From a virus: 42,792 nucleotides of DNA. The notes beneath the pieces are model-generated. The model was not told the DNA's origin, did no database searches, and worked only from the letters and a program-made list of their open reading frames with translations. Shown here piece by piece: positions 1 to 42,792 of the stretch (position 1 is its first letter; every line of letters starts with the position of its first letter). The stretch spans positions 1 through 42,792 of IMG/VR virus record IMGVR_UViG_3300002461_000026. One strand, written 5' to 3'. The translations under genes were made by a program, and so were the position numbers.

Positions 1-94
1 GTATCCCTAGATGGAGAATCCATAGGGAAGCGCAGCGCACCATAGGATGAGCCAGATAGGTTCACCACCCCGGGTATAATCCCGGCAACTAAGC
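1..94. repeat. Direct terminal repeat, left copy
   Basis: Bases 1-94 are identical base for base to 42699-42792. This fits T7-type terminal redundancy, or alternatively an assembly overlap. It contains an imperfect palindrome (CCCTAGATGGA 5-15 / TCCATAGGG 19-27) and a CCGGG-TATAAT-CCCGG hairpin (70-85). Confidence 0.9.
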
Positions 95-111
95 AGAAGC
101 TGTGCTATACT
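83..111 (+). promoter_or_regulatory. Sigma70-like promoter-like element on the plus strand
   Basis: TATACT at 106-111 is preceded by TGC (103-105). The string TGTGCTATACT fits the TGTGYTAYRMT signature shared by the three minus-strand early promoters. The -35 (cgGCAA, 83-88, 17-bp spacer) is weak. It points inward, antisense to all genes. Confidence 0.3.
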
Positions 112-223
112 GGCAGCCTCGTAACATCCAAGGAGAGCACAGCATGACAGAAGCGCAGATACATCAGGCACGCAAGGCGCAAAGTTTCGCACACATGGAA
201 GCACGCAGAGAGCAACGAGCGAT

Positions 224-248
224 GAGCAGCACCGAGCAGCACCGAGCA
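224..248. repeat. Tandem 10-bp repeat GAGCAGCACC, 2.5 copies
   Basis: Read directly: gat GAGCAGCACC GAGCAGCACC GAGCA tgg. Confidence 0.85.
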
Positions 249-379
249 TGGTATCAGGCACAGGCGATAAGAAGCAGGCACCGCACCAGCACGCACCGCT
301 TCTGTAGCACCTCGCAAGCCTGCTAGGAGCCACACAGAGGCACCTAGCAGCCTCTCAGAGCCTCGCACAGACTGAGGTG

Positions 380-489
380 GCACCCCCGCACCCCGCGAAG
401 CCTCGCGCGTCTCACAGAGGCTGTGCTCGATGCGAGTGCACCCCCGGGCACCCCCGGGTCCCGTGCTACGCACGCACCCCGGGCACCCC
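380..489. repeat. Six copies of GCACCCC, including tandem GCACCCCCGG pairs
   Basis: GCACCCC starts at 380, 388, 438, 448, 474 and 483 on the plus strand. 438-457 is GCACCCCCGG twice. The complementary strand carries runs of G3-5. Confidence 0.8.
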
Positions 490-617
490 TATGGGGGAAC
501 TCAGCGTGCGCCGGGGTCGGGACACCCTGTCGCATGAGCGAAGCATTTTAGGTTGCGTATGTACTCGCAATCCACGCACGACTCACGCAACTGCACACGC
601 ACTGCTGAGCACCACGC

Positions 618-788
618 TTACTCAGTCCGGATACCGAGCGACTCCGAGAGCTTCTTGCGCTTCGGCTTCACTTCTACGGCTTCCGAGAGTTGCTGCTGCA
701 ACTGCTTGTCACGGCCAGCCAAGGCTTCGCCCGCCTTTCGCGCTGTACCTAGGCCCAGCCAACCGAGGGCTTTCTTCTTGTCTGCCAT
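618..788 (-). CDS. Hypothetical small protein (56 aa), last gene of the late operon
   Basis: Below the track cutoff; translated by hand as MADKKKALGWLGLGTARKAGEALAGRDKQLQQQLSEAVEVKPKRKKLSESLGIRTE. ATG at 786-788, TAA at 618-620, with TAAGGAG 6 nt upstream that contains the stop of 798..998. Confidence 0.5.
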   Translation of the reverse strand: MADKKKALGWLGLGTARKAGEALAGRDKQLQQQLSEAVEVKPKRKKLSESLGIRTE

Positions 789-797
789 GAGGACTCC

Positions 798-998
798 TTA
801 GAGAACGGGGAACTGCTGTTCCGAAATTTCCAGAACCTCCACGGGTTTCACAGCTTTCACTGCGCCCGCAGGGGTGACGACAGCCGACCAAGCGGCCTGC
901 TCGACTTCGGAGAGGCCCGCGAACTTTTCGTCCGCGTCCTCAACGAGTCGGCCCAAGATCACGCCGCTGTACGAGGCCCATGCTTGAGCCGGGCTCAT
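798..998 (-). CDS. Hypothetical protein (66 aa)
   Basis: ORF track. The ATG shares one base with the TAA of 998..1201 (TAATG). Codons are mostly G/C-ending, like the neighbouring genes. No motif recognised. Confidence 0.7.
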   Translation of the reverse strand: MSPAQAWASYSGVILGRLVEDADEKFAGLSEVEQAAWSAVVTPAGAVKAVKPVEVLEISEQQFPVL

Positions 999-1201
999 TA
1001 TGTGTTCACCGCAGTGATCGCAGCCGAGACGGCGGTGATCTGGGCGTCGATCTGGGCCTGCGTGAAGCGGCCCGGCTTGTGCGTTGCGCCGCCCAGTGCG
1101 GAGCCGTCCTTGTACTGGCGCAGCATGACTTCGAGGCGAGCGGCGGCGTCGTACAGGGTGACGATCTCGGCGGTGGTGCCGGTGTTGGTGACGAGAGACA
1201 T
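998..1201 (-). CDS. Hypothetical protein (67 aa)
   Basis: ORF track. AAGGAA lies 6 nt upstream of the ATG at 1199-1201, directly after Rz1. Confidence 0.7.
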   Translation of the reverse strand: MSLVTNTGTTAEIVTLYDAAARLEVMLRQYKDGSALGGATHKPGRFTQAQIDAQITAVSAAITAVNT

Positions 1202-1217
1202 GGTGGTTCCTTTCAGT

Positions 1218-1487
1218 TTACCGCGATGGAATGCCAGTACCCGTAGCGGTGTCCGGGGTGGCGAGATCGTTCAAGGCTGCACGGCACTGCTCGCGCTGTA
1301 CACCAGCCTGCGTGAGCAGGACGATGAGATCAGCGGCGTAAGCGTACAGGTCAGCCAGAGGCGCAGGGATTTCCTGCGCGGGTTCAAGGCAACTCGCTGG
1401 CGGCTCGAACTGCGGCGTTGCCGGTTTCGGCGAGGTCGCGCAGCCCAGCAAGCTGAGCAGGAGTGCCAGTAGGGCGAGCTTCTTCAT
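1218..1487 (-). CDS. rz1: Rz1-type outer-membrane lipoprotein spanin
   Basis: MKKLALLALLLSLLGC signal plus lipobox, with a Pro-rich mature part. It starts inside the 3' end of Rz in another frame (overlap 1384-1487) and extends past it, which is the overlapped spanin architecture. Confidence 0.85.
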   Translation of the reverse strand: MKKLALLALLLSLLGCATSPKPATPQFEPPASCLEPAQEIPAPLADLYAYAADLIVLLTQAGVQREQCRAALNDLATPDTATGTGIPSR

Positions 1488-1752
1488 TCAAGTCCAGTTC
1501 TGCCCGCTCAGCGCGGACGGTTGCGGTAGCCTTCGCACGGGCCTCAGCCTGAGCGCGACCCACCTGCGTGCGGCGCTTGGCCGCAGCTTCAAGGGTTGCC
1601 ACAGTGGCCCGGGAAGCCTCCAGATCGGCCTCAGTGGCCTCCAGACGAGTCTGGGCTACCTCGGCCTTACCCGCCTCGTAGAAACCCCATGTGAGGGCTC
1701 CTGCGAGGCCGAGCGTCAGGGCGGCGATGATGTATTTCACCATGCGGAACAT
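1384..1752 (-). CDS. rz: Rz-type inner-membrane spanin
   Basis: N-terminal TM helix (KYIIAALTLGLAGALTWGFY) followed by an Ala/Glu/Arg-rich coiled-coil-like region. It follows the endolysin with a 16-nt overlap and hosts Rz1. Confidence 0.85.
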   Translation of the reverse strand: MFRMVKYIIAALTLGLAGALTWGFYEAGKAEVAQTRLEATEADLEASRATVATLEAAAKRRTQVGRAQAEARAKATATVRAERAELDLNEEARPTGTPAQLAGLRDLAETGNAAVRAASELP

Positions 1753-2258
1753 CCTTGCTCGAACATGCGCCGTTCATCAGCGCGGCGGGTGGTGAGGCCC
1801 CGCAGGACCACCACGGTGCCATTCGGCTTCGTGGCCTTGTCCCAGCGCGAGAACTCCCGGGCAGCGCCTAGGCAGTCCCCGGCGTTCAGCTTGCGCACGA
1901 GCGTGCTGTTGTGCAGCGCGGAGGTGCCCACGTTGAACGTGAAGCTCACGAGCGCGTCGTACTGGCTCTGCGTGATGGGCCGCTTGACGGAGCGCACGAC
2001 GCCCCGGTGGGCGACCATGAGGTCTTCCCGCAGGCGCTTGTCGCACTCCTGCGGGTCTGCTCGCTGGCCGATGTACACGTCGCGGGTGCTGCCGTAGCAG
2101 ATCGTCGGGACCTGCACGGCGTCGTAGTACGCGGCGTACCGCACGTCCTCGTGCTTCTTGATCGCCTCGGTGCCTTTAAGACTGGGGAGCAGGGTGCCCG
2201 CCAAAGCGAGCACGCCTGCCCCAGCCACCGCCACCACGCGATTAGTGATCTTTGCCAT
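1737..2258 (-). CDS. SAR endolysin, T4-lysozyme-like muramidase
   Basis: Gly/Ala-rich weakly hydrophobic N-terminus (VVAVAGAGVLALAGTLL), typical of signal-arrest-release. E-x8-D-x5-T catalytic pattern in HEDVRYAAYYDAVQVPTICYG. Sits between holin and Rz. Confidence 0.9.
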   Translation of the reverse strand: MAKITNRVVAVAGAGVLALAGTLLPSLKGTEAIKKHEDVRYAAYYDAVQVPTICYGSTRDVYIGQRADPQECDKRLREDLMVAHRGVVRSVKRPITQSQYDALVSFTFNVGTSALHNSTLVRKLNAGDCLGAAREFSRWDKATKPNGTVVVLRGLTTRRADERRMFEQGCSAW

Positions 2259-2430
2259 AGCGCTTCACGAGGATGCGATGCTCCCGTGCCTTGTAGTACC
2301 AGTTGATGATGAATGTGCCGAGTGCGGTTGCAATACCGATGAGCACAGCGGCCTTCTCCAAGTTGATCCATCCTGCGAAGGCGGTCAACCCCGCCGTCAC
2401 GTATGCGGGCAGGCTCCAGTGCTTGTCCAT
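2242..2430 (-). CDS. Holin (pinholin-like, two TM helices)
   Basis: 62 aa with two hydrophobic helices (YVTAGLTAFAGWINL, AAVLIGIATALGTFIINWYY) and a basic C-terminus. GGAGG lies 4 nt upstream of the ATG. It is immediately upstream of, and overlaps, the SAR endolysin. Confidence 0.8.
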   Translation of the reverse strand: MDKHWSLPAYVTAGLTAFAGWINLEKAAVLIGIATALGTFIINWYYKAREHRILVKRYGKDH

Positions 2431-2431
2431 T

Positions 2432-4225
2432 CTACCTCCGTCTTGAGTGGGATACCCTGCGTTGTACGCGAGAGTCCAAAGTTCGTCGTGTACCTCGTCC
2501 CAGTTGGGAGGGCGCTATGCCGTAGCCCATCGGGTCGGCCATGTATTCTGCGTGCGCTGCTTCCTGCCGAGCGGCTGCTGCCTTGTGCTCGTCCTTGTCT
2601 AGGACGTGCTTGAACTCGCGAATCGCGCCTGCTGCGGCTTCAATGCGGTCATCACTTACCAGCGACTGCCGGTCGGTCGTGATGTTCGCAATCTGATACC
2701 ACAGGCTGCGGTGCGTGCGCTGTTCGAGGCTGTGCTGCTTGTTGTACTTCACGTCGCTGTCGAACACCTGCTGGTGCACAACAACCCGGTGCCGCTGCAT
2801 CGCGCTCACCATCGAGTCGATGATGCGCTTTTCCTTCTGGTTCGTGCTGTACTCACCAGAGATGGCCGTAGCCAGATGCGCGAGGTCCGGGTGCTTCGAG
2901 AAGATGGCGCGAAGGGAAATCTCGAACAGGCCGTGGCCCATGTTCGATTCCACCTTGATGCGCAGCACCTTGTTCCGCCGCACGATGTCCACAAGCTCGC
3001 GCTCGGTGGCCTCGTTCAAGCCGCCCTTCAAGCCGCCCGCGTCTAGCAGGTGGATGTACGGGCCGAGTGCGCAGGACACGCCGAAGCCGATCTCGTCAGT
3101 GCCGCCGCCAGCCGGGTCCACGAACATGAACACGTCTTTAGGCGCGACGAGGTTGCACTGATACGCCGGGGCGTAGTACATCTTCGCCATGGTCACAGGG
3201 AACTCAGGGCCGAGCGGTACGGCCAGCGCGTTCGTGGCCTGCCACCCGACGATCTCGGGCAGAAGCTCGCGCCCGAAGTTCGCGACGATCAGGTCAGACA
3301 GCCGAAGCTGCTGGCGCAGTGCGTCCACCAACGAGGTGTCGAGCATGTACTGAAGCTGGAAGTCTTCCGGCCCCTTGTCGAGTTCCTTCTCGATCAGGTC
3401 CACGTTCGTGTATCGACCCGGGTCGGTTGGCTGGCCGCGAGTGCCGTCGATACCACCGCCAGTGCGCAGCGAGGGGTTAGCCTGCATGCGCTCAACGATC
3501 AGGGGCGCGAGGCGACCCGCGTACTTTTCTTCCTCGTCCTCGGTCGGGTAGCGACCCGGCCAGATGCGGATAGTGAAGCCACGGCCCGGCAGGGTGTTGT
3601 ATATCGAGTCCTTAGACTGGGGCGTGCCCAAGTACAGGATATCGCCGTGCGTACAGATAGACGAGAACTCCTTGGACAGGTGCAGCAGTTGCGCACGCTG
3701 CGTGGGATTCAGGCCGTTCTTGTTCGACTCGATGTCATCGGGGATGAGCAAGTCAGCGCGGCGACCGGGCAGGTTCGAGGTGATACCGGCACAGGCGATG
3801 CTGGGCGAGCGGTCGAGGCCCTTGATGGACCAGTGCACGTCGAACGCATCCGTCGAGGTGCGGTCGCCAGCGTGGCGGTCAGGGCGCAGGCATTCGAGGA
3901 TGTCCCAGTTCAGGATCAGTCGAACGATCAGCGTAGCGGTGTCGGACGAGTTGTCCTCACCGGCAGAGATGATGAGCACGCGGGTGCTCGGGCGGTGGAT
4001 GATACACCAGATCGCGAACAGTGCCGCGAGGGTGGTCTTCGCTTCGCCACGCTGAGCCATAACCATGCGAAGGCGTGGGCCGTGCTGCATGAACTCAGCG
4101 ATGTCTTCTTGAACGTCCGTCAGCGGGAAGCCGAGGAACGCCATGCCGTCTAGCGCGAAGTCCCGGAAGTCCTCGTACTGCTCGGCGAGTTCCCGTACGG
4201 CTGCGAACCGCTGTTCGGGACTCAT
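2432..4225 (-). CDS. terL: Terminase large subunit
   Basis: 597 aa. Walker A-like AQRGEAKTT, Walker B-like VLIISAGED, and a C-terminal nuclease region (FVDPAGGGTDE). ATGA overlap with the small subunit gene. T7 gp19-like position. Confidence 0.95.
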   Translation of the reverse strand: MSPEQRFAAVRELAEQYEDFRDFALDGMAFLGFPLTDVQEDIAEFMQHGPRLRMVMAQRGEAKTTLAALFAIWCIIHRPSTRVLIISAGEDNSSDTATLIVRLILNWDILECLRPDRHAGDRTSTDAFDVHWSIKGLDRSPSIACAGITSNLPGRRADLLIPDDIESNKNGLNPTQRAQLLHLSKEFSSICTHGDILYLGTPQSKDSIYNTLPGRGFTIRIWPGRYPTEDEEEKYAGRLAPLIVERMQANPSLRTGGGIDGTRGQPTDPGRYTNVDLIEKELDKGPEDFQLQYMLDTSLVDALRQQLRLSDLIVANFGRELLPEIVGWQATNALAVPLGPEFPVTMAKMYYAPAYQCNLVAPKDVFMFVDPAGGGTDEIGFGVSCALGPYIHLLDAGGLKGGLNEATERELVDIVRRNKVLRIKVESNMGHGLFEISLRAIFSKHPDLAHLATAISGEYSTNQKEKRIIDSMVSAMQRHRVVVHQQVFDSDVKYNKQHSLEQRTHRSLWYQIANITTDRQSLVSDDRIEAAAGAIREFKHVLDKDEHKAAAARQEAAHAEYMADPMGYGIAPSQLGRGTRRTLDSRVQRRVSHSRRR

Positions 4226-4524
4226 CCGTTCACCTGCCGCAGATCATGGTCTGCCATGGCGACGACATTGGATGCGCGGTTCTTGCGAGCCAGCGCACGG
4301 GCCTCACGTGCAGCGGTCAGGGACTCGCGCAGGTGGTTCAGGTCTTCCTTGTCTGCGGGGTCAGCCGAGACGTTGTTGTCTTTGAGGAACTTGATCGCGG
4401 CACCGAGCGTAGCAGCGTCGGTGGGGAGCTTGTCCTCAAGGTCTTGTGTGATGCGCACTTTGAACGACTTGGCGACCAGACTGTGAAGGTCTTGGAGGTC
4501 GCCCATTGATGCAGCTTGAGTCAT
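4222..4524 (-). CDS. terS: Terminase small subunit (phiKMV-type DNA maturase A)
   Basis: 100-aa helical, charged protein translationally coupled (ATGA) to terL. Called from position and size only. Confidence 0.7.
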   Translation of the reverse strand: MTQAASMGDLQDLHSLVAKSFKVRITQDLEDKLPTDAATLGAAIKFLKDNNVSADPADKEDLNHLRESLTAAREARALARKNRASNVVAMADHDLRQVNG

Positions 4525-4536
4525 AGGTGGTGGCCT

Positions 4537-4848
4537 TTACTTCTTGAGTAGCCATTCGGCAAACTCTGGATTATCGTCGAAGACTCCGATGAGTCCTGTC
4601 GCGAGTGAGCGGACGTAATCTTCTTCGACCTCACCGCCGTATTCACGGCCCTGTAAGGATCGGATGGCGTGCATGAGTTCGTGCAAGATCGTGTCGCGCT
4701 TGATGTCAGCGGCGAGTCGAGTGCGGTAGTCGATGCGGTTCCGAGATTCATGCCAGAGGCCATAGGCCCCCTGCATGCGCTTCTCAGGCAGCGGACGTAG
4801 GCGCACTACCCTACCATTCACCCGAAGGCTGGTGGGTAGTGCGGCCAT
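4537..4848 (-). CDS. Small HExxH metallopeptidase-like protein (ImmA/IrrE-like core)
   Basis: 103 aa with DTILHELMHAIRS (HExxH), preceded by the G-x-W...I motif layout seen in minimal M78/DUF955-type peptidases. The start shares a base with the stop of 4848..5144. Confidence 0.75.
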   Translation of the reverse strand: MAALPTSLRVNGRVVRLRPLPEKRMQGAYGLWHESRNRIDYRTRLAADIKRDTILHELMHAIRSLQGREYGGEVEEDYVRSLATGLIGVFDDNPEFAEWLLKK

Positions 4849-5144
4849 CAGTGCTTCCCGTCTGCCTCGAAGGCGTCGAGGTAAACCTGAACGGCCTTGG
4901 CGAGGCGGACCTGCGCGGGTGTCTCACCGTGCAGGCCTTGGGCCGTGCGGCGGATGCGGCGCGAGATTGTGTACTCGCCCTTGAGGGGCCAGCCCAGCGC
5001 CCACGCTAGCTCCGTGTAGTTCGCCACGAGGTCGAGGACGAACACGAAGTACGCGGGGACTGCGCACACCCAGCGCCGCCAGCCGCCGCGCTTGAACTGA
5101 ATGACCAACGGGTACAGCAGCGCGGTGGCTGCTGTGATGATCAC
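4848..5144 (-). CDS. Small membrane protein (two predicted TM helices)
   Basis: 98 aa with hydrophobic stretches IITAATALLYPLVI and VCAVPAYFVFVLDLVA. GTG start in a GTGA overlap with the upstream gene. Confidence 0.7.
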   Translation of the reverse strand: MIITAATALLYPLVIQFKRGGWRRWVCAVPAYFVFVLDLVANYTELAWALGWPLKGEYTISRRIRRTAQGLHGETPAQVRLAKAVQVYLDAFEADGKH

Positions 5145-5563
5145 AGTCCGGCGAGGACAGCCTTGAGGCCAGCCTCGTCGGTAGCGGCGTCGATGCGGCG
5201 TTGCAGTGCGTCGTGCTTGCCGCGCACAGCTCGGCGCTTGGCCTCAGCACCAGCCGCGAGGTGGGGCACGGTGGCCTCAACATCCAGCGGGGCGAACTCG
5301 GCTGCACGCTTGGCTCGGCGGGCGTTGTGGCACACATCCTTGGCGCGGGCCACATCGACGCGGGCACCCTTGGAGGGGCACCGGCACCACGCATCGCGGA
5401 ACACGCGGTCTGCGGGGAGATCGGCGGCGTCAACGACCTTGGGGTCGAGGGCATCCTCGGGGAGGTCTGCACGCAGACGCTCCAGCGGCACACCGGGCGC
5501 GGGGACGAGGACGGAGAGACCACCATCAGGGCGGGTGTAGACGATTCGTTTTTCGGTTGACAT
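5141..5563 (-). CDS. Conserved phage protein of unknown function
   Basis: 140 aa. AGGAG lies 8 nt upstream of the ATG. The motif layout IVYTRPDGGLSVLVP...DLPADRVFRDAW looks like a widespread phage family that I cannot name with confidence. Confidence 0.8.
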   Translation of the reverse strand: MSTEKRIVYTRPDGGLSVLVPAPGVPLERLRADLPEDALDPKVVDAADLPADRVFRDAWCRCPSKGARVDVARAKDVCHNARRAKRAAEFAPLDVEATVPHLAAGAEAKRRAVRGKHDALQRRIDAATDEAGLKAVLAGL

Positions 5564-5581
5564 TAGATTAGCTCCTATGGA

Positions 5582-5947
5582 TTAGCGGAAGATGGCGACG
5601 CACTGGTTAGCGTTATCAACACCAGTGCCGGCACTGGCGTTAACTAGCCTGTATCGGTAACTAGAGGGGGAAAACGCCATGCCGCTATCCCACACCAGTG
5701 AAGCTGTTCCCTGACTAAGAACCTGCGCCGCATAATTCGCATCAGGCATTGCATTCGTAAAGTTAACCGTGTAGTCACCTTGGCCGTTGTCCGTAATGGA
5801 ACTCACGTTGAACGAGGCACGAATAGCAACCGTGCCTGTGCCGTTGAAGTTAACCCACGCCTTCGCGCTTCCATCGACCACCGTTGCTACTGGGACCGAC
5901 TTCGTGCCTGCGGCGTTCGTGAGGGTATCTGTTCTGATTGTGCTCAT
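5582..5947 (-). CDS. Tail-fibre-adjacent small beta-rich protein, paralog 3
   Basis: 121 aa with its own TAAGGAGCCACC-ATG. Shares the core KAWVNFNGTGTVAIRASFNVSSITDNGQGDYTVNFTNAMPDANYAA and the C-terminal IFR with the two upstream genes. Confidence 0.85.
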   Translation of the reverse strand: MSTIRTDTLTNAAGTKSVPVATVVDGSAKAWVNFNGTGTVAIRASFNVSSITDNGQGDYTVNFTNAMPDANYAAQVLSQGTASLVWDSGMAFSPSSYRYRLVNASAGTGVDNANQCVAIFR

Positions 5948-5956
5948 GGTGGCTCC

Positions 5957-6295
5957 TTAGCGGAAGATGGCGATATGCCCGTGCGGCACGTCGTAGTTAG
6001 CGCCATCGTGACCGCGACCGTCTAGGCGCACAGCCGAGACGGTCGGTGCCGTACTAGTCCGCGTGGTCAGAGTGATTGCGTCCGCCCCCGTACTCACGGC
6101 AGCGTAGTTCGCATCAGGCATCGCGGTGGTGAAGTTCACCGTGTAGTCGCCGGGACCGTTGTCGGTGATGCTCGACACGTTGCCGCTGGCCCGGATGGCT
6201 ACGGTCCCGGTCCCGTTGAAATTCACCCATGCACGGCACTTGTAGTTCTCAGTGTTGTCGGGGTTCAGCCATTGGTTGGCTTTGATTGTGCTCAT
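5957..6295 (-). CDS. Tail-fibre-adjacent small beta-rich protein, paralog 2
   Basis: 112 aa with TAAGGAGACACC-ATG. Same conserved core (RAWVNFNGTGTVAIRASGNVSSITDNGPGDYTVNFTTAMPDANYAA) and the same MSTI start and IFR end as paralog 3. Confidence 0.85.
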   Translation of the reverse strand: MSTIKANQWLNPDNTENYKCRAWVNFNGTGTVAIRASGNVSSITDNGPGDYTVNFTTAMPDANYAAVSTGADAITLTTRTSTAPTVSAVRLDGRGHDGANYDVPHGHIAIFR

Positions 6296-6304
6296 GGTGT
6301 CTCC

Positions 6305-6649
6305 TTAGCGGCAGAAAATGAGTTGGACGTGTGCACGATCTACTCCAGCACCGGCGGTATCCCCAACCCGAACCCTAAAACCAGCCGTCGTTTTACCGTG
6401 GTCGTTCATAGTCGTGGCCTGAGTTGTCACTGTACCCGTACCCGCAGAGCCTGCGACCGCGTAATTCGCATCAGGCATCGCTGTGGCGAAGTTCACTGTG
6501 TAGTCACCGGTATTGTGATCCGTAATGGAACTCACGTTGAACGCTGCGCGGATTGCTGGCGTGCCTGTGCCGTTGAAGTTTACCCAAGCCTTGACGGCGT
6601 TGCCGCCAGCCGAGTCAAAGTTGTCGCTCCCGCGAATTACTGATGTCAT
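6305..6649 (-). CDS. Tail-fibre-adjacent small beta-rich protein, paralog 1
   Basis: 114 aa. ATGA overlap with the tail fibre stop. Core KAWVNFNGTGTPAIRAAFNVSSITDHNTGDYTVNFATAMPDANYA. Ends IFCR. Confidence 0.85.
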   Translation of the reverse strand: MTSVIRGSDNFDSAGGNAVKAWVNFNGTGTPAIRAAFNVSSITDHNTGDYTVNFATAMPDANYAVAGSAGTGTVTTQATTMNDHGKTTAGFRVRVGDTAGAGVDRAHVQLIFCR

Positions 6650-7737
6650 ACAATGCTCCAGACTGACCCAGCGGGCACCGTGACGGTGATGCCGGGATTG
6701 ATTGTGATGGGGCCTGCCGACATGGCGTGCTTACCGGATGTGATCGTGTAGTTCGCCGTCACCGCTTGGTCGTTCTCGTGGAACACTGCGTTCCCGGGGG
6801 CACCAGTGGCACCGCCGCCCATGGGGACCCACGCGGTGCCGTTGAACCACTCCATGATGTTCAGCGTGGAGTTAGCACGCTGATCACCGTACACAGGAGC
6901 AACAGGGCGTTGCCCGGTCGTGCCAGCAGGCATGGCCGCAGCACCCGTGGCGCTGGTCTTGGTGACGAGCGTCAGGCGCTTCGTGGCGTCGGACGTGTTA
7001 TCCACGTCACCGAGACCAACAGTGGCCTTCGTGATGTCGAAGAATGCGAGGTTGTAGTCGGTCCCGTCAACCTTGCGCAGCATCTGGCCGGTGCTACCAC
7101 CAGCGGGGACGCCGGGGCCGGTAGCCCCACGCGGAAGCTGGAAGTTCAGCGACTGCCCACCAGCAGCGCCAACGATCTCAACAGCAGCGGGCGTGCCCGG
7201 TGCGCCAGTCGTGACGGTGCCGATCCCAAGGCGCGAGGCGGCAGCCGCGGCGATGACGGACTGCGCAGCAGCAGCGGCAGAGGCCGCAGCGTCGGTCCGG
7301 TAGCTGCCGAGTTGGCCGACAGTCGCCGCGTCGGATGGATCAACACCGGCGCCAACCTCGGTGAGGCGGTTCCCGTGCATGTTGATCGGAACGAAGAAGT
7401 TACCAGAGAAGTTAGCCTCCGACGCCTCCTGCGCGATGTGTAGAACCTGCTTCAGGTCCTCGTCGAGGGTCCGATAGATGAACGCAGCGCCGAGCGAGAA
7501 CTCGTGCCGCAGTTTTGAAATGTTAGTGGTGCGCTTGACGAGCACTCGCACTCCACTAGCCACCGCAGGCGAGAACGTGATCTTCTTCTCGGTGTTCCCC
7601 ACCCACGCCCAGCTTGCGCTGGGTGCGGGGAGGGAATCGAAGAACACGCTGATCTCGTCGCGGGTGATGTAGTCGATACTCAGGTCAAGCAGCACCAGAG
7701 TGCCGTTAGATGTGACGCTCTGGGTGCTCAATGCCAT
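6646..7737 (-). CDS. Tail fibre protein
   Basis: 363 aa. The N-terminal about 140 aa look like the T7 gp17-type tail-attachment domain. The middle is Gly/Ala-rich (GATGPGVPAGGSTGQMLRKVDGTDYNLAF). AAGGAG upstream. Follows the internal virion proteins. Confidence 0.85.
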   Translation of the reverse strand: MALSTQSVTSNGTLVLLDLSIDYITRDEISVFFDSLPAPSASWAWVGNTEKKITFSPAVASGVRVLVKRTTNISKLRHEFSLGAAFIYRTLDEDLKQVLHIAQEASEANFSGNFFVPINMHGNRLTEVGAGVDPSDAATVGQLGSYRTDAAASAAAAAQSVIAAAAASRLGIGTVTTGAPGTPAAVEIVGAAGGQSLNFQLPRGATGPGVPAGGSTGQMLRKVDGTDYNLAFFDITKATVGLGDVDNTSDATKRLTLVTKTSATGAAAMPAGTTGQRPVAPVYGDQRANSTLNIMEWFNGTAWVPMGGGATGAPGNAVFHENDQAVTANYTITSGKHAMSAGPITINPGITVTVPAGSVWSIV

Positions 7738-7739
7738 GT

Positions 7740-10700
7740 TTACTCCTTTACCATGTTTGCAACTCCACGCACAAAGGGCATGGCTGATACGACTGGGAAC
7801 ATCGTAAGTGCGGCGTTACCCACCGCTCCCGGGTCCATGTGCAGGCCACCTTGAACCAGCTTCACACCCCGGTCAACGGGGATAAGGGCGGGTGCCCCTA
7901 CGCTATTCGATTCGCCGGTGGCCCACTTCAGTGGCTCACTGAACAGGCCGAGCCCGCCCATCTGTCCGATGGACTTCTTGACGAGCGCCTCAGCATCCAG
8001 CAGGCCTTCGCCTTTGATCACACTCTGTGCCTGAACTGCCGCCATTGCGAGCGGGAACTGATACAGCATGATGAGGCCAACGGCGCTCGAACCTTCGCGG
8101 GCCAATTCACCGGAGAGTTTCTTGTTGTGCGCAACCAGCACGAACGTGCGGTACGTGAACACGAACTTACCCACCGGATCAAATGCAGCGAATGCTGGCA
8201 TGTCGCCGAGCCTGCCCTTGAGGACGGATGAATCCATCATCTTCGACACACCGGGGCGCACCTGCGCCCACACATCATCGGACCACTTATCGACGTTGAA
8301 GCCGTGAGCCTTAATCTCTGCGGCCAGCTTGTCCATTACGGGCGACTCTATACCGTACCGTTGCATCGCGGCGCGGGCCTTTGCATCACCCTTCGCGGCC
8401 ATATCCAGCCGGTCTAGGATCAGGTTGCCCACTAGCTTCGCTTGGTGGTGGTGCACGTACTTCATGCCGTTCGCAAACGGCACTGCGTTGCCCCACGATT
8501 GCGCGGATAGATTCAGGGCGCTCGTGCTGTCCATGTCGTAGCCGTCCTCGTAGCGCGACAGGTACGGGCGCAGCCGCAGGGACTGCACGCTCCAGTCAGA
8601 CAGCACCGTGTTCAGCGAGTTCGCTGTGGGCGCATCCGGCTTCAGAAGCTGCTTGAACCCGGGGAACTCCCGGATCGCAACAGCCAGCGTCTTGCGCAGG
8701 CCGTACTTCGCCATGATGTTCGCGTACTCAGTCGCCTGCCACAGGCCTGACCACGGGAGCGAGATCGTGCGACCGTACTGCTGAAGCAGCCGGAAGTTCT
8801 CGTTCATCTTCGCCCCGCTCGGTGCGCCTCGGTAGTAGTCCATCGTGTTGTCGAACAAGTCCTTCGCCGCCTCACGCTGCGCGACCGGGGTGTCACGCAG
8901 CAGGTCCTCGCGGAGCTTCATGATGTCGGTGCGCTTCGGTAGGCCGCTGCGGGCAAACGCCGCCGATGTGGCGACCTGCTTGTTGTACTGATCCACGATG
9001 CTCGACACGTTCGAGTCGATCAGGTCCATGATGCTGATGTTCTCGTCGCCTACGCGCAGGGTTGCTCGGTAGTCCAAGTCCATGCGGCGCTTCAGCAGGC
9101 CCTGCTTACCAGCCTCATCCGTCTCGACGCGGAGCACATCCATCGCACGCTCCACATCCTCGGGACTCATGCCGCTGCTCTTGAGCACATCGCGCATCTC
9201 GCCCATCGCCTTGTCGCCAGCGCCGTTGAATGCGCCGTCCTCGAAGTACCCCTTGCGGAGCGAGCGGTTCACGATGGCCCCGCCGATCTGGTCGGCTACC
9301 TCCGCATCCATCGTCGAGTTCGCACGGCGCAGACTCAAGGCCACGAGGCTAGTCACACGGGCCGTCGCAGCTTCGCGGGTCAGCCCACGCGCCTCTAGGC
9401 GGTCGAGCACGTTGTCGATAGCTTGGCTGCTCCACTTGCGGTTCAGGTAGCCTGCACGCTCCAGCAGTTCCTCGGCACCCTCGACACCTGCGGCCTTCAT
9501 CTCGGCTAGTGCCTTCTTGTGCATGCGGTCCAGCGCGTCGGCCATCTTGGTGATAGGCGTCGGCGGTACGGCTGCGTCAACCGACGTCGCACCGTTGCGG
9601 CTGAGTTGGTCACGGCGGAACAGTTCTCGCTGCACCTCGCGCTCGATGCTACGCTGCGTGGCGTGTGCCTCACGGCTCGTCAGCGGATTCGCCATACGCA
9701 GCCAGCCTGCACCGCGCTCGGCCATGTGTGCCCGCAGCAGGTCCTCGTACTCGACTTGGCCCTGACGCAGCCCGTGCAGGATCGCTTCGCGGTGCGCCTC
9801 CACACTGGTGCGTGAGAGGTCGCTGTTGTTGTCGTACAGCAGGTCGGCCACACGCTTGCCCGCTTCGCCGTAGCTGCCCATGGTCTTGCGCATGTTCCAC
9901 TGCAAGGTCTCACCCCAGCCGCGTGACTTCGCGTCAGCGTTCAGGGCGGTCTCCACAGCCTCGGCAACCTCGGCGGGTGCGTGCTGGGCGGTGGGGTGCA
10001 GCGGCGACTGCGGACGCTCCGTCAGCAGGGTGCGGGTCCCATCCGTGTTCAGCTTGTACCGGGGCTTGATGGAGTCCTCCACAGCCCGCGTGATGTTGTT
10101 CAACTGCTCGGCGGGGAATGTCGGATCACGTGGTACCATGGCACCGTTGCGGAAGAACACACCACCGGCTGCGCCAGCCATCAGCATGGACAGGCCGATG
10201 GTCTGGTCGCTCGTAGGCCCCTCACCAGCGGCTGTAACACCACCGGCAATACCTGCGGATGTGCCGGCACTTACAGCACGCCCAGCGGGGCCTGCAAGGC
10301 CTCCTACGCGGATGGCTGGAGGGATAGCAAGCCACACCGGGTCCCCGAAGGACGCGATGAATGCCCCGACAGGGTGGTCGCCCATCACCTCCACCGCCTG
10401 CCGCTGGTCCTTGATGGTCTGGATAGCGTAAGCTGCGGACTTGTCCCCGGTCATCACGCTGTTGGCGAATTCCAGCTCGTCCTCGGTCAAGGCCATCGGC
10501 ACTTGCGACAGGTACTCGGCCCGTTCAGCCGGGCCGAACTTAATCTCGTCGTCGAAGCTGGGCCGTGCGATACGGTCCACCAACTTCGTCGCAGACCACT
10601 GCGACACCGCAGCGCCCATGCTCTCCAGCAAGGAGGCATCGGGGCGTGCGAGTCGCGCATCGCGGGCAGCACGGGCTTCAGCGAAGCCCGGCTGGTCCCG

Positions 10701-10838
10701 CAGCACAAAGTCGTTGATGGGAACTTCTGGGCCATCGGGGATCACTGCTGCACCGCCCGCCAGCGCGGGCTCGGTGTTGTTGGGCACCGGCACCCGCTCG
10801 TAGCCGTAAGGGCCGTCGATGACTGTACGTTCTACCAT
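7740..10838 (-). CDS. Internal virion (ejection) protein C, T7 gp16 position
   Basis: 1032 aa, the largest gene. AAGGAG lies 7 nt upstream. It is third in the run of internal virion protein genes after tail tubular B. Called from size and synteny. Confidence 0.85.
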   Translation of the reverse strand: MVERTVIDGPYGYERVPVPNNTEPALAGGAAVIPDGPEVPINDFVLRDQPGFAEARAARDARLARPDASLLESMGAAVSQWSATKLVDRIARPSFDDEIKFGPAERAEYLSQVPMALTEDELEFANSVMTGDKSAAYAIQTIKDQRQAVEVMGDHPVGAFIASFGDPVWLAIPPAIRVGGLAGPAGRAVSAGTSAGIAGGVTAAGEGPTSDQTIGLSMLMAGAAGGVFFRNGAMVPRDPTFPAEQLNNITRAVEDSIKPRYKLNTDGTRTLLTERPQSPLHPTAQHAPAEVAEAVETALNADAKSRGWGETLQWNMRKTMGSYGEAGKRVADLLYDNNSDLSRTSVEAHREAILHGLRQGQVEYEDLLRAHMAERGAGWLRMANPLTSREAHATQRSIEREVQRELFRRDQLSRNGATSVDAAVPPTPITKMADALDRMHKKALAEMKAAGVEGAEELLERAGYLNRKWSSQAIDNVLDRLEARGLTREAATARVTSLVALSLRRANSTMDAEVADQIGGAIVNRSLRKGYFEDGAFNGAGDKAMGEMRDVLKSSGMSPEDVERAMDVLRVETDEAGKQGLLKRRMDLDYRATLRVGDENISIMDLIDSNVSSIVDQYNKQVATSAAFARSGLPKRTDIMKLREDLLRDTPVAQREAAKDLFDNTMDYYRGAPSGAKMNENFRLLQQYGRTISLPWSGLWQATEYANIMAKYGLRKTLAVAIREFPGFKQLLKPDAPTANSLNTVLSDWSVQSLRLRPYLSRYEDGYDMDSTSALNLSAQSWGNAVPFANGMKYVHHHQAKLVGNLILDRLDMAAKGDAKARAAMQRYGIESPVMDKLAAEIKAHGFNVDKWSDDVWAQVRPGVSKMMDSSVLKGRLGDMPAFAAFDPVGKFVFTYRTFVLVAHNKKLSGELAREGSSAVGLIMLYQFPLAMAAVQAQSVIKGEGLLDAEALVKKSIGQMGGLGLFSEPLKWATGESNSVGAPALIPVDRGVKLVQGGLHMDPGAVGNAALTMFPVVSAMPFVRGVANMVKE

Positions 10839-10842
10839 TGAA

Positions 10843-13656
10843 TTACTCCTTTGTGGTTCGCTCGATCATATCGAGATAAGCCTTCTGGCGTCGTGTGACG
10901 ACCGAAGGGTTCTTGGGGTCTCGGCTCCAGCGCCATGCAGCGGTACGCTTGAACGCCTCTTGTGCTGCCTGCGAATTACGCGAGGCCAGCGCCAGTGCGA
11001 ACTTGCGGTACGCTTCGCCGGTGCTGTTCCGTTGCGACAGGAACGCGGTGCCTGACTGATACGCGAGTTCCGACATCAGCATGAAGCCTGACTTGTTGAA
11101 CACGCCTACGTTGCGGGCCTCACGTGCCCCGGCCTCAGCGGCGTCGTTCGACGCTTCGATGAACGCGCGTTGGATCGCATGGTCCGGTACACGACCATCA
11201 GGCCCGACTTCCTTCGGGAAGTGCGGGTTGTGAGACGACACGCCTACACCCACGGTGCGAATGCGGTTCCCATCCTTGTCCAGCTTCCCGGACAGGTCGT
11301 CGTACGCAACACCGCGCACACCCTCATGGTTCACGAGGTTCGTGCGGTAGTCGAACATCCAGTCGTACTCCACGCCTGCTGAGTTGCGGCCTGAGTAGTT
11401 CAGCGTGACCCCATCGGCCTTCACCGTCCTGCCCTTGCCCATGCGCTCATCGGCCTGCTTCAGGTTGCGCTCTTGCAGGCGCATCACCCCTGCCTTGATC
11501 TCGCTCGGGGCCAGCAGCGTCTCGCGGATACGCACGCCGGTCTTGTCCCGCTCGGTAGCCAGCAGGCCTGCACCTTCGCTGTACTTGATCTCCCAGCGGC
11601 TCCCGGCCTTACTCTCAGGCAGGATGCTCTCGATGCTCTTACCGACGAGGCTCTGCATCGCGGCAGGCACTCCGAACAGGGCTTGCGTGTCCGTGTTGCG
11701 CGGCAAGAACACCGGGCCGTGCTTCGTCTGCACCGTGCGGGCCATGAGGCCCCCCCGGGCCGTGTTCAGCACTTCGCCGGACTTCGCACCCGGGTGCGTC
11801 AGCATGACATGGCTTGCCTCGGCGGACAGTTCCTGCTGCACGGCGTTCGTGTAGAAGCGCACGGTAGCGTCATCGTCGTCCCAGTTGCGGCCAAGCGCGT
11901 CGAACGATCCCTCGGCCCCGATGTACGTCTTAGGCCGCAGATCGGCCAGCCCGTCGCCGAGTCCCACCAGCGACTTTACACCGTTCCAGAACGTGCCCAG
12001 CAGGCCAATCGGCTCGATGGTTGCAATCTGGGTGCTCACTTCGCTGGCCTGCGTGGCGGATGCCGCCGCACGCAGTGCGGGGGTCATCTGGGCTTCCTTC
12101 GTCTCAAGGTCCTTCGCACGCAGTGCTGCGTCGTCGAACGACATCGGGCTGCTGCCAGAGGTCATGGCGAAGATGCGCTCGGCGTACATGCGGTCGGCCT
12201 CGTTCAAGCCGGACAGCAGGTGCGACCGGGTGTTCGCGTGCCCGTTCGCCTCGGCCTGCCGCAGGGCGGCGTTCACGGCCTTGAAGGTCTCCAAGTGCTG
12301 CGGGAGCACCGTACCGTCAGGCTGGCGAATCTGGCGCAGTGCCACACCAAGCTGCTCACCGGCCTTCTTGAAGCCGCCCTCCATGCCCTGCACGCCTGCC
12401 GTGAGCCACGTGCTCAGACGCTTCTCTGGGCTGAAGCCGTTCCGTGCCATGGTGGCCTCCAGTGCCTCCACACCTTCAGCGACAGTGCCGCCTGAGCCGA
12501 GTATGGCCTGAAGGTCTCCACGTAGGTACGCCTCGGCCAGCCCGCCCTGCTTGGCGCGTTTGTACTGCCCGTCGAGGAACTTGGCGATGAGGCTCTGCCG
12601 CTTCTCACCTGTGATGCTCTTGTGCAGCACCATCGGGTCGAGCACGCTTGTGAGGTGCGCGTAGTCCCCTTGGTATGCCCCGTTGTCTATCTGTGTTTCA
12701 AGGTCTGCGACTTGTGCGTGCCGGTGCAGGTTCCGCTGGTCCTTCGTGCGGGCCATGGACTCCCGGTACGCATTGGACAGCTTGGTACGCTCCTCACCAT
12801 CCAAGCGGCTGAGCATCGTGCTCATGCCACCCTTACCGTCAGGGACCTCGTTGTTCGCGATGTAGTCGTACAGCGGCACGATGTCATCCGCGAGTGCACG
12901 CTGCGTGGCCTCAACAGTCAGTTGGCGCTTCACGTCCTCAGGCAGGCTCGGGTCAAGCCAGATACTGCCCACCATGGTTCCAACGGTGCCCCGGATGCGC
13001 TCGGCCAATGCGTCCGGGGTGATCTCCGAGTTCGGCAGCGAGCTAAGCAGCACCGCAGACTGAAGGCCCCGGATGCTCGTGTCGAATTGCGAGGTGATCG
13101 CCTGCGCCTTCTTCTCGATGATGAATTTCGTGTGCTCGCTCGTGTGCATCTTGATCGCCGCACGCTCCTGCAACAGCAACTGCCCGGCGGAAGTGGCACG
13201 CGCCTCCCGGCTCATGCTGTTCATCCCGGGGAGGAACTTCGCACGGCGCTTCGCGAGGTAACGCTGCATCTCCTCGGGGGACTTCTCGCGCAGGGACATC
13301 ATGTCCACCGCGAGGGTCGCCTCCATGTCGGACAGCGCGAGCTTGCCCATGGTGTCCCGGTAGCCTGCGAGCTTCCAGTCGCGGGTCAGCGGGTTGCCCT
13401 GCAACTCGTCCTCGGACTCAACCTGCCCAGCGGCAGCTTGCCCTTCTAGGTACAGGTTGCTGTACTCGATGTCGGCCATCTGGTTCAACACCTTCGAGCC
13501 CACGCCCGCGATGTCCTCCAGCAGCCGGTCCCGCCACGAGTCGTCGCCAACGGCGATGGGCTTTACGCGGGTGTCGGCCTGAGCCACATCGCGCTGCTCC
13601 ACCGTGCGGCGGTCTTGCACGTTGAACTCAGGTGCCTGATAATTCCGTGTCACCAT
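10843..13656 (-). CDS. Internal virion protein B with C-terminal lysozyme-like domain
   Basis: 937 aa. The C-terminal NHEGVRGVAYDDLSG...RTVGVGV resembles the E-D-T lysozyme signature, as in phiKMV-type gp36. AAGGAG upstream. Confidence 0.85.
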   Translation of the reverse strand: MVTRNYQAPEFNVQDRRTVEQRDVAQADTRVKPIAVGDDSWRDRLLEDIAGVGSKVLNQMADIEYSNLYLEGQAAAGQVESEDELQGNPLTRDWKLAGYRDTMGKLALSDMEATLAVDMMSLREKSPEEMQRYLAKRRAKFLPGMNSMSREARATSAGQLLLQERAAIKMHTSEHTKFIIEKKAQAITSQFDTSIRGLQSAVLLSSLPNSEITPDALAERIRGTVGTMVGSIWLDPSLPEDVKRQLTVEATQRALADDIVPLYDYIANNEVPDGKGGMSTMLSRLDGEERTKLSNAYRESMARTKDQRNLHRHAQVADLETQIDNGAYQGDYAHLTSVLDPMVLHKSITGEKRQSLIAKFLDGQYKRAKQGGLAEAYLRGDLQAILGSGGTVAEGVEALEATMARNGFSPEKRLSTWLTAGVQGMEGGFKKAGEQLGVALRQIRQPDGTVLPQHLETFKAVNAALRQAEANGHANTRSHLLSGLNEADRMYAERIFAMTSGSSPMSFDDAALRAKDLETKEAQMTPALRAAASATQASEVSTQIATIEPIGLLGTFWNGVKSLVGLGDGLADLRPKTYIGAEGSFDALGRNWDDDDATVRFYTNAVQQELSAEASHVMLTHPGAKSGEVLNTARGGLMARTVQTKHGPVFLPRNTDTQALFGVPAAMQSLVGKSIESILPESKAGSRWEIKYSEGAGLLATERDKTGVRIRETLLAPSEIKAGVMRLQERNLKQADERMGKGRTVKADGVTLNYSGRNSAGVEYDWMFDYRTNLVNHEGVRGVAYDDLSGKLDKDGNRIRTVGVGVSSHNPHFPKEVGPDGRVPDHAIQRAFIEASNDAAEAGAREARNVGVFNKSGFMLMSELAYQSGTAFLSQRNSTGEAYRKFALALASRNSQAAQEAFKRTAAWRWSRDPKNPSVVTRRQKAYLDMIERTTKE

Positions 13657-13665
13657 AGGTGCTCC

Positions 13666-14325
13666 TTAAAATTTGGATCGCTGGGTACCGTACCGCAGGC
13701 CGAGCCCGGCTGGGCTGGATAGGCTGATGCCGCCACCTGTGCCGCCACCGGCCCGGGGGCCTAGGCCTAGGGACATCTTACGCGAGGCGTACTGCCCCGC
13801 GAACTGCGCCCCGGCCCCTAGGATGGCACCGCCCACGATGCTGCCCATGCTTGGGCCGTTGTACGTGTTCGGGTTGACGTTCGGGGTGCTCTCGTTGGTG
13901 TTCAACACCATCATCTGCAAGTCCCGGTTGTAGTTCTCGACCGAGTTCTCGTACTGTTCTTCAGTCATGTCGAGCGCGGTCTGGGCCTTCATGTCGATGT
14001 CAGCGGACACAGCGTCCACACTGGCACCTACACTGCCACTGGCGGCGGTGTTCGCATCTGCGTCCCCCTTCGCCATCAGCCGGGCTGCGCTGATGTCTGC
14101 ACCCTGCTGGGTCAACTGCCGCTTCTGCATGGCAAGCTGCATCTGCCCAAGGGCCGTGCTGTACGAGTTACGGATCGTCTGGTTCAGACGCTCCTTCGTG
14201 ATGGCCTTACCCTCGGCGAGGCTGACTGCGTTAGCGGTACGCTGCCCTGAGCGGGCGGCACTCGCGCTGCTCGCGACGGTCCCTACCGCCGAGATGGCGG
14301 CTGCTCCTGCTGCAAACCATGTCAT
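13666..14325 (-). CDS. Internal virion protein A
   Basis: 219 aa, with an Ala/Gly/Ser-rich hydrophobic N-terminus (MTWFAAGAAAISAVGTVASSASA) and a Gly-rich C-terminus. Called from synteny with the T7 gp14 / phiKMV gp35 slot. Confidence 0.8.
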   Translation of the reverse strand: MTWFAAGAAAISAVGTVASSASAARSGQRTANAVSLAEGKAITKERLNQTIRNSYSTALGQMQLAMQKRQLTQQGADISAARLMAKGDADANTAASGSVGASVDAVSADIDMKAQTALDMTEEQYENSVENYNRDLQMMVLNTNESTPNVNPNTYNGPSMGSIVGGAILGAGAQFAGQYASRKMSLGLGPRAGGGTGGGISLSSPAGLGLRYGTQRSKF

Positions 14326-14753
14326 AGTGGCTCCTTAAAATCTGTTGCAATGACCTCGGCCTCTATCTCGGCGAGGCACGTCTTGTCGGTCACATGCACC
14401 GTGGTCCACACGGTATCTTCGATGGCGAACACCGCACGCTTCGTCCCCGGTGTGGAGACGAACGTGTACGGAGCCCGCAGTGTGAGAACACCTTCGTTCT
14501 CAGTGAACACGACCACACACCCCGCCGATATGACGTTGATGTGCGCGTGCTTGTGAATCTTGCCCACGACGCGGATGCCTTTCGGCAGCAGCATCTCACG
14601 GGCGTAGGAGCCCGGGGCGAAGTGGTGCAGCACTGGGCATGATTCCGGGGGCAAGCTGCCCGCCTCGATCATGGCCCCCTCCAGTCCGACGATAGCCTCA
14701 CGGCGCTCGCTCGGTGTAGTCAGCGCATGCAGCGCACTAAGCTCCAGTTCCAT
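14322..14753 (-). CDS. Cupin/jelly-roll-like protein inside the virion module
   Basis: 143 aa. GAGGA upstream and an ATGA overlap with the next gene. Beta-rich, with HHFAPGSYAREMLLPKGIRVVGKIHKHAHINVISAG. Fold assignment is by eye only. Confidence 0.8.
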   Translation of the reverse strand: MELELSALHALTTPSERREAIVGLEGAMIEAGSLPPESCPVLHHFAPGSYAREMLLPKGIRVVGKIHKHAHINVISAGCVVVFTENEGVLTLRAPYTFVSTPGTKRAVFAIEDTVWTTVHVTDKTCLAEIEAEVIATDFKEPL

Positions 14754-14754
14754 A

Positions 14755-17496
14755 TTACTTCCTCTTGATCTTCGCGTGGTGCTTGCCCACGTATTCCAGA
14801 GACGTGATGTTCAACTCGCCGGTGCCGGTCGTGAACACCTCCATTGCCGTGCTCCGCAGTTCGGTCCTGCACGGTACGATGACGCTTGCCTTCTTGCTGA
14901 ACGGCGCGACCCCTAGCTCAAGCTCAGGGCTTGCCCACGTGATTGTGGGCGCATCCATGTGCTCAGCCATGCTGAAGTCGTCCGACACGGAGACCTTGAA
15001 CTCAGACGAGTTCCGGGTGCCCAGCAGGTAGCGGAGCAGGGTGGCCTTGCCGCTGTGGATGACCTCGTTCGCGTAGTCCGTCACCACGGGCGGGCCGGGG
15101 GTCACGCCGCTGTAATACGGCAGGCCCAGCCCTACGCCCCCAGACGGCCACGAGAGGGCCGTACGCAGCGTTGCGCCACCGGGTTGAGGGGTAGCCCCCA
15201 CGTACTCGCCTGCGAGGCTCCCAGACAGCACCACGGGCTTCAGCTTGGCAACCATGGCCGGGTCGAACGTCAGCATCCACGCAGGGACCGTGATCACATG
15301 GTCCACGATCTCGGCAGTCACGTTCAGGTCGAGGAACGGTCGGCGCTCGGACTGGGCGTTCAGTGCCCCAGCACGCGGGTCTATCGTGCCTAGGACGATC
15401 ATACCGTTCCGAACGAACGCCAGCACGATCATGTCGCCCGCGAAGTACGCGGACGCCACAGGGTACTCAAACGTCCACTGATGCCACGACTGCTGCACCT
15501 TCGTGTCGCCGTCCCAGTGGTACTCGTGCACGATCAGGGAGCGTGTGTCGCCGCTGGGTGCGAACAGTGCCAGCGAGGCCACGCCTGACGACACAGCGAA
15601 CCGGCAGCGACCGCCCATGTACTTCGGCAGGTGCGGGGTGCTGTCCTGCGACGTGTACTGCGAGTCCGTGTAGTTCGAGGGCAGCATCTCCAGCACGCCG
15701 AAGAAGTCCTCCGAGCGGGGGTTGCAGTACATCAGGGTACGCCCGGCTGTGATTGGGCCTGACGTGGTGTCTGTCTCGTGCGAGGATGTTGGGACGACCG
15801 CTGCGTTCGTCGGGCTGATGGCGGTGTTCCCTGATGGAATCAGCGCCTGATATGCGCGGCTGAACAGCAGCAGGTCCTTGTTGAACTGCACGGCCCACTC
15901 GTACGCCGCAGCACTGTTCATACCGCTCCCGATCTCAATGGTATCGCTAGCCACCACGTTCGTCACTGTGCTACGGTAGAACCTGCGCGGATGCCCTGCC
16001 GCCGACAGTGACACCATCGGACCTGACATGAGGACTAACCGGCCTTGGTATGTCGCCATACCTGTGATCCCGTCGCGTATGAATGCATGCGTTGCGTTGG
16101 TCTCGTCGTCACCGGCTCGGCGCCCCTCGAACGATTGAAAATTCACGACCCACCGACCAGCTTTGTCGCGCATCACACTTACCGGGCACCGCCCGATTGA
16201 CACGGGTGATAGGTACGCAGAGTCCTCCAACCACTCGGACGTGTTGTAGTTGAACCTGTAGAACACCGAGGCGGGGCCAGTGCCCACACGCAGCAAGTAG
16301 CCATCCGCCGCTGGCGGTAGCTTAGCTGGCAAGTCCCCTGTAGAGCGCAGGTTGCCGCCACGCGAGGCGAGCATGTACTGTGAGCCTACAGACGTGTTCA
16401 CCGAGATGGCCCCGCTCCGTGATATGAACACGTACGGGCCTTCCCGCTGAATGATCAACACAGGCCCTGCTGGCAGGGTTACGGCACTTGTGAAGTCCGC
16501 TACCCCGTACATGGCCGTCTGCACCCCACTGGAGCCCCAGAGATCCGTAACAGACACCGTTGCGCTTCTGGCGATACCCGGGATGAACCCAGATACGGTA
16601 CTCGCCTCGAACTGCACACTCGTCTGCAACGTGAACTGGCGTGACGTGATCAAGTCCCACACATCCGTGTGCGGCCAGAACGACCGCACCCGTAGGTTGC
16701 CGCGTGAGAAGAAGTCAGGCGTGTTCGTGTACGGGAAGGTCACATTGGTCCACACCGGGGCGAACGCGGTGCCCGTGTTCACTTGTAGGGTCGCCGTGTA
16801 CCCCGCTGGAGGTGTGGCTGGGCGGCCTCCGGCATCGTATAGCTGGAAGTTAAACCCGGTCAGCCGAATCTGGGTCAGTGTGGTGCCGCTCAACTGTGCG
16901 GCCAGTTGGGTCGCGATGTACTCAGGCGTAGCCATGGCAGCATCACCGGCCCCAGTGCCACCCGGGGTTGTGTAGCTTGCTGTGAGTTCACCGTCAGCCC
17001 ACGTGACGGTGGCGGTGTACGCCCGCCCGAATGCGCCAGCGGTGACGTAGAAGAACCCTGAGTTCGCTGGGTCCGCCCCGTTCGTACCGGGCGTTATGGC
17101 GGGCTTGATGGCCGTGTTCGCGATGAAGAACTCTGTGCCTACCGCCGCTGCACGAATCGAGCGGTTGTCGGTGGTAGTGAGGTACTCCCCGCCGGCGAGG
17201 TTTGCCACCTCTACGAAGTTCTCGTCGAGCATGCGGATGTTGCCGGTGCGGGTATTCAGGAGGATATGCACCCGCGCACCGCCAAGATCGGTGAACCAAG
17301 ATAGCACGTGCTCCGCGTCCGCGCCTACCCACCCCCACGCCTTGCGCATCACGACACCGGGACGGCGGCGCAGGTTCGTCACGGGGTCAGAGACCATGTT
17401 CGTCTGCGAGGTCACTTGACCGGGCAGGCGTTCCTCGGGTAGCTGCTGGGATACCCCTTGCAGCAACGACTTGTACGGGGATTCAAACGTGCTCAT
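14755..17496 (-). CDS. Tail tubular protein B (T7 gp12-like)
   Basis: 913 aa, directly after tail tubular A. AAGGA lies 6 nt upstream. Size and position are typical of the nozzle protein. Confidence 0.9.
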   Translation of the reverse strand: MSTFESPYKSLLQGVSQQLPEERLPGQVTSQTNMVSDPVTNLRRRPGVVMRKAWGWVGADAEHVLSWFTDLGGARVHILLNTRTGNIRMLDENFVEVANLAGGEYLTTTDNRSIRAAAVGTEFFIANTAIKPAITPGTNGADPANSGFFYVTAGAFGRAYTATVTWADGELTASYTTPGGTGAGDAAMATPEYIATQLAAQLSGTTLTQIRLTGFNFQLYDAGGRPATPPAGYTATLQVNTGTAFAPVWTNVTFPYTNTPDFFSRGNLRVRSFWPHTDVWDLITSRQFTLQTSVQFEASTVSGFIPGIARSATVSVTDLWGSSGVQTAMYGVADFTSAVTLPAGPVLIIQREGPYVFISRSGAISVNTSVGSQYMLASRGGNLRSTGDLPAKLPPAADGYLLRVGTGPASVFYRFNYNTSEWLEDSAYLSPVSIGRCPVSVMRDKAGRWVVNFQSFEGRRAGDDETNATHAFIRDGITGMATYQGRLVLMSGPMVSLSAAGHPRRFYRSTVTNVVASDTIEIGSGMNSAAAYEWAVQFNKDLLLFSRAYQALIPSGNTAISPTNAAVVPTSSHETDTTSGPITAGRTLMYCNPRSEDFFGVLEMLPSNYTDSQYTSQDSTPHLPKYMGGRCRFAVSSGVASLALFAPSGDTRSLIVHEYHWDGDTKVQQSWHQWTFEYPVASAYFAGDMIVLAFVRNGMIVLGTIDPRAGALNAQSERRPFLDLNVTAEIVDHVITVPAWMLTFDPAMVAKLKPVVLSGSLAGEYVGATPQPGGATLRTALSWPSGGVGLGLPYYSGVTPGPPVVTDYANEVIHSGKATLLRYLLGTRNSSEFKVSVSDDFSMAEHMDAPTITWASPELELGVAPFSKKASVIVPCRTELRSTAMEVFTTGTGELNITSLEYVGKHHAKIKRK

Positions 17497-17499
17497 GGA

Positions 17500-18054
17500 T
17501 CATCCTTGCATTGCGCGGACCAAACGCCGCCAGTTCCCGTTCTTGCGGGTGTTGTGTTTCTTCTGCCGCAGGTGCTCGCCGAGCAGGTCGGACCAAGCAC
17601 CGGAAGCCTGCTGCTGCCAAAGCTGAAGCTCGGTAGTCACGCCAAGGTCGGTCGCGTACGCCTCCACAAGGGCAGACATGAACACGTACTGCGCAGCGGA
17701 CTCGGGCAACTCGTCAAAGGGCACCTGCTGACGTACGCGGCCCTTCACAGGGGCCGCGAAGACGTACGACAGTGTGTCGGGGTTGTACAGCTTGTTCCCC
17801 CGTAGCACTGCACTCATGCAGGAGTCTGGGACGAAGGAGAGCACATCGCGGCCCATGGCGATCTCGCCGCTGGTGCCGGGGTGTGCCGTGTAGTCGAATT
17901 CGTTGAACCACCACCCTTTGTTCAGGGTGCGTTCGAGGTTGGCATTCACGATGGGCAACAGAATGCCGAGGGTCGGATGCTTTGCGGTGAGAGACGTGAC
18001 CGGGCGCTCGCCCAGCTTCGGCATCACCAGATTGATTGCGTCGAGAAGTTTCAT
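17500..18054 (-). CDS. Tail tubular protein A (T7 gp11-like)
   Basis: 184 aa. The N-terminus LLDAINLVMPKLGERPVTSL...LNKGWWFNEF parallels T7 gp11 (VNDILASIGEPPVSTL...RGWTFN). First gene after the capsid terminator. Confidence 0.9.
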   Translation of the reverse strand: MKLLDAINLVMPKLGERPVTSLTAKHPTLGILLPIVNANLERTLNKGWWFNEFDYTAHPGTSGEIAMGRDVLSFVPDSCMSAVLRGNKLYNPDTLSYVFAAPVKGRVRQQVPFDELPESAAQYVFMSALVEAYATDLGVTTELQLWQQQASGAWSDLLGEHLRQKKHNTRKNGNWRRLVRAMQG

Positions 18055-18069
18055 GATGTCCTTTAACGT

Positions 18070-18100
18070 AAAAAGGGACCACCCTTTCGGAATGGTCCCC
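18070..18100 (-). terminator. Rho-independent terminator after the major capsid gene (T-phi equivalent)
   Basis: Minus-strand RNA GGGACCA-uuccgaaagggu-UGGUCCC (stems 18093-18099 / 18075-18081) followed by UUUUU. It lies between the capsid stop (18118) and the tail tubular A start (18054). Confidence 0.8.
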
Positions 18101-18117
18101 TTTGGGTTTGGACTTGA

Positions 18118-19140
18118 TCAGTCCGTGGCAATCACTGCCGATGCGTCACCGCGCTTGAGGCCCACGGTGTACATGCAGTACGAGTCCAGCACGTTCGCGA
18201 ACTCGGCCTTGTCGTCCCAGACGCGAGCGACCATGCCCTGTGCTTCCACAGTGACGAGGGTCTTGCGCGGGTGGAACAGGACCATGCGGGCCCTGGCTTC
18301 GTCGGCTGTCACGTTGAAGTTCGTGCCGAGGAAGTGCGCCGGGATGGCGGCGGTCGGGAAGCGGGGCGTCTCCACCACGCGCAGGCCGTTCAGCACAGCC
18401 ACGCGACGGTGCGCGAAGCTGTTGTCGCTGGAGCCGCCTTGGAACTCGACGTTCATCAGCTTCTTGTGGTCCAGCAGGATGTTGAACGCATCGGGCTCGA
18501 TCAGGGTCGAGAACTCGGCCAGCGAACCGCCGAGGTCACGCTTCACGAACACGGCGAGCGCGTTCTTGTGGGCTTGCACCAGCAGGTCGGCAGCGGTCTC
18601 GCGACCGGCTTCGGTGTTCAGCGCAACGGCGGCGTTGTAGCCAGCCATCACGGTGCGGATGCCATCGTTGAATGCGCCACTGGCCTTCAGCGAGGCCGGG
18701 GCAGCCCACGAGCCTGCCTTGATCAGTTGGATCAGGTGGGCTTGGTCGAACGCCTTGGCGTGCGCGGAGCCGTGCTCTTGGCTGTACTCGGCTTGGAAGT
18801 CCGGTGCGGTCCAGTCGTCTTGGTAGTCCACGGGCGTACGGATGTACGAGGTCGTGTCCACAGTGATGAGGACCTTCTCGTTCACGATGCGGGTGCTGTC
18901 CAGCGCCTCACCGGCCTTACGGCCCTTCACAACTGCGCCACCGACGCGATCACCGCGCCACGTGTTCGAGCGACCGGCGACGGGTTTGTAGTTCGTCAGG
19001 CCGCTGGAGCGGAACAGCGATTCGACTCGGAACGAGCCTTCGATGTCGCCTTCGTAGGCTTCGAGGTGGATGTCTTGGTCGGCGTTCGCACCGGCCCAGT
19101 GACTGCGGGACAGGTTGGCATTGTATGCGGTATCAGGCAT
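18118..19140 (-). CDS. Major capsid protein (T7 gp10-like)
   Basis: 340 aa. AAGGAA upstream. Strongly G/C-ending codons. Region EKVLITVDTTSYIRTPVDYQDDW parallels T7 gp10 EKVITIDGLLTADVLIYDIED. Follows the scaffold gene. Confidence 0.95.
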   Translation of the reverse strand: MPDTAYNANLSRSHWAGANADQDIHLEAYEGDIEGSFRVESLFRSSGLTNYKPVAGRSNTWRGDRVGGAVVKGRKAGEALDSTRIVNEKVLITVDTTSYIRTPVDYQDDWTAPDFQAEYSQEHGSAHAKAFDQAHLIQLIKAGSWAAPASLKASGAFNDGIRTVMAGYNAAVALNTEAGRETAADLLVQAHKNALAVFVKRDLGGSLAEFSTLIEPDAFNILLDHKKLMNVEFQGGSSDNSFAHRRVAVLNGLRVVETPRFPTAAIPAHFLGTNFNVTADEARARMVLFHPRKTLVTVEAQGMVARVWDDKAEFANVLDSYCMYTVGLKRGDASAVIATD

Positions 19141-19164
19141 GTTTCAATTTCCTTTCAGTTTGGA

Positions 19165-20121
19165 TTACAACCCGGAACGCTTGCCGAGGGAACGGCGGGC
19201 GAACAGGGACTCTCGGGCTTGCTCATAGCCTTGGGTGTCGGGGCGCAGCTTGGCGAGTTCCGCTTGGAACGCAGCCTTGCTCAACCCTTGACCCGTGACG
19301 ACGCTGGAAGCACCGTTCAACAGGGGTGCTCCTTGTTGAGGGATCAGGCCAGAGGCCCGGGAGAACTCCGCCACAACTTTGGCGGCTGCACGAATCTGAT
19401 CCGAGTTCGTCGAATCGAGCATCGTGGCAACAACCACCTTGAGGTGCTGCGGAGCTTGGGCGTTGAACGCAGCCGAAGCGGCGTTCCAATTTGCCTCACC
19501 ACCCACGAGCGAATGCACTTCGTTCGTGATGGCCGACGACTTCGCATTCACGGCCTGCACGATGCCTGCGGCAATCTCTGCAAGCTGGGGCGCGTTCGCC
19601 CCGCCCTTCTCGGCCAGATACGCACGGTCGATCAGCGCAGGGTCGCCGTAGGCGAGTGCGCGTCCCAACACGCGGTCGAGGTCGAGGCCCTTGCCGGTGG
19701 TCTGCAAGATGTTCGCCATCGAGCGGATGATCGGATCATCCACGGCGTTCACATCGAACTGAGCCAAGCCGTTCGACGCCCACGCGGGGAGTGCGGTTTC
19801 GGTAGGCTGTGCAGCGGGTGCGCCCGGCAGGTTGGGCGGTGCAATGGCTTGTAGCGCAGCCACCAGGGCCGACAAGTCGGTGGCCTGAGCGGGCTGCTGG
19901 GCTGGCTGCTGGCCGGGAGTCAGAGCCGGGTTCGGCTGCAAATACCCGGGCTGCTGCCCAGTGTGCACGATGGGCTCACCATTGCCCGGGGTACGGGCAG
20001 GTGGCCCAGCCGGGGGCACGTTGAAGCCTCCGCCCTGCGGTTGCGAGGGCGGCACGGCTGGTGCGCCCGGCGCGGGCGGTGCTTGGAAGCCATTGGTGGG
20101 TACGTTGGTGGCGGTTGTCAA
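19165..20121 (-). CDS. Scaffolding protein
   Basis: 318 aa between portal and capsid. TTG start 7 nt after AGGAGG, right behind the portal TAA. Pro/Gln-rich N-terminal about 100 aa, then a helical region. Confidence 0.85.
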   Translation of the reverse strand: MTTATNVPTNGFQAPPAPGAPAVPPSQPQGGGFNVPPAGPPARTPGNGEPIVHTGQQPGYLQPNPALTPGQQPAQQPAQATDLSALVAALQAIAPPNLPGAPAAQPTETALPAWASNGLAQFDVNAVDDPIIRSMANILQTTGKGLDLDRVLGRALAYGDPALIDRAYLAEKGGANAPQLAEIAAGIVQAVNAKSSAITNEVHSLVGGEANWNAASAAFNAQAPQHLKVVVATMLDSTNSDQIRAAAKVVAEFSRASGLIPQQGAPLLNGASSVVTGQGLSKAAFQAELAKLRPDTQGYEQARESLFARRSLGKRSGL

Positions 20122-21681
20122 TTAAAGTCCTCCTGTCAGGGTTTGCGAGAGCGCGTCTTGCTGATCCGCAAGTGTCGTGCCTTGTTGCATGTTCGCGGCA
20201 GCGGCCTGCTGCGCCGATTCGGCGTCTGCGTTGGCCTTCTGTTCTTCTGGCGTGTACATGATCGTCACGGGGTCGATGCTGCGACCGGCAAGAACCACAT
20301 CGACGATGCGCTTCGAGTCGATCCGCTTGTCCACTTGTGCGAGTGCAAGGGCTGCGGTAGCCTCTTGCGATGCGAGCAGAATGTTCTGCACGTCGCTGGA
20401 GCGGCCCAGTGCGGGGATACCTGCGGTCACGTCCGGGCGAAGGTCGCCGCTGATGATTCCGGCGAGGGCGGTCTCGGATACCTCGGTCATGAGCACATGA
20501 GCCATCGGCACCTGAATGCCGCCTGACAGGGTGCTGTACACCCCGCCCAGCGCGTACTCTGCCTCTTGGGCATCGCGCTGCAACTCGTACGCGGTAACGC
20601 GCTCTGCGTCCCGTGTGCCACCTTGGTACATGAATGCGCGGGCCAGTCGGGCGAGCACTCGCTCGATCAGCTTCTCGACGACTTCGAGCTTGCCAGCGTC
20701 ACCGGCCTCGTGGGCCTCGACTGTGTTCGGGTCGCCTCGGACCCATTCACCTGACTCGGCTGCGGCCAGATCGTCCACGTCACCGCCTCCACCAGCACCG
20801 ACGAGGTGCACGACACGCATGATCTCGACACCGTACAGCGCACCAGCCTCTGATAGGCTGCTGAGCTTAGCGAAGCCACCGGCGTAATCCTCCACCATGC
20901 CACGGGCGTAATGTTCCCCGGGAATCAAGTTCCACGTAGGACACATCCACGGACAAAGGTTTGTCGGGTACCACGAGGCTTCGCCCACGGAGATCATATC
21001 GACCTCTTGGCTTACCTCATACCCCACAACACCGTTGCGGACATTGCGATGGATACGGGTGTACTTCTCGACGCTTTGTTCGGGTCGGGAGTACTTGTGA
21101 CGTGCGGCCACTCGGAGGGCTTCTTGCAGAGACTCGGGTAGAGCCTCGACGGTTGTGAACTCCCTGAGCACGCAGTCCAATAGCTCGCCAGTGCCGTCCC
21201 GGCGTGTGGCGAAGTTCTGTAGGCCCCATGCTGTGACCTTACCCGCTTTGGAGTCGCGGTGCAGCAGCACTTGGCCGGTGACAATCAAGAACTTCAGTGC
21301 GAGGATCAGCGAAGCATAGCCTGAGTTCACGAACAATCGCTTGTTCGCGTTCACCTCAAGCCGGGCAAAGGCTGCGCGAAGTTCTTCTTCACCAAGGCCC
21401 TTCCTAGCGGCGTGGTCCTTGAATTCCTTCGATGCGCTCGCCTCGAAGAACGGGAACTGCGTGGGGAACAGCAGCCGCACGAGCTTCGTTGCGAGGTGGT
21501 TGGTCAGGAGGGCACCCATCTCCTGAAAGTCCCGCTCGACAATCACGCGACCAGATGAACTGATCTGGGCCGTGTCCGCCATGAGGTAGGGGAGGGTCCA
21601 GTGAGCGTACTGCTCACAGCGGCTGATGACGTGCGTGTCGCGGAACTTGTTGAACAGGGCCTTGTGATTCGGCCCGGCCAT
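20122..21681 (-). CDS. Portal (head-tail connector) protein, T7 gp8-like
   Basis: ERVTAYELQRDAQEAEYALGGVYSTLSGGIQVPMAHVLM aligns with T7 gp8 ERVTAEEIRYVASELEDTLGGVYSILSQELQLPLVRVLL. I place the start at the ATG at 21679-21681 (TGATG overlap); the track begins at a GTG at 21684. Confidence 0.95.
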   Translation of the reverse strand: MAGPNHKALFNKFRDTHVISRCEQYAHWTLPYLMADTAQISSSGRVIVERDFQEMGALLTNHLATKLVRLLFPTQFPFFEASASKEFKDHAARKGLGEEELRAAFARLEVNANKRLFVNSGYASLILALKFLIVTGQVLLHRDSKAGKVTAWGLQNFATRRDGTGELLDCVLREFTTVEALPESLQEALRVAARHKYSRPEQSVEKYTRIHRNVRNGVVGYEVSQEVDMISVGEASWYPTNLCPWMCPTWNLIPGEHYARGMVEDYAGGFAKLSSLSEAGALYGVEIMRVVHLVGAGGGGDVDDLAAAESGEWVRGDPNTVEAHEAGDAGKLEVVEKLIERVLARLARAFMYQGGTRDAERVTAYELQRDAQEAEYALGGVYSTLSGGIQVPMAHVLMTEVSETALAGIISGDLRPDVTAGIPALGRSSDVQNILLASQEATAALALAQVDKRIDSKRIVDVVLAGRSIDPVTIMYTPEEQKANADAESAQQAAAANMQQGTTLADQQDALSQTLTGGL

Positions 21682-21911
21682 CACAAATTGATTCCGAGTT
21701 GCGAGGACAGGCCCTGTCCGGGGCGGCGCTTCTTGGTGCCACCAGACGCGCTGATGCTCGCAGCCGATCCGCCTGCTACCACTTGGGCGAGGTTCTCGGT
21801 CGAGAGGTCTGCGGCGAAGTTCTTGCTGAGGTTGTTCGCGGCGGCTTGCGCTTCGGCAATCGCCTTGTTCGCTGCCTCAACTCCGCTGTTGTCAACTTTC
21901 GGGGTTTTCAT
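21681..21911 (-). CDS. Small virion-module protein upstream of portal
   Basis: 76 aa, Ala/Ser/Gly-rich. AGGAGA lies 4-5 nt upstream of the ATG, inside the GNAT 3' end (20-nt overlap). Confidence 0.75.
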   Translation of the reverse strand: MKTPKVDNSGVEAANKAIAEAQAAANNLSKNFAADLSTENLAQVVAGGSAASISASGGTKKRRPGQGLSSQLGINL

Positions 21912-22320
21912 TCAATCTCCTGTAAATCGTTTCATAGCGCCACGGCCCCTTACGGTGCGTGAACGCCAGCACGGGGACTCCAGCGCCTTTGGCTACGCGG
22001 AGGGCTCCTCGCATGCACCGCTGCGCGATGCCTGTGTTTCGGTACTTGGGGAGCACGTACTGTGCAAACACGCTCATGCACGGCCCGACATGGGCATCCC
22101 ACGGATCGTGGGCGAGTACAAGAGCGCCGAGCGACTTCACGCCGTCATGCACTCCGATCTCCCACCGATCCATGCCCTGCAATGAGAGCAGGGTGCGTCC
22201 GAGCCACTCCTGACGCGGAGTGACTTTCAGTTCTGGGAACTCGTCCCATGCTCGGGCGAACAATTCAAGGTCTTGAACTGCCTCACCCCGGTGTCGGAAT
22301 GTTGTGAACTGCGATACCAC
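21892..22320 (-). CDS. GNAT-family N-acetyltransferase
   Basis: Acetyl-CoA motif R-x-x-G-x-A in VLPKYRNTGIAQRCMRGALRVAKGAG, with a typical GNAT length. I favour the GTG start at 22318-22320, 6 nt after GGAGGA. The ATG at 22350 has no SD. Confidence 0.8.
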   Translation of the reverse strand: MVSQFTTFRHRGEAVQDLELFARAWDEFPELKVTPRQEWLGRTLLSLQGMDRWEIGVHDGVKSLGALVLAHDPWDAHVGPCMSVFAQYVLPKYRNTGIAQRCMRGALRVAKGAGVPVLAFTHRKGPWRYETIYRRLNENPES

Positions 22321-22489
22321 GGGTCTTCCTCCGAATTGCTTCCATGACATCTTGTTGCCCAAAGTATTGCCGCATGAGGGCTTCAGAGCTTGAGGGTCCA
22401 TGTACTACATGAGGGAAGATACCTTCAAGGTACTGTACTTGTTCATGAGTGAAGGTTACTTGACTATTACTTCTCTTAGGTGTATTCAT
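22283..22489 (-). CDS. Hypothetical 68-aa protein in an AT-rich islet (possible ribbon-helix-helix-like N-terminus)
   Basis: GAAGGAGAAGGAG lies 2 nt upstream of the ATG at 22487-22489. Protein: MNTPKRSNSQVTFTHEQVQYLEGIF... The 5' half uses A/T-ending codons unlike the rest of the genome. The 3' end overlaps the GNAT gene in another frame. Confidence 0.55.
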   Translation of the reverse strand: MNTPKRSNSQVTFTHEQVQYLEGIFPHVVHGPSSSEALMRQYFGQQDVMEAIRRKTRGIAVHNIPTPG

Positions 22490-22527
22490 AACTCCTTCTC
22501 CTTCTTCATCCATTACGGGATACTCTA

Positions 22528-24990
22528 TCAACTGAACATGAATTCGCTTTGCAGCACGTCCTGTAGGTTCAACTCCCCGCGCTGTGGCGGTTCGCCGATG
22601 CCTCCGACTTCCCAAAGGAATTCGGCAAGCAGATTGCTACGTGAGTACAGGCTAACAAATTCCTTGCGGATGATCTCTTGCATCCGGTCCACATCACATG
22701 GGTGTGTACCGAACGAGTCGTGGATCGCCACAACGTCCAAGCCTTCGCGGTGCATTTCGTTCGCCACCATGGTTAGGTGACTGGCGTCAAGTGCGTGCAC
22801 GAAGTTCGGGCTGATTGCATTCGCCATGCTGTGAGCGCGGGTACCCTCGGTCCAGTCGCGTACCCAGATGTGCGTCACGCCGCAGGAGTTCAGCTTGACG
22901 CGCACGTCTTTGAACTCTTGGTAATCGTGCTGCACCCAGAATCCGGTGGGAGTGTGCCACGTCATGCGCTTGCCGTTCGGCATCTGGCGGCTGATGTCCT
23001 TGAGCCACTGCATCGCTGCTGCGGCTGCGGGGACGGCCACGGCGATACCGGCGAACAGCCTCTTCGCGATGTACATGCAGTGCTCGAAGGACTTCGTGGG
23101 CTCAAGCCACGTCTTGCCAGCGGCAGACAGCAGCCCCTTGTTCAGCAGCATCTCGATGTGCTCCGCGCTTCCGCGCAGCGTGGCACCGTACACGTACGTC
23201 ATCACAGGCTTCTTCGCCATGTCGCGGGGAATGCCCACGTCGAGGCACCACTGGGCCAGCGTGCGAACATCCTCGTCGGTGCTTTCGAGGTCAAGCTGGA
23301 TCATGCGCAGCGTTGCCGTAGCCACGCGGCTGTAGATGTCCTGCTTGGGGCCGCATTGGTTCGGATCGGTCAGGTTCACGTACAGCCCGCCCACGGGGTC
23401 GCGCAGCAGGGCGCTGAAGTGTTGCAGCCCTGAGCACGTGGCGTCCATGTGGATCGGGATGCCGGTGCGGTACGCAGCCGGGTTGCCTGAGCGGTACGCC
23501 TCACGGAGTTCCCACGCGGCGCTGAACATGCACCACGGTGCGTCCTTGCCCCAGACCTCGGGGCTGTCCTCGGGGTTGTCCAGCGCGAGTGCAATGCGGT
23601 CCCAGTTCTGCTCGGTCCAGCGTGCCCGGTCGTCCATGCGCTCCTTGTCGAAGCCGAACGAGTTCGCAATGTGCACCTTCAGCCAGTACAGGCCGCGCTC
23701 TCCCAGCGACTTCTGGCGGTCGAAGTGCAGCACACCCTTCGCCAGATCGGAGCCCTGCGGATTCGGGAGGCCACGGTAGTACCAGCGGCCACGGGAGTCG
23801 AAGTACATCGGGAACCAGTACGGGCCGACTGCCTCACGGGTCGAGCGCAGGAACGAGCCGACTTCGCGGACCCGGCCCTTCCACTCGCGTAGCTCCTCGT
23901 AGTACGCGGCGACGCTGCGCTTCCACTGATTGAACACGGCAAGCTCGTCCTCGGTCGCGGACTCGCGCACCCACGTCTCGCTCAGCGGGAACTCGGGGCG
24001 CACGGGCGGGCGGTTGCTAGGGACGCCCATGACGTTGCCACCGCTGGACCACACCCGCACGGTGCCGTCACGGGTGGGCACGTGCATGCGGAACGGGATG
24101 CTTTGCATGTAGTTCCCGGCGTTGAACACCTGCGGCATCTTCTCGGCGGTGAACGCCTCAGCCACAGCGCCTCGTGCATCCTTGCGGAGCTTCCGCACGT
24201 TCAGCAGCGGGGCCGCAGCCTTGCGGCGGATGCTGAGGTACCCGCCGTCTGTGAGGTTCGTCCATGGATCGGGCTCGCACAGCATGCGCGTGTCCTCCTT
24301 GCTGATGAGGCCGCGCACATCGTCGCGGTCGTATCCCATCAGAAAGTCGGCCACATCGTCGGCCAGCACGTACGCGACAGTCGTGCCGTTCTTGTTCACA
24401 CCCCGGACCATCTCGATGAGGCCAGCGTCGAAGCATGCGTCGATGCCGAACTTGCCGATCTGCATCATCTCGGCCTTCGTGATGCTCAGGTCCAGTGTGC
24501 CCTTGAACACACGGTCCACGGCCACGTTGTACAGGCGGCGCAGGTGCTGCCGGTCGCGGGTGGCGTGGTCCTTCACCTGATCGTGCACCTTCTGCATGTA
24601 CACGGGGTTCACAGCCTCTGCCTGCCGGATGCGGACCTCTAGCTCCCAGAGCTTGCCCACGTTCGAGGTCAGGTCCTGCACGTGCACATGCGTGTCGGGG
24701 CTGCTGCACATGCGGATGCACTCACGAATGCTGATGACCGCAGCCACTTCACTTGGGAGTGCACGCAGCCACGTCTTGTACTTGCCGCCGAGCCCACGGG
24801 TCGTCTCACCCGCTACGCGCTCAAGCGACTCCTGCACGGCTGCGCACATGCGACCGATAAGCGCGTGTGCCCGGGGCAGGTCAGCGTCACCCTTCTGGGC
24901 CGCTGCAATCAACTCCTTCAGCCGGTGCGCTTGCGCCTCGGTGTCGGTGTCGAGTTCATACCGCAACTGCACATCGCGCAGATCGTTCAT
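22528..24990 (-). CDS. Single-subunit DNA-dependent RNA polymerase (T7 gp1-like)
   Basis: 820 aa. HMDATCSGLQHFSA and VAIHDSFGTH match the T7 RNAP catalytic motifs (DGSCSGIQHFSA, HDSFGT). AAGGAG lies 6 nt upstream. Confidence 0.97.
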   Translation of the reverse strand: MNDLRDVQLRYELDTDTEAQAHRLKELIAAAQKGDADLPRAHALIGRMCAAVQESLERVAGETTRGLGGKYKTWLRALPSEVAAVISIRECIRMCSSPDTHVHVQDLTSNVGKLWELEVRIRQAEAVNPVYMQKVHDQVKDHATRDRQHLRRLYNVAVDRVFKGTLDLSITKAEMMQIGKFGIDACFDAGLIEMVRGVNKNGTTVAYVLADDVADFLMGYDRDDVRGLISKEDTRMLCEPDPWTNLTDGGYLSIRRKAAAPLLNVRKLRKDARGAVAEAFTAEKMPQVFNAGNYMQSIPFRMHVPTRDGTVRVWSSGGNVMGVPSNRPPVRPEFPLSETWVRESATEDELAVFNQWKRSVAAYYEELREWKGRVREVGSFLRSTREAVGPYWFPMYFDSRGRWYYRGLPNPQGSDLAKGVLHFDRQKSLGERGLYWLKVHIANSFGFDKERMDDRARWTEQNWDRIALALDNPEDSPEVWGKDAPWCMFSAAWELREAYRSGNPAAYRTGIPIHMDATCSGLQHFSALLRDPVGGLYVNLTDPNQCGPKQDIYSRVATATLRMIQLDLESTDEDVRTLAQWCLDVGIPRDMAKKPVMTYVYGATLRGSAEHIEMLLNKGLLSAAGKTWLEPTKSFEHCMYIAKRLFAGIAVAVPAAAAAMQWLKDISRQMPNGKRMTWHTPTGFWVQHDYQEFKDVRVKLNSCGVTHIWVRDWTEGTRAHSMANAISPNFVHALDASHLTMVANEMHREGLDVVAIHDSFGTHPCDVDRMQEIIRKEFVSLYSRSNLLAEFLWEVGGIGEPPQRGELNLQDVLQSEFMFS

Positions 24991-24999
24991 GTGGTCTCC

Positions 25000-25098
25000 T
25001 TATCGTGAAAACAGTGTCCGCAGTAGTGCTTCTAGGGCTACGAGCCCAGCGATGAGGCCGACGATTACGCCTGCCCCAAACCAGAGGATGCCGCTCAC
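25000..25098 (-). CDS. Possible 32-codon single-TM micro-protein
   Basis: Read by hand: VSGILWFGAGVIVGLIAGLVALEALLRTLFSR. GTG start in a GTGA overlap with the stop of 25095..25277. Its TAA is part of the RNAP RBS (TAAGGAG). It fills the only gap here. Confidence 0.35.
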   Translation of the reverse strand: MSGILWFGAGVIVGLIAGLVALEALLRTLFSR

Positions 25099-25277
25099 AG
25101 CCGAATACCGTACTCGCGCATGGCGCTGGTGCGTGCGTAGTCGCACGCGGCTGGGAAGCTGTCCTCGTGCTCGGCCAGCACCTCTCGGGCGCGGGCCGGG
25201 TTGCCGGTCTCCATGGCTGCGTATACGAGGTCCGTGATGCGCTCGGTGTCGGTCTGTTCGTGGCTCTTGATCTGCAT
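25095..25277 (-). CDS. Hypothetical protein (60 aa, acidic)
   Basis: TAAGGAG lies 5 nt upstream of the ATG. ORF track. Confidence 0.75.
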   Translation of the reverse strand: MQIKSHEQTDTERITDLVYAAMETGNPARAREVLAEHEDSFPAACDYARTSAMREYGIRL

Positions 25278-25286
25278 GGGGTCTCC

Positions 25287-25604
25287 TTAACGGGTGAGGC
25301 CACGCCACGCCCGTAGGCGGTTGGCGAGGCGTTGGTTCAGGTGCTTGATCTTCGTGTCGAAGACGCGGCGGATGAAGTACGTGCGGGCCACGCTCACGAA
25401 CGTCATCCCGAAGCCGATCAGCAGGTTCTGCATCACGGTCACGGGGAGCCCCACGAGGGGTAGGATGATGGCGTTCGCCACGAAGCTGATGCCGAAGCCG
25501 ATCCACACATTCGTGCACGCTTCGATCAGTGACTCAAGCCTTGTTTGTGCCAGGGTCGCGCTCCGTGTACTGCGGCGGGTTCGATGCCGCGTTGAGGTCT
25601 GCAA
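25287..25604 (-). CDS. Small integral membrane protein (start uncertain)
   Basis: SLIEACTNVWIGFGISFVANAIILPLVGLPVTVMQNLLIGFGMTFVSVARTYFIRRVF gives two TM helices and resembles a common phage membrane-protein family. The only in-frame start before the conserved part is TTG at 25604, which overlaps the upstream gene by 71 nt. Confidence 0.55.
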   Translation of the reverse strand: MQTSTRHRTRRSTRSATLAQTRLESLIEACTNVWIGFGISFVANAIILPLVGLPVTVMQNLLIGFGMTFVSVARTYFIRRVFDTKIKHLNQRLANRLRAWRGLTR

Positions 25605-26199
25605 GGTGGCCCTGTACGGCGGCGAGGGCCGTCATCAGGGTGTCGAGGTCTTGCTTCGGTGGGCGGTCGTCGTTCAGCATCTTGGACACTTCCGCGTCAA
25701 GGATGATGCACAGGCAGGCCGCAGCGTTCGCGAGGTGGTGCACCTTGGACACTGGGTCGCGGTCCTCACCGTTCCACCACTTGCTCATGTGGCGGCGGCA
25801 GGCCGCGATGTACGTGCTGGCGCGTACGCCTGCAACACGCCAGTTGTACGCACCGTACTTGCTCGCACCCTCGAAGAACGCGGTAGCCACGTGGGCCACT
25901 GCGGCATCTGGGACGAGGTGCAAGGCGAGCTTCGCGGAGCCAAGTGCTTCCTTCGGGTTGCTAGCCTTGGTGCCGGTCGGCGTAAGGTTCAGCACCGGGT
26001 AATCCACACCAGCGATAGCTGCCCGGAAACGGGACTCCAAGAACGAGTACTCCTCGTCCCTGTCGTTCTTCACGTAGATGGCCGGGTGGCCAAGGTTCGG
26101 GCGGGTCACGGTGTAAATGCGCCCCTTGGTGAAGCCGAAGTCCGTCAGTTCCTCGTTGTCGCGGGGAGTCACTTTGTCGCCGGTCTTGAATGCGTGCAT
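25534..26199 (-). CDS. Protein with C-terminal dATP/dGTP diphosphohydrolase-like domain (DUF5664-like) and N-terminal SH3-like domain
   Basis: NPKEALGSAKLALHLVPDAAVAHVATAFFEGASKYGAYNWR...YIAACRRHMSKWWNGEDRDPVSKVHHLANAAACLCIILDA matches, from memory, the K-x-L-H-L-V-P / KYG-x-x-NW / RH-x-x-x-W signature of that family. AAGGAG upstream. Confidence 0.85.
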   Translation of the reverse strand: MHAFKTGDKVTPRDNEELTDFGFTKGRIYTVTRPNLGHPAIYVKNDRDEEYSFLESRFRAAIAGVDYPVLNLTPTGTKASNPKEALGSAKLALHLVPDAAVAHVATAFFEGASKYGAYNWRVAGVRASTYIAACRRHMSKWWNGEDRDPVSKVHHLANAAACLCIILDAEVSKMLNDDRPPKQDLDTLMTALAAVQGHLADLNAASNPPQYTERDPGTNKA

Positions 26200-26208
26200 G
26201 GTCGCTCC

Positions 26209-26997
26209 TTAGATACAGGTCAGCAGGCTGGCCCGCTTGCCCTTGCTGTTCATGGTGAATCGGGTACGGCTGTGCCCTCCGCAGGCGTCTGCAAGGCAGC
26301 GATACGCTTGGTACGTGCCCACCCCGCGATGGATGATCTCGCCGGGTTCCACGTGCTCGGAGCCGCAGCGCGGGCAGCGTTGCTTCTCGTCGTTGAAGTA
26401 CTGTGCGACGTTCGGGTGCTTGCGTACCCACGGGCGCAGCTTGAGGTACCACTCCTCGGTTGACAGCACGTCCACCTTGTTGTAGTCACGCGCTTCTTTG
26501 TACGCGGCTGGGTTCCCGTCGAGGATGCCCAACCACAGCGAGAAGCCGGGGAACTTCAAGTGCTTGGACTTCTGAATGCTCGTCATGCCGGACACGTACT
26601 CCAGCTTGTTCGAGGTGAAGCGGGCCACCTCGCGTGACATCAGCAGCGTGTCGGCCACCTGCGGTTCGCGGAAGGGCTTGAGGCCGTGGTACACAGCGCG
26701 GGCGCGAATCTTGCCCAAGTCGAACTTCTGCACGTTCTGGCCCACCACGATGTCGGCCTCGTCCAGCGCATCGCAAAGCCACCGTGTGACTTCCTTGTCG
26801 TCGTACGGGTCGCCAGTGGATTCGGTGTCCATGATGTGCACCGGCTTCTTGTGCATCCACTTGAAAGCACCCATGAAGATTGCCCAGTCCTTCACCAGCC
26901 GGTCGAGTGCCCGGGGCTCGTCGAACAGGCTCCAGTTGTGGGTGGTGATCGGCAGCGTCTCGATGTCCGCTGTCAGAATCTTCGGCCCTTTGGTCAT
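26209..26997 (-). CDS. DEDD-type 3'-5' exonuclease with C-terminal zinc ribbon
   Basis: Exo motifs ILTADIETLP (DxE), VVGQNVQKFDL and YNKVDV. C-terminal CPRCG...CLADACGG. ATGA overlap with endonuclease VII. Confidence 0.85.
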   Translation of the reverse strand: MTKGPKILTADIETLPITTHNWSLFDEPRALDRLVKDWAIFMGAFKWMHKKPVHIMDTESTGDPYDDKEVTRWLCDALDEADIVVGQNVQKFDLGKIRARAVYHGLKPFREPQVADTLLMSREVARFTSNKLEYVSGMTSIQKSKHLKFPGFSLWLGILDGNPAAYKEARDYNKVDVLSTEEWYLKLRPWVRKHPNVAQYFNDEKQRCPRCGSEHVEPGEIIHRGVGTYQAYRCLADACGGHSRTRFTMNSKGKRASLLTCI

Positions 26998-27506
26998 GTG
27001 GTTCCTTCTTTTCGTTTGCGGGCTGCGAGTTCTCGCTTCGCCCGGACGGCTGCTGCGGCTTCGCGCTTCGCCTTGTTGCGGGTATCCCGTTTCTCGTCGG
27101 GGGTCTTGTGCATCGGGTATATCATGGGCTTCTTCGGCCCCCTCAGATACGCCAGTGTGTTCTCAAGATACGCGATGATGTCGGCGTACGCGGAAGACTT
27201 CGCACCCCACCTTGCGGCAGCGTTGCTGATCTTACCCTCGGCTGCGTTGCACGAGCGGTGCAGCAGCCCTCGAATGCGTCCATCATCGTGGTCGTGGTCG
27301 ATCACACCTTCACCCTTGATGCTCAGGTCGATGAGCTTGCCGCACAGCGGGCACAGGCCACCCTGCTCCTTGTGCAGGCGGTGTGCGTACGAGCGCATCA
27401 TGCTTCGCGCCAGCTTGACAACCCGCTCAGCCTTCGCGGCCTCGGGCGTCTGCACCGGCACGAGCATGCTCGCGTCGAGTTCAATCGGCGTTGGTATCTC
27501 CAACAT
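26994..27506 (-). CDS. Recombination endonuclease VII
   Basis: GLCPLCGKLIDLSIKGEGVIDHDHDDGRIRGLLHRSCNAAEGK is the T4 endo VII family signature. AAGGAGG upstream. Confidence 0.9.
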   Translation of the reverse strand: MLEIPTPIELDASMLVPVQTPEAAKAERVVKLARSMMRSYAHRLHKEQGGLCPLCGKLIDLSIKGEGVIDHDHDDGRIRGLLHRSCNAAEGKISNAAARWGAKSSAYADIIAYLENTLAYLRGPKKPMIYPMHKTPDEKRDTRNKAKREAAAAVRAKRELAARKRKEGTT

Positions 27507-28416
27507 CAGCGGCCTCCTTTGGAATTACCCAGTCGCGGTGCAGGCAGTCGTCGATGAACTTCGCGTTAGCGTCACTCATGGCCTGCTCCCGGAAGTACGT
27601 GAGCACGTTGTCTTTTGGCCACCGCGTCAACCACAGCAGCCAGCCCTCGGCCAGCGGATTCTGGTCGATGGCACGGTACGCGTCGATCACGAGGTTCGCT
27701 GCGTGCTCGATGGTCTTGCACTGGCCGATCAGGCCGTACGCACCAGAAGGGCCGCATAGCGCCCCGTTCAACCGCCGCACACCTTGGATGTGGTCGGCGG
27801 TGTCGCCGCACAGCATCTGGCCCCAGAAGAACATGGGGCCTTGTCCGGCTAGCTTCGGGGTTCCGCTCGGGGTGTGCTTCAGGTTCACGAAGCCCACAGG
27901 CTGGCCCTGCATGATCTGCCCACGGTCAAGCTCCCAGTACGGGTGCGGCGTCATGCGCAAGTCCTTGTCTTCCGACTGGATCACGCCGTTCTCGCCGAAC
28001 ACGTATGCGTCTTGGATCATGCCGTCATCGGCCTCAAGCTCGCGGTGCATGATCACGCTGTACTCATCGAGCCACGTGTTATGGTCCGCGATGGCTTCGC
28101 GCAGTGGCTCCAGCAGCGAAGGCTTCGCCTTGTTCGTGCGGTTGCCTTGGTAGGGCTTGGTCGCCTTCACACGGAACCGGCCATGCTTATCGCTGCCGCT
28201 TGCCGTGAGGTGGATGCGTGCGGACTGCGCACCGGCTAGGAACATCCGCTTCAGGATTTCCTGTTGGTACCGGTTGACCGCAGTATCCAGACGCTTCGCG
28301 GTGGCCGCTGCGACGTACGCAGGACCATCGCCGTCGATGATGAGTGTGCGTCCCAGCACAGCCGAGTTGAACTGATCCGGGACATCATCTAGGTTAACTC
28401 CGAGGATCGTACGCAT
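27481..28416 (-). CDS. 5'-3' exonuclease (T7 gp6 / FEN-like)
   Basis: LIIDGDGPAYVAA near the N-terminus and ELEADDGM are typical of T7 gp6-type exonucleases. AAGGA upstream. Confidence 0.9.
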   Translation of the reverse strand: MRTILGVNLDDVPDQFNSAVLGRTLIIDGDGPAYVAAATAKRLDTAVNRYQQEILKRMFLAGAQSARIHLTASGSDKHGRFRVKATKPYQGNRTNKAKPSLLEPLREAIADHNTWLDEYSVIMHRELEADDGMIQDAYVFGENGVIQSEDKDLRMTPHPYWELDRGQIMQGQPVGFVNLKHTPSGTPKLAGQGPMFFWGQMLCGDTADHIQGVRRLNGALCGPSGAYGLIGQCKTIEHAANLVIDAYRAIDQNPLAEGWLLWLTRWPKDNVLTYFREQAMSDANAKFIDDCLHRDWVIPKEAADVGDTNAD

Positions 28417-28606
28417 TCAGCATCCTTTGCAGAGTTCGCCGCACCTCGCACAGCGTGAGGTTGCGCAACTTCTCAGCGCCAATTTGTTGCAGGTCAAGGT
28501 ACCTCATTCGTACCTTGAACTCTGCAACACCTGCTGGCCCTGATACGTACGCGCACGCCCACTCGTCCCCGGTGTCGGGGATGGTGTCGATGCGCGTCTC
28601 GATCAT
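28394..28606 (-). CDS. Hypothetical protein (70 aa)
   Basis: This is the C-terminal part of track ORF 28394..28921. The ATG at 28604-28606 forms an ATGA overlap with the stop of 28603..29493. The 3' end overlaps the exonuclease start by 23 nt. Confidence 0.6.
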   Translation of the reverse strand: MIETRIDTIPDTGDEWACAYVSGPAGVAEFKVRMRYLDLQQIGAEKLRNLTLCEVRRTLQRMLNAYDPRS

Positions 28607-29493
28607 GCGGGCAGCACAGGCATGGCCGGGGCGGCCACCACCGGGGCAACAGGGGCCGCCACAGGGGCCACAGGAGCCGCGATCACCGGCTGGACAGGCG
28701 CAGCTACCACCGGGGCCGCTACGACGCCCACAGGGCCGCTTGGCAGCGCCAGAGCGGGTGCACCGCCCAGCAGTTGCTGGAGTGGCGAGCCTTGGAAGTC
28801 CAGCGCCTTCAGGATGGTCTCCTGAATGCGGTTCTTCGACGCGGCGGGCTTGCCGTCCTTGGCCTCGTACTGGCCTTCGACGTACAGCGAGTCCCAGCCT
28901 GCCTTGGTGGGCTTGCCCCACAGGAACATGCGGTACGCGCTGTCTGGCGCTGCCGGGATGTTGTACGGCTGGCGGGTCACGGGGTCCAGCGGCGGCAGGA
29001 ACGCCTTCTCGTCGATGCGGGAGACGATCTTGGGGTCGGTCTTGGACTTCGGCACGTGCTTGATCTTGATGAGGAACGCCTCACCGATCATCTGCGCGAA
29101 GCCCTTGGCAGTGCCGCGCCAGTTCATCGCCTTGAACAGCAGGAACGCACCGGCCTTCTCGTTGCGGGACAGCGCCTTGTTGTACGTGCGGATGATGTAC
29201 GGGGTGCCGTCATCGTTGTGGTACTTCAGCGTCTGACCCGGGTTCGCTGGGTCGGGCACTTCGCCCCACAGCGCGAAGCCGATGCTGAACTCCAGCGCGG
29301 GTTCCTTGGGCTTGCCGTTGAACTCTTGCGGTTGTTGGCCGTACTCAATGTACTCGACGAGGCGACCGAACGCATAGCCCTCGGGGAGCAGGCGACCGCC
29401 ACCACCGCCGACAACGGCTTCGTTCATGTCGAAGCCTTGCTCGGCTACGGCCTCGTTTGCGAGGGCTTGGAATTGTGCGAGAACTTGACTCAT
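28603..29493 (-). CDS. Conserved replication-module protein with Pro/Ala/Val-repeat C-terminal tail (possible DNA-binding protein)
   Basis: 296 aa. AAGGAA upstream. Sits between DNAP and the exonuclease, where T7-like phages often encode an SSB, so the function is inferred from position only. The tail is VVAAPVVAAPVQPVIAAPVAPVAAPVAPVVAAPAMPVLPA. Confidence 0.85.
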   Translation of the reverse strand: MSQVLAQFQALANEAVAEQGFDMNEAVVGGGGGRLLPEGYAFGRLVEYIEYGQQPQEFNGKPKEPALEFSIGFALWGEVPDPANPGQTLKYHNDDGTPYIIRTYNKALSRNEKAGAFLLFKAMNWRGTAKGFAQMIGEAFLIKIKHVPKSKTDPKIVSRIDEKAFLPPLDPVTRQPYNIPAAPDSAYRMFLWGKPTKAGWDSLYVEGQYEAKDGKPAASKNRIQETILKALDFQGSPLQQLLGGAPALALPSGPVGVVAAPVVAAPVQPVIAAPVAPVAAPVAPVVAAPAMPVLPA

Positions 29494-29505
29494 GTGTGTT
29501 TCCTT

Positions 29506-29637
29506 TCAGGTGGTGGGGACAGCGATGACGAGCTTGCCGATTTGCAAGATCACGTCGAGGATCAACAGTACCAGAACGGCCCAGTTGAATTTCTTGTCTT
29601 TGACGCTCTGAGCGAGCGCCGCGATCATGTTGAGCAT
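29506..29637 (-). CDS. Possible 43-aa single-TM micro-protein
   Basis: Read by hand: MLNMIAALAQSVKDKKFNWAVLVLLILDVILQIGKLVIAVPTT. TAAGGAGG lies 3 nt upstream; its TAA is the DNAP stop. Confidence 0.5.
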   Translation of the reverse strand: MLNMIAALAQSVKDKKFNWAVLVLLILDVILQIGKLVIAVPTT

Positions 29638-29645
29638 AGACCTCC

Positions 29646-32063
29646 TTATGCGACTTTGGATTTCTTGAACATGGAAGGACCCGCCTCGACCTCTGCCGGG
29701 AAGGGCAGGCCCAAGTCGTAGCCGTACTGCTTGAAGAACTCAGGCAGCGATTCCATGATGTACTTGATTGCAGCAGCAACCTCGGCCAGCACACTGAGGT
29801 GGCAGTCGAAGTACAGCGCATCGTGCACTTGGTTGATGATGAACACGCGACCGTTGAAGAAGTCCCGCGACACGAGCCAGCGCATCACCTGACCGGCGAT
29901 GCCCTGCACGAAGAAGCCGGACTCCCCTTGGATGGGGTAGTTCCGCATCTGCGTCGGCTTGAACTCCATCACTTCGATGCGTTGGCCGTTCACCCACTTG
30001 ACCTTCGGGAACTCGCGGAACTCGAACGTAGTGCCGCTCGGGCTGGTCCACGTGCCGCGACGGTACACACGCCACACGCCACCGTCGCCCTGCTCACGGT
30101 GTGTGGTCGCAGTGCGCTCGACTTCTGCGAAGATTTTGTCCTCGTAGAACGACTCGACGCCGGGGAACAGCGCCTTCTCTTTGTCGATGAAGTCCTGCGC
30201 ATCCTCGACCGTGCAGCCTGTTGCGAACGCAATACCCATGGCCGTGGCACCGTACTGATAGGCGAACGCACGCGGCTTGATGTCGTTGCGAAGCGTCTTG
30301 TACGCCTTGTGGTCCGGGTGGTTCTCGTCCTTGACCTTCGCCAGCACGGACTCGTACGACTCGTTCAGCTTGGCCGACAGTCGCATGCTGTGCATGTCGA
30401 TGCCATCGAGCAGTGCCTTCATCAGCGCCTCGTCCTTCGAGAACGCCGCGAGCGTCACCACTTCGAGTGCGCTGTAGTCGGCCTCAATGATGGCACCGTT
30501 CTCGATGCCTGCGTTGATGTTCGCGAGGCACAGGTCGTACAGGTCCTGCGGGATCATCCCGCAGGCAAGCGCGAACGCCAGCCACAGCGGGTTGTCGAAG
30601 CGGGAGGTGAACACCTTCTTCACATCGGACGTGTCGCCACGCGGGATGTTTTGCATGTTCGGTCGGGTCGCGCTCAGCCGTGTCGTCACAGTCGCCGTAG
30701 TGTTCAGCACGTGGTACACGATGCCTTCCTCGGTCAGGTACTGCAACATCCCGGACTGCTTGAGCACGTTGCCTTCCTCGTCCAGCTTGTCACGCAGGTA
30801 GTACGTGCCCAAGTCCTTGTCGATCTTGGCGTACTTCAGCAGCGATGTCAGCAGGTTCCGCACGCCCTCGTGGAGTTCGAGGCGCTTGGACAGCACCTCG
30901 ATTGCGTCAGCGCCAGTGCTGTACACCGGGCTGTCATCGGCGAGCTTGCGCTTACCGGCGAACTCCTTCTTGAACTCGCGGGCCACCTCGGTCGGCAGCA
31001 GCTTCAGGTCAACTACCGGGCCGAGCGTGATGGTGCGGTCGTACCACTTCTGCTTCGGCGTGGTGCCTGCGATGTCGTGCACCTTCGGCTGGCCCTTGTT
31101 CTTGCCTGCCTTGAAGCGATCCGGGGCACCGTACTTCTCGACGCATGCGGCGAAGGCCACGGCGTCCATGGTGGTGCCGGTCAGCGGGTCCACGGTCGGC
31201 ACGAACACATCGTCACCGAACTTGTAGCACTCGACCTTCTCGAACTTCGGCGTAACGCCATCGTCCTCGAACCACGTGTCACGAATGCGGTACTTCACCG
31301 GACCACCGAACAGCCACGCGCTCATGTGGTAGTCCGACGAGTCCTTGAACGTCACGTACTCGGGGATGTGCGTGCGATACCCCACGAAGCCTTCAGCAAG
31401 GGTTGCGAGTGCAGCCTCTTGGTCGGCCTTCTGAGTGAACGCGATGTCGCGGTGCACGTGCAGGCCAGCGTCCATACAGAACGTGTTCGCGATCAATCCT
31501 TCCATGCGGCACAGCGCCATGTTCCACATGCCACGCTGCTGAAGCAACGCGGCCTGACCGTAGAACACGCGGCGGGTGTTGTCGATGTCGCCACCGGGGC
31601 CGATGAGGTACTGATCGTACAGCAAGTCCTTGTCGATCTCGCTGGTCAGCTTGCCCTGCTCCCACAGCAGCTTCACGCCGTCAACCTTGCGGGTGCCGCC
31701 GTACTTCGGTGCCGTCTCGTCGAGCGATGGGTACGTCTCCTGCTGGTTCGTCAGCAGGTACTCGGCGTACGCCGTGCAGAAGATGCGCCCGCCTCGCTTG
31801 AGGAACGCCATGATCTGAGGCCGCTGCTTGAACAGGAACCAGTCCATTTCAAACGCGGCGTTGTGTGCCACGAGCATCGACACGTCATCCGGGATGGCAA
31901 GCCAGTCCGCAGCGTTCGCTTCTTCTTTGCTCGTGAAGTACGTGCCGGTGATCGGACCATCGTCGATGGCCCGGCCCTCGCACACGAGGTAGTTATCGGG
32001 GTGACGTGGAGAGGCGAGCGCACCATAATGCTGGTGGTTCTCGACCTCAAGGTCAATAAACAT
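29646..32063 (-). CDS. Family A DNA polymerase (T7 gp5-like)
   Basis: Exo I FIDLEVEN, motif A ADYSALEVV, motif B RNDIKPRAFAYQYGA, motif C INQVHDALYFD. I place the start at the ATG at 32061-32063. The track extends to a GTG at 32087 that overlaps the upstream gene. Confidence 0.95.
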   Translation of the reverse strand: MFIDLEVENHQHYGALASPRHPDNYLVCEGRAIDDGPITGTYFTSKEEANAADWLAIPDDVSMLVAHNAAFEMDWFLFKQRPQIMAFLKRGGRIFCTAYAEYLLTNQQETYPSLDETAPKYGGTRKVDGVKLLWEQGKLTSEIDKDLLYDQYLIGPGGDIDNTRRVFYGQAALLQQRGMWNMALCRMEGLIANTFCMDAGLHVHRDIAFTQKADQEAALATLAEGFVGYRTHIPEYVTFKDSSDYHMSAWLFGGPVKYRIRDTWFEDDGVTPKFEKVECYKFGDDVFVPTVDPLTGTTMDAVAFAACVEKYGAPDRFKAGKNKGQPKVHDIAGTTPKQKWYDRTITLGPVVDLKLLPTEVAREFKKEFAGKRKLADDSPVYSTGADAIEVLSKRLELHEGVRNLLTSLLKYAKIDKDLGTYYLRDKLDEEGNVLKQSGMLQYLTEEGIVYHVLNTTATVTTRLSATRPNMQNIPRGDTSDVKKVFTSRFDNPLWLAFALACGMIPQDLYDLCLANINAGIENGAIIEADYSALEVVTLAAFSKDEALMKALLDGIDMHSMRLSAKLNESYESVLAKVKDENHPDHKAYKTLRNDIKPRAFAYQYGATAMGIAFATGCTVEDAQDFIDKEKALFPGVESFYEDKIFAEVERTATTHREQGDGGVWRVYRRGTWTSPSGTTFEFREFPKVKWVNGQRIEVMEFKPTQMRNYPIQGESGFFVQGIAGQVMRWLVSRDFFNGRVFIINQVHDALYFDCHLSVLAEVAAAIKYIMESLPEFFKQYGYDLGLPFPAEVEAGPSMFKKSKVA

Positions 32064-32071
32064 GATCTTGC

Positions 32072-32332
32072 TCAAGCGAGCACCCACACGATCTGGCCGT
32101 CGCGCCGCTGGCCGCTGTCCTTGATCTTCCCGCCCTTGCGAAGCTCGGCGAAGCGCGGGGTCACGCTGTTCAGCATGTTGTTACCACGTCCGCACACCTC
32201 GTGCCCCGTGGCACCTACCGGGCCTGCGGCTGTGATGATGTCCAGCACACGCTGGCGCAGGCCGATGCGCTTCGGGGCCGCTGCGCTGTGGCTCGTGTCC
32301 GGGTCAGTGTTCCTGACTGCTGAGGTTTCCAT
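32072..32332 (-). CDS. Small winged-helix-like DNA-binding protein
   Basis: 86 aa. TAAGGAG lies 5 nt upstream. The layout R-x-x-VLDIITAAGPVGATGHEV...RFAELRKGGKI...GQIVWV resembles small wHTH phage proteins. Confidence 0.8.
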   Translation of the reverse strand: METSAVRNTDPDTSHSAAAPKRIGLRQRVLDIITAAGPVGATGHEVCGRGNNMLNSVTPRFAELRKGGKIKDSGQRRDGQIVWVLA

Positions 32333-32341
32333 GTGCTCTCC

Positions 32342-32467
32342 TTACAGAAGTGAAACGAGGGTGCGCCAGATCGCCAGCTCAGCCTTACTCAGGGTGAACA
32401 GGCATTCGTCGCCGTTGGTCCAATGCCACTCGGCATTGGTGAATTTGCTTTTCCGTCCGATTATCAT
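32342..32467 (-). CDS. Possible 41-aa micro-protein coupled to ligase
   Basis: MIIGRKSKFTNAEWHWTNGDECLFTLSKAELAIWRTLVSLL. AGGAGG lies 4 nt upstream. ATGA overlap with the ligase stop. Confidence 0.5.
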   Translation of the reverse strand: MIIGRKSKFTNAEWHWTNGDECLFTLSKAELAIWRTLVSLL

Positions 32468-33408
32468 CGTGCCTCCTGTTGATTGCGCTGCTCGCACCAC
32501 TGCTGGGCCTGCTGCGCATGCGCCTGCGAGACCCGTGGAGTAGGGCGCGGGAAGCATACCTTGGCCTCGCGGATGCGGTGGAACGTGGGGTGGCGGTACC
32601 CGCCCTGCCGGTCGCGCTCCATGTAGAAGAACTCTGCCCACTGGCCGATGTACTTCTGCGGGTTCGCCAGCATGTCGCGGCCCAGTTCGTGCGGGATGCC
32701 GTGCGGGGTGGCCTTCGAGCCATCCTCCACAGCGATGTCGATGCTGGTCACACGGTCAAGCGGCTCACCGTGGATGCTCACGCCACGGTGCAGCGCGGTG
32801 ATGGTGCCGTCGCAATCGTTCTCGGGCTTCATCTTAAGCCAACCGTCGATGCGCTTTCCACGCTGGTACGTGTGCGTCAGGCTCTTGACCATCAGGCCCT
32901 CGTGCCCGGCTGCACGGGAGGCCAAGAACGCGGCATATACAGCCGCCTCATTAGCACACACCGTACCACGCGGGGCGTCGATGTTGCGGAAGTTCAGCGC
33001 ATGCGCCGTGAGAATCACTGCGTGGCGTTCCCTGTCGCGCTGCTCGTACGGGTCGCCGCACTCAGGCAGATCGAACAGCAGGAACTCGCACGGCTTGCCC
33101 TCAAGCTCAGGCGGGAAGTTCTTCGTGCTGCGCACCCAGCGGTACGAGTCGTTGAAGTTGCCGTTCGCTAGGAACCCGCAGTCGAACTCCTTCCAGCCGG
33201 TCGCCTTGGACAACTGGATGAAGTCCTCCGCCCACTGATCGAGGTTCGCCAGCGGCTTGCCGCTGAACGAGATAAAGGCCACATTGGTTTGCGATGTGGC
33301 CGGGCTGTGCTGCACGATCACATGGCAGCGAATCTCGTCGTGCTTGATCTCGGCCACGACCGGGTACACGAGCTTGTGCTTGTGCTCGGACCACACTTTA
33401 CCTTTCAT
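32464..33408 (-). CDS. ATP-dependent DNA ligase (T7 gp1.3-like)
   Basis: VAEIKHDEIR (motif I), FLLFDL, EGLMVK (motif IV) and WLKMKP (motif V) parallel T7 ligase AEIKYDGVR, EGLIVK and WWKMKP. The ATG at 33406-33408 is in an ATGA overlap. The track's upstream extension overlaps other genes. Confidence 0.85.
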   Translation of the reverse strand: MKGKVWSEHKHKLVYPVVAEIKHDEIRCHVIVQHSPATSQTNVAFISFSGKPLANLDQWAEDFIQLSKATGWKEFDCGFLANGNFNDSYRWVRSTKNFPPELEGKPCEFLLFDLPECGDPYEQRDRERHAVILTAHALNFRNIDAPRGTVCANEAAVYAAFLASRAAGHEGLMVKSLTHTYQRGKRIDGWLKMKPENDCDGTITALHRGVSIHGEPLDRVTSIDIAVEDGSKATPHGIPHELGRDMLANPQKYIGQWAEFFYMERDRQGGYRHPTFHRIREAKVCFPRPTPRVSQAHAQQAQQWCEQRNQQEAR

Positions 33409-33536
33409 GAGCGACACTGGAGTTCCTTTCGCGGGGTGTAGTGGCCCCAGAAGAAGTGATACGGACGCGACGGGATCGCCTCGACCAGAAGGACGAGGCC
33501 AGAGCCGAAGCGCCACACGGTGAACTGGTTCATCAT
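33405..33536 (-). CDS. Possible 43-aa micro-protein between helicase and ligase
   Basis: MMNQFTVWRFGSGLVLLVEAIPSRPYHFFWGHYTPRKELQCRS. ATGA overlaps at both ends (helicase stop and ligase start). Confidence 0.45.
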   Translation of the reverse strand: MMNQFTVWRFGSGLVLLVEAIPSRPYHFFWGHYTPRKELQCRS

Positions 33537-34807
33537 GTTGCGCCCGCCCCATCGTTGAAGACGCAGCGCGAGCCGTCGAAGTAAAGTTCCGCCTGCACTT
33601 GGCTGGGTTTGCCGGGTGCTGCGAACTTGTTCTTCACCGTGCTGATGCCGCGCAGTGACTGCGCCTCGGCCATGTCGAGAGCACCCATCATCAGGATCAC
33701 ATCGGTCGCACCCTGAATGCCGGTCTTGCTGTCCTTCATGGCGCTGTACGGCGGGTACAGCATGTTCCCACCCTCGGCGCTGATCTGCACCGTGGCGATG
33801 CCGATGGCCTCGTGACGCACCATGATCTCGCGCCACTCCTGCCACAACTGCTCCACACCGTCCGCTTTGTTCGCGCCGTTCTGCGGGCCGCCGAGTCGGA
33901 AGTTCGCCAGCATGTCAGCGACCACAACGGCGGGCCGCTGCTGCTCGATGATCTGCTCGACTTGGGCCATGCTCGCACCGTGCATGTCCTTGATGCGGAT
34001 CATGTCCCAGCTACCGATGGCGGCAGCGTACGCGGCGTCCAACTCGTTCGCGTTCGACATCGCCATGATCTCATTCAGGTCCTTGCCGAGCGCGGCTTGG
34101 TACACACGCGGGATGATGCGCTTGCCGGGGCCTTCGTTGTTCAGCCACAGGATCGGGCGCTCGCCGCCGTACATCTGATGCACCTGCGGTGCGAAGTCCG
34201 TGAGGATCGCGGCCACGAGCGATGTCTTGCCCTTGTCAGGCCGTGCAGCAATGGCGAGAGACGCACCCGGTTGCAGGCCTAGAATATGGTCGCGAGTACA
34301 GGCCCAACGGCGCAGCTTGAGGCCGCTGTCGTTCGCCACCTCGGCGAGTAATTCGCGGATGTTCGTGCGGATGTAGTCTTCACCAGTGCTGACGGCCTTC
34401 TGACGCACAGCAGCCTGCGCGAGCCTGCTGAGTTCGTACGCTAGGTCGATCTCCTCGCCCGCTTGGTAGCGTTCGATGAGTGCTGCCGAGCGCCCGCTAA
34501 GGTCAAGCTCGACAAGCTGGCCGAGTATGCCGTTCAGCGCCACATCGTCAGGCTTCTTGCGAAGCTGCTCGGTGAGGTGCATCGTAATCGCCATGGACTC
34601 AGGGGATGCGTTGCCAGATCGCAGGCGGATGAGCGACTGCAATTCGTCCACGTCCACACGCTCCCGCTCAGGGAACGCGGCGAAGTACGCAGCATACCAC
34701 TGAAGCAGGGCGGAGGTATCGGGCGCGAGCATCCCCTGCGGCACCGCATGACGCAGTGAGTTGTGCTTTACCTTGTCGGAAAGCGCATGCAGTAATAGGG
34801 CGTCCAA
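33533..34807 (-). CDS. DnaB-like replicative helicase (T7 gp4 helicase-domain-like)
   Basis: Walker A in AARPDKGKTSLVAA, Walker B-like PAVVVADML, RecA-type core. TTG start 5-6 nt after GAAGGA. Confidence 0.9.
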   Translation of the reverse strand: MDALLLHALSDKVKHNSLRHAVPQGMLAPDTSALLQWYAAYFAAFPERERVDVDELQSLIRLRSGNASPESMAITMHLTEQLRKKPDDVALNGILGQLVELDLSGRSAALIERYQAGEEIDLAYELSRLAQAAVRQKAVSTGEDYIRTNIRELLAEVANDSGLKLRRWACTRDHILGLQPGASLAIAARPDKGKTSLVAAILTDFAPQVHQMYGGERPILWLNNEGPGKRIIPRVYQAALGKDLNEIMAMSNANELDAAYAAAIGSWDMIRIKDMHGASMAQVEQIIEQQRPAVVVADMLANFRLGGPQNGANKADGVEQLWQEWREIMVRHEAIGIATVQISAEGGNMLYPPYSAMKDSKTGIQGATDVILMMGALDMAEAQSLRGISTVKNKFAAPGKPSQVQAELYFDGSRCVFNDGAGAT

Positions 34808-34808
34808 T

Positions 34809-34922
34809 TTATTCCTTCCAGATTCTGTTGTTCGCTATGTCCGAGACAACGGACTGATCGACGCCATAGAGCCCGGCAAGGGCACGCCCGCCGACAAGGC
34901 CGTGGCCGATGCATGCGTCCAT
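34809..34922 (-). CDS. Possible 37-aa HTH-like peptide (orphan or remnant)
   Basis: Read by hand: MDACIGHGLVGGRALAGLYGVDQSVVSDIANNRIWKE. The ATG shares a base with the upstream TGA, and the TAA lies 1 nt before the helicase TTG. G/C-ending codons. Confidence 0.4.
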   Translation of the reverse strand: MDACIGHGLVGGRALAGLYGVDQSVVSDIANNRIWKE

Positions 34923-35236
34923 CAGTCAGCCAGCCCGGCGAGCTGGAGCTCGACCTGGTCGTACGCGGGGCCGCTGATGTCGCGGGCCGTGTACGCTCCA
35001 CGTGCGGCACGCAGCAGCACATCGCGGATGTTCGCGAGTTGTGGGGCCATGGTCCGCTTCGGGACGGCCCAGTACGTGATGTTCAGTTCGAGCGCGGCCC
35101 GCGCCACCACGGGGACCGGAAGGTTCAGGGTGCTGAGCTTGTTCAGGCTCGGGGTGTGCATGAGGTACGCGCCCTCGCCTTGGCGCAGCACGCTGTACGG
35201 GTAGGAGCCCTTGTCGTGTTCAAAGTTGCCGTTCAT
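34922..35236 (-). CDS. Hypothetical protein (104 aa)
   Basis: Internal ATG of track ORF 34922..35542 at 35234-35236, with AAGGA 6 nt upstream. The TAA of the preceding gene lies in the spacer. Confidence 0.7.
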   Translation of the reverse strand: MNGNFEHDKGSYPYSVLRQGEGAYLMHTPSLNKLSTLNLPVPVVARAALELNITYWAVPKRTMAPQLANIRDVLLRAARGAYTARDISGPAYDQVELQLAGLAD

Positions 35237-35237
35237 G

Positions 35238-35570
35238 TTAGTCCTTTCGGGTTGTGGTGATGATGCGCGGCCATCCGCTCTCGGTGGTGATGCTTGCCAT
35301 CGCGGCTTGCTCGGTCGGGTTGTCGCGCATGAACTGCTCCAACACCTCTTTGATCGGCACAGGTTTGTCGTTCCTCCGGCCGATGGGGATGAGGTACTCG
35401 TACACACGCACGACCTCATCGTACTGCCGCCAGATGCCTTGCGCATCGTACCGGGTATGCCCCTCGCAGTGCGCCTCCAGCAGGCGCAGCGTCGGGCGCA
35501 CGATGCACCCAACGGGAAAGTACAGGCGCAGGATGCGGACATCCTGAACGCTGTGTGTGAACTGATTCAT
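35238..35570 (-). CDS. Hypothetical protein (110 aa)
   Basis: ATGA overlap with the primase stop. ORF track. Confidence 0.75.
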   Translation of the reverse strand: MNQFTHSVQDVRILRLYFPVGCIVRPTLRLLEAHCEGHTRYDAQGIWRQYDEVVRVYEYLIPIGRRNDKPVPIKEVLEQFMRDNPTEQAAMASITTESGWPRIITTTRKD

Positions 35571-36331
35571 TCCAAAACCTCCTTGATGAGTGCCCGAATT
35601 GCCGCGCAGTCCATGTCCTTGGGGTCGCGCCCTTCAGGCGGGCGGGCGCGGTACTGCTTCACGCCGAACGGGCGCATCTTGTGTAGGGCATCGACGTACC
35701 CGTCATCCCCAGCCTTGTCGCCATCGTAGGCCCACACAAGCCGGGAGCATTTCATCAGTGCGAGTACAGCGGCCTCGTGCACGCCAGCGCCTAGCGTACA
35801 ACAAACGGCGATAGGCGTCCCACGCAGTGCAAAGGACACCTTGTACATGCTGAAGAGGTCTTCAGTCAGCACTGTCGTTTCAGCAGGCACGCCTACAAAG
35901 CGTGCCCCATCGTAGTTCAGCCACTTGCGGCCGCTGCGCCCCGTGAGGTCTCGGCCATGCCAGCCACCTGCCGGGTCTTGCAGAAGCATGCGCTTGGCAC
36001 GCACGCTGTACCACAGGTCCGGGAGGTACGGGTACATCATCCCCTTGGACGCAAGGAAAGCACCCACCACGCCCTCGCAGTCTGATCCGAATACCCTCGC
36101 TAGGTCGGTGGGCCGTTCGAGGCTTGTAGCCCGTTCTACGGGGCCGCCGAGCAGCACGTGGTCCTTCATGAGTACCCCACCCTCTTTGCAAGCCTGGCAG
36201 TAGCACCAGTACCTGTCGCGGGCGTTCTCGATAATCATGTTTGCCCGGCTCTCCCTACGGTGGCGCACACGCATACGCATGCCCACGTGCAGGCGCTTGG
36301 CCTGCTCAAGCCACTCGGCGTGTGGGAGCAT
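35567..36331 (-). CDS. DNA primase (zinc-ribbon plus TOPRIM)
   Basis: WCYCQACKEGG zinc-binding element, and TOPRIM residues in VLTEDLFSMYK and WAYDGDKAGDDG. AAGGA upstream. Confidence 0.9.
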   Translation of the reverse strand: MLPHAEWLEQAKRLHVGMRMRVRHRRESRANMIIENARDRYWCYCQACKEGGVLMKDHVLLGGPVERATSLERPTDLARVFGSDCEGVVGAFLASKGMMYPYLPDLWYSVRAKRMLLQDPAGGWHGRDLTGRSGRKWLNYDGARFVGVPAETTVLTEDLFSMYKVSFALRGTPIAVCCTLGAGVHEAAVLALMKCSRLVWAYDGDKAGDDGYVDALHKMRPFGVKQYRARPPEGRDPKDMDCAAIRALIKEVLE

Positions 36332-36704
36332 TGAGTTCCTTTCGACGTGCGAGTACAGCGGCGTTCGCGAGTTCCGCAGTTGCGTGCCGCCCGCAGTTGA
36401 TGGTCACACCACGCAGCACGAACTGCCCACGATACTGACCGGTCTGCTTGTCGAGATACACGCAGTTAAATCCGCTTGCATTATGCGCAGCCAGACTTGC
36501 AGTACCCAGCCGCACATTATCCGCATGCGGGATACACTTCAGGTTCTCCATGCGGTCATCGCCGGGCGTATCGTTTTCATGATCTACCGTGTAGCCTTCC
36601 GGGATTGGGCCGTGCTCCTGCACCCACATCCATCGGTGGCGGTACCAGCGCACGCCGTCAACGTCCCCGTGGTAATAGCCATCGGGCCTTCGCGTCCACT
36701 TCAT
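36306..36704 (-). CDS. HNH homing endonuclease with AP2-like DNA-binding domain
   Basis: YRHRWMWVQEHGPIPEGYTVDHENDTPGDDRMENLKCIPHADN is an HNH_3-type signature. GFNCVYLDKQTGQYRGQFVLRGVTINCGRHATAELA looks like an AP2 domain. AAGGAG upstream. The 3' end overlaps the primase start by 26 nt. Confidence 0.9.
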   Translation of the reverse strand: MKWTRRPDGYYHGDVDGVRWYRHRWMWVQEHGPIPEGYTVDHENDTPGDDRMENLKCIPHADNVRLGTASLAAHNASGFNCVYLDKQTGQYRGQFVLRGVTINCGRHATAELANAAVLARRKELNAPTRRVA

Positions 36705-36722
36705 AATGTTCTCCTTGTATGC

Positions 36723-36775
36723 AGAAGCGCCCGCTTCCGAGCAGGCGCTTCAACCTACAGCCGGGCTGTACCCGG
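36723..36775 (-). other. Two GC-rich hairpins in the gap upstream of the HNH gene
   Basis: GAAGCGCC (36723-36730) pairs with GGCGCTTC (36743-36750). GCCGGG (36759-36764) pairs with CCCGGC (36770-36775). No U-tract follows either. Possible RNA-processing, stability or promoter region. Confidence 0.3.
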
Positions 36776-36782
36776 CAGCGGC

Positions 36783-37166
36783 TTACTCGGCCTGCGCCTC
36801 AGCGGCGGGCAGGCGAACCTTGCTGGCCTTGACCACGGCGATGTCGGCCTCGAAGCCGGTGCCGTACGTGACCTTGAACGACTTCGAGCCGTCTTCGTCA
36901 TCACGCACGCCGACAACGGTGGCTTGCACTTCCTTGGCGGCTTCCTTCTTGCCCACCGTGATGAGCACGACGGTGCCCACGCTGATGCTGGCAAGGCTGT
37001 CGATGGCGTTGATCTCGGCGACGACTGCGGTCAGTTCGTCACGGATTTCGGCGGCCTTGGCGAACAGCTTGTTGTACTTCGCGAGCAGCTTCTCACGCGG
37101 CGACAACGCAACTTCAGGTGCGGGTGCAGCGGCGTCGGCGGTGGGGTTCTGGATGGCTTCGGTCAT
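36783..37166 (-). CDS. Hypothetical protein (127 aa, mildly acidic)
   Basis: AAGGAA upstream. ORF track. No motif recognised. Confidence 0.8.
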   Translation of the reverse strand: MTEAIQNPTADAAAPAPEVALSPREKLLAKYNKLFAKAAEIRDELTAVVAEINAIDSLASISVGTVVLITVGKKEAAKEVQATVVGVRDDEDGSKSFKVTYGTGFEADIAVVKASKVRLPAAEAQAE

Positions 37167-37200
37167 GGGTTCCTTTCGATTGGTGGGATGTTCTGTGTTC

Positions 37201-37220
37201 GCCCGGCACGATGGCCGGGC
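37201..37220 (-). other. GC-rich hairpin after gene 37236..37502
   Basis: GCCCGGC (37201-37207) pairs with GCCGGGC (37214-37220), with a 6-nt loop and no U-tract. Confidence 0.3.
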
Positions 37221-37235
37221 TAGGCCACAGCAGCC

Positions 37236-37502
37236 TTATTGCGGGTAGAAGTCGGGCAGGTCGTCGAGGTCGGCCTCGGCCTTGGTACGCACGCTGTGTG
37301 CGTTCGCGGCGGCGTCACCGTGGGCTCGGATGTAGTCGCCGAGTCGGTTCTGCTCGGCGACGATGACACCGCGCTGGGCCTTGATTCGGTCTTGCGACAC
37401 GGCCACGGCCTGCTCGGCATGTGCAACCTCGCGGATGATGGCCGCTCGGTACAGTTGCACGAAGAAGATGACGACCTCGCGGAGGATGGTGCGGATGCTC
37501 AT
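37236..37502 (-). CDS. Hypothetical protein (88 aa, hydrophobic N-terminus then coiled-coil-like)
   Basis: Internal ATG of track ORF 37236..37652 at 37500-37502, with AAGGGA upstream. The upstream gene stops at 37514. Confidence 0.65.
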   Translation of the reverse strand: MSIRTILREVVIFFVQLYRAAIIREVAHAEQAVAVSQDRIKAQRGVIVAEQNRLGDYIRAHGDAAANAHSVRTKAEADLDDLPDFYPQ

Positions 37503-37513
37503 GATGTTCCCTT

Positions 37514-37807
37514 TCAGAAGAAGATGCGACGGGGGGTGCTGCGCATGGCAGCGGCGAAGGCACGGGCGCTGCCCGGCAGTGCGTTGACGATGGCCTCGGG
37601 GTTCGGTCCAAGGGCCACGGCCTCGGGAGTGCCGGGGGCTGGGCGCAGGCACCCAATCCGCAGCAGCAGGCCCTGTAGCAGGCCGTTCGCGGCGAACTGC
37701 GCGGCCTTGTTGTTCACGAACGCATGCGCAGTACTCTGCGGGAAGTTCGAGCGGTCGCCAGCGTGGCGGCTCCAGCGTGTGGCGAAACTCATGTTGTGTT
37801 TACGCAT
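37514..37807 (-). CDS. Hypothetical protein (97 aa)
   Basis: ORF track. AAGGAA lies 9 nt upstream of the ATG. Confidence 0.65.
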   Translation of the reverse strand: MRKHNMSFATRWSRHAGDRSNFPQSTAHAFVNNKAAQFAANGLLQGLLLRIGCLRPAPGTPEAVALGPNPEAIVNALPGSARAFAAAMRSTPRRIFF

Positions 37808-37821
37808 GGTGCGGGTTCCTT

Positions 37822-38145
37822 TCAGCGGGAGTACAGGTGGGCGGGCAGCTTGGAGACCTTCTCCCAGCCTTCGTGCTCGATGGTCACGAGGTTGCCGTGC
37901 GGGTATGCTCGGGCCACCTCACCAACGTACCACACGTTCGAGCGGCCCTTGCTCAGGCAGATCGCTGTGGTCTTGTCGGTGAACAGCACGACAGTCGGGT
38001 CTTCCTCGTCGCCCCACTGGCGCAGGGCGGGGTACTGCGGCGGCTTGCTCAGCGAGTCCACGATGCGCTGGAACGGGTCGGCAGCAGCGCCTCGGGCCGT
38101 GTTCGCCGGCCCAGCGATGGTTGGGGTGTGAAGTCCGAAGTACAT
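37822..38145 (-). CDS. Hypothetical protein (107 aa)
   Basis: ORF track. AAGGG lies 6 nt upstream of the ATG. Confidence 0.7.
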   Translation of the reverse strand: MYFGLHTPTIAGPANTARGAAADPFQRIVDSLSKPPQYPALRQWGDEEDPTVVLFTDKTTAICLSKGRSNVWYVGEVARAYPHGNLVTIEHEGWEKVSKLPAHLYSR

Positions 38146-38147
38146 GC

Positions 38148-38702
38148 TCAGCCCTTCACGATGGTTGCGGAGGTCTTGTCGCCCAGCAGGACGATCTCGA
38201 CGCCGTACGACTCGGCCAGCGGGGCGAGTGCCTTGCGGTACTTCGCCACGTCAGCGCGGTGCAGCGGCACGGCCTGCTTGCCGATGAACAGATCGGAGAC
38301 CATGGCGAGCAGCGAGAGCGTGGCCTTCGCGAGTTCGACGTGCTCAGTCAGTTGCGAGTGCACGGCCTGCTTGGCTGCTTCCTCAGCTTTGAGGGCAGCG
38401 TCCGCCGCCTCGCGGTCCTCGGCGAACTTGCGCAGTTCGTCGGGCGTGTACGCCACGTTCATGTTGAAGACTGGGGTAGATGGGCAGGCGACGGGGTTCA
38501 TGGTGGCTCCTTCATTGAATGGTTCGTAAAGACAGGGCTTCGAGGACACGGTGTGCCCATCTTCGCCACGTACACGCAGGCGCTGCTCGCCGTCCCAGCG
38601 CACAACGTCCCTGACGGTGTACACTTGACCAAGGCGGAAGCGCGGGGCGGGATGAGAGACTCGCACGACTTTATCGCCGGGCTTATACACGTGCCCCATC
38701 AT
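38148..38702 (-). CDS. Hypothetical protein (184 aa; SH3-like N-terminus, helical C-terminus)
   Basis: The ATG at 38700-38702 forms an ATGA overlap with the stop of 38699..38971. The track's longer N-terminal extension overlaps that gene. Confidence 0.7.
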   Translation of the reverse strand: MMGHVYKPGDKVVRVSHPAPRFRLGQVYTVRDVVRWDGEQRLRVRGEDGHTVSSKPCLYEPFNEGATMNPVACPSTPVFNMNVAYTPDELRKFAEDREAADAALKAEEAAKQAVHSQLTEHVELAKATLSLLAMVSDLFIGKQAVPLHRADVAKYRKALAPLAESYGVEIVLLGDKTSATIVKG

Positions 38703-38971
38703 TGCTCCTTGATGATGCTGATGAACTCGTCCGGGTGGAACGAGGTCAGCCGCTTGTTGTCGGCGGCCAGCCACTCGACCTTGATCGGGTAGGCTGCGCC
38801 GTGGTCGATGCTCAGGACAGTGCCCCGGGCGCTGATGTTGCGGGTGCTGAAGGAAATCGTGTCGCCTTCATGCAGCGTGAGGTCACGCACACGGCCCAGA
38901 GGCCCAGCCTTCGCAGCCAGCACAATCGGTTGGCCCTGCATGGCCCGCTGTTCTTGGTAGCTCAGTTGCAC
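38699..38971 (-). CDS. Hypothetical protein (90 aa)
   Basis: GTG start 6 nt after GAGGG, overlapping the upstream gene by 10 nt. ORF track. Confidence 0.65.
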   Translation of the reverse strand: MQLSYQEQRAMQGQPIVLAAKAGPLGRVRDLTLHEGDTISFSTRNISARGTVLSIDHGAAYPIKVEWLAADNKRLTSFHPDEFISIIKEQ

Positions 38972-39441
38972 GTGCTGCCCTCGGATTGGGTTGCGAGAGC
39001 AGCGGCATCCTTCGCGAACGCCTTGTGCGTCTGGCGGATCGCACGCGCAGCCTTGCGGTTGCTCTGCAACGCTTGCCAGCGGTCATGGTTCAGGATCGTA
39101 CCTGTCTCGGTCCAGCAGCGCAACCACGTGCGGCGGATGCGCTCCTTGAATTCCTCGGACAAGTGCCCGCCAAGCGCCTTTGCTTCGTCCTGATTGCGGA
39201 ACATCATCGCATGCGGCAGGTAAGCATACGGCCCCTCGACGGCGATGTCCATGATCTCCGTGCGCAACTGCTGCAACGCATTGGACAACGCTGGGTCGCC
39301 ATGCTTGCGGTAGATGCTTTCTTGGATGTTCGAGATTGCCCAGCAGAACCCACCCACACCGAACGCCCCGGACGTTGTGTAGTACGCATGGATGGCGTTG
39401 CTGACTTTGCGGCGCATGCTGCGCTGAACTTTGGTTTTCAT
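38962..39441 (-). CDS. Hypothetical protein (159 aa)
   Basis: AAGGAG lies 7 nt upstream of the ATG. ORF track. Confidence 0.75.
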   Translation of the reverse strand: MKTKVQRSMRRKVSNAIHAYYTTSGAFGVGGFCWAISNIQESIYRKHGDPALSNALQQLRTEIMDIAVEGPYAYLPHAMMFRNQDEAKALGGHLSEEFKERIRRTWLRCWTETGTILNHDRWQALQSNRKAARAIRQTHKAFAKDAAALATQSEGSTCN

Positions 39442-39452
39442 GTGTGTGCTCC

Positions 39453-39968
39453 TTAAAGGCCGAATTGCAGGTGGTGCCGTGCAAGGTGTTTCATCAGCGG
39501 GATTTGGCTGCGGTCGAACTCCCGGTTCCAGCCAAGCGGTGCCGAGGCCATAGCCTCGCAGTCTCGCACGCTCAGCCCATCGCCGAATTCTTCAGTCGTG
39601 CGGTAACGTCCGTCCTCGCCGAAGCAGTGCGCCCCTTCGCGGACGCCGTGTGAGTCCCACGTCCACGTCTTACCGCCAGAGCGGAAGCGTATCGCGAGGT
39701 GATGCCGTCGCAGGCCGTTGCGGTCCCACTCGGACGTGTCCTTCTTGTTCGACACGAGCTTGCAAACCTCTTTACCGGACTTGCCGTTCTCGCCGCCGAA
39801 CCCGCACACCGTAGGCGTCACGACCTCGACCATCACGTCCATCTTTTGCAGGTGCCTGCCCACAATGGATGCGAGTACAGCGCACCCGCCTCGGTTCACA
39901 CGGTCGATGTGCTCAGTGATCGAGAAGGCCAGCGCCTCAAGGCGAGCCGTCAGGGTTTCGTGCTTCAT
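39453..39968 (-). CDS. Early protein with transglutaminase/papain-like Cys-His-Asp layout
   Basis: Internal ATG of track ORF 39453..40190 at 39966-39968, with AAGGGG upstream. NRGGCAVLASIVGRHL ... RRHHLAIRFRSGGKTWTWDSHG matches the G-x-C-x-x-F/L-A ... H-x-W-x-E-V ... W-x-x-F/W-D order of transglutaminase-like cysteine proteases. Confidence 0.75.
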   Translation of the reverse strand: MKHETLTARLEALAFSITEHIDRVNRGGCAVLASIVGRHLQKMDVMVEVVTPTVCGFGGENGKSGKEVCKLVSNKKDTSEWDRNGLRRHHLAIRFRSGGKTWTWDSHGVREGAHCFGEDGRYRTTEEFGDGLSVRDCEAMASAPLGWNREFDRSQIPLMKHLARHHLQFGL

Positions 39969-39978
39969 GGTGCGCCCC

Positions 39979-40161
39979 TTACAGACCCAGTGCTGCACGC
40001 TTGGCGTACGCAACTTGCAGGTGCTTGCGGCGCAGGTTCCGGGCAGTGCCACGCGGCACGGCCAGATCATCACGCGTCGGTGCCATACCGTCAGCGCCCC
40101 ATGGACGCTTGTCGGCCTGTCGCTGCATGCGGGCCTTGTGGGTGGTGTTCTCTTTGGACAT
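39979..40161 (-). CDS. Small basic protein (60 aa)
   Basis: AAGGAG lies 6 nt upstream of the ATG at 40159-40161. Arg/Lys-rich. Confidence 0.7.
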   Translation of the reverse strand: MSKENTTHKARMQRQADKRPWGADGMAPTRDDLAVPRGTARNLRRKHLQVAYAKRAALGL

Positions 40162-40491
40162 GGTGTCTCCTTTTCAGGCATACAGTGCAAAAGCGCACTC
40201 GAAGGGCCGCCCTCCCTACAGGTAACGGCGGCCTATCGGCTGTGCTCTGTGCTGAGTGGGTTCGCAACTTTAACGCCCGCTGTTCCCGCAGGGCGTGTAA
40301 ACGAAGGCGACGGAACACCGCCCTAGTGGGTTACGCGGAACACGCCCTTGCGGATCGTACGGCCACGAGTTACCCTTCTTCCAACGATACACGAAGGGCC
40401 GCACGCCCGACTCATCAAAGACTACGTGCGGCCTATCGTCTAGCGTCTGCAACTAGCGTGCACACCGCCACATACCGCGACGGCCCGGGTC

Positions 40492-40509
40492 GGTCTGCGA
40501 GTGCAGACC
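40492..40509 (-). other. Stable hairpin immediately after the stop of 40511..40690
   Basis: GGTCTGC (40492-40498) pairs with GCAGACC (40503-40509), with a tetraloop. It starts 2 nt after the stop codon and has no U-tract. Confidence 0.35.
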
Positions 40510-40510
40510 C

Positions 40511-40690
40511 TCAGATCATCAGCATCACGAGGACGCCGAACGCGCCCGCCACGATGGGCGACAGCAGGTACACAGCGAGCAGCACGAGCAGCACGCGGCG
40601 GAAGAACCGCCACGCAGCATCCCCGTGCAGCGTGTGCGCCATCGCCCACACAGTGGCGGCGGCCACGAGGGCCAGTGCTACGGCCTGCAT
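40511..40690 (-). CDS. Small membrane protein (two TM helices)
   Basis: MQAVALALVAAATVWAMA...VLLVLLAVYLLSPIVAGAFGVLVMLMI. The ATG at 40688-40690 shares a base with the upstream TGA; the track starts at a GTG at 40693. Confidence 0.65.
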   Translation of the reverse strand: MQAVALALVAAATVWAMAHTLHGDAAWRFFRRVLLVLLAVYLLSPIVAGAFGVLVMLMI

Positions 40691-41217
40691 CACTCGACCT
40701 CAGTCAGGGCCAGCACGAGGGCCTTCGCCTCGGCCAGTGCCTCGGCCTTGTGCTCAATGGTCAGGCCCTCCTTCGAGGCAGTTTGCAGGCGCTTCATCAC
40801 CGAGTGCACGGCGGCCTGTGCATCGAACGCGGTCAGGATGCTGGCCTCCTTCTTGAACTCAGTCCAAGGCGTGGCAGTTGCGCCCTCCATATCGGTTTTG
40901 CGGGTCTTGTCGTATGCGAACACGTGACCCTCGGCGATGGCGGCATTGTCGGTCGCGCCCTTCTCCAGCTTGCGGATCGCGCCGTACGCCAGCATCCACT
41001 CAACAAGCGCCAGCTTGCGTGCGCCCTTTGGCATGGCCGTGACCAGACGTTCGGCCAGTGTGTAGTCGCCATGCTGGGCGATGTGTGCGAGCACAGACAG
41101 CCCGGCGTGCTGGATGTCAGCGTCGAGCTTCGCGCCTCGGTTTGCGATGGATGCAATGGCCTTCTGGATGGCGGCAGCGCCCACGATGAGGGCGTCGGTT
41201 TTGGTGGCTTTGGTCAT
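40690..41217 (-). CDS. Early protein of unknown function (175 aa, helical)
   Basis: AAGGA upstream of the ATG at 41215-41217. ORF track. No motif recognised. Confidence 0.8.
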   Translation of the reverse strand: MTKATKTDALIVGAAAIQKAIASIANRGAKLDADIQHAGLSVLAHIAQHGDYTLAERLVTAMPKGARKLALVEWMLAYGAIRKLEKGATDNAAIAEGHVFAYDKTRKTDMEGATATPWTEFKKEASILTAFDAQAAVHSVMKRLQTASKEGLTIEHKAEALAEAKALVLALTEVE

Positions 41218-41252
41218 GATAAGTCCTTTATGTTGATTGAACAGAATCGGGA

Positions 41253-41284
41253 CTGCGCCCGGTATAGGGCGCAGGGCGCCCTAT
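41253..41284 (-). other. Two mutually exclusive hairpins between the second and third early genes
   Basis: GGGCGC (41267-41272) can pair either within CTGCGCCC/GGGCGCAG (41253-41260 / 41267-41274) or within ATAGGGCGC/GCGCCCTAT (41264-41272 / 41276-41284). Confidence 0.3.
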
Positions 41285-41295
41285 GGCTGAAGCAG

Positions 41296-41433
41296 TCAGA
41301 ACACGCCCGCATAACTGCGGCTTGACGTGCGGTAGAGTTTGGTTTGATAGCGCCCACGCTTGAGCGTCACCGTGGGCATGTACAGGTAGTGCACGAAGCG
41401 CCCGTCAACCCATGCGAGAGGCCCGCCGCTCAT
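41296..41433 (-). CDS. Hypothetical early protein (45 aa)
   Basis: The ATG at 41431-41433 forms an ATGA overlap with the stop of 41430..41642. Protein: MSGGPLAWVDGRFVHYLYMPTVTLKRGRYQTKLYRTSSRSYAGVF. Confidence 0.5.
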   Translation of the reverse strand: MSGGPLAWVDGRFVHYLYMPTVTLKRGRYQTKLYRTSSRSYAGVF

Positions 41434-41642
41434 GCTGACGGCCTCGCATGCTTGGCGATGTGAAAGCCCGTGACATTCAAGCCACCGCGATTGCTCCACG
41501 TCTCGGCCATCTTCTTTTTAGCGCGGCGGCCATCTTTCGCAAGATCAGACCCGATGTCAATCAAGCCATTGTAGGCAGCGATGCGGGAAAACTTGTGCTC
41601 GGCAGCATAGCGCCGGCGCTGATGGTTCGTTTTGTCGCCCAT
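41430..41642 (-). CDS. First early protein (70 aa, basic)
   Basis: GGAG lies 7-8 nt upstream of the ATG at 41640-41642. It is the first ORF with an RBS downstream of the early promoters. Confidence 0.65.
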   Translation of the reverse strand: MGDKTNHQRRRYAAEHKFSRIAAYNGLIDIGSDLAKDGRRAKKKMAETWSNRGGLNVTGFHIAKHARPSA

Positions 41643-42077
41643 TGTGGGACTCCATTGTTACCCGATGCAGGATTGCATCTTGATCGGCCCTTGAGGGGCC
41701 ATCATCATTGCCCATACATTTTACGGACAAGGACCGATCAAGATGCGCACTCATAGAGTGCGCCCTATTGGGTTTGTTAATCGGCTTGCGGTAGGCTGAG
41801 CGCGTCTCAGTCATGTACCATCAAGCCGATATGGTTCCGCCCGTCCAAATGCAGGGCACGAGTACCACATCGCTCAGCTATTTTCATGGGCATAGCTTCA
41901 GCGCCCATGGTGCACTCAGGTAGCACCCGATTCCTACAGTTCGGCTTCTGGCTCTACCTTATCGGCTTGTGCCATCTACCTCGCCCCGTTTGGCGATGAG
42001 CGCATGAGACCCGTAAGCCTTACGGCTTGATCTGCTCATGTCCCGCGAAGTCCGATCACTTCGCTTTCGTTGCCTCA

Positions 42078-42106
42078 AGTGTAGCACACTTTTCGGCGGG
42101 TTGCAA
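42078..42106 (-). promoter_or_regulatory. Host sigma70-type early promoter C
   Basis: Minus strand: TTGCAA (42101-42106), 17-bp spacer, TGc-TACACT (-10 at 42078-42083). Confidence 0.55.
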
Positions 42107-42170
42107 GTTCTTTCGCTTGCCGCATCCGTTTCCGTCTGCGAGTGCAGCGGGTTGATTCGCTGCTGTCTGC

Positions 42171-42201
42171 ATTGTAGCACAGTTCCGGGCTACTCTGTCA
42201 A
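42171..42201 (-). promoter_or_regulatory. Host sigma70-type early promoter B
   Basis: Minus strand: TTGACA (42196-42201), 19-bp spacer, TGc-TACAAT (-10 at 42171-42176). The spacer is longer than optimal. Confidence 0.5.
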
Positions 42202-42307
42202 ACCTTTTCTAGTGGGTGCTAGGTGCGTTTAAACCATCCCGCTAGGTGCTGCGTTAGTCGATGTCCCGGAGCCAACCGGATGCACATTCGCGCTGCACTA
42301 GGTCTGC

Positions 42308-42337
42308 ATCATAACACAGTCTGGGACTGCCTGCAAA
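42308..42337 (-). promoter_or_regulatory. Host sigma70-type early promoter A
   Basis: Minus strand: TTTGCA (42332-42337), 18-bp spacer, TGt-TATGAT (-10 at 42308-42313). Confidence 0.45.
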
Positions 42338-42549
42338 CTCGATTCTGAAGTGATGTTCAGGTGCCGGGCTGTTCCCGATTCGATGAACGAAGTATACACC
42401 AGATTTTCAAGCTGTGCACACTTCGCATGCAAATTCTTTTGTGAGTGCATACAACCCAGTGCAGCACATAAGAGGCACCACAAGAGCAGCACAGCGCGAT
42501 CGCATACCCAGCATGCACAGCGAGAGTGTCGCATAACGTACCCGGGAAA

Positions 42550-42660
42550 CGTGGATATCCTGTGGATAACCTAGCTACATCGTTGATTCCATTGGAGAAT
42601 AAGTCTCGATGGAGTGTTTATCCACAAGGTTATCAACAGAGTTATACATGCTGTGGATAA
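42550..42660. promoter_or_regulatory. DnaA-box cluster (three perfect, two degenerate)
   Basis: TGTGGATAA at 42561-42569 and 42652-42660, and TTATCCACA at 42618-42626, are perfect matches. TTATCAACA at 42630-42638 has one mismatch, and CGTGGATAT at 42550-42558 has two. The local sequence is AT-rich. Confidence 0.75.
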
Positions 42661-42698
42661 GGTTTGTAAGCTCTTGATTCTAGAGGACATTTGATAGA

Positions 42699-42792
42699 GT
42701 ATCCCTAGATGGAGAATCCATAGGGAAGCGCAGCGCACCATAGGATGAGCCAGATAGGTTCACCACCCCGGGTATAATCCCGGCAACTAAGC
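42699..42792. repeat. Direct terminal repeat, right copy
   Basis: Identical to 1-94. Confidence 0.9.

Follow-up and report, generated by a model that had tools for sequence, protein, structure and literature searches.

All long open reading frames of the window (by which we mean the whole stretch of DNA analysed here, 42,792 bp) lie on the minus strand, together with four host-type early promoters. The phage therefore reads from position 42792 downwards, and the patch that is the subject of this work (42540-42700) is located at the phage left end. The RNA polymerase (820 aa, 22528-24990) is 74% identical to its counterpart in the Sphaerotilus phage vB_SnaP-R1 (SnaP-R1 below) and 73% identical to that of the Macromonas phage BK-30P, both members of the Krylovirinae within the Autographiviridae. 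The gene order is collinear with that of SnaP-R1, a T7-type terminase is present, and the phage carries its own primase and helicase. Judged from its sequence, the genome is that of a Krylovirinae-like Autographiviridae phage from activated-carbon metagenomes, which agrees with the T7-type lytic phage recognized in the preliminary description of this DNA.

The window closes with a 94-bp exact copy of its own beginning. The same phage was found, through the exact product of its second early gene, in MEGAHIT assemblies of the activated-carbon metagenome PRJNA301005; one of the contigs (L010) spans the "ends" of the window uninterrupted with 99.8% identity, while another (L011) breaks elsewhere, at window position ~588. 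Because independent assemblies cross this point or break at a different one, the 94-bp repeat is an assembly overlap, produced by a genome that assembles as a circle, and it was rejected as evidence of the physical ends. The SnaP-R1 and BK-30P records contain no terminal repeat. The patch had been placed between a terminal repeat and tandem early promoters; its position upstream of the tandem host-type promoters stands, whereas a position beside the terminal repeat is not supported. Elsewhere, at about 440-480 of the window, the copy number of a tandem 9-mer (GGGGTGCCC on the phage strand) differs among L010, L011 and a third assembly, L352.

In phage orientation, the left-end element (42716-42666) is followed by the box array (42660-42550), about 130 nt of DNA, the four host-type promoters, a leader of ~430 nt and the first gene (41642-41430); the distance from the boxes to the first good promoter is 130-270 nt (Table 1). 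None of the early proteins has a known function or a DnaA-related domain, and no match was returned when the product of the first early gene alone was used as the query against viral contigs. The leader (41643-42075, minus strand) is the sole non-coding stretch with nucleotide similarity to distant relatives (73% to BK-30P). Its fold comprises several hairpins, and a five-sequence alignment shows compensatory changes in 38 of the 76 predicted pairs. It may act as a structured leader of the early transcripts or as a site of RNase III-type processing. Searches of the patch for Rfam families and tRNAs gave no hits, and a coding reading of the patch was rejected, as the small ORFs across it are without support from relatives.

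Table 1. Coordinates of the features discussed in the text (window positions unless stated otherwise).
Feature	Position	Strand	Remarks
Perfect DnaA box TTATCCACA	42561-42569	-	box 4 in phage orientation; consensus scan
Perfect DnaA box TTATCCACA	42618-42626	+	first of a three-box head-to-tail run with 12-bp period
Perfect DnaA box TTATCCACA	42652-42660	-	convergent with the three-box run
Variant DnaA box TTATCAACA, one mismatch	42630-42638	+	3 bp past the perfect box 42618-42626
Weak DnaA box ATATCCACG, two mismatches	42550-42558	-	2 bp from the box 42561-42569; 11-bp period
Weak DnaA box TTATACATG	42642-42650	+	two mismatches to TTWTNCACA
Weak DnaA box TTATTCTCC	42594-42602	-	two mismatches to TTWTNCACA
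Perfect IHF consensus AATCAAGAGCTTA	42667-42679	-	6 bp from the box 42652-42660; edge of the array
IHF-like site AATCAACGATGTA	42576-42588	-	one mismatch to WATCAANNNNTTR, by eye; in the 48-bp gap between boxes
Diverged direct copy of 42648-42714	42557-42614		offset 91-100 bp; repeat finder
Phage-promoter-like 20-mer ATAGAGTATCCCTAGATGGA	42694-42713	+	outward-facing, away from the genes; core of the left-end element
20-mer ATAGAGTnnCCCGTAATGGA	22509-22528	-	gene direction; right after the RNA polymerase stop codon
20-mer ATAGAGTnnCCCGTAATGGA	8332-8351	-	gene direction; inside the internal virion protein gene
94-bp exact copy of window 1-94	42699-42792		overlap of contig ends; the genome assembles as a circle
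First host-type early promoter TGCACA-16-TATACT	42391-42420	-	promoter scans; follows the cluster after ~130 nt
Second host-type early promoter TTTGCA-18-TATGAT, TG-extended	42308-42337	-	promoter scans
Third host-type early promoter TTGACA-19-TACAAT	42171-42201	-	promoter scan
Fourth host-type early promoter TTGCAA-17-TACACT	42078-42106	-	promoter scan
First early gene, 70 aa	41430-41642	-	conserved in relatives
Four-box array of L170/L186	L186 (reverse complement) 3657-3700; L170 599-642		between late genes and early promoters

The three perfect DnaA boxes lie exactly where, and on the strands on which, the preliminary description had placed them, and they are the only perfect copies of TTATCCACA in the window. 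Shuffling gives an expectation of 0.08 copies for this 9-mer, lower than the 0.3 assumed before, and none of 100 shuffled windows contained three or more. With the local base composition of the patch, the probability of at least three perfect boxes in 161 bp is ~1.5e-9, so the earlier claim that the clustering is not due to chance holds. When one mismatch to TTATCCACA is allowed, the whole window yields nine matches versus 3.5 expected, four of them, including TTATCAACA, inside the patch. The one-mismatch and two-mismatch boxes reported before (TTATCAACA and ATATCCACG) are both present, and the complete array, with three perfect boxes, TTATCAACA and three weak boxes, spans 111 bp.

On the plus strand, a perfect box (42618), a one-mismatch box (42630) and a two-mismatch box (42642) form a run that abuts the convergent perfect box at 42652-42660. 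The minus-strand pair, with its perfect and weak members 2 bp apart, is separated from the rest of the array by 48 bp. Such an arrangement, with spacings of 2-3 bp and strong boxes beside weak ones, is by its pattern typical of cooperative DnaA arrays. The only inverted pair detected by a repeat search in the patch (13 nt, with 54 nt between the arms) is formed by the boxes themselves, and the same search showed that the flanks beyond the box core are alike between boxes (AGGTTATCMACAG). The array is a genuine DnaA-box cluster, rare for a T7-type phage, and we infer that host DnaA is likely to bind the patch in vivo.

The patch was described as AT-richer than the genome, and its GC content is indeed 41% versus 62% for the genome, so that it ranks among the two patches of lowest GC in the window. 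A second low-GC patch (22331-22580, 39%) contains a small AT-rich ORF of about 66 aa with its ATG at 22488, located directly after the RNA polymerase gene and a promoter-like 20-mer; it looks like a foreign small gene. The perfect IHF consensus occurs twice in the genome (0.14 expected), and the offset of the copy at the edge of the box array is kept in four relatives. The IHF-like site between the boxes is part of a duplicated unit (Table 1), each copy of which contains a box, the TTGATT core of an IHF site and part of a 19-mer, the latter present in 42557-42614 as a remnant of the promoter-like motif. Since the two copies share the unit of box, IHF site and motif, part of the array arose by a local duplication of ~91 bp. 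The box in the duplicated unit is not significantly better conserved than its own flanks (about p = 0.1, an estimate). Neither an AT-rich unwinding element, searched for as a 13-mer with at least 11 A/T, nor DnaA-trios, searched for as a run of at least three WAR trinucleotides, was found in 42400-42698 and 1-300.

The left-end element, which precedes the array in phage orientation, is composed of CCATyTAGGGATACT followed by AT-rich DNA and TAGAATCAA, and is common to three relatives (L014, L017 and L123); a variant of it is present in SnaP-R1 (record position 9) and in L006, L007, L119 and L125. The 20-mer at its core is an inverted variant, with three mismatches, of the 20-mer that occurs twice in gene direction elsewhere in the window. 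SnaP-R1 (L002) carries ATAGAATCACCCGTAATGGA at the two homologous places (18830-18849 and 33643-33662) and also an inverted left-end copy (5-24, minus strand), its version of the motif beginning with ATAGAATCACCC. The window phage and SnaP-R1 differ in the upstream half of the motif, whereas within either genome that half is constant. The 20-mer is probably the phage-RNA-polymerase promoter of this clade. The DNA upstream of the copy at 42694-42713 is low in GC, whereas the DNA downstream of it is GC-rich. In the relatives, ~50 nt of box-free DNA separate the left-end element from the first host-type promoter; the corresponding distance in the window phage is ~245 nt, and its first 110 nt are the box array. 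After the RNA polymerase gene of SnaP-R1 (L002 18791-18849), the promoter-like motif forms an inverted pair with 19-nt arms ~25 nt apart, of which the window phage retains the forward arm alone.

Four assemblies, ~99% identical and drawn from two sequencing series, carry the boxes intact; among them are L010, L011 and L352, the last 99.1% identical and derived from the other run series (SRR28154530). At the homologous locus, boxes were found in none of about 22 relatives: two cultured phages, ten loci of viral and metagenome collections reached through the neighbouring gene (six IMG/VR viral contigs and four loci of a metagenome-contig collection) and ten other public contigs (Logan/ENA). SnaP-R1 has no box with up to one mismatch in its whole 41.5 kb, and BK-30P has no box cluster. 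In the box-less relatives L014-L017, the neighbouring protein is 80-82% identical and the flanks align at 75-89%; these relatives were recovered from the same run series as the boxed phage. The alignment to the nearest relatives breaks exactly over window 42286-42698 and 1-257, a span that includes the boxes, which places them in the hypervariable part of the non-coding region. The boxes thus sit in ~200 bp of lineage-specific, hypervariable non-coding DNA that includes the 91-bp duplication.

The wider base rate is similarly low. No box cluster was found in 100 more loci flanking T7-like terminase genes (22 in 197 kb and 78 in 803 kb, some of which stop short of the left end), and these loci contain eight perfect boxes in all. 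The left ends of T7 and phiKMV have no DnaA box with up to one mismatch, and a search of the literature on DnaA boxes in Autographiviridae or T7-like phages returned nothing. The array is thus as unexpected for this type of phage as the preliminary description supposed. Its absence from all relatives found means that it is dispensable, and the absence from relatives as close as L014-L017 speaks against an essential role. The array is an accessory, lineage-specific gain, neither a core feature of the phages in this group nor essential to them, and it is neither the core phage origin nor a required entry device.

Possible sources of the array were sought with the pattern TTATCCACA-N2-4-TTATCAACA-N8-20-TGTGGATAA in 185,579 genomes, one per bacterial species. 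The 60 matches were in low-GC genomes (25-58% GC), mostly of Firmicutes; none showed homology to the window, and none carried a Burkholderiales title. Nearest ORFs were listed for eight of the loci, six of which were covered by a Pfam scan of the ORFs. At three of the eight the three-box pattern lies directly beside dnaA or dnaN, and at a fourth it lies beside yidC/mnmE. The recurrence beside dnaA/dnaN indicates that the three-box arrangement is a natural DnaA module. The pattern scan and a BLAST search of the patch identified no donor in genomes, phages or plasmids, so that horizontal capture from a host origin is neither supported nor refuted by them. The same three-box arrangement is present in all of ~35 viral contigs of IMG/VR (L078-L117; ~9-15 kb, 35% GC) that come mostly from one sample (3300045988) and appear to be one family of small elements.

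DnaA boxes in the DNA of a virulent phage have a precedent in T5, whose injection-stop signal (iss) boxes were described by Heusterspreute (1987), as cited in Davison (bioRxiv 10.1101/866236). According to the latter account, about eight boxes, arranged as four pairs with members 3 bp apart, lie in the non-coding part of the first-entering terminal repeat; the pairs are placed in large inverted repeats (IRC/IRD) with a fixed 52-bp spacer, and the boxes are conserved in 25 T5-like phages (bioRxiv 10.1101/866236). Davison proposed in this preprint, as a hypothesis, that membrane-associated DnaA at the iss boxes stops DNA entry, and argued that the boxes are not an origin and are unrelated to replication; the second-step transfer uses the A1/A2 proteins (bioRxiv 10.1101/866236). 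We verified the T5 boxes in the sequence at 9437-9518, with the pair TTATCCACA-GAC-TTATCAACA at 9498-9518.

A scan of IMG/VR for the pair TTATCCACA-N3-TTATCAACA gave at least 120 loci, and among the 120 matches listed two were T7-like, L170 and L186, which is no enrichment over the T7-like share of the collection, itself roughly estimated. These two contigs, 99.4% identical and derived from two samples, encode a T7-type terminase 71-73% identical to that of Lauvirus lau218 (Autographiviridae). They contain four tandem boxes, two perfect and two of the TTATCAACA type (TTATCCACA-N3-TTATCAACA twice, with a 23-bp period), ~95 nt upstream of the first early promoter, TTGACA-17-TAATAA; an early promoter of L186 has its second hexamer overlapped by a one-mismatch box. 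No boxes of this type were found in lau218. An unrelated T7-like lineage has thus placed a DnaA array, independently and in a lineage-specific manner, at the same relative position. The shared position is weak evidence, because non-coding DNA in such genomes concentrates at the ends. L170 and L186 also have a palindromic motif, AATTGTTCACAGTGAACAAAATA, before several of their early genes.

The explanation that we favour is that this lineage gained a DnaA array in the hypervariable DNA between the conserved left-end element and the host-type early promoters, part of the array coming from the ~91-bp local duplication of a unit of box, IHF-like site and promoter-like motif. DnaA, probably with IHF, would assemble on the DNA upstream of the early promoters, at the end that enters the cell first in T7-type phages, and would act there in cis during the first minutes of infection. 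The complex could serve to hold the leading end or to pace it, or could shape the DNA architecture locally, ahead of early transcription, an effect that would parallel the proposal for the T5 injection-stop box pairs. A role at the leading end is favoured by where the array lies, by the conserved IHF site next to it, and by the examples of T5 and L186. An entry site was among the roles first suggested for the cluster, and it is the one option with a real precedent, the T5 boxes. We assign a probability of about 35% to a cis-acting complex of DnaA, with or without IHF, on the leading-end DNA early in infection. A much broader extension seems to us a long shot: the capture of DnaA and IHF on first-entering non-coding DNA would be a recurrent, independently evolved device of virulent phages with stepwise entry, fixed in T5-like phages and sporadic in T7-like ones (the window lineage and L170/L186), in which membrane-associated DnaA would hold, pace or protect the leading end until the host RNA polymerase takes over.

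The main rival to the leading-end role is that the boxes are neutral passengers, which have arisen or been captured recently by recombination with unidentified DNA and by duplication, may bind DnaA and will decay. The distribution of the boxes fits such a history: no relative carries them, they occupy the sole stretch that does not align to the nearest relatives, local duplication accounts for two of them, and the known copies, all ~99% identical, have had little time for decay. Mere passengers would, however, hardly be expected to comprise three perfect 9-mers with ordered weak boxes at 2-3 bp spacing. The searches of genomes, phages and plasmids yielded no donor, a similar array occupies the same relative place in an unrelated T7-like phage, and T5-like phages conserve arrays of this kind. 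We consider a neutral origin credible, if on the whole unlikely.

DnaA regulates transcription both from its own promoter and from the lambda pR promoter, and DnaA bound to the patch could similarly repress or activate the leftmost early promoter, so that expression would track the growth state of the host. The preliminary description envisaged a minus-strand promoter that bound DnaA could occlude. The pair it pointed to exists: TTACAA (42669-42664) and TATAAC (42646-42641) are separated by a 17-nt spacer in which the box 42652-42660 lies, with further boxes just downstream, and the overlap of box and promoter in L186 might be read in the same way. As a promoter, however, the pair is weak, since the first hexamer matches at 3/6 positions and the second is without the final T, and it was reported by neither of two promoter scans. 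Four good promoters are available 130-470 nt away, and the relatives manage with a first promoter ~50 nt after the left-end element and no boxes. DnaA-gated early transcription is, in our estimation, improbable.

Manipulation of the host DnaA pool, in which the boxes would titrate DnaA, or would behave as datA does (ATP hydrolysis) or as DARS does (nucleotide exchange), and so disturb host initiation, was also put forward at first, as a datA-like decoy. What speaks for it is that boxes of the high-affinity type with an adjacent IHF consensus resemble datA and DARS2, and that a single box opposed to a head-to-tail pair is reminiscent of the DARS core. Against this, a phage genome offers only 3-7 sites, the opposed boxes are 13 bp apart (1 bp with the weak box) instead of the 5 bp found in DARS, and the relatives do without boxes. 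Blocking initiation would moreover add little in a cell whose DNA is degraded by T7-type endo- and exonucleases, such as those annotated in a relative. The decoy idea is thereby weakened to a slim chance.

The chances of an auxiliary DnaA-assisted origin, another of the initial suggestions, are equally slim. DnaA and IHF would in this case open the DNA by the promoter-like motif, and the phage helicase would be loaded there. T7 origins consist of a phage promoter and AT-rich DNA, and T7 has a secondary origin near the left end; the patch likewise brings together boxes, an IHF site, the lowest GC content and an adjacent phage-promoter-like motif. This resemblance is offset by the absence of the unwinding element and of DnaA-trio runs, by the location of the low-GC DNA upstream and not downstream of the motif, by the phage having a primase and a helicase of its own, and by the relatives that share the left-end element without the boxes; the T5 boxes, too, were judged unrelated to replication (bioRxiv 10.1101/866236). 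It is hardly credible that the boxes are sites of another protein, phage-encoded or another host factor, with an incidental match to the DnaA box, for although the extended flanks are alike between boxes and there are early proteins without known function, the match is to the exact 9-mer consensus, TTATCAACA, which is the most frequent variant in nature, is found at the 3-bp spacing of natural arrays, and the box-less relatives carry the same early genes.

For the present, the array is a rarity of one uncultured phage lineage, and no conservation argues for a function. If DnaA does act on the leading end of a T7-type phage, a host factor would be added to early steps that are supposed to be DnaA-independent, and the T5 injection-stop idea, itself unproven, would gain a second and much simpler system. 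The boxed and box-less forms, with ~80% identity of the adjacent protein and presence in the same run series, provide a natural comparison.

Among known chromosomal systems, the array resembles the left half of oriC, datA and DARS1/2 of E. coli in having strong boxes flanked by weak ones at 2-3 bp and an IHF consensus beside or between boxes, and its one box facing two head-to-tail boxes recalls the DARS core. It differs from oriC in that the box cluster is present without an unwinding element or DnaA-trios, and from DARS in the spacing of the opposed boxes. In datA, the boxes flank a single IHF site, while here the perfect IHF site is at the edge of the array and a one-mismatch site lies between the boxes. 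The array is, moreover, carried by a lytic phage genome.

Consensus DnaA boxes, often with IHF, recruit host DnaA in lambda, P1, F, pSC101 and ColE1-type replicons, and these replicons rely on the loading of host DnaB and encode an initiator of the Rep or O type, with iterons. The window phage differs from these temperate-phage and plasmid origins in its T7-type replication genes and in having no iterons or initiator gene beside the boxes. The layout of its left end is instead that of T7 (A0, phiOL, A1-A3) and phiKMV (terminal repeat, four host promoters, first ORF), namely a non-coding leading end, tandem host-type promoters over ~350 bp, a long leader and the first gene. T7 also has a phage-promoter-like motif near the left end, although the copy in the window points outward, and whereas in a T7-type origin AT-rich DNA lies downstream of the phage promoter, the low-GC DNA of the window lies upstream of the candidate promoter.

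DnaA-box arrays were already known in the non-coding DNA of virulent T5-like phages; the present case concerns a T7-type phage. The array of the window phage, with four strong and three weak boxes in mixed orientation, is without the large inverted repeats of T5, and while the T5 boxes are conserved across 25 T5-like phages, the window array is absent from all relatives found. The two systems nevertheless share the same type of 3-bp-spaced pair, with the spacer GAC in T5 and AGG in the window (TTATCCACA-AGG-TTATCAACA, 42618-42638). In both, the phage is virulent, and the boxes lie apart from the origin, be it known or expected, in a non-coding region close to the first-entering end, which for the window phage is the end predicted by its T7-type layout.
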